A stretch of DNA of 64,000 bases from Callorhinchus milii (lineage: Eukaryota). Shown piece by piece: positions 1-64,000 of this stretch (positions within the stretch are counted from its first letter, which is position 1; each line of letters opens with the position of its first letter). The notes below the pieces were generated by a model. That model was not told the origin of the DNA. It saw nothing but the letters and a program-made list of their open reading frames with translations, and searched no databases. A program made the position numbers and the translations under genes. The DNA lies in NCBI RefSeq assembly GCF_018977255.1, contig NW_024704742.1, forward strand, positions 9,426,001 through 9,490,000, given 5' to 3'.

Positions 1-384
1 ACTCTGAGACACTACCCTGCATGAGAGGTGCTATGTAAATGCAAGTTGTTGTTGTTGTCCCCATCAGCCAATTTAAAATCTGTATGTATGTTTTCCCCTT
101 GACTAGTCCCCTTGACATCAGTTTAAAACCATGACGAGGCAAGAAAAAAATTATTTCCTTTTACCTTCTGCATTGACCAGCATCTCAACAGCTTCACAGT
201 AGTTGTTGTCAAATGTAGTAGCATTTGGTTTTTGTAGGCAAGTGTAGTATCTGCTTTATGTCAGCCAAGTCTGTGAGTTCAAAGTCCTGATATTAAACCC
301 AAAACCTTCTAACTTCACAGCCGAGAGAGCTATCTACTGAGCCAAGCTGACAGGCATGGAATAGATGTAAACGAATGTACTTGT

Positions 385-760
385 AATAATAATCCTTGCA
401 TTTAATATAGCGCCTTATCACATCTTTGAGATGTCTCAAAGCGCTTCACAAAATATAATAATAATCCTTGCATTTGATGTACTGTAAAGTGAATTGACTG
501 TTTATTTTGTGGGTGAAACACAGAAGCCAATAGTGCACAGCAGTGTCCCACAAACAGTTGTGGATTGAGCGACCAATTTTTAAAAAAAGAAACGATTAAC
601 CCCCGGAAAAGTGATCCGCCAATCGACTAACAACCGGGTTCCGACATACTGCTAGGTGTGGGGTAAGGAAACTTGCCCAACGTTTCGCCCCGTCAGGAAT
701 CCAACCCAGGTCCTCAAGCTTGTGAGGCGAGTGCTCTAACCATTGAGCTACAAGATCCCA
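385..760 (-). mobile_element. tRNA-Ala-derived SINE, long subfamily
   Basis: On the minus strand: A-box/B-box tRNA-like head ending near 760, middle segment, shared 3' domain and (TTA)n tail at about 385; small tail duplication at about 455-480. Confidence 0.85.
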
Positions 761-879
761 CTTGCACAAGACGTCTCCTGAGCCACACATGCCTGTAGCC
801 CCAATGTGTTTCTTTGAAGTAGGACAGTTCAACAGTGGTTGTTTAAAGTTTTTAATAAAATTTGTTCGAATGTATGTGT

Positions 880-1190
880 TCCACAGATGTATATTTGGCT
901 GCTGCCTATCAGATCTCTATCCGCCTTACCATCAGTGGGCAGGCTTTCAGCTATTCTGCTGCCCTCTCCCTCTATGGAACACCATACTGGAGTCTCTCCA
1001 ACTCATTCCTGCCCTCTCCTAGTTCAAGGCATATCTCAAAACGTATCTCTTTGACATCGCTTTTAGACATCTTTCTCCTCACCACCTCCCACCTGAGCTC
1101 AGATACCCAATCCAGCATTGTTAAGCACGTTAAGATGCCCTCCCAACATGAAAGGTGCTGTAGAAATGTAAAGTGTATGGGCTTGCTGCT
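880..1190 (+). mobile_element. degenerate L2 LINE 3' fragment
   Basis: Encodes a decayed PTIGGRAFS..AP.LWN-type C-terminus; ends with the tail variant GATGCCCTCCCAACATGAAAGGTGCTGTAGAAATG. Confidence 0.7.
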
Positions 1191-1584
1191 TCCTCTCAAT
1201 ATCAAGTTAATTGTGAATGTGACATTCGGGTTGATCAAAGCCCAGTTGTGTTCCACTGAGCCAAGGTTGTCTCTGTGGTTTGGCCAAAATGTGGATTGTA
1301 CACAAAATATCTGCAGTAAAATATTTGTTGCAACAAAGTCGAGAACGTTTCTGTTTTATTGTGAACAAAATGTACTGTCATTCCCTGCAGTTAAAGCTAA
1401 ACTCCCAGTTAGTCAGTGGATATGTATCAAGGTGTAGTAAACTACATTAGCGGTATGCATTCTGCTCTGATATTTGAATTTAATTTGTGTACTGCTTCTA
1501 ATTCATTGCATTTTTTATCAGAACGTTAGTTTGTCCAATTATTTGACTAACTTTTTTCCTTCTATTATATGCGTCTCTGCTTCC

Positions 1585-1780
1585 TGCACCTTGTTCCCTG
1601 TCTCTCTGACCTCCTTACTTCTCTGTATCTGACCTCCGCACTCTCTGTCTCTCTGACCTCCTGACTCTGTCTCTCTGATCTCCTTGCTCTTTGTCTCTCT
1701 GATCGCCTCATTCTCTGTCTCTCTGACCTTTTCACTCTCTGTCTCCCTGACTGCTTCATTCTCTGTCTCTCTGATCTCCT
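1585..1780. repeat. CT-rich minisatellite, about 24-bp unit around TCTCTGTCTCTCTGACC
   Basis: Directly visible imperfect tandem copies; explains the RRSERQ ORF at 1565-1807. Confidence 0.85.
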
Positions 1781-2209
1781 TACGCCCCCAAAATATTTTT
1801 TGCCCACAGAGTGAGTAGTAGAAGCTCTCTGGTAAGGTATTATCTGCCTGTTCGGGTGAATGTTACATATCCCATGGCACTAATTGAAAAGAGAAGTGTT
1901 TCTGCCACCAATGTTCCAGATAAATTGGTTGTCCCTTCCACTATCATGGCTGTTTATTGTTTCTACTGTGGCTAAAACGGCTGTTGTGTTTGTCTCCAAA
2001 TTGACAATTACTCCACTTCACAAGACATTTTAATATTGTAGGTGCTACATCAGATGCATCAAATTTATTATCAAGCTCCTCTATATTATCTGTAGGATAA
2101 ACATTTGAAGCACCTCCTAAGAATGCAAGGCATTAGCAAATGGGGTTGTGAGGAAGAATAAATTGAGGGTTACAAAGAACGGACAGAATGTAAACAGGCC
2201 ACTCGGTCA

Positions 2210-2470
2210 AACAACGACAACAGCAAAATTAGTTTTGTATAGCGCCTTTCACGTCGGGAGGACGTCCCAAGGTGCTGGAGTTTGGGGTTGGGGAGAGTGG
2301 AGGGCAGGTGGGGAAGCAGGGAGATCGAAAGCATGATCGAAGAGGAGGGTCTTGAGGTGGATCTTGAAGTTTGCAAGGGAGGGAGCGAGTCACAGGCATT
2401 GCAGGATGGAGTTCCAGAAGGTGGGGGCAGAGAGATGGAAGGCCCGCCTGCCAATAGCGGAGCGAGCAAG
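2210..2470 (-). mobile_element. L2 LINE 3' fragment
   Basis: Reverse complement of the tail stem-loop (CGCCTTTCACGTCGGGAGGACGTCCCAAGG) next to a CAA-type tail, plus RT C-terminal sequence. Confidence 0.85.
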
Positions 2471-2725
2471 TCAATTCTAGTGTTTATGCTCCACACAAGT
2501 CTTCACCCATTCCTTACTCCCTCCCACACCCTTCTATTCCCCTCCCCAACGTGAAGGTCTAGCTTTCTCTTGAAAGCACCTACACTATCTGATTCAACCA
2601 TTGATTCAGGCAGCGAGCTCCACTACTCTCTGCGTTAAATAGTTCCTCTTAAATTCTCTTTAAGATCCCCAAGTTGCTATCTTATATTTGTTAAATAATG
2701 ATAATATTTGCATTTGATATAATGT

Positions 2726-3937
2726 CCAGGGCTCTCTCTGCCTCCTCGTCCTCCTTGACCTCTCTGCTGCTTTTGACACCATCGACCACTCTATCCTCAT
2801 CCACCACCTCTCCTCTCACTTAACCTCCATGGTGCTGTCCTTGATTGGTTCAAATCATACCTCTCACACTGCCTGCACTTCTCCTCTTGCCTCTGGACAT
2901 CTTGTGTGGCGTTCCTCAGGGCTCTGTCCTTGGTCCCCTACTTTTCAATATCTATATGCTCCCTCTTGGTGACATCATCTGCAGACATGGGGGTCAACTT
3001 TCACATGTATGAGGATAATACCCAACTCTATCTCTCTGCCTCCACCCTTGACTCCAGGACCACTGCTGTGCTGACAGAATGTCTGTCGGACATCAAGTCC
3101 TGGATGAGAGCTAACTTTTTTCAGTTGAACATCGACAAGACCGAGGCTCTCCTGATTGGCTCCCGTCAGCACCTCCTCACCTCAGGCTCTGACAGCATCA
3201 CCATCCATGGATGCACACTCCACCTTACTAAGTCGGCCGGAACCTTGAGGTCTTGTTTGACCCTCAACTATCCTTTCTACCCCATATCTGTGCCATGACC
3301 CGCTCTGCCTTCCCCCACCTCCGCAACATCGCCCGGCTCCGTCACTGTCTCACACCACAGGCTCCCAAAACCTTGATACATGCTTTCATTACATCAAGGC
3401 TCAACTATGCAAACTCACTGCTTGTTGGCCTCCCCAACTCCACCCTCCGTAGGCTGCAGATCATCCAGAACTCTGCAGCCTGTGTCCTCTCCACTGGCTT
3501 CCCATCACACAGAGGATACAGTTCAAGATCTTGGTCCTCAACATCAAAGTCCACCATGGTCTTGCTCCCCCCTACCTCTCTGACCTCCTAAACCCCTACC
3601 ACCCTGTTCACTCCCCCTGCTCAGCAGGCTCTGGTCTGCTTCATGTCCCCCACCTTGCTTGCCCCATTATTGGCGGATGGGCCTTCCGCCACTCTGCCCC
3701 CACCCTCTGGAACTTCATCCCACAGTACCTCCATCTCGCTCCCTCCCCCGCCATCTTCAAGACCTACCTCAAGCCCCACCTCTTCGACCGTGCTGTCGAT
3801 TTCCCTGCTTCCCCCCCTGCCCTCCACCCTCCCCCACTCCGACCCTCAGCTCGGGTCCATAACAATGTCTGTCTAGCGCCTTGGGACATCCTCCCGATGT
3901 GAAAGGCACTATACAAATGTAGTTTTGTTGTTATTGT
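2726..3937 (+). mobile_element. 5'-truncated L2 LINE (RT C-terminal half, frameshifted)
   Basis: Pieces include [21 protein letters not shown] (decayed YADD), [12 protein letters not shown] and HAFITSRLNYANSLL; ends in the L2 tail stem-loop and (TTG)n. Confidence 0.92.
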
Positions 3938-3944
3938 TTCACTT

Positions 3945-4750
3945 AAGGAGGATGTCTCAAAGAACTTCATAGGATTTATTGTTAAGTAAACCTGTGTATT
4001 TTGTAGGTGAATGTGACAGCTAATTTCTGCACAGCAAAACCCCTCAAACAGCCACAATGTGAATGACCCAATTTTATCTAGGAGATTGTTGACCAAGACA
4101 CCACATGAGACTCACTTTGTTGTCAAGTAGTGTGAAGGGATCTTTAACATCCACTTGAACAGTTGACTGGGTCCTCAGTTTAACGTCTCATCCAAAAGAC
4201 AACATTTCCAGGAAGGGTACTTGAGGCCTAGACCGTGGGCTTAATTAAAACATCAACATCTTGCACTTATATAGCACCCTCCGCACAGGGTAACGTCTCA
4301 GATCGCTTAACAGTGGTGGAGCTTGACTCCATGCCAGAGTTGGGGGGAGGTGCCCTTAAGCATGGTTGAAAACAAAGACAGGACTTGAAAAAGGGGAGAG
4401 AGGGGGAAGGTGGAGGGGTTGAGGGAGAATGTTGCAGAGTTTCGTAGCAATGTGGGTGACTGCACGACCTCCAATGTTGGAGCGGAGGGCACGAGGGACA
4501 AGCAGGAGGTTGGTACCAGTCAAGTGTAGCTTGATGCTTTGATGGGAGAACTATAGGGTGGTATTTTGGAAGGATGAGATCAGATGACATCAAAGGGCTT
4601 TCTTCATCCCAACACATCTTGTGACCATGAACAAAGTAGCACTGAATTGGAGTGTCAGCCTAGACTGTGTGAATTTCGACGTGAGTTTTGAGCCCACAAC
4701 CTTCTAATTCACAAGCGAGAGTGTTATTGACTGAGCTTGGCTGACACACA
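3945..4750 (-). mobile_element. Deu-type SINE interrupted by an L2-related 3' fragment at about 4255-4510
   Basis: GGGATCTTTAACATCCACTTGAACAG...CTCAGTTTAACGTCTCATCC is the reverse complement of the Deu-like domain; tRNA-like head at about 4690-4747. Confidence 0.65.
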
Positions 4751-5094
4751 CTGTAAGTTTTTAAAGGGATACGTTTTTAAGAGGGTTTTGAAGATGAGGA
4801 GAGAGAGAGAGTGTAAGGCGAATGGACTCGGGGCGGTGTATTTAAGTTAGGGACGAGCAGAAGGACCTGAGTAACCTTCACATTTAATGCAGAGTCACAT
4901 CCTGTCAGTCCCACACAGCGAGATAAAATATGGTCTCGTTTACACATTATGACAGATGTATGTAAATAAATGACTGATCTGGCTGGGAAGAAGTCTGCTG
5001 CAGTTTTTAGCATTTAATGGGGAAATGGGTATGGGGTGCAATGGTGCTTCAGCAGAAACCCACTTGGCACCTCAGATTCATTGACTTCTTCAGT

Positions 5095-5325
5095 ACAGGA
5101 GGCCATTCAGCCCTTGTCCTGGCTGGCTCTGTGACAAAGCTATCCATTTAGCCCCACTCCCTGTCATTTCCACAGAATCTTTGACATTGTTCTCTCTCAG
5201 ATGTTTCTCTAATTCCCTTTTAAAAGCTATTACGGATTCTGCTTCAACCAGCGCTTGTTTGATCGGGCTTTCCCCACGCTGATTACCCTCTGTATAAAAT
5301 AAATTCTCTTAACCTCTCCTCCTTT
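5095..5325 (-). mobile_element. degenerate CR1 LINE 3' fragment
   Basis: ACAGGAGGCCATTCAGCCC...AATTCCCTTTTAAAAGCTATT...GCTTCAACC matches the reverse complement of the CR1 3' ends at 14216 and 39680. Confidence 0.65.
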
Positions 5326-6003
5326 GTTGTTTTTCTCGGAGCTCACTCTTGACTTGGGTTCATTTCAGCAGAGATTGTAACCAAGAATCATGAATGTTTC
5401 ATAGGATTTGAGTAATGGTAATGTTGTATCAAAGTTTCTTATTCGCTTGTTCACCTCTGGCATAGAGAGTGAAGGAGGGGGAAATATATAATAATGCATA
5501 TCAAGTAAAGAGAAAATTCTGCAATTCCAGTATCACAAGCCTAATATTGGGTCTCCATTTGTAAATCTTATACCTTCAGCTCCTATGATGTGTGGAGTTG
5601 CGGGAAGGAATGCAGTATGTGATGTGATTATGATCACTGATAATAAAGTTCATATATCTCATTGCCTCAAACTTCGCGCCCCCAATTCTCCCAGCCCATT
5701 TAGGTAGCAACCAAAATCCAGGCGCATAATAGTAAGACAAAGAGCGAGTTGTAGGGAGAAGTCACCATCATGTACATATCACCCTCAATAGCTGTTCCTA
5801 GTGAATTGAATACAGCAGTGTTATTTTCGGGTCAGAGAGAGAGAGAGCAGTTAGTGGAAGAACTTTCCTATCCTGCTTTATGGTTTTGCCTGAATGCCTC
5901 AGTTGCTTTACTCTCTTGTAATCAGCAAGTATGATCAAGAATTCTTTGTTTAGATGCCACAAGGTGGAAAGAAAAGCAAGAGCTTGAAAATGCTTCATAC
6001 ACT

Positions 6004-6290
6004 CAACAATAACAACAACAAGATTCCATTTATTGAGCGCCTTTCACGTCGGGAGGACGTCCCAAGGCGCTGTACAGTTGGGTCAGGACCCGAGCAGGGG
6101 GGAAATGGTCAGCGTGAGGGGAGGGAAGGGAGGGAGCGAGGAGGGGGTAGAGAGTCGAGAGGGGAGCTGAAGGCACGGTCAAAGAGAAAGGTCTTGAGAC
6201 TGGCCTTGAAGGAGGAAAGGGAGGAAGCAAGGCGAAGGCATTGGGGGATAGAGTTCCAGAGCCTAGGGGCTGAGAGGCTGAAGGCGGTTT
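6004..6290 (-). mobile_element. young L2 LINE 3' fragment
   Basis: Near-identical to the 3' end of the full-length L2; (CAA)n tail, stem-loop, and intact WNSIPQCLRLASSLSSFK frame. Confidence 0.92.
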
Positions 6291-7084
6291 GATAAAATCA
6301 TACTGGAAGTCCACGGTACTAGGAGCTAGAGGACTGCATAGAATTACATCGTTTGTGGGACGCTGCTGTGCGCAATTGGCTGCTGCGTTTAGCTCATAAA
6401 ATATACTGTCAAATCACTTTACAGGATATTCTGGGAAGCGCTTTGAGACGTCTTGAAGATGTGATAAGGCGCTATATCAAATGCAACGATTATTATCATT
6501 ATAAATTATAGCCTTTTTGGCTCAGCTAATCTGGGCTGATGTTTAATTCTCCACTCAAGGCCCCACCCCTCCTATTCCCCTCTCCTATTCCCCTCTTTTC
6601 CAATCTCCTTCATAAATACTCAGTCTGAATTGAACTTTGCTGTCAAATCCTGGAGTCTTCAAAGTCTAAAGGCTATTTTCAAAACTGCTATGTCCTTACC
6701 CACAGAAAATACAAGATGTAGAACTTTTCCTTTCCAATCAGTGTTTGCGAATCGATACACAGTGAGGCACCTTGTGTAAATGCACAGGCACTACACCTTA
6801 CAGTAAATGCTGTGAATGGCTTTGAGATATTTTGACAACTTAATAAGGCACTGTTTCAAATACATGGATTATTTCAGCCTCTATGTTTTGACCCTCTAGA
6901 ACTCCCTGCCTGCATCTCTTCATCATGTCATCTCCTTGCCAGTCTTCAAATCACACCTGAAGACTTTCCTCTTCAATCATGCCTATGATCACCTCCCCTT
7001 GTCCACAGTTCAGCATCAAACTCCACCATTGTTAAATGCTGGGAGCCACTACCTCACTTAAAGGGCACTATACCCCTGTGAATT

Positions 7085-7405
7085 CCTGCAGCGCCTGCCA
7101 AGTGAGAGGACCTGGGTTCGATTCCCGGCAGGGGGAAAAGTTTCCTTACTCCACGTGCCTCTGTTTACCTAGCAGTAAGTAGGAACCCGGGTGCTAACTA
7201 GATTGGTGGATCATTTGTAATAATTCCTTGAAAAAAAATTGATCCCTCAATCCACGACTGTTTGTGGGACACTGCTGTGTGCAATTGGCTGTCATGTTTC
7301 GCCCATAAAATATACAGTTAATTCACTTGACTGCGAAATGCTTTGAGACGTCTCGAAGATGTGATAAGGCTCTAGATCAAATGCAAAGATTATTACGATT
7401 ATTAT
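7085..7405 (+). mobile_element. tRNA-derived SINE, long subfamily (5' degraded)
   Basis: B-box GGTTCGATTCC, middle CTGTTTACCTAGCAGTAAGTAGG, shared 3' domain and tail. Confidence 0.85.
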
Positions 7406-8057
7406 TACATATCAATGCAATTGTATTATAATCGTGGAGTGAAATTGGATGGGGGGGCGCGGTTGTGGTGGAGTAGTCGGGTGGGGTTGGGTGGCATTGG
7501 ATTGGGATAAGGGTTAACAAACTCTCCACCGTCCATGAGCAAAATATTTGCAAACGAAAACTGTTGTTCTGAAAGAAAACAAGCCTCCGCGAATGTGCTA
7601 ACAGCAAAATAGTAAATATTTTTCTAAAACTTCAAATACATTAACCATGACATTTTGTAAAAAATAACATTCAGTAAAGTTTAGAAAGTCAACTGTTGTA
7701 TGTTGTAAAGTTCCATAATATTCCATCAACTGTTATTAGAAAGAAAAACTCTCGGTGCGAGAGACGCATGTAGGAGTGGTCAGCCTTTGCAGAGACTTTC
7801 TTTTTACTAAGCAACATAAGATGCTGACTATGAAAAGCATTTTATTATTTGTCTCCAGGTGGAACTCACTCGGTGGAATCTAATAGAGCACATCGAAGCA
7901 GGCAGACATAACGTTTGACTATCTTTCAATGACCTATTGTTCTTGGTCTCAGTGTTAGAGACATGAATGTATCTCTTCATCTTTGTCTTCATCAAGATGG
8001 GTGGCTCTAGGTAACACATTCACTTTTGAGATCACACAGCTGATGATTGCTTTTGTG

Positions 8058-8420
8058 CAGTCCTGTAGCTGAGTGATTAGAGTTTGCCTCACAAGCGAGA
8101 GACCTGGGTTTGATTCCCGGGCAGGGCGAAACATTGGGCAAGTTTCTTTACTCCAAACATCTCTGTTTACCTAGCAGGAAACTGGTTGTTAATCGATTGG
8201 TGGATTATATTTCCGGGGTAATAATTGCTTCAAAAAAAAATAATTTGGTCACTCAATCCACGACTGTTTGTGTGACACTGCTGTGCAAAATTGGATGCCA
8301 CGTTTCGCCCACAAAATATATATCAATTCACTTTACAATATATTCTGTGAAGTGCTTTGAGACGTCTCGACGATGTGATAAGGCGCTATATCAAATGCAA
8401 GGATTATTGGATTATTATTG
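8058..8420 (+). mobile_element. tRNA-derived SINE, long subfamily
   Basis: GTCCTGTAGCTGAGTGATTAGAG head through to ATCAAATGCAAGGATTATT tail. Confidence 0.88.
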
Positions 8421-8789
8421 TTGCTGTAAGACGTGTACCTTGCCCCTATTTGATAAGGAGAGGAGCTCCTCCGGGCGTTCTGGCCAACAATCCCTCACAT
8501 AAAAATTGATCATTCATTTCATGGCTGTTAGTGGGTCATCCCTGCGCGCAAATTGACTGCCATATTTTCCTTTACCGACGAGAGTGCTGCCAGCCAGTGA
8601 GTGAGCTAGCTTGACAGGGTAATAAAGCATGCAACTTAAATCAAAGTTACAGCGCAACAGACATAATAGATCAAATGGCTACTTGCATACTGAAAGTTCC
8701 TGTGTTGTGTTCAGTGCTCCAAGATGATACCCCACGTGAAGGGCATTATATAAATACAAGCTGTTATTATTGTCAACGTTGCCGCACTT

Positions 8790-9072
8790 CAGGTGAGACA
8801 TTAAACTGAGGTCCCGTCTGCCTGTTGAGATGGATGTTAAAGGTTCCATGACACTCTTCAAAAACAGACAGGAGTTTCTCCTGGTGTCCTGGACAACAAT
8901 CCCCTAGATAAAATTGATCATTCACTTCATGACTGTTTATGGGACATTGCTATGTGCAAATTGATTGACATATTCACCTACAAATACACAGTCACTACAC
9001 TTTACTGTAAGCCATCGCTTTTGAAACATTTTGATGTTGTGATAAGATGCTATGTGAAATGCAAGGATTATT
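8790..9072 (+). mobile_element. Deu-type (SacSINE1-like) SINE fragment
   Basis: GAGACATTAAACTGAGGTCCCGTCTGCCTG...GGATGTTAAAGGTTCCATG...GGTGTCCTGG resembles the Deu domain as I recall it; shared 3' tail. Confidence 0.75.
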
Positions 9073-10192
9073 TTAAAATCTTTTGAAAGGGAGAATTAAA
9101 AAAAAGCTGGGAAATCTCCAGTTGAACAACAACAACAACTTGCAGTTATATAGGGCCCTTCATGCGGGAAAACTTCCCAGAGCATTTGAACATACCCCCC
9201 CATGCCACATAGAAGATGCACTAAAGGACTTCCACTGGAAACACTGCCCTGATGTGAATAGAAAGCAGCAGCTTGAGAAAGGAAAGACAACTTTGGACCA
9301 GCACATGATTCGGAGGAATTCAACTTGTAAAATAAACTGCTTCCCTGTGTGTGTTGTGTTAACGATAACTTTGCCAACGCAAGTATAAACATTATAAAAT
9401 GAGGCTAAGCTAAAGTAAAACCACAAGATCCACCAAACAATGTAGTTGAGTACACAGCGACAGAGGCAGCCGGCTGCCTGATGGCACTGAAACTTTCTCA
9501 AGAGATCATGACGCATGCTATACTGCCCCCTTTCTAACCAGAGGCAGCACAGTCAGAGTTGAATGCTTTATAGTCCCAGTAAAATTGAAACTGGGTGTGG
9601 TTGTTGGAGAAGATGCCTGGAATGCGGGAGATTGTGATCAAATGCAGTGAGTGGAACATGTGAATGAAACTGACTGCTATCTTTGCAGCTCTGAGTGTTT
9701 ACCTAATTGAAACAAAAATAGTGCAGCTATGGCTGTTCCTTTCCCTGTTGCCTCCATTAGGAAATTACATGGCTGGAGCACTGTGTGCAGTTCTGCTCAT
9801 TACGGCAGCAGGGGGGTGGGGGAGCCGGGGGGGAGGGCAGCAAGGGGAGTCGAGGGCTAGAGGTGGTGCAGTGGAGAGCAACTAAACTGAACCTGGTGTT
9901 AGAAGGATGAGCTATAAGGAACGATAAAGCAAAGGACGCTGGAGACATCTCAGTGGAACATTATAGGGTATATAAGATGCTAATGAAATTAAATTGGCAA
10001 ATCCAAAACAATGCTTTCAAATATGCCAAGGCAATACGTTGAGGGCAAAGGTTCACTGCTTTTGTTTTAATCAGCCGGGTGCCTGATACATACAAAAAAA
10101 ATCATCGCCATGCTTAACACAGGAAATGCTGGATGAAAAAAGACCAAGGTCTATTGAGTTAGCCTTCTATCATCCTGAACATACTAGACTTG

Positions 10193-10442
10193 TCATAAAC
10201 ATAGAAGTCGCTGGGAATACGCAACAGGTCAGGCAGCATCTATGGCGAGAGGAAAATTAGTTAACGTTTCAGGTCTATGACCTTTCGTCAGACCTGTTCA
10301 GAACAGTTCTGATAAAAGGTCATAGACCTGAAACGTTAACTCATTTTCCTCTCATCTTGAATGCTGCCTAACCTGCTGAAGGTTCCCAGCGACTTCTGTG
10401 TTTATACCAGATTTCCAGCACCTTCAGTACTTTGACTTTCGT
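10193..10442. mobile_element. short palindromic Penelope-like-derived element with hammerhead-like motifs
   Basis: Inverted arms of about 95 bp centred on CTGTTC-A-GAACAG at about 10300; flanked by the 12-bp direct repeat ATACTAGACTTG (10181-10192 and 10443-10454). Confidence 0.75.
10259..10295 (-). ncRNA. minimal type I hammerhead-like motif
   Basis: Minus strand reads CTGACGA-A-AGGTC-ATA-GACCT-GAAA-CGTT-AACT; the core boxes are intact and stem I has one mismatch. Confidence 0.5.
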
Positions 10443-10800
10443 ATACTAGACTTGCCAAATGTCATGACTTAAATTACTTCTGTCACCTACACATGGAAAT
10501 TTTCCTGTGTCTGGAATGCAATGCACATTCCCTCTCTGAAGAGACACACCCTGCATACCTAATTCCGGACAGTATTTGGCAAGAGCCAAGGCTTGGGTAT
10601 TGCTCAAGTTTAACCAGCTAAAACCACATAACGTGCCAATGCAAAGGTGATTAGGCAAGTTTCCCACTACTTGAATCAGTCTACACATTAGACCATGAGC
10701 AATTTGCATATCCTGCACCAACCCACTTCCATGTGCTCCACTGCCTTTATCAGAGTTTTAGATCTTTTACCCCCTCTTCCTATCCTTGATACCAGATTGT

Positions 10801-11240
10801 GGAGTCCTGTAGCTTAGTGGATAGAGCACTCACATCGCAAGCCAGAGGACCCTGGGTTTGATTCCCAGGCAAGGCGAAACATTGGGCAAGTTTCCTTACT
10901 CCACATGCCTCTATTTACGTAGCAGTAAATAGGAAACCGGTTGTTAGTCGATTGGTGGATCGCTTTTGCGAGGGTAATAATCCCTTTAATTTAAAAAAAA
11001 ATGTCCTCCCGACGTGAAAGACGCTATACAGATGTAATTTTGTTGTTGCTGTTATAATAATAATTTGGTCACTCAATCCACGACCAAATTTGTGGGACGC
11101 TGCTGTGTGCAATTGGCTTCCACATTTTGCCCACAAAACGTACAGTCAATTTGCTTTACAGTATATCCTGTGAAGCGCGTTGAGACGTCTTGAAGATGTG
11201 ATAAGGCGCGATATCAAATGCAAGGATTATTATTATTATT
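10801..11240 (+). mobile_element. tRNA-derived SINE, long subfamily, with a short L2 tail fragment inserted at about 11001-11052
   Basis: Complete head, middle and tail; internal GTCCTCCCGACGTGAAAGACGCTATACAGATGTAATTTTGTTGTTG. Confidence 0.88.
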
Positions 11241-11329
11241 GTTCAGCTGTGGTGATACCATCTACCCCAAGTGGAGTAAAAACATAAATGTGATCATGTT
11301 TTTGCCTAACATGCCTGATGAATGTGTAG

Positions 11330-11640
11330 TAATAATAATCCTTGTATTTGATACAGAATCTTATTACATCATTGAAATGTTTCAAAGAGCTTTATGTAAA
11401 GTGTAGGTGAATGTGGCAGCTAATTTGTGCACTCCAGTATCCCACAAATAGCCGTGAAGCAAATGATCAGTTTTATCTCGGGGATTGTTGGCCAGGAAAC
11501 TGAGAGAAACTTCCTTCTCTTTTTGAACAGAGCCATAGAATCTTTAACGTCCACCTGAACAGGCCAACGGTTTAATGTCTCATCTGAAGGACGGCACTGC
11601 TGACAATGCAATGCTTCCCCCAGCATTGTATTGGGATCAT
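11330..11640 (-). mobile_element. Deu-type SINE
   Basis: Reverse complement of the Deu-like domain (TCTTTAACGTCCACCTGAACAGG...TTTAATGTCTCATCTGAAGGACGGCAC) and of the tail. Confidence 0.75.
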
Positions 11641-11674
11641 CTTAGAATAAGAGTCCAAAGCCAACTACTTAAGT

Positions 11675-11880
11675 TATGAAATACGAACAGAAGTCACTCA
11701 GAACGTGCAACATCTATGGAGAGAGGAAAGTGAGTTAGCGTTTCAGGTGGATGACCTTTCATCAGAAGCTTTCGGTAACTAATTTTCCTCTCTACATAGA
11801 TGCTACCTGACCTGCTGCGTGTTCCCAGTGACTTTTTTATTTTATTTCAGATTTGCAGCATCTGCGGTATTATGCCTTTT
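11675..11880. mobile_element. second copy of the palindromic element, partly deleted
   Basis: Shares CATCTATGGAGAGAGGAAA..GTTTCAGGT..ATGACCTTTCATCAG and TGCTACCTGACCTGCTG..TTCCCAG with 10193-10442. Confidence 0.75.
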
Positions 11881-11883
11881 GCA

Positions 11884-12192
11884 GAGTCCTGTAGCTCAGT
11901 GTTTAGAGCACTCGCCTGACAAGCGAGAGACCTGGATTCAATTCCTGGCAGGGCAAAACCTTGGGCAAATTTCCTTATTCCACACGACTAATAATAATCC
12001 CTCAAGATAAAATAAATAAATAAATAAATAAATTGGTCACTTCAACCCACGACTGTTTGTGGGACATTGCTGTGCGCAATTGGCTGCCACATTTCGCCCA
12101 CAAAATATACAGTCAATTCACTTTACAATATATTCTATGAAGCACTTTGAGATGCCTAGAAGACATGAAAATACTATATCAAATGCAAGGAT
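11884..12192 (+). mobile_element. tRNA-derived SINE, short subfamily
   Basis: Head GAGTCCTGTAGCTCAGTG; lacks the long middle segment; shared 3' domain. Confidence 0.85.
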
Positions 12193-12584
12193 TTTTTTTA
12201 CTTAAGTTAATGACTTGATTGTGTGATCTGATTTCAAGAATCAAATGTCCTCGGAGTATCTGATTTCAAGAGCTATGTCATTTAGCAACAGTTTCATAAG
12301 TTAACAATTCCTGATATGAATGTCAGGCTGAATCAGATTTATCCAACATGATAGTAAAATTATGGAGTTAGTCATAAGTTTTGCAATAGCAGAGTATCTC
12401 TTTATGAGAGTAGCTCTAGAAATCACTTTGTTTCCCTTTTTGTTTAAAAACTCTCTGACTTTTACATTGCTCCTGTTTACATTATTCTCATTGCTTTTCA
12501 CAACTGAGCATCACAAAGACAACAACTCCAATGAAACAGGGTGTCAGCACAAATGGACTCTCTATGTTGCAATTCATATATCAT

Positions 12585-12916
12585 GGAGTCCTGTAGCTCA
12601 GTGGTTAGAGCACTCGCTTTGCAAGCGAGAGACCTGAGTTCAATACCAGGCAGAGGGCGAAACCTTGGGGAAGTTTCCTTACTCCACACAGAGCCTAATA
12701 ATAATCCCTCCAAAACCAAAAACAATAATAAATTGGTCATTTTCAATCTACGACTGTTTGTGGGACATTGCTGTGCGCAATTGGCTGCCGCGTTCGCCCA
12801 CAAATATACAGTCAATTCACTTTACAGTGTGTTCTGTGAAGCGCTTTGGGACGTCCTCCCGACGTGAAAAGCGCTATATCAAATGCAAGGATTATTATTA
12901 TTATTATTATTATTAT
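12585..12916 (+). mobile_element. young tRNA-Ala-derived SINE, short subfamily
   Basis: Nearly identical to the copies at 18831, 31529, 54181 and 59778; A-box TAGCTCAGTGG, anticodon arm CTCGC-TTTGCAA-GCGAG, (TTA)n tail. Confidence 0.93.
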
Positions 12917-12919
12917 CAT

Positions 12920-14216
12920 ACTCAACCTGGCTCAGTATGTTTTGAGCCCAACGAGGAAGGAAGCAGTGCTGGATCTAGTTCTGGGGAATGAAGTGGGGCA
13001 AATGGAGCAGGTTTCAGTAGGAGAGCATCTGGACAATAGTGATCACAATATCATTAGGTTGAAAGTACTTATGGAAACAGACAGGGAGCAATCAAAGGTG
13101 ACGATACTCAACTAGAAGAGGCCTAATTTCAGTGAGTTAAAAAGGGACCTAGCCAAGGTGCACTGGAAAGAAAGATTGGCAGATAAAACAGCTAATGAGC
13201 AATGATGATAGTTCGGAAACAGAACAAATACATTCCAGCAAAGGGGAAAGGTAGGGCATCCAAACCTCCTTGGATGAATAAGGAAATTGGAATTAAAATA
13301 AAATGGATAAAGGAAGCTTATGATAAATGTTAGGTCCAAAATACAGAAGATAATCAAATAGAATATAGAAAGTACAGAGGAGAACTGAAAAAAGGAAATA
13401 AGAAGGGCAAAAAGATTGTATGGGAAAAGATTATTAGGAAACATAAAAGGGAACCCTAAGGTATATTATAAGCATACAAAGAATAAAAGGTTAGTCAAAG
13501 GTAGGGTGGGTCCAATTAGGGACTAAAGAGGAAATTTTCTTGTAGAGGCAGAGGGCTTGGCTGACGTACTGAATGAATACTTTGCGTCTGTCTTCATAAA
13601 AGAAGAGGATGCAGCCAATGTTACAGTATTGGAGGAGAGGTAGATAAATAGGATAAGTTAAGAATAAACTGAGAGGACGTACTAAAAAGGTTGTCAAGGT
13701 AGATAAGTCACCCGGTCTGGATGGGATGCATCCTAGGCTACTGAGGAAAGTAAGGTTGGAAATAATGGAGGCTCTGGTCCCAATCATTCAATCCTCCTTG
13801 GACACTAGGGTGGTGCCAGAGGACTGGAGGGTTGCAAATGTTACTGCTCTGCACAAAAAGGGGCAGAAGGATAAACCCAGGAACTACAGGCAAGTCATCT
13901 TAAAGTCAGTAGTGAGAAAACTTCTAGAGACTATAATCCGGGACAAAATAAATTAAATAAATAAACAAAAGAAAAATAGGGGAGATTAGGAGATATTTTT
14001 TCACACAGCGAGTTGTTCTGATCTGGAATGCATTGCTTGAAGGGGTGGTGGAAGCTGATTCGATAACAACTTTTAAGAGAAAAGTAGATAATTATTTGAG
14101 GAGGACAAGTTTGCAGGGCTATGGGGTTGATTTAGGTAGCTCTTTTCAAAGAACCGACACAGGCACGATGGGCCGAATGGTCTTCTTCTGTGCTGTATAA
14201 TTCTATGATTCTATGA
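12920..14216 (+). mobile_element. CR1 LINE fragment, internally deleted at about 13960
   Basis: PTRKEAVLDLVL and SDHNII (endonuclease end), KSPGLDGMHPRLL and VPEDWRVANVT..NYR (RT start); ends with the CR1 tail GATGGGCCGAATGG...ATTCTATGATTCTATGA. Confidence 0.92.
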
Positions 14217-14244
14217 TACTGTAGACTCCTCTGTTGTATTTGCA

Positions 14245-15290
14245 GCCTCTTCAATATCTATATGCTCCCTCTTGGTGACATCATCCGCAGACATGGGAAA
14301 ACTTTCACATGTATGCGGATGACACCCAACTCTACCTCTCTGCCTCCACCCTCGACTCCAGGATCATGCTGTGCTGACACAATGTCTGTCAGACATCAAG
14401 TCCTGGATGAGAACCAACTTTCTTCAGTTGAACATCAACAAGACCGAGGCTCTCCTGATTGGCTCCCGTCAGTGCCTCCTCACCTCAGGCGCTGACAGCA
14501 TCACCATCCATGGTTACACACTCCACCTTACTAAGCCGGCCGGAACCTTGGGGTCTTGTTTGACCCTCAAGTATCCTTTCTACCCCACAGCTGTGCCATG
14601 ACCCGCTCTGCCTTCCCCCACCTCCGCAACGTCGCCGGGCTCAGACACTGTCTCACACCACAGGCCGTCAAAACCCTCATACATGCTTTCATTACATCGA
14701 GGCTCGACTATGCAAACTCACTCTTGTTGGCCTCCGCAACTCCTCCCTCCACAGGCTGTAGATCATCCAGAACTCTGCAGCCCGTATCCTCTCCCGCACT
14801 AGACTCCGCGACCCTATCACCCCCATCCTTGCCCAACTCCACTGGCTTCCCATCACACAGAGGATACAGTTAAAGATCCTGGTCCTCACCTCCAAAGACT
14901 TCCATGGTCTTGCTCCCCACTACTTTTACGACCTCCTAAACCCCTTCCACCCTTTACGCTCTCTCCGCTCAGCAAGCTCCGGCCTGCTTCATGTCCCCCG
15001 CCTTGCTCGCCCCAATATTGGCGGGCGGGCCTTCCGCCACTCTGCCCCCATCCTCTGGAACTCCATCCCGCAGTCCTTCCATCTCGCCCCCTCCCTTGCC
15101 ACCTTCAAGACCCACCTCAAGACCTTCCTCTTCGACCGTGCTTTTGATCTCCCTGCTTCCCCCCATGCCACCCACCCTCCCCCACCCTGACCCCCAGCTC
15201 GGGTCCGTAACTCTGTCTGTCCAGCGCCTTGGGACGTTCTCCCGATGTGAAAGGCACTTTACAAATGTAATTTTGTTGTTGTTGTTTGAT
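14245..15290 (+). mobile_element. 5'-truncated L2 LINE (frameshifted)
   Basis: [30 protein letters not shown] (HMYADD), SRLDYANSLL; tail stem-loop and (TTG)n. Confidence 0.93.
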
Positions 15291-17489
15291 TGATGATTCG
15301 AATCTAATTGGTGATATTTTCAACCCCAAAGCCTTCAATTAATACAAACAATCCAGTTTGCAAATGTTGTGAATTGGACCTCACTGTTAAAGCGTGTTCC
15401 AATTTAAGGCCAGGTTTATCTTGTGCAATTAGGTGAGTGCCCAAGTTCTTCTCACACAGAATGCTTTCATCTCATCATCAGTGTAGAGGAGATGCTTACC
15501 CAAGTCTTAGAGATGAAAGGATGCTATTGTAAACTACTCAGCCACTAGTCCAAAACATAGCTCCTTTCATGCGTTACACTTAAAATAATGATAATTGCAC
15601 TTGCCTTGATACGTCAAAGTTCTTGAAATGTTTCCCAGAATTGGTAACCTTGGCAGCTATGTAGACAACAGAGGCAGCTGAACTTGCACAGGCAACGCTC
15701 CACCAACAGGGATGAAATGAATGGCCACACTTTGTTTGTATTTTGTAGGAGAATTCAAGTGAAAGAGGGAGTTAGCCAGGTAAACTTGGCTGACTCCCTC
15801 CTCACCTTCAAATCCCACCCAAATTACTTTTTAATCGTACTTACAGTCACCTCCCTCCTCCCTCGCTTTGTCAGACTCTTTGTCAGACTCTGCCACTGTG
15901 AAGCACCCCAGGATGCCACCTCGAGTAAAGCGCACTATATAAATGCAAGTTGTCGTTGTTGACTCCCAGCTTAAAAATAGTGGCATGAGATGTTTAAAGT
16001 CTGCCCTGAAGCAGCAGAACAGGCAGATAGAACCATAGTTCTAATTTCCATCCAAATGATGGCACCTTCAATGATGTCAAAGCACCATTATTGGAGGACA
16101 GCACCACCAATAATCAGCAATACCAACAACAACAGCTTATGTTTATATACAGGTGGTGCCTAGTTTCTCAGAGCACTGAACAATGTGAGTTGAACACCAA
16201 AGAGGGTGGAGAGTGGGTGGCCATACGCACATTTGAAGAGGGAAATCTTATAAGACTCCCCTGGAAAGTCACACCAGATTATGAGCTCAAGTCCTGAGTT
16301 GGGGCTTGAACTCGTTACGTTCTGAGCAAGAGTCAATACTGTGATCAATGTAGCCAGACTTGCAAAAAATGCTTAACAATTACAGCCTCCTTGATATAGA
16401 ATATACACATAATTTAGGATAGTTAAAGATGATTCTAACCCTATGATTAAATACAATTTGCAGATTAACTACTTGTTAAATACTGGATCCACCAATAATA
16501 TGGCTGTTGGGTGGATTGATTGTCAAACCAAAGATATTAGTGTTGTATCCTTGTGGTACTTGCAGTGTCAGTGCTATACCTGAACTACCTCCTATTACTG
16601 AGTCTCTATGTTGTTGAATCATGCTGATTTTGCAAAAAAAAGTAGCATCAGTCAGGATGGCCAGTTGAAGAATAGTGTATGAGCAATAACAAGAACAACA
16701 AATTACATGTTGTATTGCGACTTTCACGTCGGGAGGACGTCCCAAGGAGCAAAAGTCTGCTGTTCTACCCTCCTCCCCAGGACAGGCTCACAAAGAAGAA
16801 GCTGTGGCCCCAGATGGGAGTGGATCACACTGATTGACTATACGGTTCTTTCCAGCCTTTACAGTTAGGCTCTGTTATGAGAAACACCTATAAGTAGCAC
16901 TCGGGTAATGTAATGATTGCATGTAACTCAAGTCTTGTTCCTATCACTTCACAGGTCAAACCTGGCGTACGTACATAATCTTTAAATTGCCTCAGTGATT
17001 TTTTTGATTTTTTTTCTGATATGTGCGGAAACTGTATATTTTGTGCTTGTCCCACAGTCAATTTCTCCCATATAGTATATTCTGGAGGATCTTTGAGACG
17101 TTTTAACAACGTGATAAGGCGCTATATCAAATGCAAGGATTATTATTATTAGATCTATCACCTTAAGCTTAAGAATATCCAAAGTAGACTGAGACTTCTG
17201 TGCCTGTATGCCACCTACCATGTCTCTGAATGGATCCAGTTTCACTTTGGATTCAGCACTCACTGGCAGTTAATAACCCGGGGTACTGTAAAGCGAAAGG
17301 AGTTTCACGTGCAGAAATCTTTCAATCATATGGTAATTTCAAAACTACTCACCTTCTAGGAACATGGTATGAATCATCATTCATTGTTTAAGAGTTACAT
17401 GTTACATATTCTGAGATGTAATCAAACTGCAACTATGTCACAGAACAGATATTCAGTATTTTTCTCACAGAGGTTATGTGCCATTTTAG

Positions 17490-18070
17490 GTATCAGCCTG
17501 GTTCAGTGGTAGTAAGCTCGCATTTGAGGCAGAAGGTTGTGGGTTCAAATCTCGTGTCAAGACTTGGAATACATATAATATATTCATATACATTAAACCG
17601 AGGTCCCATCTGCCTGTTCAGGCAATGTCAAATATCCCATAGCACCAATCGAAAAGACAAGGGAGTTTCCCCAGTGCCCTGGCCAACAATCTCCAAATAA
17701 AATTAGTCATTCGCTTCACGGCTGTTTATAATAATAATATAATCCTTGCATTTGGTATAGCGCTTTTCACGTCTTCTAGACATCTCAAAGAGCTTCACAG
17801 AATAGACTGTAAAGTGAATTGACTGTATACTTGTGTGCGAAACTCAGCAGCTAATTGCTCACAACAGTGTCCCACAAACAGTCGTGGATTGAAAATGACC
17901 AATTTATTATTATTTTTGTTTTTGGAGGGATTATTATGATGTTTGTGTGTACACATTGCTGTGTACAAATTGGCTCCTTCAAACACCCACAAAAAATCAC
18001 AATCACTACATTTGACACTTTCCTGTGAAGCGTTTTGAGTCATATCAATGACGTGAATTACGTTATATGG
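17490..18070 (+). mobile_element. Deu-type SINE interrupted by a minus-strand short SINE at 17729-17940
   Basis: Head TCAGCCTGGTTCAGTGGTAG..AGAAGGTTGTGGGTTCAAATC and Deu-like domain; the 3' domain resumes at 17941 (GTTTGTGTGTACACATTGCTGTG). Confidence 0.7.
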
Positions 18071-18830
18071 ACTTGTAGAAACTCAGTTACAACTCTATCT
18101 ACTTCCCTACCGTTCTTTGAGTGATGTATGTGACATATTTGCAGTTACCTGGAAACATGAGTTTGTTTTTTCTTTAACTAAAGAATCACATTTTGAGATG
18201 GGTGACTAAGAACATTGTATTTGTCACAAAATATACAATCAATTCACTTTACAGTGTACTCTGCGAAGTGTTTGACAAGGCGCTATATCAAATGCAAGGA
18301 TTATTATTGTAACGGGTATGGGGTCGCGGTTACTCTAAACCTTCTCTCAAAGATTTGTTGCAACTTATTCAAAACAATTCTAAAAGTTTTAAGCCATAAA
18401 ATATATTCTTTTTCAGGTCGTTTTCAACAAGTAGCACGAGATATATGTCCATAAAGCACCAGAAAAGTGTCCATAATTTAAGTTTTTCTCACAGTAACTC
18501 AATAAAGTTTCTTTACTATCATCATATACTTTGTTTTCTTCAAGTGATTGTGGATAATGTGGGAGGTCATTTGCCATCATAGTTATTTGTGTTTCTGTAC
18601 AACAGCTGGTAGTTTATTTATTTACTCTGCACAAGAGTGAGCCAGGCTAATGAACTCTGGCCATAATTCTTTCTTTATCCAACTCCCGTCCCCCTACCCC
18701 ATCCCAAAAAAATTAGATCAATTGGTTGTTTGAGCAATTGTCATTTTATTGGATTTGGCTGGCACAGACTGATTACTGCATTTTCTCTACATTCAGTAGA
18801 GAAACCAACTTCTTCTGTTAAACAGTTTGT

Positions 18831-19152
18831 GGAGTCCTGTAGCTCAGTGGTTAGAGCACTCGCTTTGCAAGTGAGAGACCTGAGTTCAATTCCTGGCAGA
18901 GGGCGAAACCTTGGGCAAGTTTCCTTACTCCACACAGAGCCTAATAATAATCCCTCCAAAACCAAAAACAATAATAAATTGGTCATTTTCAATCCACGAC
19001 TGTTTGTGGGACATTGCTGTGCGCAATTGGCTGCCGCGTTCGCCCACAAGTATACAGTCAATTCACTTTACAGTGTGTTCTGTGAAGCGCTTTGGAACGT
19101 CCTCCCGACGTGAAAAGCGCTATATCAAATGCAAGAATTATTATTATTATTA
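18831..19152 (+). mobile_element. young tRNA-Ala-derived SINE, short subfamily
   Basis: Full-length; probable TSD TTAAACAGTTTG (18818-18829) / TTAAACACTTTG (19150-19161). Confidence 0.93.
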
Positions 19153-19574
19153 AACACTTTGCAGTGTTTCAACATGGTTAGCTGCTATATTAAACGCAAG
19201 GTTTGCTTTACTTAGTTATTCAAGACCATTAAACCAAAGTCTCACCTGCCATGTGGACATTAAAAGATTCCGTCGCACTATTTCAAAGGATCCGAGGGAA
19301 CTTCCCATTGTTTCTTCCCCTTTTTATACATCAAATATTCTTAATTAGACAGTGAGTTTTGATGATATATTCAGTTGTCTGTGACAACTTATTATATTGT
19401 GTGAAAGATCTTTCAGCTATTGGATCTCATCCTTTAAGAACATTCACCCTACTGTCTCCCCCAAGTTGTCCGAAATACTGCGGGCAGTGAAATCTGCTCC
19501 AATTCAGTTTCACCAAAAGTTACTATCAATCGGTTGTAAAGCTGAAAGGCAGGCAAAGTCAGGCAACCTTGATG

Positions 19575-19975
19575 TTAAAATAACAACAACTTTTATTTAT
19601 ATAGCACCCCTCACGCAGGGTAGTGTCCCAGACCACTTGATAATGGAGGAGCACGATGCCAAACCGGGGGGAGGGGGAGGTGACCTTAGGCACAGTTGAA
19701 TAGGAAGGTCTTCAGGTGCGATCTGAAGATGGGGAAGGAAGGGGAAAGACGGTGGGATGGAAAAGAGCGTTCCAGAGTTTCGAGGCGTAGTGGCTGAAAG
19801 CGCAGTCACCAATGGTGGAATGGAGGGCACAAGGGACATGCAGGAGGCAGGAGCCAGTCGAGTGGAGGTAGCGGGTTGTGGGTTGCGGGGGAAGCAGGTC
19901 AGAGAGGTAGGGAGGTGCCAGGGCATGCAGGGGTTTGAAAACGAATGCGAGGATGCTGAAATCGATCTATTCGGT
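19575..19975 (-). mobile_element. L2-related 3' fragment (older subfamily)
   Basis: Minus strand gives a decayed C-terminus (TIGD.AFSHYAS.LWN) and the tail variant GTGAGGGGTGCTATATAAAT. Confidence 0.75.
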
Positions 19976-20920
19976 GATGTGGGGGAGGAAGGACAGCTGT
20001 GGGTCAGTTGTTTAAATGCTTTAACGAATTTTTAAATGAATCACGTAAGTGTTTCAACAAGAGTTCTCCTCATGAAGGTATTTCTTCCACTTGAGTCGCT
20101 CTTGTCGTAGGAGTTGAGTAAATGAGTGAGTCAGTGGGAAGTTTACTTCAGTTGAATTGATGCGGTGGCAATTCCGATCTTATTCATCGGTTTGTTTTAT
20201 TTGCATGAAGAATACAAATAATGTCTAATTACAAAATTGGAAATGAAATCAGAGAGGATCTTGAGATCATATCTAATAATCAATGCATTTGATATAATGC
20301 CTCATCATGCCATCGAGAAGTTTCAAAGCACTTGCACAGAATTTTGTCCGTAAACACGGAAGCCAATTTATGTACAGCAAATGCCCCACAAACAGCCATG
20401 GAGTGATTGTTCAATTGTATTTGGGGAATGGTTGAACAGGACACACAAGGGCTTGGGTTGAGTTCAGAACACAATATGAGTTTGAATTCAGGTTGATTTG
20501 AACTTACTCCAGTTTGAAGAATACAAATAATAATAATAATCCTTACACTTTTGGTATAGTGCCTTTCATACTGTTATAATTTTGGCACAGCAATGTCCTC
20601 ACAAACAGCCGTGAAGCGAGTGACCAATTTTATTTGGGGGATTGTTGACCAGGACTCTGGTCTTTTTGAATAATATCATCTTTAATACCATCTTTAATGG
20701 TATCTTTAATGTCCACCTGAACAGACAGACGGGCCTAGATTTAGCACATCATCCAAAGGACATCACCTCCAACAATGAGACACACATCCATCACTGCATT
20801 GGAGTGTTAGCTTTTGGCTGTATGAGTTCCAAGTCCCACTGACACTCAATTTATGATGTTTGTGTGAAGTGATGATCCCATTCCACAACACTGTGACAGC
20901 AGTACCCTATTGTGCAATGT

Positions 20921-21303
20921 GGAGCCCTCTGTAGCTTCATGGTTAGAGCACTCTCCTCGCAAGCGAGAGATCTGGGTTTAATTCCCGGCAGGGCGAAACA
21001 TTGGGCAAGTTTCCTTATTCCACATGCACCAACAACAACAACATGCCTCTGTTTACCCAGCGCTAAGTAGGAACCCGGTTGTTAGTCGATTGGTGGATCG
21101 CTTTTCCGGGGGTAATAATTCCTTCAAAAATATATAACAATAAATTGGTCACTCAACCCACGACTGTTTGTGCGACACTGCTGTGTGCGATTGGCTGCCA
21201 CGTTTTGCCCACAAAATATACAGTCAATTCACTATACAGTATATTCTGTGAAGCGCTTTGAGACGTGATAAGGTGCGATATCAAATGCAAGGATTAATAT
21301 TAT
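20921..21303 (+). mobile_element. tRNA-derived SINE, long subfamily
   Basis: Head, middle (with a small CAA insertion) and tail are all present. Confidence 0.88.
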
Positions 21304-21994
21304 GTCCCTTTTCAGGAATAACTTGGTTAGCTTTAGACTAACTGATAACAGAACATAATTTTGTCCAAATTAATTTTGGAATCTCAACCCTACTTTATGT
21401 TTCCTAACCTTTTCAATAAAAAAGGGCGGAACTGAACAGTAATGGACCATTTACTGACCTGAAGCTTTTGTCCAAAAATACTCTACGATCATATGTGCAA
21501 ATTCCTTCCTTGTTACGCCTGAGGCCCTGAACGTCCAGTCAGTGTTGTGATAATATATCTTGTTATTTTAGTAAGTGGCTTGATTTCGCTGTTTTTCCAG
21601 TGGGTGTTCAAATGCCATCCTGCCCGCCTGCCTGGGGGAAGATGTAGGTTTCCTACCCTGTTATTCTCCTGTTGTCAGTCAGTGGAAGAATGAGTGGCTA
21701 TTTTATATATAGAATAACACAGATAGGAATGGGGTGTACAACAGAAAATCAAGATAGCATCGAAACCGGCAAGAGTGGGGTTCTGACAATTTCAAACAAA
21801 ACTACCTAAATCCAAGTGCTTATAAAACACATTCCCATGCGTGACACTTTATTGTAAGCACTAAGTAGTTTACTGAAGGTTTTTTACTGAAGGTAAGATA
21901 TAGGTTCCATATCGGAAGGACATCCCAAAGCACTTCACGGGATATACTGTAAAGTGTAATGACTTTGTTTTGTGGGCGAAACTGTTATGTTTCT

Positions 21995-22360
21995 GGAGTC
22001 TTGTCGTTTAGTCGTTAGAGCACTAGCCTCGCAAGCGAGAGGACCTGGGTTTGATTCCCGGGCAGGGCAAAACGTTGGATAAGTTTCCTTACTTCACATG
22101 CGTCTGTTTACCTTAGCAGTAAGTAGGAACCTGGCTGTTAGTCAATTGGCGGATCATTCTTCTCGGGGTAATCATCCCTTAAAAAAATGATAATTTGGTC
22201 ACTCAATCCACTTTGTGGGACACTGCTGTGCACAATTGGCTGCTGCCTTTGGCCACAAAATATAACCCCAATACACTTTGCAGTAGATTCTGTGAAGCAC
22301 TTTCTCGAAGACATGATAAGTCGCTATATCAAATGCAAGGATTATTATTATATATTATTA
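21995..22360 (+). mobile_element. tRNA-derived SINE, long subfamily
   Basis: GGAGTCTTGTCGTTTAGTCGTTAGAGCAC head through to ATCAAATGCAAGGATTATT. Confidence 0.88.
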
Positions 22361-22789
22361 TGTTCCTGTAACCCTATTTGTGGTTCAAACTGAAATGGTA
22401 CTGATACTGAAATAATAGTTTTATTTCTTCAGATGTTGCAGGGAAATTGTACGCACTTGCTGGCCAGTATTCAGCAAGCTTTCTGGTTCTGTGCCAGCAT
22501 GGCAAAGAATAATACTGAACACAACTAAACGGAATGGGTGGTCAAAGAAAAACTATGACTACACTACAATACATGATGCAACCTCTGATATGTTCCAGAA
22601 TGCAATTGGAGATTGAGAGACCATTAAAGCATACCACCCTCTCCATGGGGTACCTTTATCTGCTTGAGGTCTCCAATTTCAATGTGAAATAGGAATCTAG
22701 AACATTCAACAATAACACCTTGCATTTATATAGCATCCTCCATGCAGGGCAGCATCTCAGAGCCCATTCATTATTATAGAATCAGCTGG

Positions 22790-23050
22790 CTCTGTTAGTA
22801 GCAATGCCAACTCGCCTTTTCTGCCACACCCTCTGGATCTCCATCCAGGAATCCCTCCGCCTCACCCCCCCTTACCTCCTTGAAGGCCCATCTTAAGACC
22901 ATATTTTCAGCATCCTTCCTGCCCACCTACCCTCCACTCCTCTTGATTCCAACTCCCAGCTCAGGTGCAAACCCTTCAATGGCCAGTGCCTTGGGATGTC
23001 CTTCCAAAGTGAAAGGCACTACATAAATGTAATTTTGTTGATGTTGTTGC
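22790..23050 (+). mobile_element. L2 3' fragment
   Basis: Ends CAGTGCCTTGGGATGTCCTTCCAAAGTGAAAGGCACTACATAAATGTAATTTTGTTG. Confidence 0.75.
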
Positions 23051-23371
23051 CATCTTTCAGACCAAAGATTGTGGGTTCAGGCCCCTATGTCAGGGCTTTA
23101 AGATCATAATCTGAACTGACCCTGCAATGTAGTATGGTGTGCGTGCTGTGTTGTTGGAGGTGTTGTCCTTCAATAAGACGACCTGCCTGCTTGTTCAGAT
23201 GGAGGTTAAATATCAAATGTGATTATTTGAAAAGAGAAGGGAGTTTTTCCTGGAGTCCTTGCCCACAATCCCTCAGTTAAAAAAAAATGGTCATTCACTT
23301 AATAATTGCTTGTGTAACTTTGTTGTGTGCAAATTGGCCTCTGTGTCCAAATTGGCTTCACCAGTAAAGTT

Positions 23372-23825
23372 ACCCAGAGGATCGAATTCAAGATCCTCAT
23401 CCTCACCTACAAGGCCATTCACGGCTTTGCTCCCTCCTACCTCTCCGACCTACTATCCCCCTACCTACCTACCCGTACCCTCCGTTCCTCTGGCTCCGGT
23501 CTGCTGCACATCCCCCGCCCCAACCGCCCTACCATCGGTGGCCGGGCCTTCAGCCTCTCAGCCCCTAGGCTCTCAGCCCCTAGGCCCAGTGCCTTCGCCG
23601 CCTCCTCCCTTTCCTCCTTCAAGGTCGGTCTCAAGACCTTTCTCTTTGACCGTGCCTTCAGCTCCCCTCTCAACTCTCTACCCCCTCCTCGCTCCCTCCC
23701 TTCCCTCCCCTCACCCTGACCATTTCCCCCCTGCTCGGGTCCTGACCCAACTGTACAGTGCCTTGGGACGTCCTCCTGACGTGAAAGGTGCTCAATAAAT
23801 GGAATCTTGTTGTTGTTGTTGTTGT
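23372..23825 (+). mobile_element. young 5'-truncated L2 LINE
   Basis: QRIEFKILILTYKAIHG..PSYLSDLL..PTIGGRAFS; tail stem-loop and (TTG)n; inserted in a Deu-type SINE remnant at about 23050-23370. Confidence 0.93.
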
Positions 23826-24041
23826 ACAACAACAACAACAACAAGATTCCATTTATAAAGCGCCTTTCACGTCAGGAGGACGTCCCAAGGCGCTGCACAG
23901 TTGGGTCATGACCCGAGCAGGGGGGAAATGGTCAGGGTGAGGGGAGGGAGGGAGCGAGGAGGGGGGAAATGGTCAGGGTGAGGGGAGAGAAGGGAGGGAG
24001 CGAGGAGGGGAAGAGAGTCGAGAGGGGAGCTGAAGGCACGG

Positions 24042-26135
24042 TCAAAGAGAAAGGTTTTGAGACCGGCCTTGAAGGAGGAAAGGGAGGAAGCGGCGAAGGC
24101 ACTGGGGGATGGAGTTCCAGAGCCTCGGGGCTGAGAGGCTGAAGGCCCGACCACCGATGGTAGGGCGGTTGGGGCGGGGGACGTGGAGCAGACCGGAGCC
24201 AGAGGAACGGAGGGTACGGGCAGGTAGGTAGGGGGATAGTAGGTTGGAGAGGTAGGAGGGAGCAAGGCCGTGAATGGCCTTGTAGGTGAGGATGAGGATC
24301 TTGAAATCAATCCTCTGGGGGATGGGGAGCCAGTGGAGGCGAGCGAGGGTGGGAGTGATGTGGTCCCGAAGCCTGGTGCGGGACAGTACACGAGCTGCAG
24401 AGTTCTGAATGACCTGCAGCTTGTGGAGGGAGGTGGCGGGAAGGCCGGCGAGGAGAGAGTTCCCATAGTCCAGCCTTGAGGTGACAAAGGCGTGGACCAG
24501 GGTTTCAGCAGCGTGAGGGGTGAGGTAATGCCGTAGTCTGGCGATATTCCGGAGGTGATGGAAGGCGGTGCCAGTTGTGGTGCGGATGTGAGGGAGAAAG
24601 GACAGCTCAGGGTCGAACAAAACGCCGAGGTTCCTGACTGGCTTTGAGAGGTGGAGAGTGCAGCCTTGGATGCTGATGGTGTCAGCGCCTGAGGTGCGGA
24701 GGCGCTGACGTGAGCCAATCAGGAGGGCCTCGGTTTTTCGCACGTTGAGCTGAAGAAAGTTGTCTCTCGTCCAGGACTCGATGTCGGACAGGCAGCTGTC
24801 AGGACATCGGTGGTCGTGGAGTTGAGAGTAGAGGAGGAAAGGTAGAGTTGGGTGTCATCCGCATACATGTGGAAGTTAACTCCATGTCTGCGGATGATGT
24901 CACCAAGGGGGAGCATATAGAGGGTGAAGAGGAGGGGACCGAGGACAGAGCCCTGAGGGACACCACATGAGACAGTACGGGGGGTGGAGGAGAAGCCATT
25001 CGTCGAGACAAAGTGAAGACGGTGAGAAAGGTACGACCTAAACCATTCAAGGACAGTGCCTTGAAGGTTGAGGTGGGAGGACAAGCGGTGGAGTAGGATA
25101 GCGTGGTCGACCGTATCGAATGCTGCCGATAGGTCGAGGAGGACGAGGAGACAGAGGGAGCCCTGGTCACAGATGGTCAGGATATCATTGGTGACCTTGA
25201 CCAGGGCAGTTTCTGTGCTATGGGCAGCACGGAAACCTGACTGAAGGGGTTCGAAAAGAGAATGGGTGGAAAGGAAAGAGCGCAGTTGGGAGGCGACAAC
25301 TCTTTCCAAGACCTTGGAGAGAAAGGGGAGGTTGGAGATGGGCCGGTAGCTTGATAGCTGCGACGCATCAAGGGAGGGTTTTTTCAGGGTGGGCGTGATG
25401 ATGGCAGTTTTTAATGGAATGGGGACAGAGCCAGAGGAGAGGGACAGGTTGATGATGTCAGTGATATGTGGGGCAAGAAAGTGGAGCTGGGAGATAAGGA
25501 GTGGAGTGGGGATGGGGTCAAGGGAGCAGGTGGTTGGTTTTAGGGATAGGATGAGTTCAGTGACAGAGGGTGGGGAAACGGGTACGAAGGTGTGTAGGGG
25601 AGGATGGGTAGGAGTCGGAGTGTGGGAGGGAAGGGGTGGGTGGTGGGTGGAAGTTGGAGGGGAAGTGACCGCGGAGCGGATTCCCTTGATCTTGGATTCA
25701 AGGAAATCCAGCATCTCCTCGCAGTGAAGGTTGGAGGAGATGACCTGCGCGGGGTGGCGGGGGGGACGGAGGAGTCGGGTTGTGGTGGAAAACAGTAGCC
25801 TGGGGTTGTTCTTCGCCTCCAGGATTATCCTGGAGTAGAAGGACGACTTGGCCGAGGCTAGAGTGGAGCGGTAAATTTTGAGGAGGTCCAGCCAGATTTG
25901 TCGGTGGACCGTTAGGCCAGATTTGACACAGGTGCGTTCAGCAGCCCGCACCTGGCATTTCAGTGAGCGGAGGTGGGTGGTGTACCAGGGGGAGGAGCGG
26001 GAGTAGGAGACAGTGCGGGAAGTGATGGGGGCAAGAGTATCGAGTGTGGAGGAGAAGGTATTGTTGAGGAGGGAGAGAGGAGAGGAGAAGAGGGGTCGGT
26101 GAGGGTTGAAGGCCAGAGGGAGAGGAGTTAAGAGG
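24042..26135 (-). pseudogene. L2 reverse transcriptase and C-terminus, frameshifted at about 26135, 24795 and 24092
   Basis: [74 protein letters not shown] and LHWLPIPQRIDFK. Confidence 0.95.
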
Positions 26136-26850
26136 CATCGGTTAGGGATTGTGGGGGTAACTTCTTCCAAGGGCGGTAGAAGATGGTGGTGGGTCTGGTG
26201 GAGGTGGGGAGGGGGGTGGAGGTGGTGAAGGAGATGAAGTAGTGGTCAGAGATGGCCTTGTCGGTAATAGTGACATCCGAGACACTGAGGCCCCGGGTGA
26301 TCACCAAATCGAGTGGGTGGCCGTGACTGTGAGTGGGGGAGTTTATGTGTAAGGAGAGGTTGAGTGAGGAGAGCAGGGAAGAGAAGTCTGTGGAGATGGA
26401 GCAGGAGGGGGTGAAGTGTAGGTTAAAGTCGCCCAGGATGATGAGGCGATCGGAGCAGAGGCAAAGAGATGTGAGGAGTGTTGAAATGTCAGAGATGAAG
26501 GTGGGAGAGGTTTTAGGGGGCCGGTAGAGGAGGAGGATTTTAAGGGAGAGGAATGAGGGGTGGGAGAGGGTGAGGTGCTCAAAGGAGGGGAAAGAGCCAG
26601 TGGAGTAGGGGGATAGGGCAAGTGGTGTCCTTGAGATAAGGGCAACACCACCGCCACGGCGGTTGGGGCGGGGGATGTGGTGGGAGGTGTAGCCGGGTGG
26701 CGTGGCCTCCGTGAGGGGGAAGGTGTCGCCTGGGGTGAGCCAGGTTTCCGTTAAGGCCATGATATCAACGTTCTCATCAAGGATGAGATCGTTGATGACC
26801 AGGGCCTTGTTGCAGAGGGAGCGGACATTTTGCAGTCCGATGTGGAGGGA
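26128..26850 (-). pseudogene. L2 apurinic-like (APE) endonuclease domain
   Basis: Motifs GLQNVRSL, ALTETWL, RRGGGVA, LYRPP, ILGDFN, PTHSHGHPLDLV and SDHY, all in one frame. Confidence 0.93.
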
Positions 26851-27524
26851 GCGGTTGACAGAAGGGTGTGTGGGAGGGGAGGGGGGTCCAGGTTGTGAGG
26901 CAGGGGTGGGGGAGATGGGGATGAGGGAGGAGAGGTTGACTCCCCGGGTCTGTGTCCGGGGTGGGTGGCGAGTGTGGTGGGGAATGGGGCAGTCGGTGTG
27001 GCTGCTGCTGGACAGCCAACGCCGAGTGCCGCGGTGAGCCCGGCGGAGGATTCCCAGGGTGGAACAGAGGGAGGTTGTGGGAGGGTCAAGTGGGGATAGA
27101 AGACGAGAGGGACGGAGAGAGAGGAGGAGAGAGCGGGAGAGATGCAGAGGGGGGAGGGTTTGGGGGGAGAGAGGAGGGGGAGGGAGGGAGGGGGTGAGGG
27201 GGCTCGGGTCAAAGCGGCAGCCATAGTGCGCACGCGGGGACCGGGAGCGAGCGGTCAGGTGGATGGCATTATCCCGTAGATTGGGGCAGCGAACCCAACA
27301 GGACCATAGTGGGCTCTGATGTGAGCCCTGGGGGGGGGCGCAGAGGGTTTTTTTTTTTTTCTTCTTTTTTGTACTTCACTTTACAGAAAAGAAAACCTCT
27401 GCAAAGGGCCTTCAGACATTTTGATATAATATACTACATCAAACTCAGAAATTATTATTTTATTATTCTCAGAGATATTATAAGAGATACAAGAAAACAC
27501 TTCCTTTTGATATGGAAATCATCA

Positions 27525-28085
27525 TAAGCAATGCATTTGATATAGCAACTTATCACTTGGTCAAAATTTCTCAAAGTCCTTCAGATGATTTCATGTGAAT
27601 TGCTGCGATTGTATTTCTAGGTGAACACAGCAGCCAATTGCCCACACAACAATGTCTCACAAATAGGTATGACCAATATTATCTGGGGTTTTGTTGATCA
27701 AAACACCAGGAGAAACCTTCTTCCTTTTTTAAATAATAATAATCCTTCCACTTGATATAGCGTCTTATCACATCTTCAAGATGTCTCAAAGCTCTTCACA
27801 GAATATACTGCAAAGTGAAATTAACTGTATATTTGTGGGCAAATCGCGGCAGTCAATTGCACACAGCAGTGTCCCACAAACAATCGTGGATTGAAGTGAC
27901 ACTTTTTTTTTGAACAAGCAGATTTCTAGTGTCATTTGAAGGACAGCAGCTCAGACACTTCACACTTTAGCACTCCCCTGTACTGCGCTGGAATGTTAGC
28001 CAACACTGTGAGGTCAAAATCCCCATGTGGGACATGAACTCGCAGCTTTCTGACCCTGAGGTGAGAGTTAGCTGGTCTGACAACA
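27525..28085 (-). mobile_element. Deu-type SINE with a nested SINE tail at about 27730-27900
   Basis: Two tail copies, a degraded Deu-like segment and a tRNA-like head at about 28020-28082. Confidence 0.6.
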
Positions 28086-28131
28086 AGTTTCTGTTTGTTA
28101 ATCAGAGTTTTCTGCAGTATTCATGTGTCAA

Positions 28132-28900
28132 GATACCTGGGTATCTTGTTTGACCCTGAACTGTCTTTTCTCCCCCACATCCGCGCCATGACCGGCACTG
28201 CCTACCACCACCTCCGCAACATTGCCAGACTCCGCCACTGCCTCACCCCTCAGGCTGCCGAAACACTCACCCACGCATTCGTCCTCTCAAAGCTTGATCA
28301 CGGGAACTCCCTTCTGATTGGCCTTCCCAACTCTTCCCTGGGAAGAGGAAGGTGCAGATCATCCAAAACTCTGCAGCTCGTGTACTTTCACACACCAGAC
28401 TCCGTAACCCCATCACTCCTATCCTCGCCCGACTACACTGGCTCCCCATCCCCCAGAGGATCGAGTTCAAGATCCTCGTCCTCACCTTTAAGGCCATCTA
28501 TGGCCTTGTCCCTTCCTACCTCTCTGACCTGTTGACTCCCTACCAACCTGCTTGCTCCCTCCATTCAGCGGGCTCTGGCCTGTTCCATGTCTCCCGCTCG
28601 ACCTGCTTTATCATCGGTGGCCGGGCTTTTAGCCCCTCTGCCCCAACACTTTTGAACTCCATCCCATGGTCCCTTCACCTCGCTTCCTCCCTTGCCTCCT
28701 TCAAGGCCGGTCTCAAGAACCTTCTATTCGACTGTGCCTTTGGTCTCCCTCCCACCTCTCTGCCATCCCTCACCCCTACACCACCCCTCCCCCATGCTCG
28801 TTCCCAACATCTGACTGTTCAGCGCTTTGGGACGTCCTCCCGACGTGAAAGGTGCTCTATAAATGTAATTTTGTTGTTGTTTGTTGTTGTTGTTGTTGTC
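28132..28900 (+). mobile_element. 5'-truncated L2 LINE
   Basis: LGILFDPELSFLPHI, IQNSAARVL, LHWLPIPQRIEFK; tail stem-loop and (TTG)n. Confidence 0.93.
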
Positions 28901-28904
28901 GACT

Positions 28905-29160
28905 AAAATACCACTTGCACACTCTTCACCTCTTGTTGCTCATCCATAATCTTCAGCAGTACACCACTGAAATTCTCTGAGATTTTGCACAAGCCAAATT
29001 ACCAGAGAAAACGTTCCCTCAGGCAGTAGCTTGGAATACATTGCTATTTCATCAGCATTCACAATATTCTCAGGTGCATAATAAGCCAACAACAGAGATA
29101 AAGTATCTCCACCCCATTGCACTACTGATGTCGATCCACATCTGCTCACTCATTGTGGGC
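28905..29160 (-). pseudogene. pogo/Tigger-family transposase fossil
   Basis: W...LSLLLAYYAPENIVNADEIAMYSKLLPEGT resembles the Tigger/CENP-B DDE motif Y.PEDIFNADETGL..KLLP..T; flanked by the out-of-frame pieces E*ADVD and RGEECK. Confidence 0.65.
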
Positions 29161-29484
29161 CCTGCTTAACATCTGAAATGTGTCTCTCTTTCTGTTATAC
29201 TAATAATCTTCCAGGTGGCTCCAAGCTAGTTTTCCCCACAGCCCTATTAATTTATATTGCTTTAGCCAGCAGCAAGGTTCCTAATAACTTTCTTTCCTTT
29301 GCTTGAGAAGAATTAAAGGGTGTTTAGTAGCACCTCATTGATCCCTGGTTACGTGCTATGTCTCTTCCTTGTACCCATTTCAGCTTGCGCCTGCTGTTCC
29401 CGACCAGAGTGCAATGCCATTCATTGCAAAAAAAAGGAGACCACACTTTGGCTTAACTCTGGTGCTTTGTTGCACCGATGTCAA

Positions 29485-29615
29485 GCCCAGCTCAGCTCAG
29501 CTCAGCTCAGCCCAGCTCAGCCAAGCCCAGCCCAGCTCAGCTCAGCTCAGCTCAGCTCAGCCCAGCTCAGCCAAGCCCAGCCCAGTTCAGCTCAGCCCAG
29601 CCCAGCCCAGCCCAG
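29485..29615. repeat. pentamer microsatellite (CAGCT/CAGCC)n
   Basis: Directly visible tandem array. Confidence 0.95.
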
Positions 29616-30787
29616 CGGGATAACCATGGCTCGCTGAACACTCCTGTCTGCTCCAAGTCTCAGCGTGCACACATTGGCTGCCGCAATTGACCTGAGCTGC
29701 TTCCCCAAGATGTTCCTGACCCCGTCCCCTTCCCTCCACTACTCCCGCTCAACCCTCCGGCTGCTCTGACTCCTATCTCCCCTTTGGTGACATCATCCGC
29801 AGACACGGGGTCAACTTCCATGTGTATGCGGAAGACACCAAACTGTATCTTTCTGCCTCCACCCTCAACTCCAGGATCACTGCTGTCCTGACAGACTGCC
29901 TGTCAGGTCCTGGATGAGTGCAACTTTCCTACAATTGAATGTGAACAAGACTGAGGCCCTCCTGATTGGCTCGCGCCAGCGCCTCAGCACCTCAGGCTCT
30001 GGCAGCATCAACCTCCATGGTTGCACACTTCAGCTCACCAAGCCAGTCAGGAACCGAGGTGTCTTGTTCAACCCTCAACTGTCTTTTCTTCCCCACATCC
30101 AAGCCATGACGCACTCTGCCTTCCCTCACCTCCGTAACATCGCCCGACTCCGCCACTACCTCACCCCTCAGGCCGCTGAAACTCTTGTTCATGCCTTTAT
30201 CACCTCCAGGCTCGACTATGCAAATGTCCTGCTTGTCGGCCTTCCCAATTCCTCCCTCCACAGACTGCAGATAATCCAGAACTCTGCAGCCCGTGTCCTC
30301 TCCTGCACCAAACTCTGTGATCCCATTTCCCTCATTCTCGCCCAACTCCATTGGCTGCCTATCCTTCAGAGGATCCAGTTCAAGACCCTGGTTCTCACCT
30401 ACAAAGCCCTCCATGGCCTCACTCCACCTTACCTCTGTGACCTCCTAACCCCTTACCAACCCGCCCGCTGCCTCTGCTCAGCCGGCTCTGGCCTGCTCCT
30501 CGTCCCCCGACCCACCCGCCCCACCATTGGCGAGAGAGTCTTCAGCCACTCTGCCCCCAACCTCAGGAATTCCATCCCCCAATCACTCCGCCTCACCCCC
30601 TCCTTCGCCTCCTTCAAGTCCCGCCTCGAAACCGTCCTCTTCAACCATGCCATCGGTCATCCCCCTTCCCCTCCCTTCTCCCTCCCTGACCACAGCTCGG
30701 GTCTGAAATGTTGTAACTGTCCAGAGCCTTGGGACGTCATCCCGATGTGAAAGGCGCTATACAAGTGTAATCTTGTTGTTGTTGTTG
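29616..30787 (+). mobile_element. internally deleted L2 (5' leader joined to RT C-terminal half)
   Basis: 29616-29700 resembles the 5' leader of the full-length L2; the RT half starts at about 29777; ORF 29914-30750; (TTG)n tail. Confidence 0.85.
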
Positions 30788-31109
30788 TAAATCACATCAT
30801 AGGATTGTTTCCTCTAATTCTGCTGTGTAGATTTAATCATGTTCCATCCTTCCTCATGCCATTACTGCGAAATATAAATGCCAGTACCTATCCATGTTAA
30901 ATCAATACGAGTTCTGTGTATAGCGAATGGAGCACTGCCTCACTGAACGGTTCAAATATTGATCCTGCATGACTTTGGTCTCTGCTGAGCAGTCCTTCCG
31001 GATCTCATTTTCTCATTGCATGGCTATTTCCTGCAACAAAATGGAGTCCCGTAGCAATTGGGCTGCCACCTTTCGCCCACAAAATACAAAATCAATCCGC
31101 TTTAAAATA

Positions 31110-31262
31110 TAACACAAAATACTGCAGATGCTGGAAATCTGAAAATAAAAACAGAAGTCGCTGGGAACACTCAGCAGGTCAGGCAGCATCTATGGAGAAA
31201 GGAAAGTTTCAGGTCCACATTTCGTTGACTCACTTTCCCAGCGACTTCTGCTTTTGTTTTTC
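31110..31262. mobile_element. third copy of the palindromic element (centre deleted), nested in a SINE 3' domain
   Basis: AAAATACTGCAGATGCTGGAAATCTG...CAGAAGTCGCTGGGAA...TTCCCAGCGACTTCTG; the flanks repeat CTTTAAAATATA (about 31100 and 31264). Confidence 0.75.
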
Positions 31263-31528
31263 ACTTTAAAATATATTCTGCAAAGCACTTTGAGATGTCT
31301 CAATGGCATGATAAGGTGCTATATTAAATGCAAGGATTATTATTATAAAATGAGATTGACCTGAAGAGGCATCTAGTATACCATTAGCCTTTTAGCCATG
31401 GTTTTACTTAGGCCCAAAGCAGGTCCTTTTGAAACCTCCCGGACAGACAACGGCTATGTCCCTGGACTTCCTGAGAGCGGTGCAGGGGCACTGATGGACA
31501 CACATGTTACATCACACCAATCTCTCGT

Positions 31529-31859
31529 GGAGTCCTGCAGCTCAGTGGTTAGAGCACTCGCTTTGCAAGTGAGAGACCTGAGTTCAATTCCAGGCAGAGG
31601 GCGAAACCTTGGGCATATTTCCTTACTCCACACAGAGCCTAATAATAATCCCTCCAAAAACCAAAAATAATAATAAATTGGTCATTTTCAATTTACGACT
31701 GTTTGTGGGACATTGCTGTGCGCAATTGGCTGCCACGTTCGCCCACAAATATACAGTCAATTCATTTACAGTGTGTTCTGTGACGCGCTTTGGGACGTCC
31801 TCCCGACGTGAAAAGCGCTAAATCAAATGCAAGGATTATTATTATTATTATTATTATTA
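31529..31859 (+). mobile_element. young tRNA-Ala-derived SINE, short subfamily
   Basis: Near-identical to 12585-12916. Confidence 0.93.
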
Positions 31860-32019
31860 ATCTGCTTCAGCTGTGTGCCATATGCCTGGAATGTGCTCCT
31901 CTGGAGAACAAGTAACATTGAGAATGCCATCAGCAATTGCAGAGGTGTTGAGAATTCATTTGAAGTATTTCCCAATGAAGTACAATAACTACAGTCACAG
32001 TGGAATTGTCAGCCTGGGC

Positions 32020-32128
32020 AACAAATACGAAAACAACAGTCGCCTGGAATACTCAGCGGGTCAGGCAGTATCTAAGGAGAGAGGAAAATTAGTTAACGTT
32101 TCAGATCGATGACCTTTCGTCAGAACTC
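32020..32128. mobile_element. fourth copy (single arm) of the palindromic element
   Basis: AGTCGCCTGGAATACTCAGCGGGTCAGGCAGTATCT..GAGAGGAAAATTAGTTAACGTTTCAG matches the left arm at 10203-10295. Confidence 0.75.
32091..32127 (-). ncRNA. minimal type I hammerhead-like motif (best-preserved copy)
   Basis: Minus strand: AGTT-CTGACGA-A-AGGTC-ATC-GATCT-GAAA-CGTT-AACT; stem I AGTT/AACT, stem II with one G-U pair, palindromic AACGTT in place of stem III. Confidence 0.55.
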
Positions 32129-33094
32129 CAGTGTAACTCCCTTCTCTTTTCAAACAATACCATGTGATTTTAGAGAAGGGTGTTTCTTCTCCAGAGTCCT
32201 GGCCTCCAGTCCCCTGGAGAAAATCAGTTGTGTACCTCATGGCTGGTCTGTGGGACATTGCTAAGTGCCAAAATTGGCTGTTTGTTCACCTACCAAATAC
32301 ACAGTCACTGCACTTTATAGTAAATGCTGTGAAGCGCTTTGAGCTGTTCTCCTGACATGAAAGTTGCGATATCAAATGCAAGGCTTGTTATTATTTTTTG
32401 ACGTGCATATGAACAGACAGACAGAATCTCAATGTAACTTTTCAGTGAAAGTAAAGCGTTTCTAACAATATGGCGTAGTAAGAACAATAGAGCAATTGGA
32501 GAATCAACAAGCACTGCGTTACAGTGTCAGCCTGGATCATGAGTTCAAAGTTCTGACTTGGGGCCTAAAGCTGACACAGAACCAGAGAGTGACCAACCTT
32601 AAGACCTTCCCCTTCAACCACCTCACCTCCCTCTCCCCCTGGATCGGCACTGGGCTCCGCCATTGTTAAGTGCTCTGAGCCAGACTCATGCACTGCCAGA
32701 ACCAAGTTCTATAACACACATTGGAATCTAAGTTGCAATCTTTACAAAGCAGATTCTTTATGTTAATTGTGACTTCCGGTTGGATATCGGATTGAGAAAT
32801 TCACAGCCGCTGCTGTTTTGCTTGCCGATCTTTTTAATGGACTTTTCCAGCTTGCTGTTTGCCGTTTCTTCACCTGCAAATTTCACATGGTTCAGTCAGA
32901 TTTGGCACAAGTAATTTGGTTTTGCGAATTTTGGAAGTTAGACGATTAGCCTGTTTCAGCAAGCTCCACTCGGCACAGCGAAAGGCAACACAAGCTAAAT
33001 CAGGTACTACTTTATTACACTCGGTGACAGTTTAAACTGTTGGCAAACTTTTTGTTTACTACAACGGGTTTGCATTGTTGTAATCAATATCAAT

Positions 33095-33420
33095 GTCTTC
33101 CTCCGCTCATCAGGCTCCGGCCTGCTTCAGTCCCCTGCCTCACCCACCCCACCATTGGCTGGTGGGGTTTCAGCCACTCTGCCCCCACGCTCTGGAACTC
33201 CATCCTGCAGTCTTGCCCCCTCCCTTGCCTCCTTCAAGACCTGTCTCAAGACCCTCCTCTTCGACCGTGCTTTTGATCACCCTCCTTCCCCCCACCCTAT
33301 AACCTCCCCTATCCCAACCCCCAGCTCAGATCCAAAACTCTGATTGTACAGCGCCTTGGGATGTCCTCCTCATATGAAAGGTGTAAAACAAATGTAATTT
33401 TGTTGTTGTGTTGTTGTTGC
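33095..33420 (+). mobile_element. L2 3' fragment
   Basis: PTIG..FSHSAPTLWNSI, SFKTCLKTLLFDRAF; tail and (TTG)n. Confidence 0.88.
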
Positions 33421-33454
33421 CGAGAAACCTGAACCAAATTATCTTCGAATAATA

Positions 33455-33753
33455 TTAATAATAATCCTTGCATTTGATTTAGTGCTTTTCACGTCTTCTC
33501 GACGTCTCAAAGCGCTTCACAAAATAGACTGTAAAGTGAATTGACCGTATATTTGTGGGCACAACGTGGCAACCAACTGCACACAATAGTGTCCCACAAA
33601 CAGTCGTGGATTGAAAATGACCAATTTATTATTGTTTTTGTTTTAGGAGGGATTATTATTAGGTGTGTGGAAACTTGCCCAAGGTTTCGCCCTGCCTGGA
33701 ATTGAACCCAGGTGTCTCGCCTGCAAGGCGAGTCCTCTAAGCTACAGGACTCC
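33455..33753 (-). mobile_element. tRNA-derived SINE, short subfamily
   Basis: Reverse-complement tail, 3' domain and head ending GCTACAGGACTCC. Confidence 0.88.
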
Positions 33754-33844
33754 ATAGGACTTTTTGCTTGGTAATAGCCGGAATGTGGGAGAGAGAGGGA
33801 GAAAAACACCCATTAAGCATATGATCTCGAAAGAAAGAACTTTT

Positions 33845-34160
33845 CAAACTCAATGCACTCCACAGGATATACTGTGAAATCGGGGTAAATGTGTATTTGT
33901 AGGCAAATGCAACAGCTTTTTGCCTCAACAATGTCTCATAATCAGCCACGGAATGAGTGACCAATTTTATTTGGGGGATTGTTGGCCAAGACACCATGTT
34001 AAACTCCCTTCTTTTTTCAAATAATGCCATGGGATCTTTAACGTGCACCTGAACAGGCAGACGGGACCTGGATTTAACATTTCATCCAAAGGACGACACC
34101 TCCAACCATGCAGTACATCCCCTAGTGCAGTATTGGAGCATCACCCTAGACTATGTGAGC
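33845..34160 (-). mobile_element. Deu-type SINE
   Basis: GCCATGGGATCTTTAACGTGCACCTGAACAGGCAGACGGGACC is the reverse complement of the Deu-like domain. Confidence 0.78.
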
Positions 34161-35121
34161 TCAAAGACTATGTGAATATGTGACTATTTGATCCTGTGTT
34201 ACGTTTCGGTGTGAATAAAATAACCTTTTAATGAAGACAAGATCACTTTAAGTCTAAATTTTTTAAAAAATTGCTTACAGAAAACAAACTTTTTAAATTT
34301 TAAAATTTTTTAAAAAAATTCAATTTGGCTGCCGCGTTTCACCCACAAAACACACAGTTACTACACTTTACAGCATATCCTGTGAAGTGCTTTAAGACAT
34401 CTTGAAGACGAGGTAAGACACTATAATCAAATGCAAGGATTATTATAATTATTATTGTTTAAATGCTGATTAACGAGGTTATGTTTCACAGAGATAAAAC
34501 ATCACATACATAATTGGGTGGGGGGGTGCTCAGAAATATGGGAGGGGCAATTGACAATATTTTATAACAAATCCCTAATAATATAAAAGAAATTCATCTA
34601 TTGTGTCATAAACTTACATTTTTCTGAAATAAAGAGAACAATTGTGAATTCTGCTATGAAGTGGAACTAGAAAATATACATACACAGTGCATGGAAAGAG
34701 GGAAAATAGGTGAATATTTTGGAATCTGATCACAGTGCTGTGTATTTGAAGGCTACCATGCCTTACTATACATCTGTAAGAGATGCAGTTTGCTGTACAC
34801 CAGGGAAGCATTTTGTTGCTGTTGTAAAAAGTAAAATTCTGGCACATTAAAACCAGGGTTAAAGATCAGTGGTTGTATTTTTCAAACTACGCATTCTGAT
34901 CTCTCTCCCTCGCACTGCCTTCTCCAGCAAGCAAGACGACTTCCCTGGTTGATAGCTTTAACAATTAACGGAGCAATAGAAAGCAAAAAAGAAATTTAAC
35001 TTTGTTAACAGTGATCTTCATTGTTTGTAAATGTGTCCGATGCTAAAAGGATTGCAGATAGTCAGCTTCTAAAATAAATAGAGTAAAATTCCTATGAAGC
35101 ACTTTGAGACGTCTCAACAAC

Positions 35122-35322
35122 ATAGAATCATAGAATCTTAGAATATTACAGCACAGAAGGAGGCCGGCTCTTTGGAAGAGCAACACAATCAGTACCACTC
35201 CCCCGCTCTTGCTCCACATCCTTGCATATTTTTCCTTTTCAAGAACCTATCAAATTTTCTTGTGAAAGTTGTTATTGAATCTATTTCCACCACCCTTTAT
35301 AGCCAGTGCATTCCAGACCTGA
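35122..35322 (-). mobile_element. CR1 3' fragment
   Basis: CATAGAATCATAGAATC..ACAGCACAGAAGGAGGCC is the reverse complement of the CR1 (ATTCTATG)n tail. Confidence 0.85.
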
Positions 35323-35360
35323 TAAGACCTTATGTCAAAATACAAGGATTATTATTATTA

Positions 35361-35660
35361 CAGTAAATTCCTGATAACTCAACCCTGTTTTAACTTATCA
35401 CTACCACTTAAGTCACCATGTTCCCATTTTCAGACCATGCCTACAGTTATCTCCCCCAATTCGGCATCAGGCTTCACCACTGTTAAGCACTTCGAGACAC
35501 TACCCCACGTGAAGGGCGCTCTATAAATGCAAGTTGTTGTCGGGGTCAATACCCCAGCCACATTTATTTATGTATCTATACATATGCCTGACTCACCACT
35601 CCGGATAATTTGTCACTGAGCTCTTTGCCCTTGGGGTGACAAGTTATCAGGAGTTTACTG
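35361..35660. mobile_element. pogo/Tigger-like MITE containing an L2-type tail fragment at about 35440-35540
   Basis: Terminal inverted repeats CAGTAAATTCCTGATAACT ... AGTTATCAGGAGTTTACTG (18/19 match); TA on the left flank. Confidence 0.7.
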
Positions 35661-37154
35661 GATTATATTATTCTCTATTTAAACCAATCGGGCCAGGAAC
35701 CTTAACTTGTCCTCCAGCATTTCTATTTCAACCATGTACAGATGTTAGCGAAAGTTAGTGTTAGTGAAACCTCTGTGTGTATAGCTCTCTGAAATGACCA
35801 GATGAAAGGTGGGGAAACATAAATCCAAGACAGTGCTGGAGGCTTGAACTCCTTATTTTATTATGTCAGGCTCTCTGAATATATTTATTCAGATAAGATG
35901 AGTCTGCTTTGAGGAGACAATATGTTCAGCTCCACCAAATCAAGTGTTGCCTCATGCAGTGAAATGCTGGTTGCATGATGTGGTGGTATCGAGAGGCGTG
36001 AATATAATGTCTCTCGGAACAACTGATGCTTATCAGGGAAGGGGGGAAACAAAAAACTCTTTGAAACCCTATCCAGAACTGTAGGGAGTCACGGTAGCAG
36101 AAACCACCCACATTGCATGTGAGAATGTAGCAAACTCATCCATGGTTTCCTTTAGAGGCTGGATTGTTATCTATTCATGTGCTTGCCCAAACACGTTTGC
36201 TCCTTTCTGTGTAAAATGTTGAATGTTATAAGTTAAATTTATTCTTGGGTCCTCGTTCTTCCTTTGCAGTGAGTAAACAGGCACATCCCAAACAGCTAAT
36301 GTACTTCATGAATCTTTTATGAAAGCTCTCCCTAGCCTAGAAAAGAGAGTCGCCATTGTGCTTTCAACTATAGGCTGCCTGTCAACTTGGCTTAAAGATC
36401 TCATCACACTATTCAAAAAGAGAAGGAAGTTTCTCCCGCTATTTTGGCTAACCATTTGCCAAGTAAGATAGTCATTCACCTAATGGCTATTTGTAGTGTC
36501 TTGCAGTGCTGTTGCTTTTACTACTATTAATAATCATAATAATAATTCTTGTATTTGATATATCGTCTTTCACATCAGATGGATATTAAATTTATTATAA
36601 TAATAATAATCTTGCATTTGATATTATGTAGAGATTGTGCAGTTTGCAGATGAACACAGTAGCCAATCTGCACACACCAAGGAACCACAAACAACAATGA
36701 CCCCAATTTCATCTGGGGAATAAAATTCCACACAAGCCTCTATCTTTCCTAATGCCCCTACGTTCCTCTTTCCCTCGTTTTTTTCCTTTATACACTTTGA
36801 TGCCTTTTGCTCAGACTATGAGTTCTACATTCCTGCCACACTCTGCGCAAGCTTGTAAAGTTTGGGGTTTGTGGTAAATGACCTACATTAACTCTGGCCA
36901 TTACAATTAGAGATATGAATTGTGGATTTCTTTTCTTTGAAAAAATGTGTGGTGACCAATTGTGATGAAGGGTGTCAGCTTGAATCCTCCGTCACGTCCT
37001 CCTGACGTGAAAGGCGCTCTATAAATGGAATCTTGTTGTTGTTGTTGTTGAATGAATGAACCTTTGCTGCAGGTGTAGGGTCTTCTGTTCAGCAGGTTCC
37101 TCATTGCTTACAACCAATGCTGGCAGATGGATGGCCAGATAATAATAAGAATAG

Positions 37155-37515
37155 AAATAATAATCCTTCTATTAATATAGCACCTTATCGCGTCTTTGAG
37201 ACACCTCAAAGCGCTTCACAGCATATGCTGTAATGTGAATCGACTGCATATTTGTGGCCGAAATGTGGCAGCCAATTGTACACAGCAGTGTCCCACAAAC
37301 AGTCATGGATTGAGTGAACACATTTTTTTAAAGGTATTATTACCCCCTGGAAAAGTGATCCGCCAATCGACTCACAACCAGGTTCCTACTTACTGCTGGG
37401 TAAACAGAGGCGTGTGGAGTAAGGAAACTTGTCCAACTTTTCACCCTGCCTGGGAATCAAACCCAGGTTCTCTCACTTGCGAGGCAAGTGCTCTAACCAT
37501 TATGCCACAGGAGTC
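37155..37515 (-). mobile_element. tRNA-derived SINE, long subfamily
   Basis: Complete reverse-complement copy. Confidence 0.88.
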
Positions 37516-37917
37516 AGATTGTGTCAGAGGTGTGTGCTATCAGGGCTTTCAACTACATAAAAATGGAACACCTGGTCAACCCACACCTGTGTATTTCTGC
37601 CACACACCAAGAACTTCTTAATGCAGCTTTGCGCCAGTACAATTTGTTTAAACCAAAAAGGAGTGTGGGGGAAACTCCCAACAATTACTGTTCAGGCTGT
37701 AGTACAGGTTACTCTTCTCACGATCTTGTCAATTAGGAGCTTTTGTCCTCAGAATCATTTATTTCCTTTTTCCTCCAATTTTCAGTTCAAATAGCAACCG
37801 TGCATGGCAAAGGGAGCAGTTTTGCTGAATTGCAGCTATTTTGTGGTTGGACTGTTTTGTCTGGCATCTGTTTCCTCCCAACTTTCATCTTAATGTCGGT
37901 TATTTCTGCCATCTCCT

Positions 37918-38268
37918 AATAATAATAATCCTTGAATTTGATATAGCGCCTTATCACGTCTTCGAGACGTCTTCACAGAATATATTGTAAAGTAAATTGA
38001 CTGTTTATTTTTGTGGGCGAAACGCGACAGCCAATTACGCACAGCAGCGTCCCACACACAGTGGTGGATTGAGCGTCCAAATTATTATGTTTTTTTTGTT
38101 TTGGAGGGATTAATACCCTTGGAAAAGCGATCTGCCAATCTACTAACAACTGGGATCCTATTTACTGCTAGGTAAGCAGAGGCATGTGGAGTAAGGAAAC
38201 TTGCCCAATGACTCAACCTGCCAGGAATCAAACCCAGGTCCTCTCACTTGTGAGGCGAGTGCTCTAAT
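37918..38268 (-). mobile_element. tRNA-derived SINE, long subfamily
   Basis: Reverse-complement copy lacking the first bases of the head. Confidence 0.88.
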
Positions 38269-38458
38269 GTCTCCCTTATTCCTATGGGATGAATGCTGCA
38301 CATCCATTGAGTGGAGGACGCTGGTGGTAGATTGGGATGCCATCAACTTCCAGACCTCTACCTGTACCACCAATTAATAATTATGATAATAGTAATAATA
38401 ATTCTCACATTTGATATAGCACCTTATCACATTGTTGAGTCGTCTCAAAGTGCTTCAC

Positions 38459-39680
38459 AATTTTTTTGAAGAGATGACTGCGGGGGTTGATGAGGGAAAT
38501 GCAGTGGACGTTATTTACATGGATTTCAAAAAGGCTTTTGACACAGTACCGCATAAGAGATTAATAAAAAAATTAGAGGCCCACGGTATTAAGGGGACAG
38601 TGGCAGTTTGGATTAAGAACTGGCTGAGTGACAGAAAGCAGAGGGTGGTGGTTAATGGGTGTTTCTCGAAATGGAAGGAGGTGTGTAGCGGTGCCCCCAG
38701 GGATCGGCATTGGGACCACTGCTCTTTCTAATATATATTAATGATCTGGACTTGGGCAGATGACACAAAGTTAGATAGGGTAGTAAATAATGAGGAGGAC
38801 TGTAACCAACTGCAAGCAGACATACACAGAATGGTGGAATGGGCTGACATGTGGCAGATGGATTTCAATGTGGATAAGTGTGAGGTGATACACTTAGGTA
38901 GGAAAAATGATAGGAGGCAATATAGACTTGGTAGCTCAATCTTAAGGGGGGTGAACGTACAGAGAGATCTGGGTGTTCAAGTAAGCGAATCATTAAAGGT
39001 AGTGGGGCAGGTAGATAAGGCAGTAAAAAAGGCATTTGGTGTACTGAGCTTTATTAGTAGGGGCATAGAGTATAAGAGTAGGGAGGTTATGGTTAATCTG
39101 TACAAAACACTGGTTAGGCCTCAGCTGGAGTACTGCGTCCAGTTCTGGGCACCTTACTTCAGGAAGGACATTAAGGCACTGGAAAGGGTGCAGAGGAGAT
39201 TCACGAGAATGATACCAGGAATGGGGAAGCTTAGCTATGAGGACAGGCTGGAGAAGTTAGGACTTTTCCCATTAGAGCAGAGAAGGTTACGCGGGGACCT
39301 GATAGAGGTCTTCAAGATCATGAAAGGTTTCGACAGGCGAGATAGGGAAAAGCTGTTTCCGCTGGTAGGTGTGTCTGTGACTCGTGGTCACAGTCTTAAG
39401 ATATCTACCAAAAGAAGCAGAGGGGAGGTTAGAAGAAATTTTTTCACTCAGCGAGTTGTTCGAATTTGGAATGATCTGCCTGAAAGGGTAGTGAAGTCCG
39501 ATTCGATAACAGCTTTTAAGAGAGAACTGGATAGGTATCTGGGGAAGACGGGTTTGCAGGGTTATGGGGAGAAAGCTGGTGATTGGGGTTAGTGAAAGTG
39601 ACTTGCTCTGTCAAAGAGCCGGCACAGACTCGATGGGCCAAATGGCCCCTTTCTGTGCCGTAACATTCTATGAATCTATG
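38459..39680 (+). mobile_element. 5'-truncated CR1 LINE (RT C-terminal half), inserted in a Deu-type SINE
   Basis: VDVIYMDFKKAFDTVPHKRL, ADDTKL, ERVQRRFTRMI, RRLRGDLIEVFKI, RNFFTQRVVRIWNDLP; ATTCTATG tail; host SINE pieces at 38390-38458 and 39681-40035. Confidence 0.95.
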
Positions 39681-40035
39681 AAGATATACTGAAAAGTGGA
39701 TTGACTGTGTACTTTGTGGGCGAATCATGGTCACCAGTTGTGCAGAGCAATGTCCCACAAACAGCCATGGAGTGAGTGACTAATTTTATTTGGGGGATTG
39801 ATGGCCAGGACACTGGGAAAAACTCCCATCTCTTTTCAAAATGTGGGATAGGATCTTTAGCATCACCTGAACAGGCAGAAGGGACATCTCACCTAAAGGA
39901 CAGCATCTCGAACAATGCAACACCCCCCACCAGCACTGCATTGGAGTTTCGGTTTAGATTCCGAGTTTCTCCATGGGGCTAGAACCCACAACTTGCTGAC
40001 TCAAAGGCGAGAGAGGTGAGAGGTGAGCCAGGCTA
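39681..40035 (-). mobile_element. Deu-type SINE (part remaining after the CR1 insertion)
   Basis: Continues the SINE 3' domain (GATATACTGAAAAGTG), then the Deu-like segment and head. Confidence 0.75.
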
Positions 40036-40392
40036 TAATGTAGAAGAAAGTGAGGTTCAGATTACTCCTCATCTGGTTTGTTTCTGTTTCAACCTTAAGT
40101 GTCTGCTTAATTCATTTGGTAACACTCTTGCTGTTCTTTCCCTGAAGAAAAGGGAGTTATTCCAAGATTCTGACTAGTTTCTCCCTCATCCAGATGACTC
40201 CCAAGTAATAGACTCATTGATCTTTCTTCTCATTCGTGTTTGTAGGATGTTGGTTGTAGCATTTGCTTATGTAACCATCACAACAATAATAATGTAATGA
40301 TAATAGTCAGGACATAGGGAGAAACACATTTCTCTTTTTGAATAGTGCCTTAGCATCTTTAAGGTCCAGCTAAATGGGAGAACAAGTAGCCC

Positions 40393-40748
40393 AATAATAA
40401 TAATCCTTGCATTTGATATAGTGCCCTATCACGTCTTTGTGATGTCTCAAAGCGTTTCACAGAATATACTGTAAAGTGAATTGATTGTATATTTTGTAGC
40501 CGAAACGTGGCAGCCAATTGCGCACAGCAGTGTCCCACAGACAGTTGAGGATTGAAGAGACTAATTTTTTTTTAAGGAATTATTACCCCGGGAAAGTGAT
40601 CCATTAATCGTGTAACAACCGGTTCCTAATTACTGTTAGATAAACAGAGGAGTGTGAAATAAGGAAACTTGTCTAAAATTTCTCCCTGCTGGGACTCGAA
40701 CCCAGATCTAATCATTTGAGAGGCGAGTGCTCTAACCACTGAGCTGGA
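40393..40748 (-). mobile_element. tRNA-derived SINE, long subfamily
   Basis: Complete reverse-complement copy. Confidence 0.87.
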
Positions 40749-41420
40749 GAACAAACAATATACTGCACCTCAATTACTGCACTGGGGGATCAGCCCAGAC
40801 TGTGCTCAAAGTCCCAACGTGGAGTTTGAACCTACAATCTTCTGTTTCAGAGGCGAGAGTACCACCAATTGAGCCAGTCTAATACCTAAGTGGAAGGTAA
40901 TCACTTTTTTGACATGCGACTCTAAATCCGATGTAAATACTATACTATAAATACGATGCTATAGTATTTTGACCTACGTGTTACCTCTCCCAGACTGAAA
41001 TCAGAGAGTACAGTTCTGTACTAAGACCTGTTTTTGTTCTCCATGTATATAAATGATTTGTATATGGATGTGGGCATAGAAATGTTATCAAAAGGCGCAG
41101 AAGACACTACATTAGGAGGCATGAAAACATTTAGAGGCACAGTGGAGAGAACAGGAGACTGGAGATGGGGATGAGTAGACTAAGCAAATAATGTGACAAA
41201 ATAACAAATATAATCAACCCTGAATTGCTACAGACATGCCTGTTCTTTTACCAATTGATCCATCCTTCCAGCCACCAAAATGTATCTTCACTTAATAATA
41301 AAATAATAATAACAAAACTTAATAACAAAATAATAATAATAATAAACTTTACATTTCGTATAGCACCTTTCACATAAAGAGGGAGTCTCAAAATGCTTTA
41401 CAGGATCTAAGTGTAATGGA

Positions 41421-42570
41421 GTTGCCCATAACACAGAAACTGCCCTGGTCAAGGTCACCAATGACATTTTGACCATCTGCGACCAGGGCTCCCTCTGCCT
41501 CCTCGTCCTTCTCGACTTATCGGCAGCATTCGATACGGTCGACCACGCTATCCTCCTCCACCGCTTGTCCTCCCACCTCAACCTTCAAGGCCCTGTCTTT
41601 GAATGGTTTAGGTCGTACCTCTCCCACCGTCTTTATTTTGTTTCCACAAGCGGCTTTTCCTCCAGCCTCTGCACTGTCTCGTGTGGTGTCCCTCAGGGCT
41701 CTGTCCTCGTTCCCCTACTCTTCACCCTCTATATGCTCCCCCTGTGGTGACATCATCCGCAGACATGGGGTTAACTTCCACATGTATGCGGATGACACCC
41801 AACTCTACCTTTCCTCCTCTACCCTCAACTCCACGACCACCGATGTCCTGACAGTCTGCCTGTCCGACATCGAGTCCTGGACGAGAGACAACTTTCTTCA
41901 GCTCAATGTGCGCAAAACTGAGGCCCTCCTGATTGGCTCACGTCAGCGCCTCCGCACCTCAGGCGCTGACAGCATCAGCATCCAAGACTGCACTCTCCAC
42001 CTCTCAAAGCCGGTCAGGAACCTTAGTGTTCTGTTCGACCCTGAGCTGTCCTTTCTCCCTCATATCTGCGCCACAACTGGCACCGCCTTCCATCACCTCC
42101 AAAACATCGCCAGACTACGGTACTACCTCACCCCTCACGCTGCTGAAACTCTGGTCCATGCCTTTATTACCTCTAGGCTGGACTATGGGAACTCTCTTCT
42201 ACAATCGCTCTACCTACCTGCCCGTACCCTCCGTTCCTCTGGCTCCGGTCTGCTCCACATCCCCCGCCCCAACCGCTCTACCATCGGTGGTCGGGCCTTC
42301 AGCCTCTCAGCCCCGAGGCTCTGGAACTCCATCCCCCAGTGTCTTCGCCGCCTCCTCCCTTTCCTCCTTCAAGGCCGGTCTCAAGACCTTCCTCTTTGAC
42401 CGAGCCTTCAGCTCCCCTCTCGACTCTCTACCCCCTCCTCGCCCCCTCACTTCCCTCCCATCACCCTGACCATTTCCCCCCTGCTCGGGTCCTGACCCAA
42501 CAGTCCAGCGCCTTGGAACATCCTCCTGATGTGAAAGGCGCTCTATAAATGAAATCTTGTTGTTGTTGTT
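41421..42570 (+). mobile_element. young 5'-truncated L2 LINE with an internal deletion at about 42200
   Basis: Highly similar to the full-length copy: [29 protein letters not shown]; (TTG)n tail. Confidence 0.94.
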
Positions 42571-43547
42571 TGTGTTTTGTTGGCGAATAATTCCTTCTTC
42601 ATCTAAACCAATCTTGTGATCTAATGATATATCAAAAGCCTGATCAAAAATTGATCAAAACCAGAACAATATAAAGGCTGTTGCTGATCAACACACACAC
42701 ACACTGGACACCCTTTTCAGAAGTTCACAGCCACCTCAGTGGCATGTAGACATGGTGCTTTCTGTAAATATAAGAGACCCATCTTGTTTGGCAGCTGCTT
42801 TTTAGAGTTTACGTTGCTAACAATACAGATAATGACAGGGATATAGGATAATATTAATAATAAATAATAATAATCATTATGTTTGATATTTGCACCTTTT
42901 ACGTCAGGAGGATGTCTCAAAATACTTCACTAGATGTAAAGAGTAGCTTTGGTCAGCCAACTGACAAATGCAGAAACCCATCACCATGCTTAAGAGTATC
43001 CAAACCAAACTGGGAGTTTCATGCATGCCACCTACACAGGCACGCTTCCGGTCTGGAATAGAATTTGCTATCTCTCCCCAGAGGAAACACACTAGGCACA
43101 GGTAGGCCTTTGGCACCCCAGAGTGTGTTGTGGTACTGCTAGAGTTCAACCAGCTGAAACCATATAACTTGCCACTAAAGGTATTGTCTGACAAGTTTCC
43201 CGCTGCTTGTCCAGCTGTGACCATCGTATCCTTAGTGCTTTGGCTTAACAGGGCTGAATGGGAAGTATTACTGCTCATGGTGACTGGGTTGCACCTTCAA
43301 ATCTGCCAATGAGCCACCCTGGCAGTGCTGCCAGGCTTAGGTACAGGACTACTTGTTTTGCCCCATTTCGCCCACAAAATATATAGTCAATTCACTTTAC
43401 AGTATATAGTGTGAAGCGCTTTGAGACGGCACTATATCAAATGCAAAGATTATTATCATTATTATTATTACCCAGATCCACACAGAAAGCTCGCACAAGT
43501 CATTTGCCAAACATGTCACCTTTGAACCAGTTCAGTTGCAGGAACTG

Positions 43548-43736
43548 ACTGAAAGGGTGCTGGAAGCTGATTCGATACCAACTTTTAAGAGAGAAGTAGA
43601 TAATTATCTGGGGAGGACAAGTTTGCAGGGCTATGGGGAGAGTGGGATTGATTTGGAAGCTCTTTTCAAGGAGCCGGCACAGACATGATGGGCCAAATGG
43701 TCTCCTTCTTTGCTGTATAATTCTATGATTCTATGA
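43548..43736 (+). mobile_element. CR1 3' fragment
   Basis: Near-identical to 14037-14216, including ATTCTATGATTCTATGA. Confidence 0.9.
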
Positions 43737-44414
43737 ACTTCCCTCCTCCCTAAGATAGAAAAGAACCACTATTGTTCATTATCATGTTTAAATTACGTTA
43801 AATTACAGGTCTTCATTTTCCCAAATAAAAAAAAAGACATCAGTTGCTGGGTCCATGCTTCTCTTGACGTCACGTAAGCAACTCTGACGTAAAGCGTAGA
43901 ACAATGAGAGGTTGAAAGAATCCAGAGGCTTGTGATTTTTTTTGAAATGTAGCAATCCAGGTACATCCCTTTCTGATCCCTACCTATCATTTAATTATAA
44001 AGTTTTTTGCAAGATGTAGAATAATAATAATCGTTGCATTTGATATAGAGCCTTATCATATCTTAGAGATGTCTCAAAGCGCTTCAACAAAAACAACTTG
44101 CATTTATATAGCGCCCTTCACAGTGGCGAAATCTGACAACTAACCAGGGGGAGAAGGAGGGGGGAGGTGACCATAAGCACCATCAAAAAGCATGTAAGCT
44201 TCACAGAATACACTGTAAAGTGTAGTGGTTATATATTTTGTGCGTGAAGCGCGGCAGCCAATAGCGCACAGCAGTGTCCCACAAACGGTCATTTTACCTT
44301 TTTTTCACTCTGCTTTACTGAATGCTTTATGCTTTACTAAAACAAACCCATTAACTGCAACTAAATTCAGTTTCCTTCTTTTTCTTTTCTGTGACTGATC
44401 ACTGCCCCCTATAG

Positions 44415-44435
44415 GATGTGGGAGATTCAGCTTCC
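44415..44435 (+). other. candidate 21-nt microexon of an unidentified host gene
   Basis: Long polypyrimidine tract, then ACTGCCCCCTATAG | GATGTGGGAGATTCAGCTTCC | GTATGT; no stop codon in any frame. Confidence 0.4.
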
Positions 44436-47400
44436 GTATGTAATTAACTATATTTTTGAGTGTGTTTTTCTTTTGGAGTTTTCCCTCACCCACACATACA
44501 CTGTTCCCAACACATAACATACGCACACCCACGTCCTAACCAAAATGTGATCCAGTCACCTCTGCTTCCTTATACACAGACAGTTAAAACGTCAGCCGTT
44601 TGCAAATAAATTGGCTCATTCACGCCATGTTGCATCATGTTTACTAGGCTGATGCTCTGTAATGTGCATTATTAGCTGCTTTCGTTGATGTTTGTAAACA
44701 TATAACTTCCAGAAACCTGTGTGTGTAAATTTTTTCCGATTGTTCTTCCTCTCTTGACTCATTTGAGTAGGTTCAGAATGTTATGATTGACAATATTTGC
44801 TAAATTTCTAAAATAGAATTCCATTTTCACTGCACCTTCAAACTTTTACTTTAGGGAAAGAAAGCCGACGTGAATCTCGCCGTTTAATTTCCTAACTTTA
44901 AACTCAAGGGGTGAAAGACTCTGATTCACTAATGAGAGTTATTGTCGTTTGTGAATTTCTGTAAAGGTTGAACTGTGAATATTAGATTTGTGAAGTATAA
45001 CAAAGTGCATTTAACCCAAGCTCTCTCTACTTAACCCATACATTCACAAGGATTCATAATGACTCTCTACTCTGTGGTCATATGAAGGATGCCTCACACC
45101 TTGATGATTCAACAGATACCAATAGAGGTGCTTCCTGTTCACTTTTATTGTACCACAGATCAGGATTACCTGATTTCCATGTTAGATGTGGAGAACAAAA
45201 GTAAAGTTTGAAAGTAAAGTAGGAAGCTACAGGACATCCTCTTGTATTCAGATACAAATATTCAGTAGATGCCCAAATGATCTCTAACCCTTTACTGAAT
45301 CTTCCCATGTTGTATCTTATACTTTCCGTCTTATTTCTAAGCTTGCCTCAATGCCACTTTTCAATTGGATGTGCTAGAGTGACAGATTGTCTTATTATTA
45401 ATAACAATATTCCTTACATTTCATATAACGTTTTTCACATCAACACGTCTCAAAGTGCTTCACAGGTAAAGTGATGTGACTGCCTTTTGTGGGTGAATGC
45501 GGCAGCCAATTGATACACAGCAATATCCCACAGTCATGTACAACTTGTATTTATGTAGTGCTTTTCATACAGGGTAGCGTCTCAGAGTCCTTGGACACCA
45601 TAAGAAATTTCCTTCTTTTTTCGAATATTTCCATGGGATCTTTAACATCCAGGCAATTGGAACGATGGTTTAACATCTCATCTGAAGGACACAATGCAGG
45701 CATCTCCCCGAGCCAGGTCTAAGAACAAGTGATTGTCCTACCTATTGGCCATTGGCAAAAAATAGGTAGTGTAGCCTGGGTGCCATAGTTGGTTAGAACA
45801 CTATCACTTAATATTTGGATCATCGGTTTGTACTGATAGAATGTAAGCCTCCCCTCACCATTCAGTGAAAGGATTTTAAGTGAAATAAGCATAGACAACC
45901 AGTCTGAATCAATTCCTTATGAGTTCCTAGCACATACTGTTTGTATTTAGTGTTAATTCACAGTACAATTGCCAAGCTTGCTTACAGACACTGTAAGGGT
46001 GGAATATAATGCAGAATTATCAGGTAGAAGATTGGCTGTTCTTCTGAGACTGGTGGTTAAAGTGTATCGTTGCAGTCAAGTCAAAGAGCTTGGTCTCCAT
46101 CTGGGCTGTGGAAGAACAATCTGAGAGTGGTTGATACTGGATCCCCAAAGAGCATCTATTTCAATCCTCAACATAGACACCCTTCATAATCAACTCAACA
46201 TTCATCCATCCCAAAAAGAAAAAATAACAACATGACTCTATCTGATGAAGTTTAGTCATTGTTGTATACCTTTTGCTATGCACCACAGAATGCTTTGCTG
46301 TTACTCACTCAGTAAAAAGAGAATATGCATTGACACAATTCATTCAGCCTGGCTAATACAATGAGCATGGCTTGGTTTGGGCACTGAATGTGCTTGGAAA
46401 ATCAAAATCCATTCAGTCTAATCAAAAGCTACCTGAATGAAAGGTCAGTGGGTTAAAAACAGTGCATGGAGTGGTAGGTAGTGAGCCAAATAGGCTTGGC
46501 GAGCATCAGCTTTACCCCCTGATCTCAGCTGTGATTGGTGTCCCAAGCTGAGGAATGAGCGTACATACTTCCTATGAAATATTTTGTGACAGACAGTTCA
46601 CATTTACAGCACAGGAGGCCATTTATCCTATCACAATGCTGATGCAAGCTTACCCACTATTAGCCTTATCCCTTGTTATTTCCTTGTAGCTTGTATTTTG
46701 CGCCCATATTTTGTATTGAACTCTAAATCCTATCAAGGCTTGTGCGGCCATGGTAGAGGACGGCTTTGGGTATGACTGTGACGCATCCACTGTAGAATAA
46801 CCTGGAGAAATGCACTGACTAGGCTAACATAGTGAGTATGGTCACTTGAATAAGGTTTTGGAGTAATGCTGCTTTACTGCGGATCCATGCATCAGAATGA
46901 ATTTGTTTCTTCAGCAGAAAGAGGGGAGAAGAAAGAGATTGGAGGGAGTAAAAGTCCTAGAACTTTTAAACTAGTGAGAAATAATGTGGTACTCTGCTCC
47001 TTGTAGACAATATGTTGCTATGGGCTCAAGACTGGAATTTCAACTTGTAAGTAACATGCATTACAAATGCAAAATGGAAACAGATTTCAACTTCATGGCA
47101 ACTTTTCATAAGTAGCACAGGAACAAATTTGTTAAAGTTGCCCAATGGAGCAGGAAAGCACTTAGTCAACAGCAACAAATCCAATACCCAAGAGAACGTA
47201 CCAGAAGAACCTGAGCAAAACAAAGTAGATTGTGAAGTGACTTGTTCCCGATGATTAGTAGAATGGCCCTTACAAAGCGATACACTGTTATTGCAAAAGT
47301 TAGGAGTGACTCCATAGTTACTATCAAGTTGGATAAATCTGAGTTATCCCGACATTCATATCAGGAATTGTTAACTTGTAAAACTCTGTTGCAAAACAAC

Positions 47401-47719
47401 ATAGCTCTTCATCAGATACTCAGAGGGTATTTGTTTCTTCAAAACAAATCACGTGATCAGGTAGCTGATTTAAGTTACTTTTGAGTTTGTGGACCACAAT
47501 GCAGCATTTCTATTGAGTTTGTCCTTTGAGGCAGAGTACCTGAGAATACTATTGTACACATCTGGTCTGAAATGGCTTACAATGTGGCTGATAGGTTTCA
47601 CCATTGGATTTTAATTGATAATAGTGACCAATGATTGTCAATGAGAAGTATTAATATGAAATGAAAGAGGGTGTTGCCCATGGACACCTAAATTCTGTGC
47701 TGTGCAAAAATTGAAATAT

Positions 47720-48081
47720 AATATAATAAGCCTCGCATTTGATATAGAGCCTTATTATGTCTTCGAGGTGTCTTAAAGCACTTTGCATAATATATTGTAA
47801 AGTGAGTTGACTGTACATTTTGTGGGCGAAACATGGCAGCCAATTATGCACAGCAGCGTCCCACAAACAGTCGTGGATTCAGTCACCAAATTATTATTTC
47901 TTTGGGGAGGGATTATTGCCCTGGAAAAGCGATCCGCCAATCAACTAACAATTGGGTTCCTACTTACTGTTAGGTAAACAGAGGCATGTTTACTTGCCCA
48001 ATGTTTCACCCTGCCTGGGAATCAAACCCAGGTCCTCTCGCTTGTGAGGTGAGCACTCTAACCACTAAGCTGCAGGACACC
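47720..48081 (-). mobile_element. tRNA-derived SINE, long subfamily
   Basis: Complete reverse-complement copy. Confidence 0.87.
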
Positions 48082-48874
48082 ATAGAAATGCATTTTATGT
48101 GCGAGATTATTTTATTGAAAACTTCCCATGACAGAGCAGCATTGCAATGAATTGTGGAACATAAGGAAGGAAGGACAGACATGGCCATTCTAGACAATGC
48201 AGTACAAGAACACTACATGTTGTGACACCAGTTACAAGGTGTTAGGAATTTAGGGACACTGTGGAGTGGCACTATCTAACTGTATGGGAATAGAAGCAAA
48301 GTAGTTTTGATGATCACAGCATGCCAGCTTAACCTATGCTACGAATAAACAGAACTGCCATATTAAGAGGGGAACATTGAGTAATTTATCAAACCAAAGT
48401 TTTAATTCATATATTTTTTTCTCTAACATTATTACTTTTCCGCACACTTTTTTAATCCACTTTTTTAATTTTCTTGTTGGCTCTGTTGCTGGTGGAATAT
48501 GTTTGTAGACTGTTCTCAGGATGAAGTCAGCGACAATGATTGTGGATCATCTTGAGGCAGATTCACAAAGTAGTCCAGGGCACTATTGATGGGCATCTGA
48601 GAGGAGGTGTTTGAAACCTACAGATCCTGGAACAGATAAGGAGATTAAATAGAGTGACACCTTACACTACATTCACTGTACCATCTGTCGTGGACATTGG
48701 GGTGGAATTTGCACAGTTTAATTAAGGATTTTGAATACATGGAGGGAGGAGAGGAGGGAGGGTGAGAGAGCGAGAGAGGGGATCTCAACTTCAATGAGGT
48801 GATGAACCATTGATAGGGGACAATGGACAAGGAAGGTGTCTTTTGTCCGATAAGAGAGATGAGCATTACCAAAT

Positions 48875-49153
48875 ATGCTTCATGTCTCCCGCCTTGCCTG
48901 CCCCAACATTGGATGGCGGGCCTTCAGCCTCTCTGTTTTCACCCTCTGGAACTCCATCCCACAGTCCCTCCACCTCGTCCCCTCCTTTGCCTCCTTCAAA
49001 ACCCATCTCAAGACCCTCCTACCCCACCCTTTCCACCCTCTACCCACCTGATCCCAACCACCAGCTAGGGTGTGGATCCCTGACTGTCCAGCACCTTGGG
49101 ATGTCCTCCTGACGTGAAAGGCGCGATACAAATGTAATTTGTTGTTGTTGTTG
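48875..49153 (+). mobile_element. L2 3' fragment
   Basis: RT C-terminal remnant, tail stem-loop and (TTG)n. Confidence 0.87.
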
Positions 49154-49901
49154 ACCATGGGTAGGGCTGCCCAGCTGTTCACTGTAGTAATTGGGAGATT
49201 TTATTTCAGCGAGGCAGACTTTGCTGCCAGAGTATGCCAAATTACAGCTAACAAATCACCAACCTCCCCAGCTGTTTTTGCCCCCAAAATATACAGTCAA
49301 TTCACTTCACAGTATATCCCGTGAAGCGCTTTGAGATGTCTCGAAGGCGTGATAAGGCGCTGTATCAAATGCAACGATTATCATTGTTATTACAATTCTT
49401 CACAGCATGAACACTGGAATGGACCAACGACAATTATTCGGGTTGGGCAGGATTCCAATCGAGACCCCATTCCTGAGTGCCTGTTTTGTTAGATTTCTGG
49501 TCATTTGGTTAGCGGGTGGGGATAGTGATCGCCTTAAAAAAAACTTCGGAAATTGCTAAGGGAAGATCATCTGATGGCATGATCTGTTTTTCTTAGGAAG
49601 GAATGTAAGTGAGTGGGTGGAAGTTTATCTGGGTTGGGTTGTTCTCCTGTTTTTAATGTCCCCTTTTCATTATTGTTAATAGTAAAAGAAAAATATTGAC
49701 TTCAGTTAGGATGCTATAAGCAAAACTGTTTTCAAACACAGTATTCAAATAATATACATGGCATTACCAGGCACAGGAAAATGTTTTAGATTGTATATTT
49801 AACTTCAATTGTTGCAGTAGAGAAGGGGATATTTCCATTAATTACCTTTCAACTTCAGAATCACCAGAAGTGTGAAAGATGTGCAAAATTACAGGACTTG
49901 T

Positions 49902-50271
49902 GGAGTCCTATAGCTCAGTGGTTAGAGCACACGTCTCGCAAGTGTTCGATTCCCGGCAGGGTAAAACACTGGGCAAGTTTCCTTACTCCACACACTTCTG
50001 TTTACCTAGCAGTAAGTAGGAACCTGGTGGTCAATTGGCGGATCACTTTTTTGGGGGTAATAATCCTTTAAAAAATATATAATTTGGTCACTGAATCCAC
50101 GACTGTTTGTGGGACACTGCTGTGCGCAATTAGTTGTCGCGTTTTGCCCACAAAACATACGGTCAATTCACTTTACAGTATATCCCGTGAAGCGCTTTGA
50201 GACGTCTAGAATACGTGAAAGCTCTATATCAAATGCATGGATTATTATTATTGTTTTTTTTATTATTATTA
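49902..50271 (+). mobile_element. tRNA-derived SINE, long subfamily
   Basis: Head GGAGTCCTATAGCTCAGTGGTTAGAGCAC, middle segment and tail. Confidence 0.88.
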
Positions 50272-50894
50272 CAGTGCCTAAAGGAAGTTAGTTCTGCTCA
50301 ACTGATAAAATCCAACATTATTCTAAAGGGGATAGAATTAACCAGAAAAACAGCAGGGGAGGGAAGTTAGCTGAAACTCTGTTGTATCTCTCTCTGACAT
50401 CAGCTGATATATACACACAACTATATACATAGAGAGTCCTGTGCGTTGATCGTTTCAGGGTATTTAAGTAGTTCCCAGTTCATATAGGAATAGCAGTGAA
50501 AAGGTGCCCAGGATTAAGTTTATAGATATAATTAATAGAAAACTATAGATGTGCTGTGACTTGAAAGAAGAGAAACTTACTGATTTGAAAGGAGTTGTGT
50601 TTATTTGTTTAAAGCACAGAAAAGTACCCAAAACTTTAACTCCCCCTCCCCCCCCCCCCCCCCCCTCCTTACCGTATCTCCATGATCCGCTTTTAAGGGA
50701 GGGAACATATGAGCAATCGCGAATCATGAGTGGGCGGCTGAAGACTCCTGAAAGTGCTTCCCTGACCCTCTCAAACCACCAGTCAGAACCTCATCCAGTG
50801 CAGGAGACTGGAGCACAGTGCACAGGGGTGGGTACTGTCAGACAGGACACAGGCTCCAGCAGGGATCACCCCGGGACAGGACCAGGTCAGATCA

Positions 50895-51100
50895 CCCCAG
50901 CACAGCCCAGCACAGCCCAGCACAGCACAGCCCAGCACAGCCCAGCACAGCACAGCCCAGCACAGCACAGCACAGCACAGCACAGCACAGCACAGCACAG
51001 GCTAACTCAGCTCAGCCCAGCACAGCTCAGTACAGCACAGCACAGTGTAACTCAGCACAGCCCAGCACAGCTCAGCCCAGCACAGCTCAGCCCAGCACAA
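50895..51100. repeat. pentamer microsatellite (CAGCA/CAGCC/CAGCT)n
   Basis: Directly visible. Confidence 0.95.
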
Positions 51101-51212
51101 GGCACCTACACCAGCTGAACTCTGCCTCCTGCCAGACCTCACCTGCCTCCTGCTCCAGTTTGTTGAGGATCTAACCTTCCGATTGCCCAGAAAGCCCCGT
51201 CCACCCCCCGAG

Positions 51213-51550
51213 TCCAGCAGAGAACCCAGCAAACCCAGCAAACCCAGCACAGAGCCCAGCAGAGAGCCCAGCAAACCCAGCACAGAGCCCAGCAAACCCA
51301 GCAGAGAGCCCAGCAAACCCAGCACAGAGCCCAGCAGAGAGCCCAGCAAACCCAGCACAGAGCCCAGCAAACCCAGCAGAGAGCCCAGCAAACCCAGCAC
51401 AGAGCCCAGCAGAGAGCCCAGCAAACCCAGCACAGAGCCCAGCACAGAGCCCAGCAGAGAGCCCAGCAGAGAGCCCAGCAAACCCAGCACAGAGCCCAGC
51501 ACAGAGCCCAGCACAGAGCCCAGCAAACCCAGCAGAGAGCCCAGCAGAGA
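51213..51550. repeat. minisatellite of 9- and 12-bp units (CCCAGCAAA, CCCAGCACAGAG, CCCAGCAGAGAG)
   Basis: Directly visible; includes a 75-bp higher-order unit present twice. Confidence 0.95.
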
Positions 51551-51720
51551 TGTCTGAGGGCAAACAGGGGGGGAAGGTCAAGAGGAAGGATCGCAACAGA
51601 GAGAAGGAGGAGGGGAAGAAGAAGAGAACAGGTGAAGGGAAGAAGAAGAGAGCAGGTGAAGTACTGTGGACACTTTAAGGATATACAGACAGCAAACTCC
51701 CCCTCTCCCCCTCTCTCCCC

Positions 51721-51752
<32 letters not shown>

Positions 51753-52082
51753 TTAAAACTTTTTTTTTGGAGACTTATTGCTGAGCTGTTTGAGTGTTGG
51801 AGCTGTCACAGTAAGTCTCTGCTCTGCAGCGATCGGTCTCTGAGTGGCTCTTTTACACCTGAGATCCGCGAAGGTTTTTCTCTTTTTTTTACACGAAGTA
51901 TCTGTGCGGACAGTGGGACCACAGTCTCTGCGGAGGGTTCATTTGGGTCGGAGTGGGTGTCCCTCGGTGTTGTGTGTGTGTGTGTGGGGGGGGGGTGGGG
52001 GGGGGGGGGGCCTCACCCACTTTCTGTTTCCAGTTTGTTTTACTTATTTCTGATGAAGCAGAGGGTCAGGGCTGATGTCCAG

Positions 52083-52660
52083 GGAGTGAGTGAGAGAGAG
52101 AGGGAGTGTGAGAGAGGGAGAGAGGGAGTGTGAGAGAGGGAGGGAATGAGTGTGAGAGAGGGAGAGGGAGTGAGTGTGTGAGAGAGAGGGAGTGAGAGCG
52201 TGAGTAAGAGAGAGAGAGTGAGTGAGTGAGTGTGAGAGAGAGAGAGGGAGTGAGTGAGAGAGTGAGTGAGAGCGTGAGTAAGAGAGAGACGGGGAGTGAG
52301 GGAGTGAGTGAGAGAGAGAGAGAGGGAGGGAGTGAGTGAGAGAGAGGGAGTGAGAGAGAGAGAGAGAGTGAATGAGAGAGTGATTGAGAGAAAGAGTGAG
52401 TGAGTGAGAAAGAGTGAGAGAGTGAATGAGAGTGAGAGAGAGGGAGTGAGTGAGAGAGAGTGAGAGAGAGTGAATGAGAGTGAGAGAGAGGGAGTGAGTG
52501 AGAGAGAGTGAATGAGAGTGAGAGAGAGGGAGTGAGTGAGAGAGAATGAGAGAGTGAATGAGAGTGAGAGAGAGGGAGTGAGTGAGAGAGTGAGAGAGTG
52601 AATGAGAGTGAGAGAGAGGGAGTGAGTGAATGAGAGAGAGGGAGTGAGTGAGTGAGTGAG
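52083..52660. repeat. GA/GT-rich low-complexity repeat
   Basis: (GA)n interspersed with GTGA and GGGA; explains the LSHSL ORF. Confidence 0.95.
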
Positions 52661-52876
52661 TTGGAAGTGGCAGTTTCACATGGATACCGCGGTGCTTACA
52701 TTACACGGCTCACTATGTGAGACTGTTGCTGTAAGGATGGCTCAGAGAGAGAAAGAGAGAGTGAAAGCCTTCGCGCTTCATAACTTCCAGCCTCTTGGTG
52801 TGGTCAGAGTGCCCTCTGCTGGTCTCTTCCCTGTTTCTCGCCATCTGCCAGTGAATGAGCTGCAATCACAACAGAA

Positions 52877-53220
52877 ATAATAATAATCCTTGCATTTGAT
52901 ACAGCGCCGCATCATGCCATTGAGACGTCTCAAAGCGCTTCATAGAATATACTGTGAAGTGGATTGACTGTATATTTTGTGAGGGAAAATCGCCAATATT
53001 AATAGTAAGTAATAATAATAATAATCTTTGCATTTGATATGGTGCTTTTTCATGTCTTCTCAACGTCTCAAAGCGCTTCACAGAATAGACTGTAAAGTGA
53101 ATTGACCGTATATTTGTGGGCGAAACGTGACAGCCAATTGCACACAGCAGTGTCCCACAAACAGTCGTGGATTGAAAATGACCAATTTATTATTGTTTTA
53201 TTTTGGAGGGATTATTATTA
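52877..53220 (-). mobile_element. two tandem SINE 3' fragments
   Basis: Two reverse-complement tails starting at about 52877 and 53010. Confidence 0.82.
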
Positions 53221-53559
53221 AGTAATAATAATTTGATAATAGGAAGAACTTTACAAATATATTTCTACATAATGTGTAAATTTACAATATTTGTTACTTG
53301 ACTCGGCCTCATCTGAGCCATTTAAGAACTTCCCTCGCCCACCTATTGAAAGCTAAGCTGGAAAGAAGTCTGATCCGACTCTGGGCTGGAGTGCAAGCAG
53401 AAAGTTAGGAATAACTTTCTTTTCTTCAGAGGTTAAAAGCTGTAGTAACCTCTTCAGCAGTGTCACTTTACTGTTGAGTTTGTTAGAAGTACAAGTATAA
53501 GACATAGCACAGATTGATGGACAGTGCCTTATCATAATTTACAATTGATTGTTGAACTA

Positions 53560-53900
53560 TTTCTCGCAAGCGAAAAGACCTGGGTTTGATTCCCGGCAGG
53601 GCTAAACATTGGGCAAGTTTCCTGATTCCTCACACCTCTGTTTACCTAGCAGTAAGTTAGGAACTCGGTTGTTAGTCGATTGGCAGAACCAGGGGTAATA
53701 ATTCCTTCAAAAACAAATAATAATTTGGTTACTCAATCCACGACTGTTTGTGGGCACTGCTGTGCACAATTAGCTGCTGCATTTTGCCCACAAACTACGC
53801 AGTCGATTCACTTTACAGTATATTCTGTGAAGTGCTTTGAGACTTGTTGAAGATGTGATAAGGCGCTATGTTAAATACAAGGAATATTATTATTATTATT
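53560..53900 (+). mobile_element. tRNA-derived SINE, long subfamily
   Basis: CTCGCAAGCG..GGGTTTGATTCCCGGCAGGG, middle segment and tail. Confidence 0.85.
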
Positions 53901-54180
53901 ATAAAATTTGGATTGTAAAATGCATGGCTTTCAGCCATAAAAGGAATAAATATATTCCCTCGAGACCTGGCACATTGGTTTCAACTGTTACTTCATCAAC
54001 AAAAAATTGGTTACGAATTATTGATATATGATAGTTGCATGATGGCTATCTGTCATATTTCTTCCTTCAAGGCATGTTGGGTGATGTGTAATTTCATTTT
54101 AGCTCAGTCGGTAGCATTCTCAGCTTGGAGTTAGAAAGTTGTGGGTTTAATCCCCACATCAGGATTGTAATCTCAGTCTT

Positions 54181-54508
54181 GGAGTCCTGTAGCTCAGTGG
54201 TTAGAGCACTCGCTTTACAAGTGAGAGACCTGAGTTCAATTCCAGGCAGAGGGCGAAACCTCGGGCAAGTTTCCTTACTCCACACAGAGCCTAATAATAA
54301 TCCTCCAAAACCAAAAACAATAATAAATTGGTCATTTTCAATCTACGACTGTTTGTGGGACATTGCTGTGCGCAATTGGCTGCCGCGTTCGCCCACAAAT
54401 ATACAGTCAGTTCACTTCACAGTGTGTTCTGTGAAGCGCTTTGGGACGTCCTCCCGACGTGAAAAGCGCTATATCAAATGCAAGGATTATTATTATTATT
54501 ATTATTAT
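54181..54508 (+). mobile_element. young tRNA-Ala-derived SINE nested in a Deu-type SINE (54098-54180 and 54510-54845)
   Basis: The young copy is near-identical to 12585; the host head lies before it and the Deu-like domain plus tail after it. Confidence 0.92.
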
Positions 54509-55714
54509 TGGCTGATAGTCCAGTGCAGTGCTGGGGAAGCACTACATTGACATCCTTCAGATGTACCCTAAACCAAGGTCCCTGTTCACGGAGGACGTTA
54601 AAGATCCCATGGCACTGTTCGAAAAGAGAAGCGAGTTTCTCCCAATGTCTTGACCAACAATTCCCCTAGATAGAATTGATCATTCACTTCATGGCTGTTT
54701 GTGGGACATTGCTGTGTGCAAAATTATCTGCCGCGTTTGTCAACCAAATGCACAATCACAATACTTAACAATAAATCCCTTGAAGTGCTTTGAGCCGTCC
54801 TCCCGGCATTAAAGGCGTTATATCAAATACAGGGATTATTATTATCTTGTTAGGCTTATGGACATGTGGGTGTCTGAAGAATGATCAACAGTGTTTCAAG
54901 AATAGCTGTTAGATTTCCAACTTAGTTTTGCTGAGTTACTTGCAACAGCTGGGTTGATTGGATTATCTGGGCTGGATGTGTTTGATGGGTTGGTTGTGTT
55001 AGCTGGACTTTGTGCATTCGCTTGCCTGGTTGGATTGGCTTTAATATTGGATGTATTGGAAGATCTGTTACAGATAGAATCAGTTTTTTTTCCTGTTCTC
55101 CTAAGTGTTCTTTGGAGCAGGTTTTAAAAAGATGCCAAAAGTGCCATAGGGTATAGATTGTGAAAATGCAATCAGATGGCATCACTTCCCACAGTTCTGT
55201 ATTCATAATTATGAGTCATTGTGGACTGTATCATTCATGTTCAGAAGGTTTTAAAAGAAATCTCCTGTTTTGATCATAAATTCAATCTGTCATTGTCATT
55301 ATCAAACTGCGCACACATGCTGGAACATCAGGTGTATGTCACAACATGCAGTGAGCTGTGTTTGACATCTCCATGAGAGGTAGATGGACAGTCACTGTGA
55401 GGTTTCTGTCAGCCTCCTGAGAGCAAGTCTTTATCAAATCGCACTGTGACTGACTGATTTATAACACAAATGTAAAAATGTGGGGATGAAAAATGGGACA
55501 TTCCATCAATTTTGAAATACTACAATTTTCACCCCGTTATTTTAAAATGAATGTTATACCTTGATGAGATCAAACGTGTTGAGGTATGAAGAAATGAACT
55601 CGCCAGTTCCAATTTCGTGTCTGCGAAATACGTTCCACATGTGAGTGCACATCCCTTACTGAAAGAAGTTTGAGGAAAATAATTGAAAAATAAGCAGGAA
55701 TAATTGCCAATAGG

Positions 55715-56103
55715 GGAATCCTGTAGCTCAGTGGTTAGACCACTCGCCTTGCAAGCGAGGGGACCAGGGTTCGAATTCTGGCCAGAACAAAACGTTGGGC
55801 AAGTTTCCTTACTCCACACGTCTCTGTTTACCTAGCTGTAAGCAGGAAACTGCTTGTTAGTCGAATTGTGAGTTGCTTTTCTGGGGGTAATAATCCCTTC
55901 AAAACAAAAATAAATTTTTAAAATAATAATAATTTGATCACTCAATCCACGACTGTTTGTGGGACACTGCTGTGCACAATTGGCTGCTGCTTTTCACCCA
56001 CAAAATATACAGTCAGTTCACTTCACAGTATATTCTGTGAAGTGCTTTGAGGCATCTAGCAGACGTGATAAGGCACTAAATCAAATGCAAGCATTATTAT
56101 TAT
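55715..56103 (+). mobile_element. tRNA-derived SINE, long subfamily
   Basis: Complete head, middle and tail. Confidence 0.88.
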
Positions 56104-57174
56104 AATATAGCACTCATGAAGATGAATTTGGATAGTCGGGGTTGCATAATATCTTACTTAATGCAACAACGTTTCGAGCAAAGTCATTGGAAAAAATACA
56201 ATAGCACAATTAAAAGTGTATCCCGGTGAGTCTTCAGACAGGCGTGGCACAAAATCCTTTAATAAAACAACTTTGAGCACAGTTATTGAAAACAGATAAG
56301 ATGGAGATTCTATTCTTAGCTCCGTTGCAAGTCTTTAAACAGTCATTCTACAAAGTGTGACACCGATACTCTAATTGCTAGTTTGCTGTGTTGAGAAATT
56401 ATCTGTCCGTAATTGGTTTCCTGAGGCCTGTTAAAAAGCACACTAGGCAGTGGAAGACCAAGAAGGTTTGCTGAATGGAATGATGAAATCAACTAAAGTA
56501 GTTGAAGAAATCAAAGGGAGTAATTCAATGTATTTTTTAATATAAAAGCCAATCTACGTGTGTAAATGCTTAAATAGATGATTTAGCAAAGAATTTATCA
56601 ATGGCTTTTTAAATATGAAAAAAAACTGTCATTTTGAAAATGCACATATATATATTTTGTATATATATATTTAATATATAGATTATACATATATTAAACA
56701 ATATATTTGGGAATGTGTTCAAAACGCTCTGATTTCCTCTATTTTTAATTTATGTCAAAATGTTTTAAAAGATGTTCAGACAAGTGGTGGATGTCAGTGT
56801 AGTACAGATGGGAACTGTGCAACATTTAATAGTTGCATAACAAACTGTTAACAATTGTACTGTTATGGGTTAATAGTTACGATCCTCCAGATAAAATTGG
56901 TCATTCACTTCATATCAACACTGCTGTGCACAAATTGGCTGTTGTGTTCACCCACAAAATCCACAGTCACTTCAGATTCCGGTGAAATCCTGTGAAGCAG
57001 TTAAGACACCCCGATAACGTGATAAGGCGCTATATCAAAATCAATGATTAATACATAGTTAGCTCAATTTAGATTAAATGCTTGTCGATGGCTCGCTTTG
57101 AAATAAAGTCACATCGATTTGTCTGAAGTAGGTTAGCAGTTGAGTTAATAGATCAAAGTGCCGATTGCTAACAA

Positions 57175-57534
57175 TAATAATAATAATCCTCACATTTGAT
57201 ATAGTGCCTTATCATGTCTTTGAGATATCTTAAACCACTTCACAGAATATACTGTAAAGTGTAGTGACTGTATGTCTTGTGGGCGAAATGCAGCAACCAA
57301 TTGCGCACAGCAATGTCCCACAAACAATCATGGATTGAGTGGCCAAAGTATTTTTTTTAAAGGATTATTACCTGGACAAAAGTGATCCTCATAACCGGGT
57401 TCCTACTTAAAGCTAGGTAAACAGTGGTGTGTGGAGTAAGGAAACTTGCCTAACGTTTCACCCTGCCCAGGAATCAAACCCAGGTCCTCTCGCTTGTGAG
57501 GCGAGTGCTCCTAACCATTATGCTTCAGGACTCC
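57175..57534 (-). mobile_element. tRNA-derived SINE, long subfamily
   Basis: Complete reverse-complement copy. Confidence 0.87.
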
Positions 57535-58279
57535 ACATTATTTATGTGGAATCCTGTAGCTATAATACAGTGGGTGCTAATAAAGAACATCTGTGTTCTT
57601 CCTTGGGCCAGTTTTTTGCTCAAGTATAATCTGATGACCTATTCCTAGACATGTTGAAACACTAATACAACGTTTAATATTGCAAATGATCCTGTGGAAG
57701 TCATTCATTGCTTCATGTAAATGATAGGATATATAAGTTACTTTCATCACAATAGTTTGCCTATATAATATATATAATATTATAATACAGTGCTTCTTTA
57801 GATATTGCAGTTACAGATAGCTTTAAAGTGCTGCATGATTTTGCTGGAAATGTTAAGTAACTATCTATTTACTCAGTGTTAGAAAATTGTCTCAAGTATG
57901 TGAAGTGTGAAATCAAATCAGTCATACTGAAATGTTTTTTAGTAGGTGTGGGTTTTCACGTTTGCTTCTTAATGTTTCTGTTAGAGAAAGAAAACATTAG
58001 TAGGTTTCCGCTCTGGTTTTTTACAGTAACTCCTAGTGTAAAGTGCGCTTGTGTAAGCAGAGGTTGAGGACTGAATTGAGCTTGAGGGTTCTTCCCTCCC
58101 TCCTTATAATAATATTATAATAATCCTTGTTTTTAATATAGAGCCTTAACACGTTGTTGTGTTGACTCAAAGCGCTTCTTGGTGGAGGAAGCTTCTGTAA
58201 AGTGGATTGATTGTCTATTTTGTGCAAGAAACTTCCCTTCCCTCCACAGCGAGGCTTCCAGTGAATGGGAAATATGGAG

Positions 58280-58960
58280 TGTATAAATCAGTAACTTGGT
58301 GTCAGCCTGGCTCAGTTGGCAGTCGACGCAGCCTTGCCTCAGAGTCAGAAGGTTCTGAGTTTGAAGCCCCACTTTGGGACTTGGATTGACAGTCTGTGCT
58401 GACACTCCAGTGCAGGACTGGAAATCTGTTGCATTTTTGGATATCGTTTGCATCAGGTGAGATGTTTAACTGAGGTCCTGTCTGCCTGTTCTGGTGATTT
58501 TATATGATAATTGACTGTATATTTTCGGGGTAAAATGTGGCAGCAAATTGCGCATAGCAGTGTCCTACTATGTCATGGATTGAGTGACCAAATTATGATT
58601 ACTATTATTATTATTATTTTTTTTTTTGAAGGGGTTTTTTACCCCGGAAACACGATCCACCAATCGACTAACAACCAGGTTCTTACTTACTGCTAGGTAA
58701 ACAGAGGCATGTGGAGTAAGGAAACTTGCCTAACACTTTGCCCTGCCTGGGAATCAAACCCAGGTCCTCTTGCTTGCGAGGTGAATGCACTAACCACTAC
58801 GTTACAGGACTCCACTTTATGCCCAGTATATTGGCCAACATTCCCCCAAGTTGAAACAATTGGTCATTCACTTCATGACAGTCTGTGGGGAACATTGCTA
58901 GATACAAATTGTCTGTCGTGTTCGCCTACAAAATACAAAGTCACTACATTTGACAGTAAA
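58280..58960 (+). mobile_element. Deu-type SINE interrupted by a minus-strand long SINE (58510-58813)
   Basis: Head GTCAGCCTGGCTCAGTTGG..GAGTCAGAAGGTT..GCTGACACTCCAGTGCAG; the 3' domain resumes at about 58825. Confidence 0.78.
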
Positions 58961-58964
58961 TACA

Positions 58965-59524
58965 AATGCTATGATGAACCGTTATAAAACATTGGTTTGG
59001 CCTCAGCTAGATTACTGTGTTTAGTTCTGAGCATCACATTTTAGGAAGGATGTCAAAGCCTTGGAGGGGGTGGAAAGGAGATTTACCAGGATGGTACCAG
59101 GAATGAGGGACTTCAGTTATCAGGAGAGGATAGAGAAGCTGGGATTATTCTCCTTGGAGCAGAGAAGGTTAAGAGGAGACTTAATAGAAGTTTTCAAATT
59201 TATGAGGTTGAACAAGGGGAGACTATTCCCACTGGTGGGTGGGTCGGTAACCCAAGGAAACCAATTTAAAATAGTTGCTAAAAGGGGAGGTGAGGAGAAT
59301 TTTTTTCACACAGCGAGTTGTTCAGATCTGGAATGTTTTGCCTGAAAGGGTGGTGGAAGCCAATTCGATAACAACTTTTAAGAGAAGTAGACAATTATTT
59401 GGGGAGGGCTATGGGGAGAGATCGGGGGAGTGGGATTGAATTGGAAGCTCTTTTCAATGAGCCGGCACAGACACGATGGGTCGAACGGCCTCCTTCTGTG
59501 CTGTATAATTCTATGATTCTATGA
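58965..59524 (+). mobile_element. CR1 3' fragment
   Basis: EGVERRFTRMVPGM..LEQRRLRGDLIEVFK; ATTCTATG tail. Confidence 0.92.
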
Positions 59525-59777
59525 AATCAGGTGAAGCACTTTTTCAGTTGATGTGAAAGATGCTATATCGAATGGAAGAATTATTATGCCTATAGGAAAA
59601 AGTAGATGAAAGGGAATAAAATGTAGAAAAAAAGAGCATTTCATTTAAAAACAGCCCCAGAATGGAAACAAAAAGGTAACTATAACTGTGACAGCAGCAG
59701 ATTGTAGGTTAGTGTATGTTGAGATGATTTGAATCATAGCAGAATTTCAGCTGAATGTGGCTATTGCTTGAAGCTGA

Positions 59778-60097
59778 TAATAATATAATAATAATCCTTG
59801 CATTTGATATAGCGCTTTTCACGTCAGGAGGACGTCCCAAAGCGCTTCACAGAACACACTGTAAAGTGAATTGACTGTATATTTGTGGGCGAACGTGGCA
59901 GCCAATTGCGCACAGCAATGTCCCACAAACAGTCGTAGATTGAAAATGACCAATTTATTATTGTTTTGTTTTTTTGGAGGGATTATTATTAGGCGTGTGG
60001 AGTAAGGAAACTTGCCCAAGGTTTCGCCCTGCCTGGAATTGAACTCAGGTCTCTCACTTGCAAAGCGAGTGCTCTAACCACTGAGCTACAGGACTCC
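59778..60097 (-). mobile_element. young tRNA-Ala-derived SINE, short subfamily
   Basis: Reverse complement closely matches 12585-12916. Confidence 0.92.
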
Positions 60098-60902
60098 ACT
60101 GATGCTTGTCAGATTGATTTCTATTGAAGGATGTGGCAGGTCTCACACATAGGAACCTTTGACCTATTTGTTTACATTGAGGGAGACGTTACTTTGACAA
60201 TCCTCTTTTAACGAACCATTAAAATCTGCTGTAGCATCAAAGCCTGTCTGAAGACTGCACAAATACCCATCCAAGGGTGGGATGTATTTCAGGATCACCA
60301 TTCAAACCAGCACAACAGGGGAATGCTTGCTTGGACAATTAATTAATGTACAAATATTTATTCCCATCGGGGTTGATATGTGGTGTTTACCTCCACTTAA
60401 TGGGATTATTTACCAATGGTTAAAGGCACGTTCCCTTCAAACCCCTTTGAAAGTAAGCTGTGCTTTTGTTGTTAATGTTTTGTTTTATTTGTTGCTGCTC
60501 CTTCATTTCGTGAGTTGAGTAAAGTGGAAATTTCACAGCACGTAAGTCAGTGTCACAGCCAAACAGCAGGAGCTCTTGTGAGTGCTTCAACTACTGTCAA
60601 CATCGTATCTATCCCAGTACTACAGGAGACAGCAAGTTGTGATCTTTCTAAAACATGAATCTTGTTTGTCCAAGCAAAATTGTTTTCATTTATAATGTGG
60701 CACTGGGATTTCATACAACTCACATTTATAGAACACTTTACACATTCAAATAAAAAGTGTCTCAAAGCACATTACAGAGTTAGTTTAATTGCAAATAAAA
60801 ATGATTGTTGGAATTTTGGCAGCTAATTAGTACCAGCAAAGTCCTGAAACAACATTGAGCTGAGTAGTCAATTCATTTGAGTTTTGGGGTAAATTTAGAT
60901 GC

Positions 60903-61231
60903 AAATAATAATAATAATATAATAATAATATTAATCCTTGCATTTGATATAGCGCTTTTCAAGTCTTCCAGACGTCTCAAAGAGCTTCACAGAACATGCT
61001 GTAAAGTGAATTGACTGTATATTTGTGAGCGAAACGCGGCAGCGAATTACGCACAGCAGTGTCCCACAAACAGTCATGGATTGAAAATGACCAACTTGTT
61101 TTTGTTTTTGGGGGGATTATTATTAGGCGTGTGGAGTAAGGAAACTTGCCCAAGGTTCTGCCCTGCCTGGAATTGGACCCAGGTGTCTCGCCTGCAAGGC
61201 AAGTGCTCTAACCACTGAGCTACAGGACTCC
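60903..61231 (-). mobile_element. tRNA-derived SINE, short subfamily
   Basis: Complete reverse-complement copy. Confidence 0.9.
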
Positions 61232-61604
61232 ACTCCACTCCGCAAAAGGACTATAAGTCAGGATACACATGACCTAAATTTATGGCTCAGTTGAGAAATA
61301 GATGATCCAGAAATAAATAATGAACCTGTATTCAATATTGCATCGTTGGTCTCTGAATCTTGGTTGAAATCTAGCTAAGACTGATGGGGTGAAGGCTTCT
61401 TCTCTCCAAAGGCTGAAAGAGTTTTAGACATTGCTATGCACAAAATGCCATGTTCACCTCCAAATACACAGTCACTTTACAGTAATTCCTGTGAAGCGCT
61501 TTGAAACTTTGCAATGACATGATCAAGTGCTATACTGAATGCAACGATTGTTATCATTTTTTATTAATTTGAAAGCCTTCTCTTAAGAGATGTAGAAAAC
61601 CAGA

Positions 61605-61921
61605 ATTAATAATAATAGTCCTTGCATTTGATATAGCGCCGTATCACTATCTTTGAGACGTCTCAAAGCTCTTCACAGAATATACTGTAAAGTGAATTGA
61701 CTGTATATTTTATGCGGGAAATGCGGCAGCCAATTGCAGTGTCCTACAAACAGTCATGGATTGAGTGACCAATTCGCCAGTGCACTAACGATTGAGTTCC
61801 TACTTGGTAAACAGAGGTGTGAGGAGTAAGGAAAACTTGCCCAACATTTCGCCCTGCTGGGATCGAACCCAGGTCTCTCAATTGTAAAGCAAGTGCTATA
61901 ACCACTGAGCTACCGGACTCC
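61605..61921 (-). mobile_element. tRNA-derived SINE, long subfamily (partly deleted)
   Basis: Reverse-complement tail, partial middle segment and head. Confidence 0.85.
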
Positions 61922-63313
61922 ACAAGACTGAGTTTAAGAATTTATGGTGCAGAGGTTACATTTTAAGACAAATATTCTTGCAGTCTGAGACTGGGTGGCA
62001 TTTTGGGCTTGTGGATAAAAGGCTATGCTACAGATGCCTACATTGTACCTGATGTGGGAGTACTTGATACTAACAGTGAATGCCAAAAAGGCAAAATCAC
62101 TCCACTTCCAAGAAGTGAAGTAACTTGGCAACGGCAACCACTGCACTCCACCCTCAATTGTATTTCGACCTGCAACAAAAATACATGTATCTTTACAGGA
62201 ATGCAGACTGATATCCCTCTGGGACACATTAACAAGGATTTTGAGCAATGACATGATTTGCGCCCGTCAAGATACCAAAAAACTTTGTCTTGGGTGAATG
62301 TTTTGGTGGTTGTGTGTTGTGAAACTGTGCCTGTGAGGAAATGGATTTAATGTGTCCTAACTCAGCAACAACTTATATTTATATAGAACCCTTTACGCGG
62401 GGTAGCATCCCGGAGCGCTTAAAACTCATTTCATATCGAGCGTCTTTGCAAAGATTCCTGCTTACAGAAAATGCTTAAACACTTTAGCTTTTCACTGAGC
62501 TTGCAACAGAAGTCTTTCATGACCTTGGATTTTGCCAAACCTGTCCCTTGTATGCAAGTGCATAGTTGGATTATTTCAAGATAAAATTGATGGGTAGTAA
62601 ATCTGTCTTTCAGCAACTTTTCTTGAGGACAATATTTGACAGTATTTATTGAGGACAATTCTTTTCCACTCGAGTCATAGAATACGACAGCTTGTCTTGC
62701 AAGTTTAAAAGGCACTCACGGGGTTAATTGTGATTGGAAACATGCCTTTATCAAAGGTAAACATAGCATGCATTTAGATTCCTGAGTTGGAAACAAGCTG
62801 GGTGGTGGTGGACGGCATTGTGTCAATAGCATAATAAAACCTCAAGCATTTCTCCTATTTTCTTCATTGGCTGTGTTACAATAACACTGGTGATAGATCT
62901 GAAGGCTATTTGTACATAATTTACATTTGCCATTGTACAGGATTCTTTATAACAAAGAGATGCTTGCTCATTCTGTTCTGATCTGTAAAGTTAGCAGTTT
63001 TAATCTAGCACGATTTTAAGTGGTGTATTAAATTCCATATCGGACAGTGTTTCAGAAGATTCCTTCTTTTTCTGAAAAAAATGTTTATTGTACACCATTG
63101 TACACAGTTTTTAGAGAGAATATAATTATGAGCTTTACTAATTGGTAAAGCATAATGCAATACAGATCAGATGATCACACCATTTCAATATAAACTGGAG
63201 GAAAGAATAGGTGGCAGTGTACTCCATAGATGGGATGAAACACTTCCAAAGGGGAAGCTGAAAGAGATCTATTGAATGATTAAACAATACTTGCATTTGA
63301 TGTAGCACCTTAT

Positions 63314-63590
63314 CAACAACAACAAATCGCATTTGTATAGCGCCTTTCATGTCAAGAGGTCTTGCAAGGCGCTGAACAGTCAGGGATCCGCACCCGAGCT
63401 GGTGGTTGGCATCAGGAAAAGTGAAGGGCAGAGAGGGGAGGGGAGGGTTAGGAGGGTGACTGAAGGCACGGTCGAAGAGGAGGGTCTTGAGACAGGTCTT
63501 GAAGGAAACACGGGAGGGGTTAGGCGGAGGGACTGCGGGATGGAGTTTCCCAGGGTGGTTGCAGAGAGGCTGAAGGTCCGCCAAATAGGG
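63314..63590 (-). mobile_element. L2 3' fragment
   Basis: SFKTCLKTLLFDRAF on the minus strand, tail stem-loop, (CAA)n. Confidence 0.87.
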
Positions 63591-63944
63591 AGACAAGACC
63601 TTCAAAGGACGGCACTTTTGATAATGTAGAGCTCCCCAGCATTGCATTGTAGCATCAATCTAGACTCTGAGCTCAAAATCCCAGGTTGACACCCTGGCTT
63701 TAGGGGTTTTAGTTGACTCATTGCTCACCGTGTGAAAACAGTGAGAGGTAATGAACAAGGCTAACCACATGCCTTAACCTATATTGTCAAATCAGTTGAG
63801 TTCAGACTAGAACTTATACTCGAGCTGCAAAGAGTTCTGGTCAGCCTACACATAGAGTACTGTATACCGTTCTCATCACAGCAACATGAGTGGGCTGCCC
63901 AAGATTCAATGCAGATTAGATCAATGAGGATGATCCCTCTGCAG

Positions 63945-64000
63945 AGGAGATCAATAAATAATTATTTGAGGAGGACAAGTTTGCAGGGCTAGGGGAGAGA
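63945..64000 (+). mobile_element. CR1 3' fragment running off the window
   Basis: AATTATTTGAGGAGGACAAGTTTGCAGGGCT is identical to 14090-14121. Confidence 0.75.

Follow-up and report, generated by a model that had tools for sequence, protein, structure and literature searches.

Insertions of Penelope-like elements (PLEs) show a recognizable anatomy. They carry an inverted, 5'-truncated partner, palindromes at the junction, a tail of 30-40 bp at one end and target-site duplications (TSDs) of 8-10 bp, and the PLE end piece contains the first 12 codons, or 22 codons with the tail (PMC8557442, PMC3846280). The PLE protein of the anole cuts and extends both DNA strands and prefers AT-rich DNA. Two internal start sites of reverse transcription delimit the tail and the template's 5' end sets the product length, while the later steps of PLE integration are unproven according to the same account (PMC11167929). 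For head-to-head junctions, fold-back self-priming has been favoured (PMC3846280).

PLEs also carry minimal hammerhead ribozymes, which have a short helix I, a conserved nucleotide placed between 9 and 10.1 and palindromic positions 15.2-16.2; as monomers they do not cleave, and as dimers they cleave at a low level (PMC4209133). The dimer model requires tandem motifs on the same strand (PMC6765202). In Poseidon of Anolis carolinensis (PAc), the ribozyme cleaves only with the PLE protein and is dispensable for insertion. G8 is a catalytic residue and its change abolishes cutting; as far as this account goes, no RNA-seq reads ending at the PAc cut site were found (PMC11167929).

Here we analysed an insertion within 64 kb of Callorhinchus milii DNA (this whole stretch is called the window). 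It is very probable that the locus is a PLE insertion stub with minimal hammerheads, and we consider it fairly probable that it is a dead by-product of PLE integration by double priming on PLE leader RNA. The head-to-head insertion pattern is already described, and this is a further, inactive and abundant example of it. No literature account of this family in cartilaginous fish was found; Repbase and Dfam may well contain it, and bioRxiv supplements may count it among the chondrichthyan retrozymes.

Anatomy of the insertion and its sister copies

The features of the locus (copy A) are as follows.

10181 to 10192, plus strand: target-site duplication, left copy, 12 bp, an exact 12-mer found twice in the window
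10193 to 10295, minus strand: short arm without tail, the likely PLE end piece read from the centre outward
10259 to 10295, minus strand: hammerhead motif, minimal type I, intact core, stem I mismatch at 10293
10296 to 10304, no strand: palindromic 9-nt filler between the arm heads, a place where other copies differ
10305 to 10409, plus strand: long arm up to the inner 3' end common to the short arms
10305 to 10341, plus strand: hammerhead motif, minimal type I, G8A at 10314, predicted cut after 10337
10361 to 10442, plus strand: putative start of a PLE reading frame with its ATG at 10361 and a frameshift here, no protein match
10410 to 10442, plus strand: one-sided PLE-type 'tail', 33 nt (compare PMC8557442, PMC3846280, PMC11167929)
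10443 to 10454, plus strand: target-site duplication, right copy, 12 bp, exact 12-mer

Two inverted arms (10195-10299 and 10301-10405) are 85% complementary with a spacer of 1 nt. The sequence-only reading had proposed arms of about 95 bp around 10300; the arms are there, with a length of 105 nt each. It had also proposed a 12-bp TSD, and this is confirmed by the exact 12-mer which abuts the insert on both sides. The right junction is spanned by a contig of run X1 with 1 difference (the assembly may have been built from X1, which is therefore no independent witness). The insert is lopsided, as the 33-nt extension lies outside the right arm only.

Both hammerheads of this copy point outward from the centre, which means that the arms are joined head to head. 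The arm-to-arm identity is 84% over 104 columns, so the insertion is old. Two variants are common to both arms and missing from other arms, and at position 10400 about 82% of the depth of run X1 has the other base; thus both arms came from one template or subfamily. The RNA of the whole 250-nt insert folds at -146 kcal/mol (z = -17.8, none of 200 shuffles equally stable), and for single arms the fold is no more stable than in shuffles (z -1.8 to +1.4).

Two further high-copy repeats, at 10110-10177 and 10481-10650, lie on either side of the insert; the unique sequence that separates them is short and contains the TSD. At the family equivalents of 10345-10360 and 10395-10410 there are two polypyrimidine-AG motifs that look like 3' splice sites, the first just 5' of the candidate ATG and the second at the inner 3' end, which is also the limit of the short arms. 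Introns are known in PLEs.

Related copies had been proposed near 11675, 31110 and 32020. All three exist (BLAST E 1e-27 to 4e-16), but none is a full palindrome, and a profile search gave no further family copy in the window below E 0.1.

11677 to 11882, both strands: copy B, minus-strand short arm carrying a hammerhead and plus-strand long arm that has a 33-nt tail and lacks most of its hammerhead
11666 to 12209, plus strand: 11-bp direct repeat (11666-11676 and 12199-12209) around copy B and the following tRNA-SINE
31112 to 31263, both strands: copy C, minus-strand long arm (28-nt tail) and plus-strand short arm of 36 nt, neither with a complete hammerhead
32022 to 32128, minus strand: copy D, a short arm on its own, whose hammerhead has an intact core and both stems

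Three of the four copies are two-armed with the heads at the centre. In each of these three the tail is on one arm only (33, 33 and 28 nt), the three short arms stop within about 2 nt of one column, and the junctions of copies A, B and C all differ. Among the seven arms in the window, four end at stem I, and sequence beyond stem I is common to none.

TSDs of 12, 11 and 12 bp were found in three of the four copies, with 7 G+C in 35 nt in total; none abuts copy D. The 12-bp TSD of copy C (31100-31111 and 31264-31275) lies in a SINE as host site, and all eight paralogous SINEs, hand-picked from a longer BLAST list, favour the 12-mer being present once over twice or absent. The 11-mer which encloses copy B with the SINE is probably the TSD of copy B, because none of 15 other SINEs had an exact flanking repeat longer than 7 nt (20 heads were examined, 16 had locatable 3' ends, and the SINE of copy B was excluded).

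The SINE directly after the tail of copy B is full length and ends in a T run instead of the usual (ATT)n. Copy B and this SINE may be a co-integrated chimera formed by template switch, or the SINE may have inserted later exactly at the junction. The long arm of copy B starts (at 11771-11780) 1-3 nt before the predicted hammerhead cut site, which is a single case. Either self-cut RNA may have been copied here, or a full arm may have lost an internal segment later.

We searched for an autonomous partner among the 144 ORFs of the window (at least 75 aa, low-complexity filter passed). With Pfam no GIY-YIG domain was found in them; RVT_1 was found in four and AP-endonuclease in one, all in LINE-type sequence, and LINE fragments are abundant in the window. 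The 41-residue frame of copy C gave two candidate proteins with none at E<=0.1, which weighs little, and the 33-residue frame of copy B, which is not the ATG frame, had no match among 1.84 billion representatives. The candidate ATG frame begins about 20 nt after the motif, and the long arms of copies B and C keep it open as far as the end of the tail; it has just 25 open codons and no protein match, and also weighs little. Since no GIY-YIG/RT partner was found, the putative membership in PLEs rests on anatomy.

The window holds other repeats. SINEs headed by tRNA are abundant (20 tRNA matches among 43 Rfam rows), and an alanine-tRNA SINE with L2-type tail that is this dense resembles, by description, the holocephalan CmiSINEs (PMC5499810). 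A near full-length LINE on the minus strand (23702-23949 and 24042-27375), with AP endonuclease and RT, is frameshifted and L2-like. Its 3' end and that of an inverted copy abut, tail to tail, around a (TTG)n/(CAA)n centre, which explains a spurious MIR7533 match. An RT-bearing LINE fragment on the plus strand (38420-39592) is CR1-like. A tandem repeat at 51000-51800 is open in several frames, rich in SPA or EPSK, and is possibly a coding exon.

Hammerhead motifs and their function

The two opposed hammerhead motifs of the sequence-only reading were found at 10259-10295 on minus and 10305-10341 on plus. As it had described, the core of the minus motif is intact, and the plus motif has a perfect stem I (4/4) with an altered core (G8A). 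Stem I of the minus motif pairs 3/4. The plus motif also has the extra A, a stem II of 5 bp and a palindromic CG at 15.2-16.2. The extra A had been taken as a caveat; it is instead expected, because the conserved nucleotide between 9 and 10.1 is part of the definition of PLE minimal hammerheads (PMC4209133).

Minimal motifs were detected with a hand-made descriptor requiring a strict core. It gave two matches in the window (the minus motif here and copy D) against a mean of 0.03 over 60 shuffles; the plus motif was matched only once G8A was permitted. The proposed Rfam search gave no hammerhead family among 43 window matches at E<=5.

The core boxes CUGANGA and GAAA, then UH, are intact in three of four motifs, and the extra nucleotide between 9 and 10.1 and the palindromic 15.2-16.2 are present in all four. 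In stems I and II, 33 of 36 cells pair (91.7%) compared with 14-47% in slid controls, the structure being drawn from the same sequences. None of the 9 stem pairs changes on both sides among these four related sequences.

In the family contigs, most of the depth has neither of the two defects seen at this locus. At position 8 (10314), G is the majority base with 53-65% of the summed depth in four runs, and the pairing base at 10293 has 80-98% across the four runs (about 91% in run X1). Position 7 is about half C and half T, and for this reason the remaining loss of G8 looks like CpG decay. These core-base differences come from the best 40 of 110 rows, which need not cover every core base.

The ribozymes are unlikely to function at this locus. 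Whichever strand is transcribed, the RNA has just one motif in sense, and forcing the hammerhead fold would change the predicted energy from -146.0 to -103.6 kcal/mol on the plus strand and from -151.4 to -105.8 kcal/mol on the minus strand, a cost of 42-46 kcal/mol. The plus copy moreover lacks the catalytic G8 and the minus copy has the stem I mismatch, so both motifs are defective. The two ribozymes cannot dimerise in cis because they are on opposite strands, and the dimer role suggested earlier for the opposed motifs is not upheld by the single sense motif and the fold cost. The hammerheads would be passengers of the leader, idle at this locus. In the source element they probably cleave as same-strand dimers or aided by the PLE protein.

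Family unit and origin of the insertion

Contigs of four public runs were aligned to 9900-10780 at 80% likeness, giving 6600, 6364, 4960 and 1946 contigs, which include those of the two other flank repeats. In run X1 the summed depth is 154,000-214,000 on the left arm and 7-10 on the unique flank. Summed depth is not copy number, but four copies per 64 kb point to the same order of magnitude (10^4). Contigs of organisms B and C leave the unique flanks of the locus without coverage and so give no orthologous empty site. These flanks also lack coverage in run X6 (guessed to be RNA), where family contigs are present; neither point bears on expression. Scans of viral, metagenome and prokaryotic genome contig collections gave no match to the arm motifs.

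Loose ends lie behind 10292 in 121, 124, 79 and 33 contigs of the four runs; past 10292 they continue for three more family letters, and then agreement is just 0.37-0.39. In runs X11 and X12, seven of the 16 listed pieces begin at 10304 and five of these seven end at 10439. Such 10304-10439 pieces sit inside longer contigs and recur in organisms B and C. From the pile-up of loose ends and these repeated pieces, the family unit is a monomer of about 136 nt whose first base is that of hammerhead stem I, and its copy number seems to be very high in three organisms. The palindrome had been taken as the family unit before; this is not supported, as the junctions differ in every copy and the contigs point to the monomer. 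The loose-end results are those of the 24 best-supported rows listed (1727 further rows exist), and among these 24 no family-wide 5'-end peak was seen at the predicted cut site.

The anatomy, the TSDs, the tail, the fixed 5' boundary, the varied junctions and the decay are observed, and we propose the following origin for them. A PLE protein (GIY-YIG endonuclease and reverse transcriptase) would nick both strands of an AT-rich site 12 nt apart, and each nick would prime cDNA on the element RNA. One cDNA would start at the outer site (the tail end) and the other at an inner site about 33 nt upstream. Both would reach the 5' end of the RNA, which is the first base of hammerhead stem I, and be joined head to head via the 9-nt filler, and fill-in of the staggered nicks would create the TSD. 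For the template, the pseudo-LTR leader of a complete PLE transcript is the most likely candidate, on which internal initiation would give short run-off copies. Double priming would account for the TSD, the orientation, the one-sided tail, the fixed head and the varied junctions. These steps are modelled on the anole enzyme; which enzyme acted, that priming was double and what served as template are all inferred. Against this explanation stand the missing link to a PLE protein, the lack of covariation among the four hammerheads and copy D without TSD. The symmetric centre and the shared variants would also fit fold-back self-priming for the second arm.

The main rival keeps the same PLE mechanism, with a dedicated non-autonomous ribozyme-headed RNA of about 136 nt as template, having its own masters and being mobilised in trans. 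We regard it as possible, with a clearly smaller chance. The sharp 5' boundary at stem I, upstream of which no sequence is common to the copies, suits a dedicated element equally well as leader run-off. The recurrence of 10304-10439 pieces in organisms B and C, the very high apparent copy number and the absence of an autonomous partner from the ORF scan and the short-frame searches also speak for it, and non-autonomous PLE derivatives are described (PMC8557442, bioRxiv 10.64898/2026.07.22.740005). But no internal promoter is seen, as Rfam gave no tRNA or other small-RNA head on the arms, and tandem copies look rare, with one 'goes back' joint among 15 listed. Internal initiation of reverse transcription near the ORF start followed by run-off explains a fixed short unit without a master (PMC11167929). 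A stronger form, in which the monomer is a discrete, ribozyme-headed, promoter-less retroposon mobilised by PLEs with about 10^4 copies in several cartilaginous fishes, is somewhat less probable still. If it were true, the sharp 5' end, the two 3' ends and the occasional arms starting at the scissile bond would be a fossil record of the in vivo sites of PLE RNA start, priming and self-cutting, so far elusive in RNA-seq.

The 250-bp palindrome may itself be mobile, as a two-ribozyme device which cuts transcripts of either strand or acts as dimer, but we give this little credence. Both arms of this copy end at the same point and share private variants, and near-identical centres (1-3-nt differences) recur in a few contigs, as such a unit would have. 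However, copies B, C and D are not full palindromes, arm-arm joints spread over many positions, and the depth across the centre is about 7-22% of that of the arm heads (depth again not being copy number). The fold cost, the single sense motif and the damage to both motifs also count against it.

Mutator-type elements have long terminal inverted repeats and 9-11-bp TSDs. A fold-back DNA transposon derivative of this kind (a Mutator-like MITE) with incidental hammerhead likeness would have the long inverted arms and the 11-12-bp TSD, but it is very improbable. The inverted repeats do not abut the TSD on both sides, with 28-33 nt beyond one of the arms, some copies have a single arm, and the internal junctions differ from copy to copy. 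The motif, rare in shuffles, also has all the sequence features that mark the minimal hammerheads of PLEs.

Two other readings were considered and rejected. L1-type twin priming was ruled out, as the same 3' end is repeated in both arms and neither a poly(A) nor a microsatellite tail is present. Tandem repetition belongs to the definition of animal retrozymes (bioRxiv 10.64898/2026.07.22.740005, PMC7229834), and none of the four copies is in tandem. So the label 'retrozyme-like' of the sequence-only reading is unsupported, whereas its description as retro-inserted, non-coding and PLE-type, with minimal type I hammerheads in an abundant family, stands.

The single locus is of little consequence, but the family is a large natural data set on PLE integration. 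With thousands of short copies, the nick spacing (as TSD length), the pairing of the two RT start sites and the joining of heads would be measurable, and the family could show whether any arms start at the hammerhead cut site. Read-through transcripts would give 105-bp hairpins, possible substrates for editing or small RNAs.

Comparison with known systems

The by-product of PLE integration which we favour can be compared with four groups of described systems. The insertion units of EN-positive PLEs (Penelope/Poseidon, Neptune, Nematis; PMC3846280, PMC8557442) are alike in their head-to-head inverted end pieces, junction palindrome, 30-40-bp tail at one end, short TSD and common solo end pieces. 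They differ in TSD length, which is 8-10 bp in the rotifer cases described and 11-12 bp here. In addition, no ORF lies between the arms here, and the arms end at a set position, where hammerhead stem I begins.

With the minimal hammerheads of metazoan PLEs (Cervera and De la Pena 2014, PMC4209133), the motifs share the type I form, the 4-bp stem I, the extra 9/10.1 nucleotide, the absence of helix III and the palindromic 15.2-16.2, and in both cases mostly single scattered motifs occur. Pairs on opposite strands were reported there at 100-700 bp, whereas they are about 10 nt apart here. Stem II has 5 bp here, with A-U before G-C as parsed, against 7-8 bp in Schistosoma, and both motifs of this locus are defective.

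Non-LTR retrozymes of animals (Cervera 2020, PMC7229834; Li 2026, bioRxiv 10.64898/2026.07.22.740005) are similarly non-coding, with a type I hammerhead, kinship to PLE end pieces and dispersed monomers. They are described as head-to-tail tandem arrays which self-cleave and circularise, with a canonical motif, whereas the copies here are head-to-head or solo with a minimal motif.

In PAc (Frangieh 2024, PMC11167929) there are two 3' ends, set apart by the tail, the hammerhead is located about 100-130 nt upstream of them, and the target is AT-rich, all of which is matched here. PAc is autonomous and has been assayed, and its ORF starts from stem II, whereas the candidate ATG here comes about 20 nt after the motif. 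The candidate ATG frame of copies B and C is in turn similar to the rotifer PLE end piece with its first codons (PMC8557442, PMC3846280).
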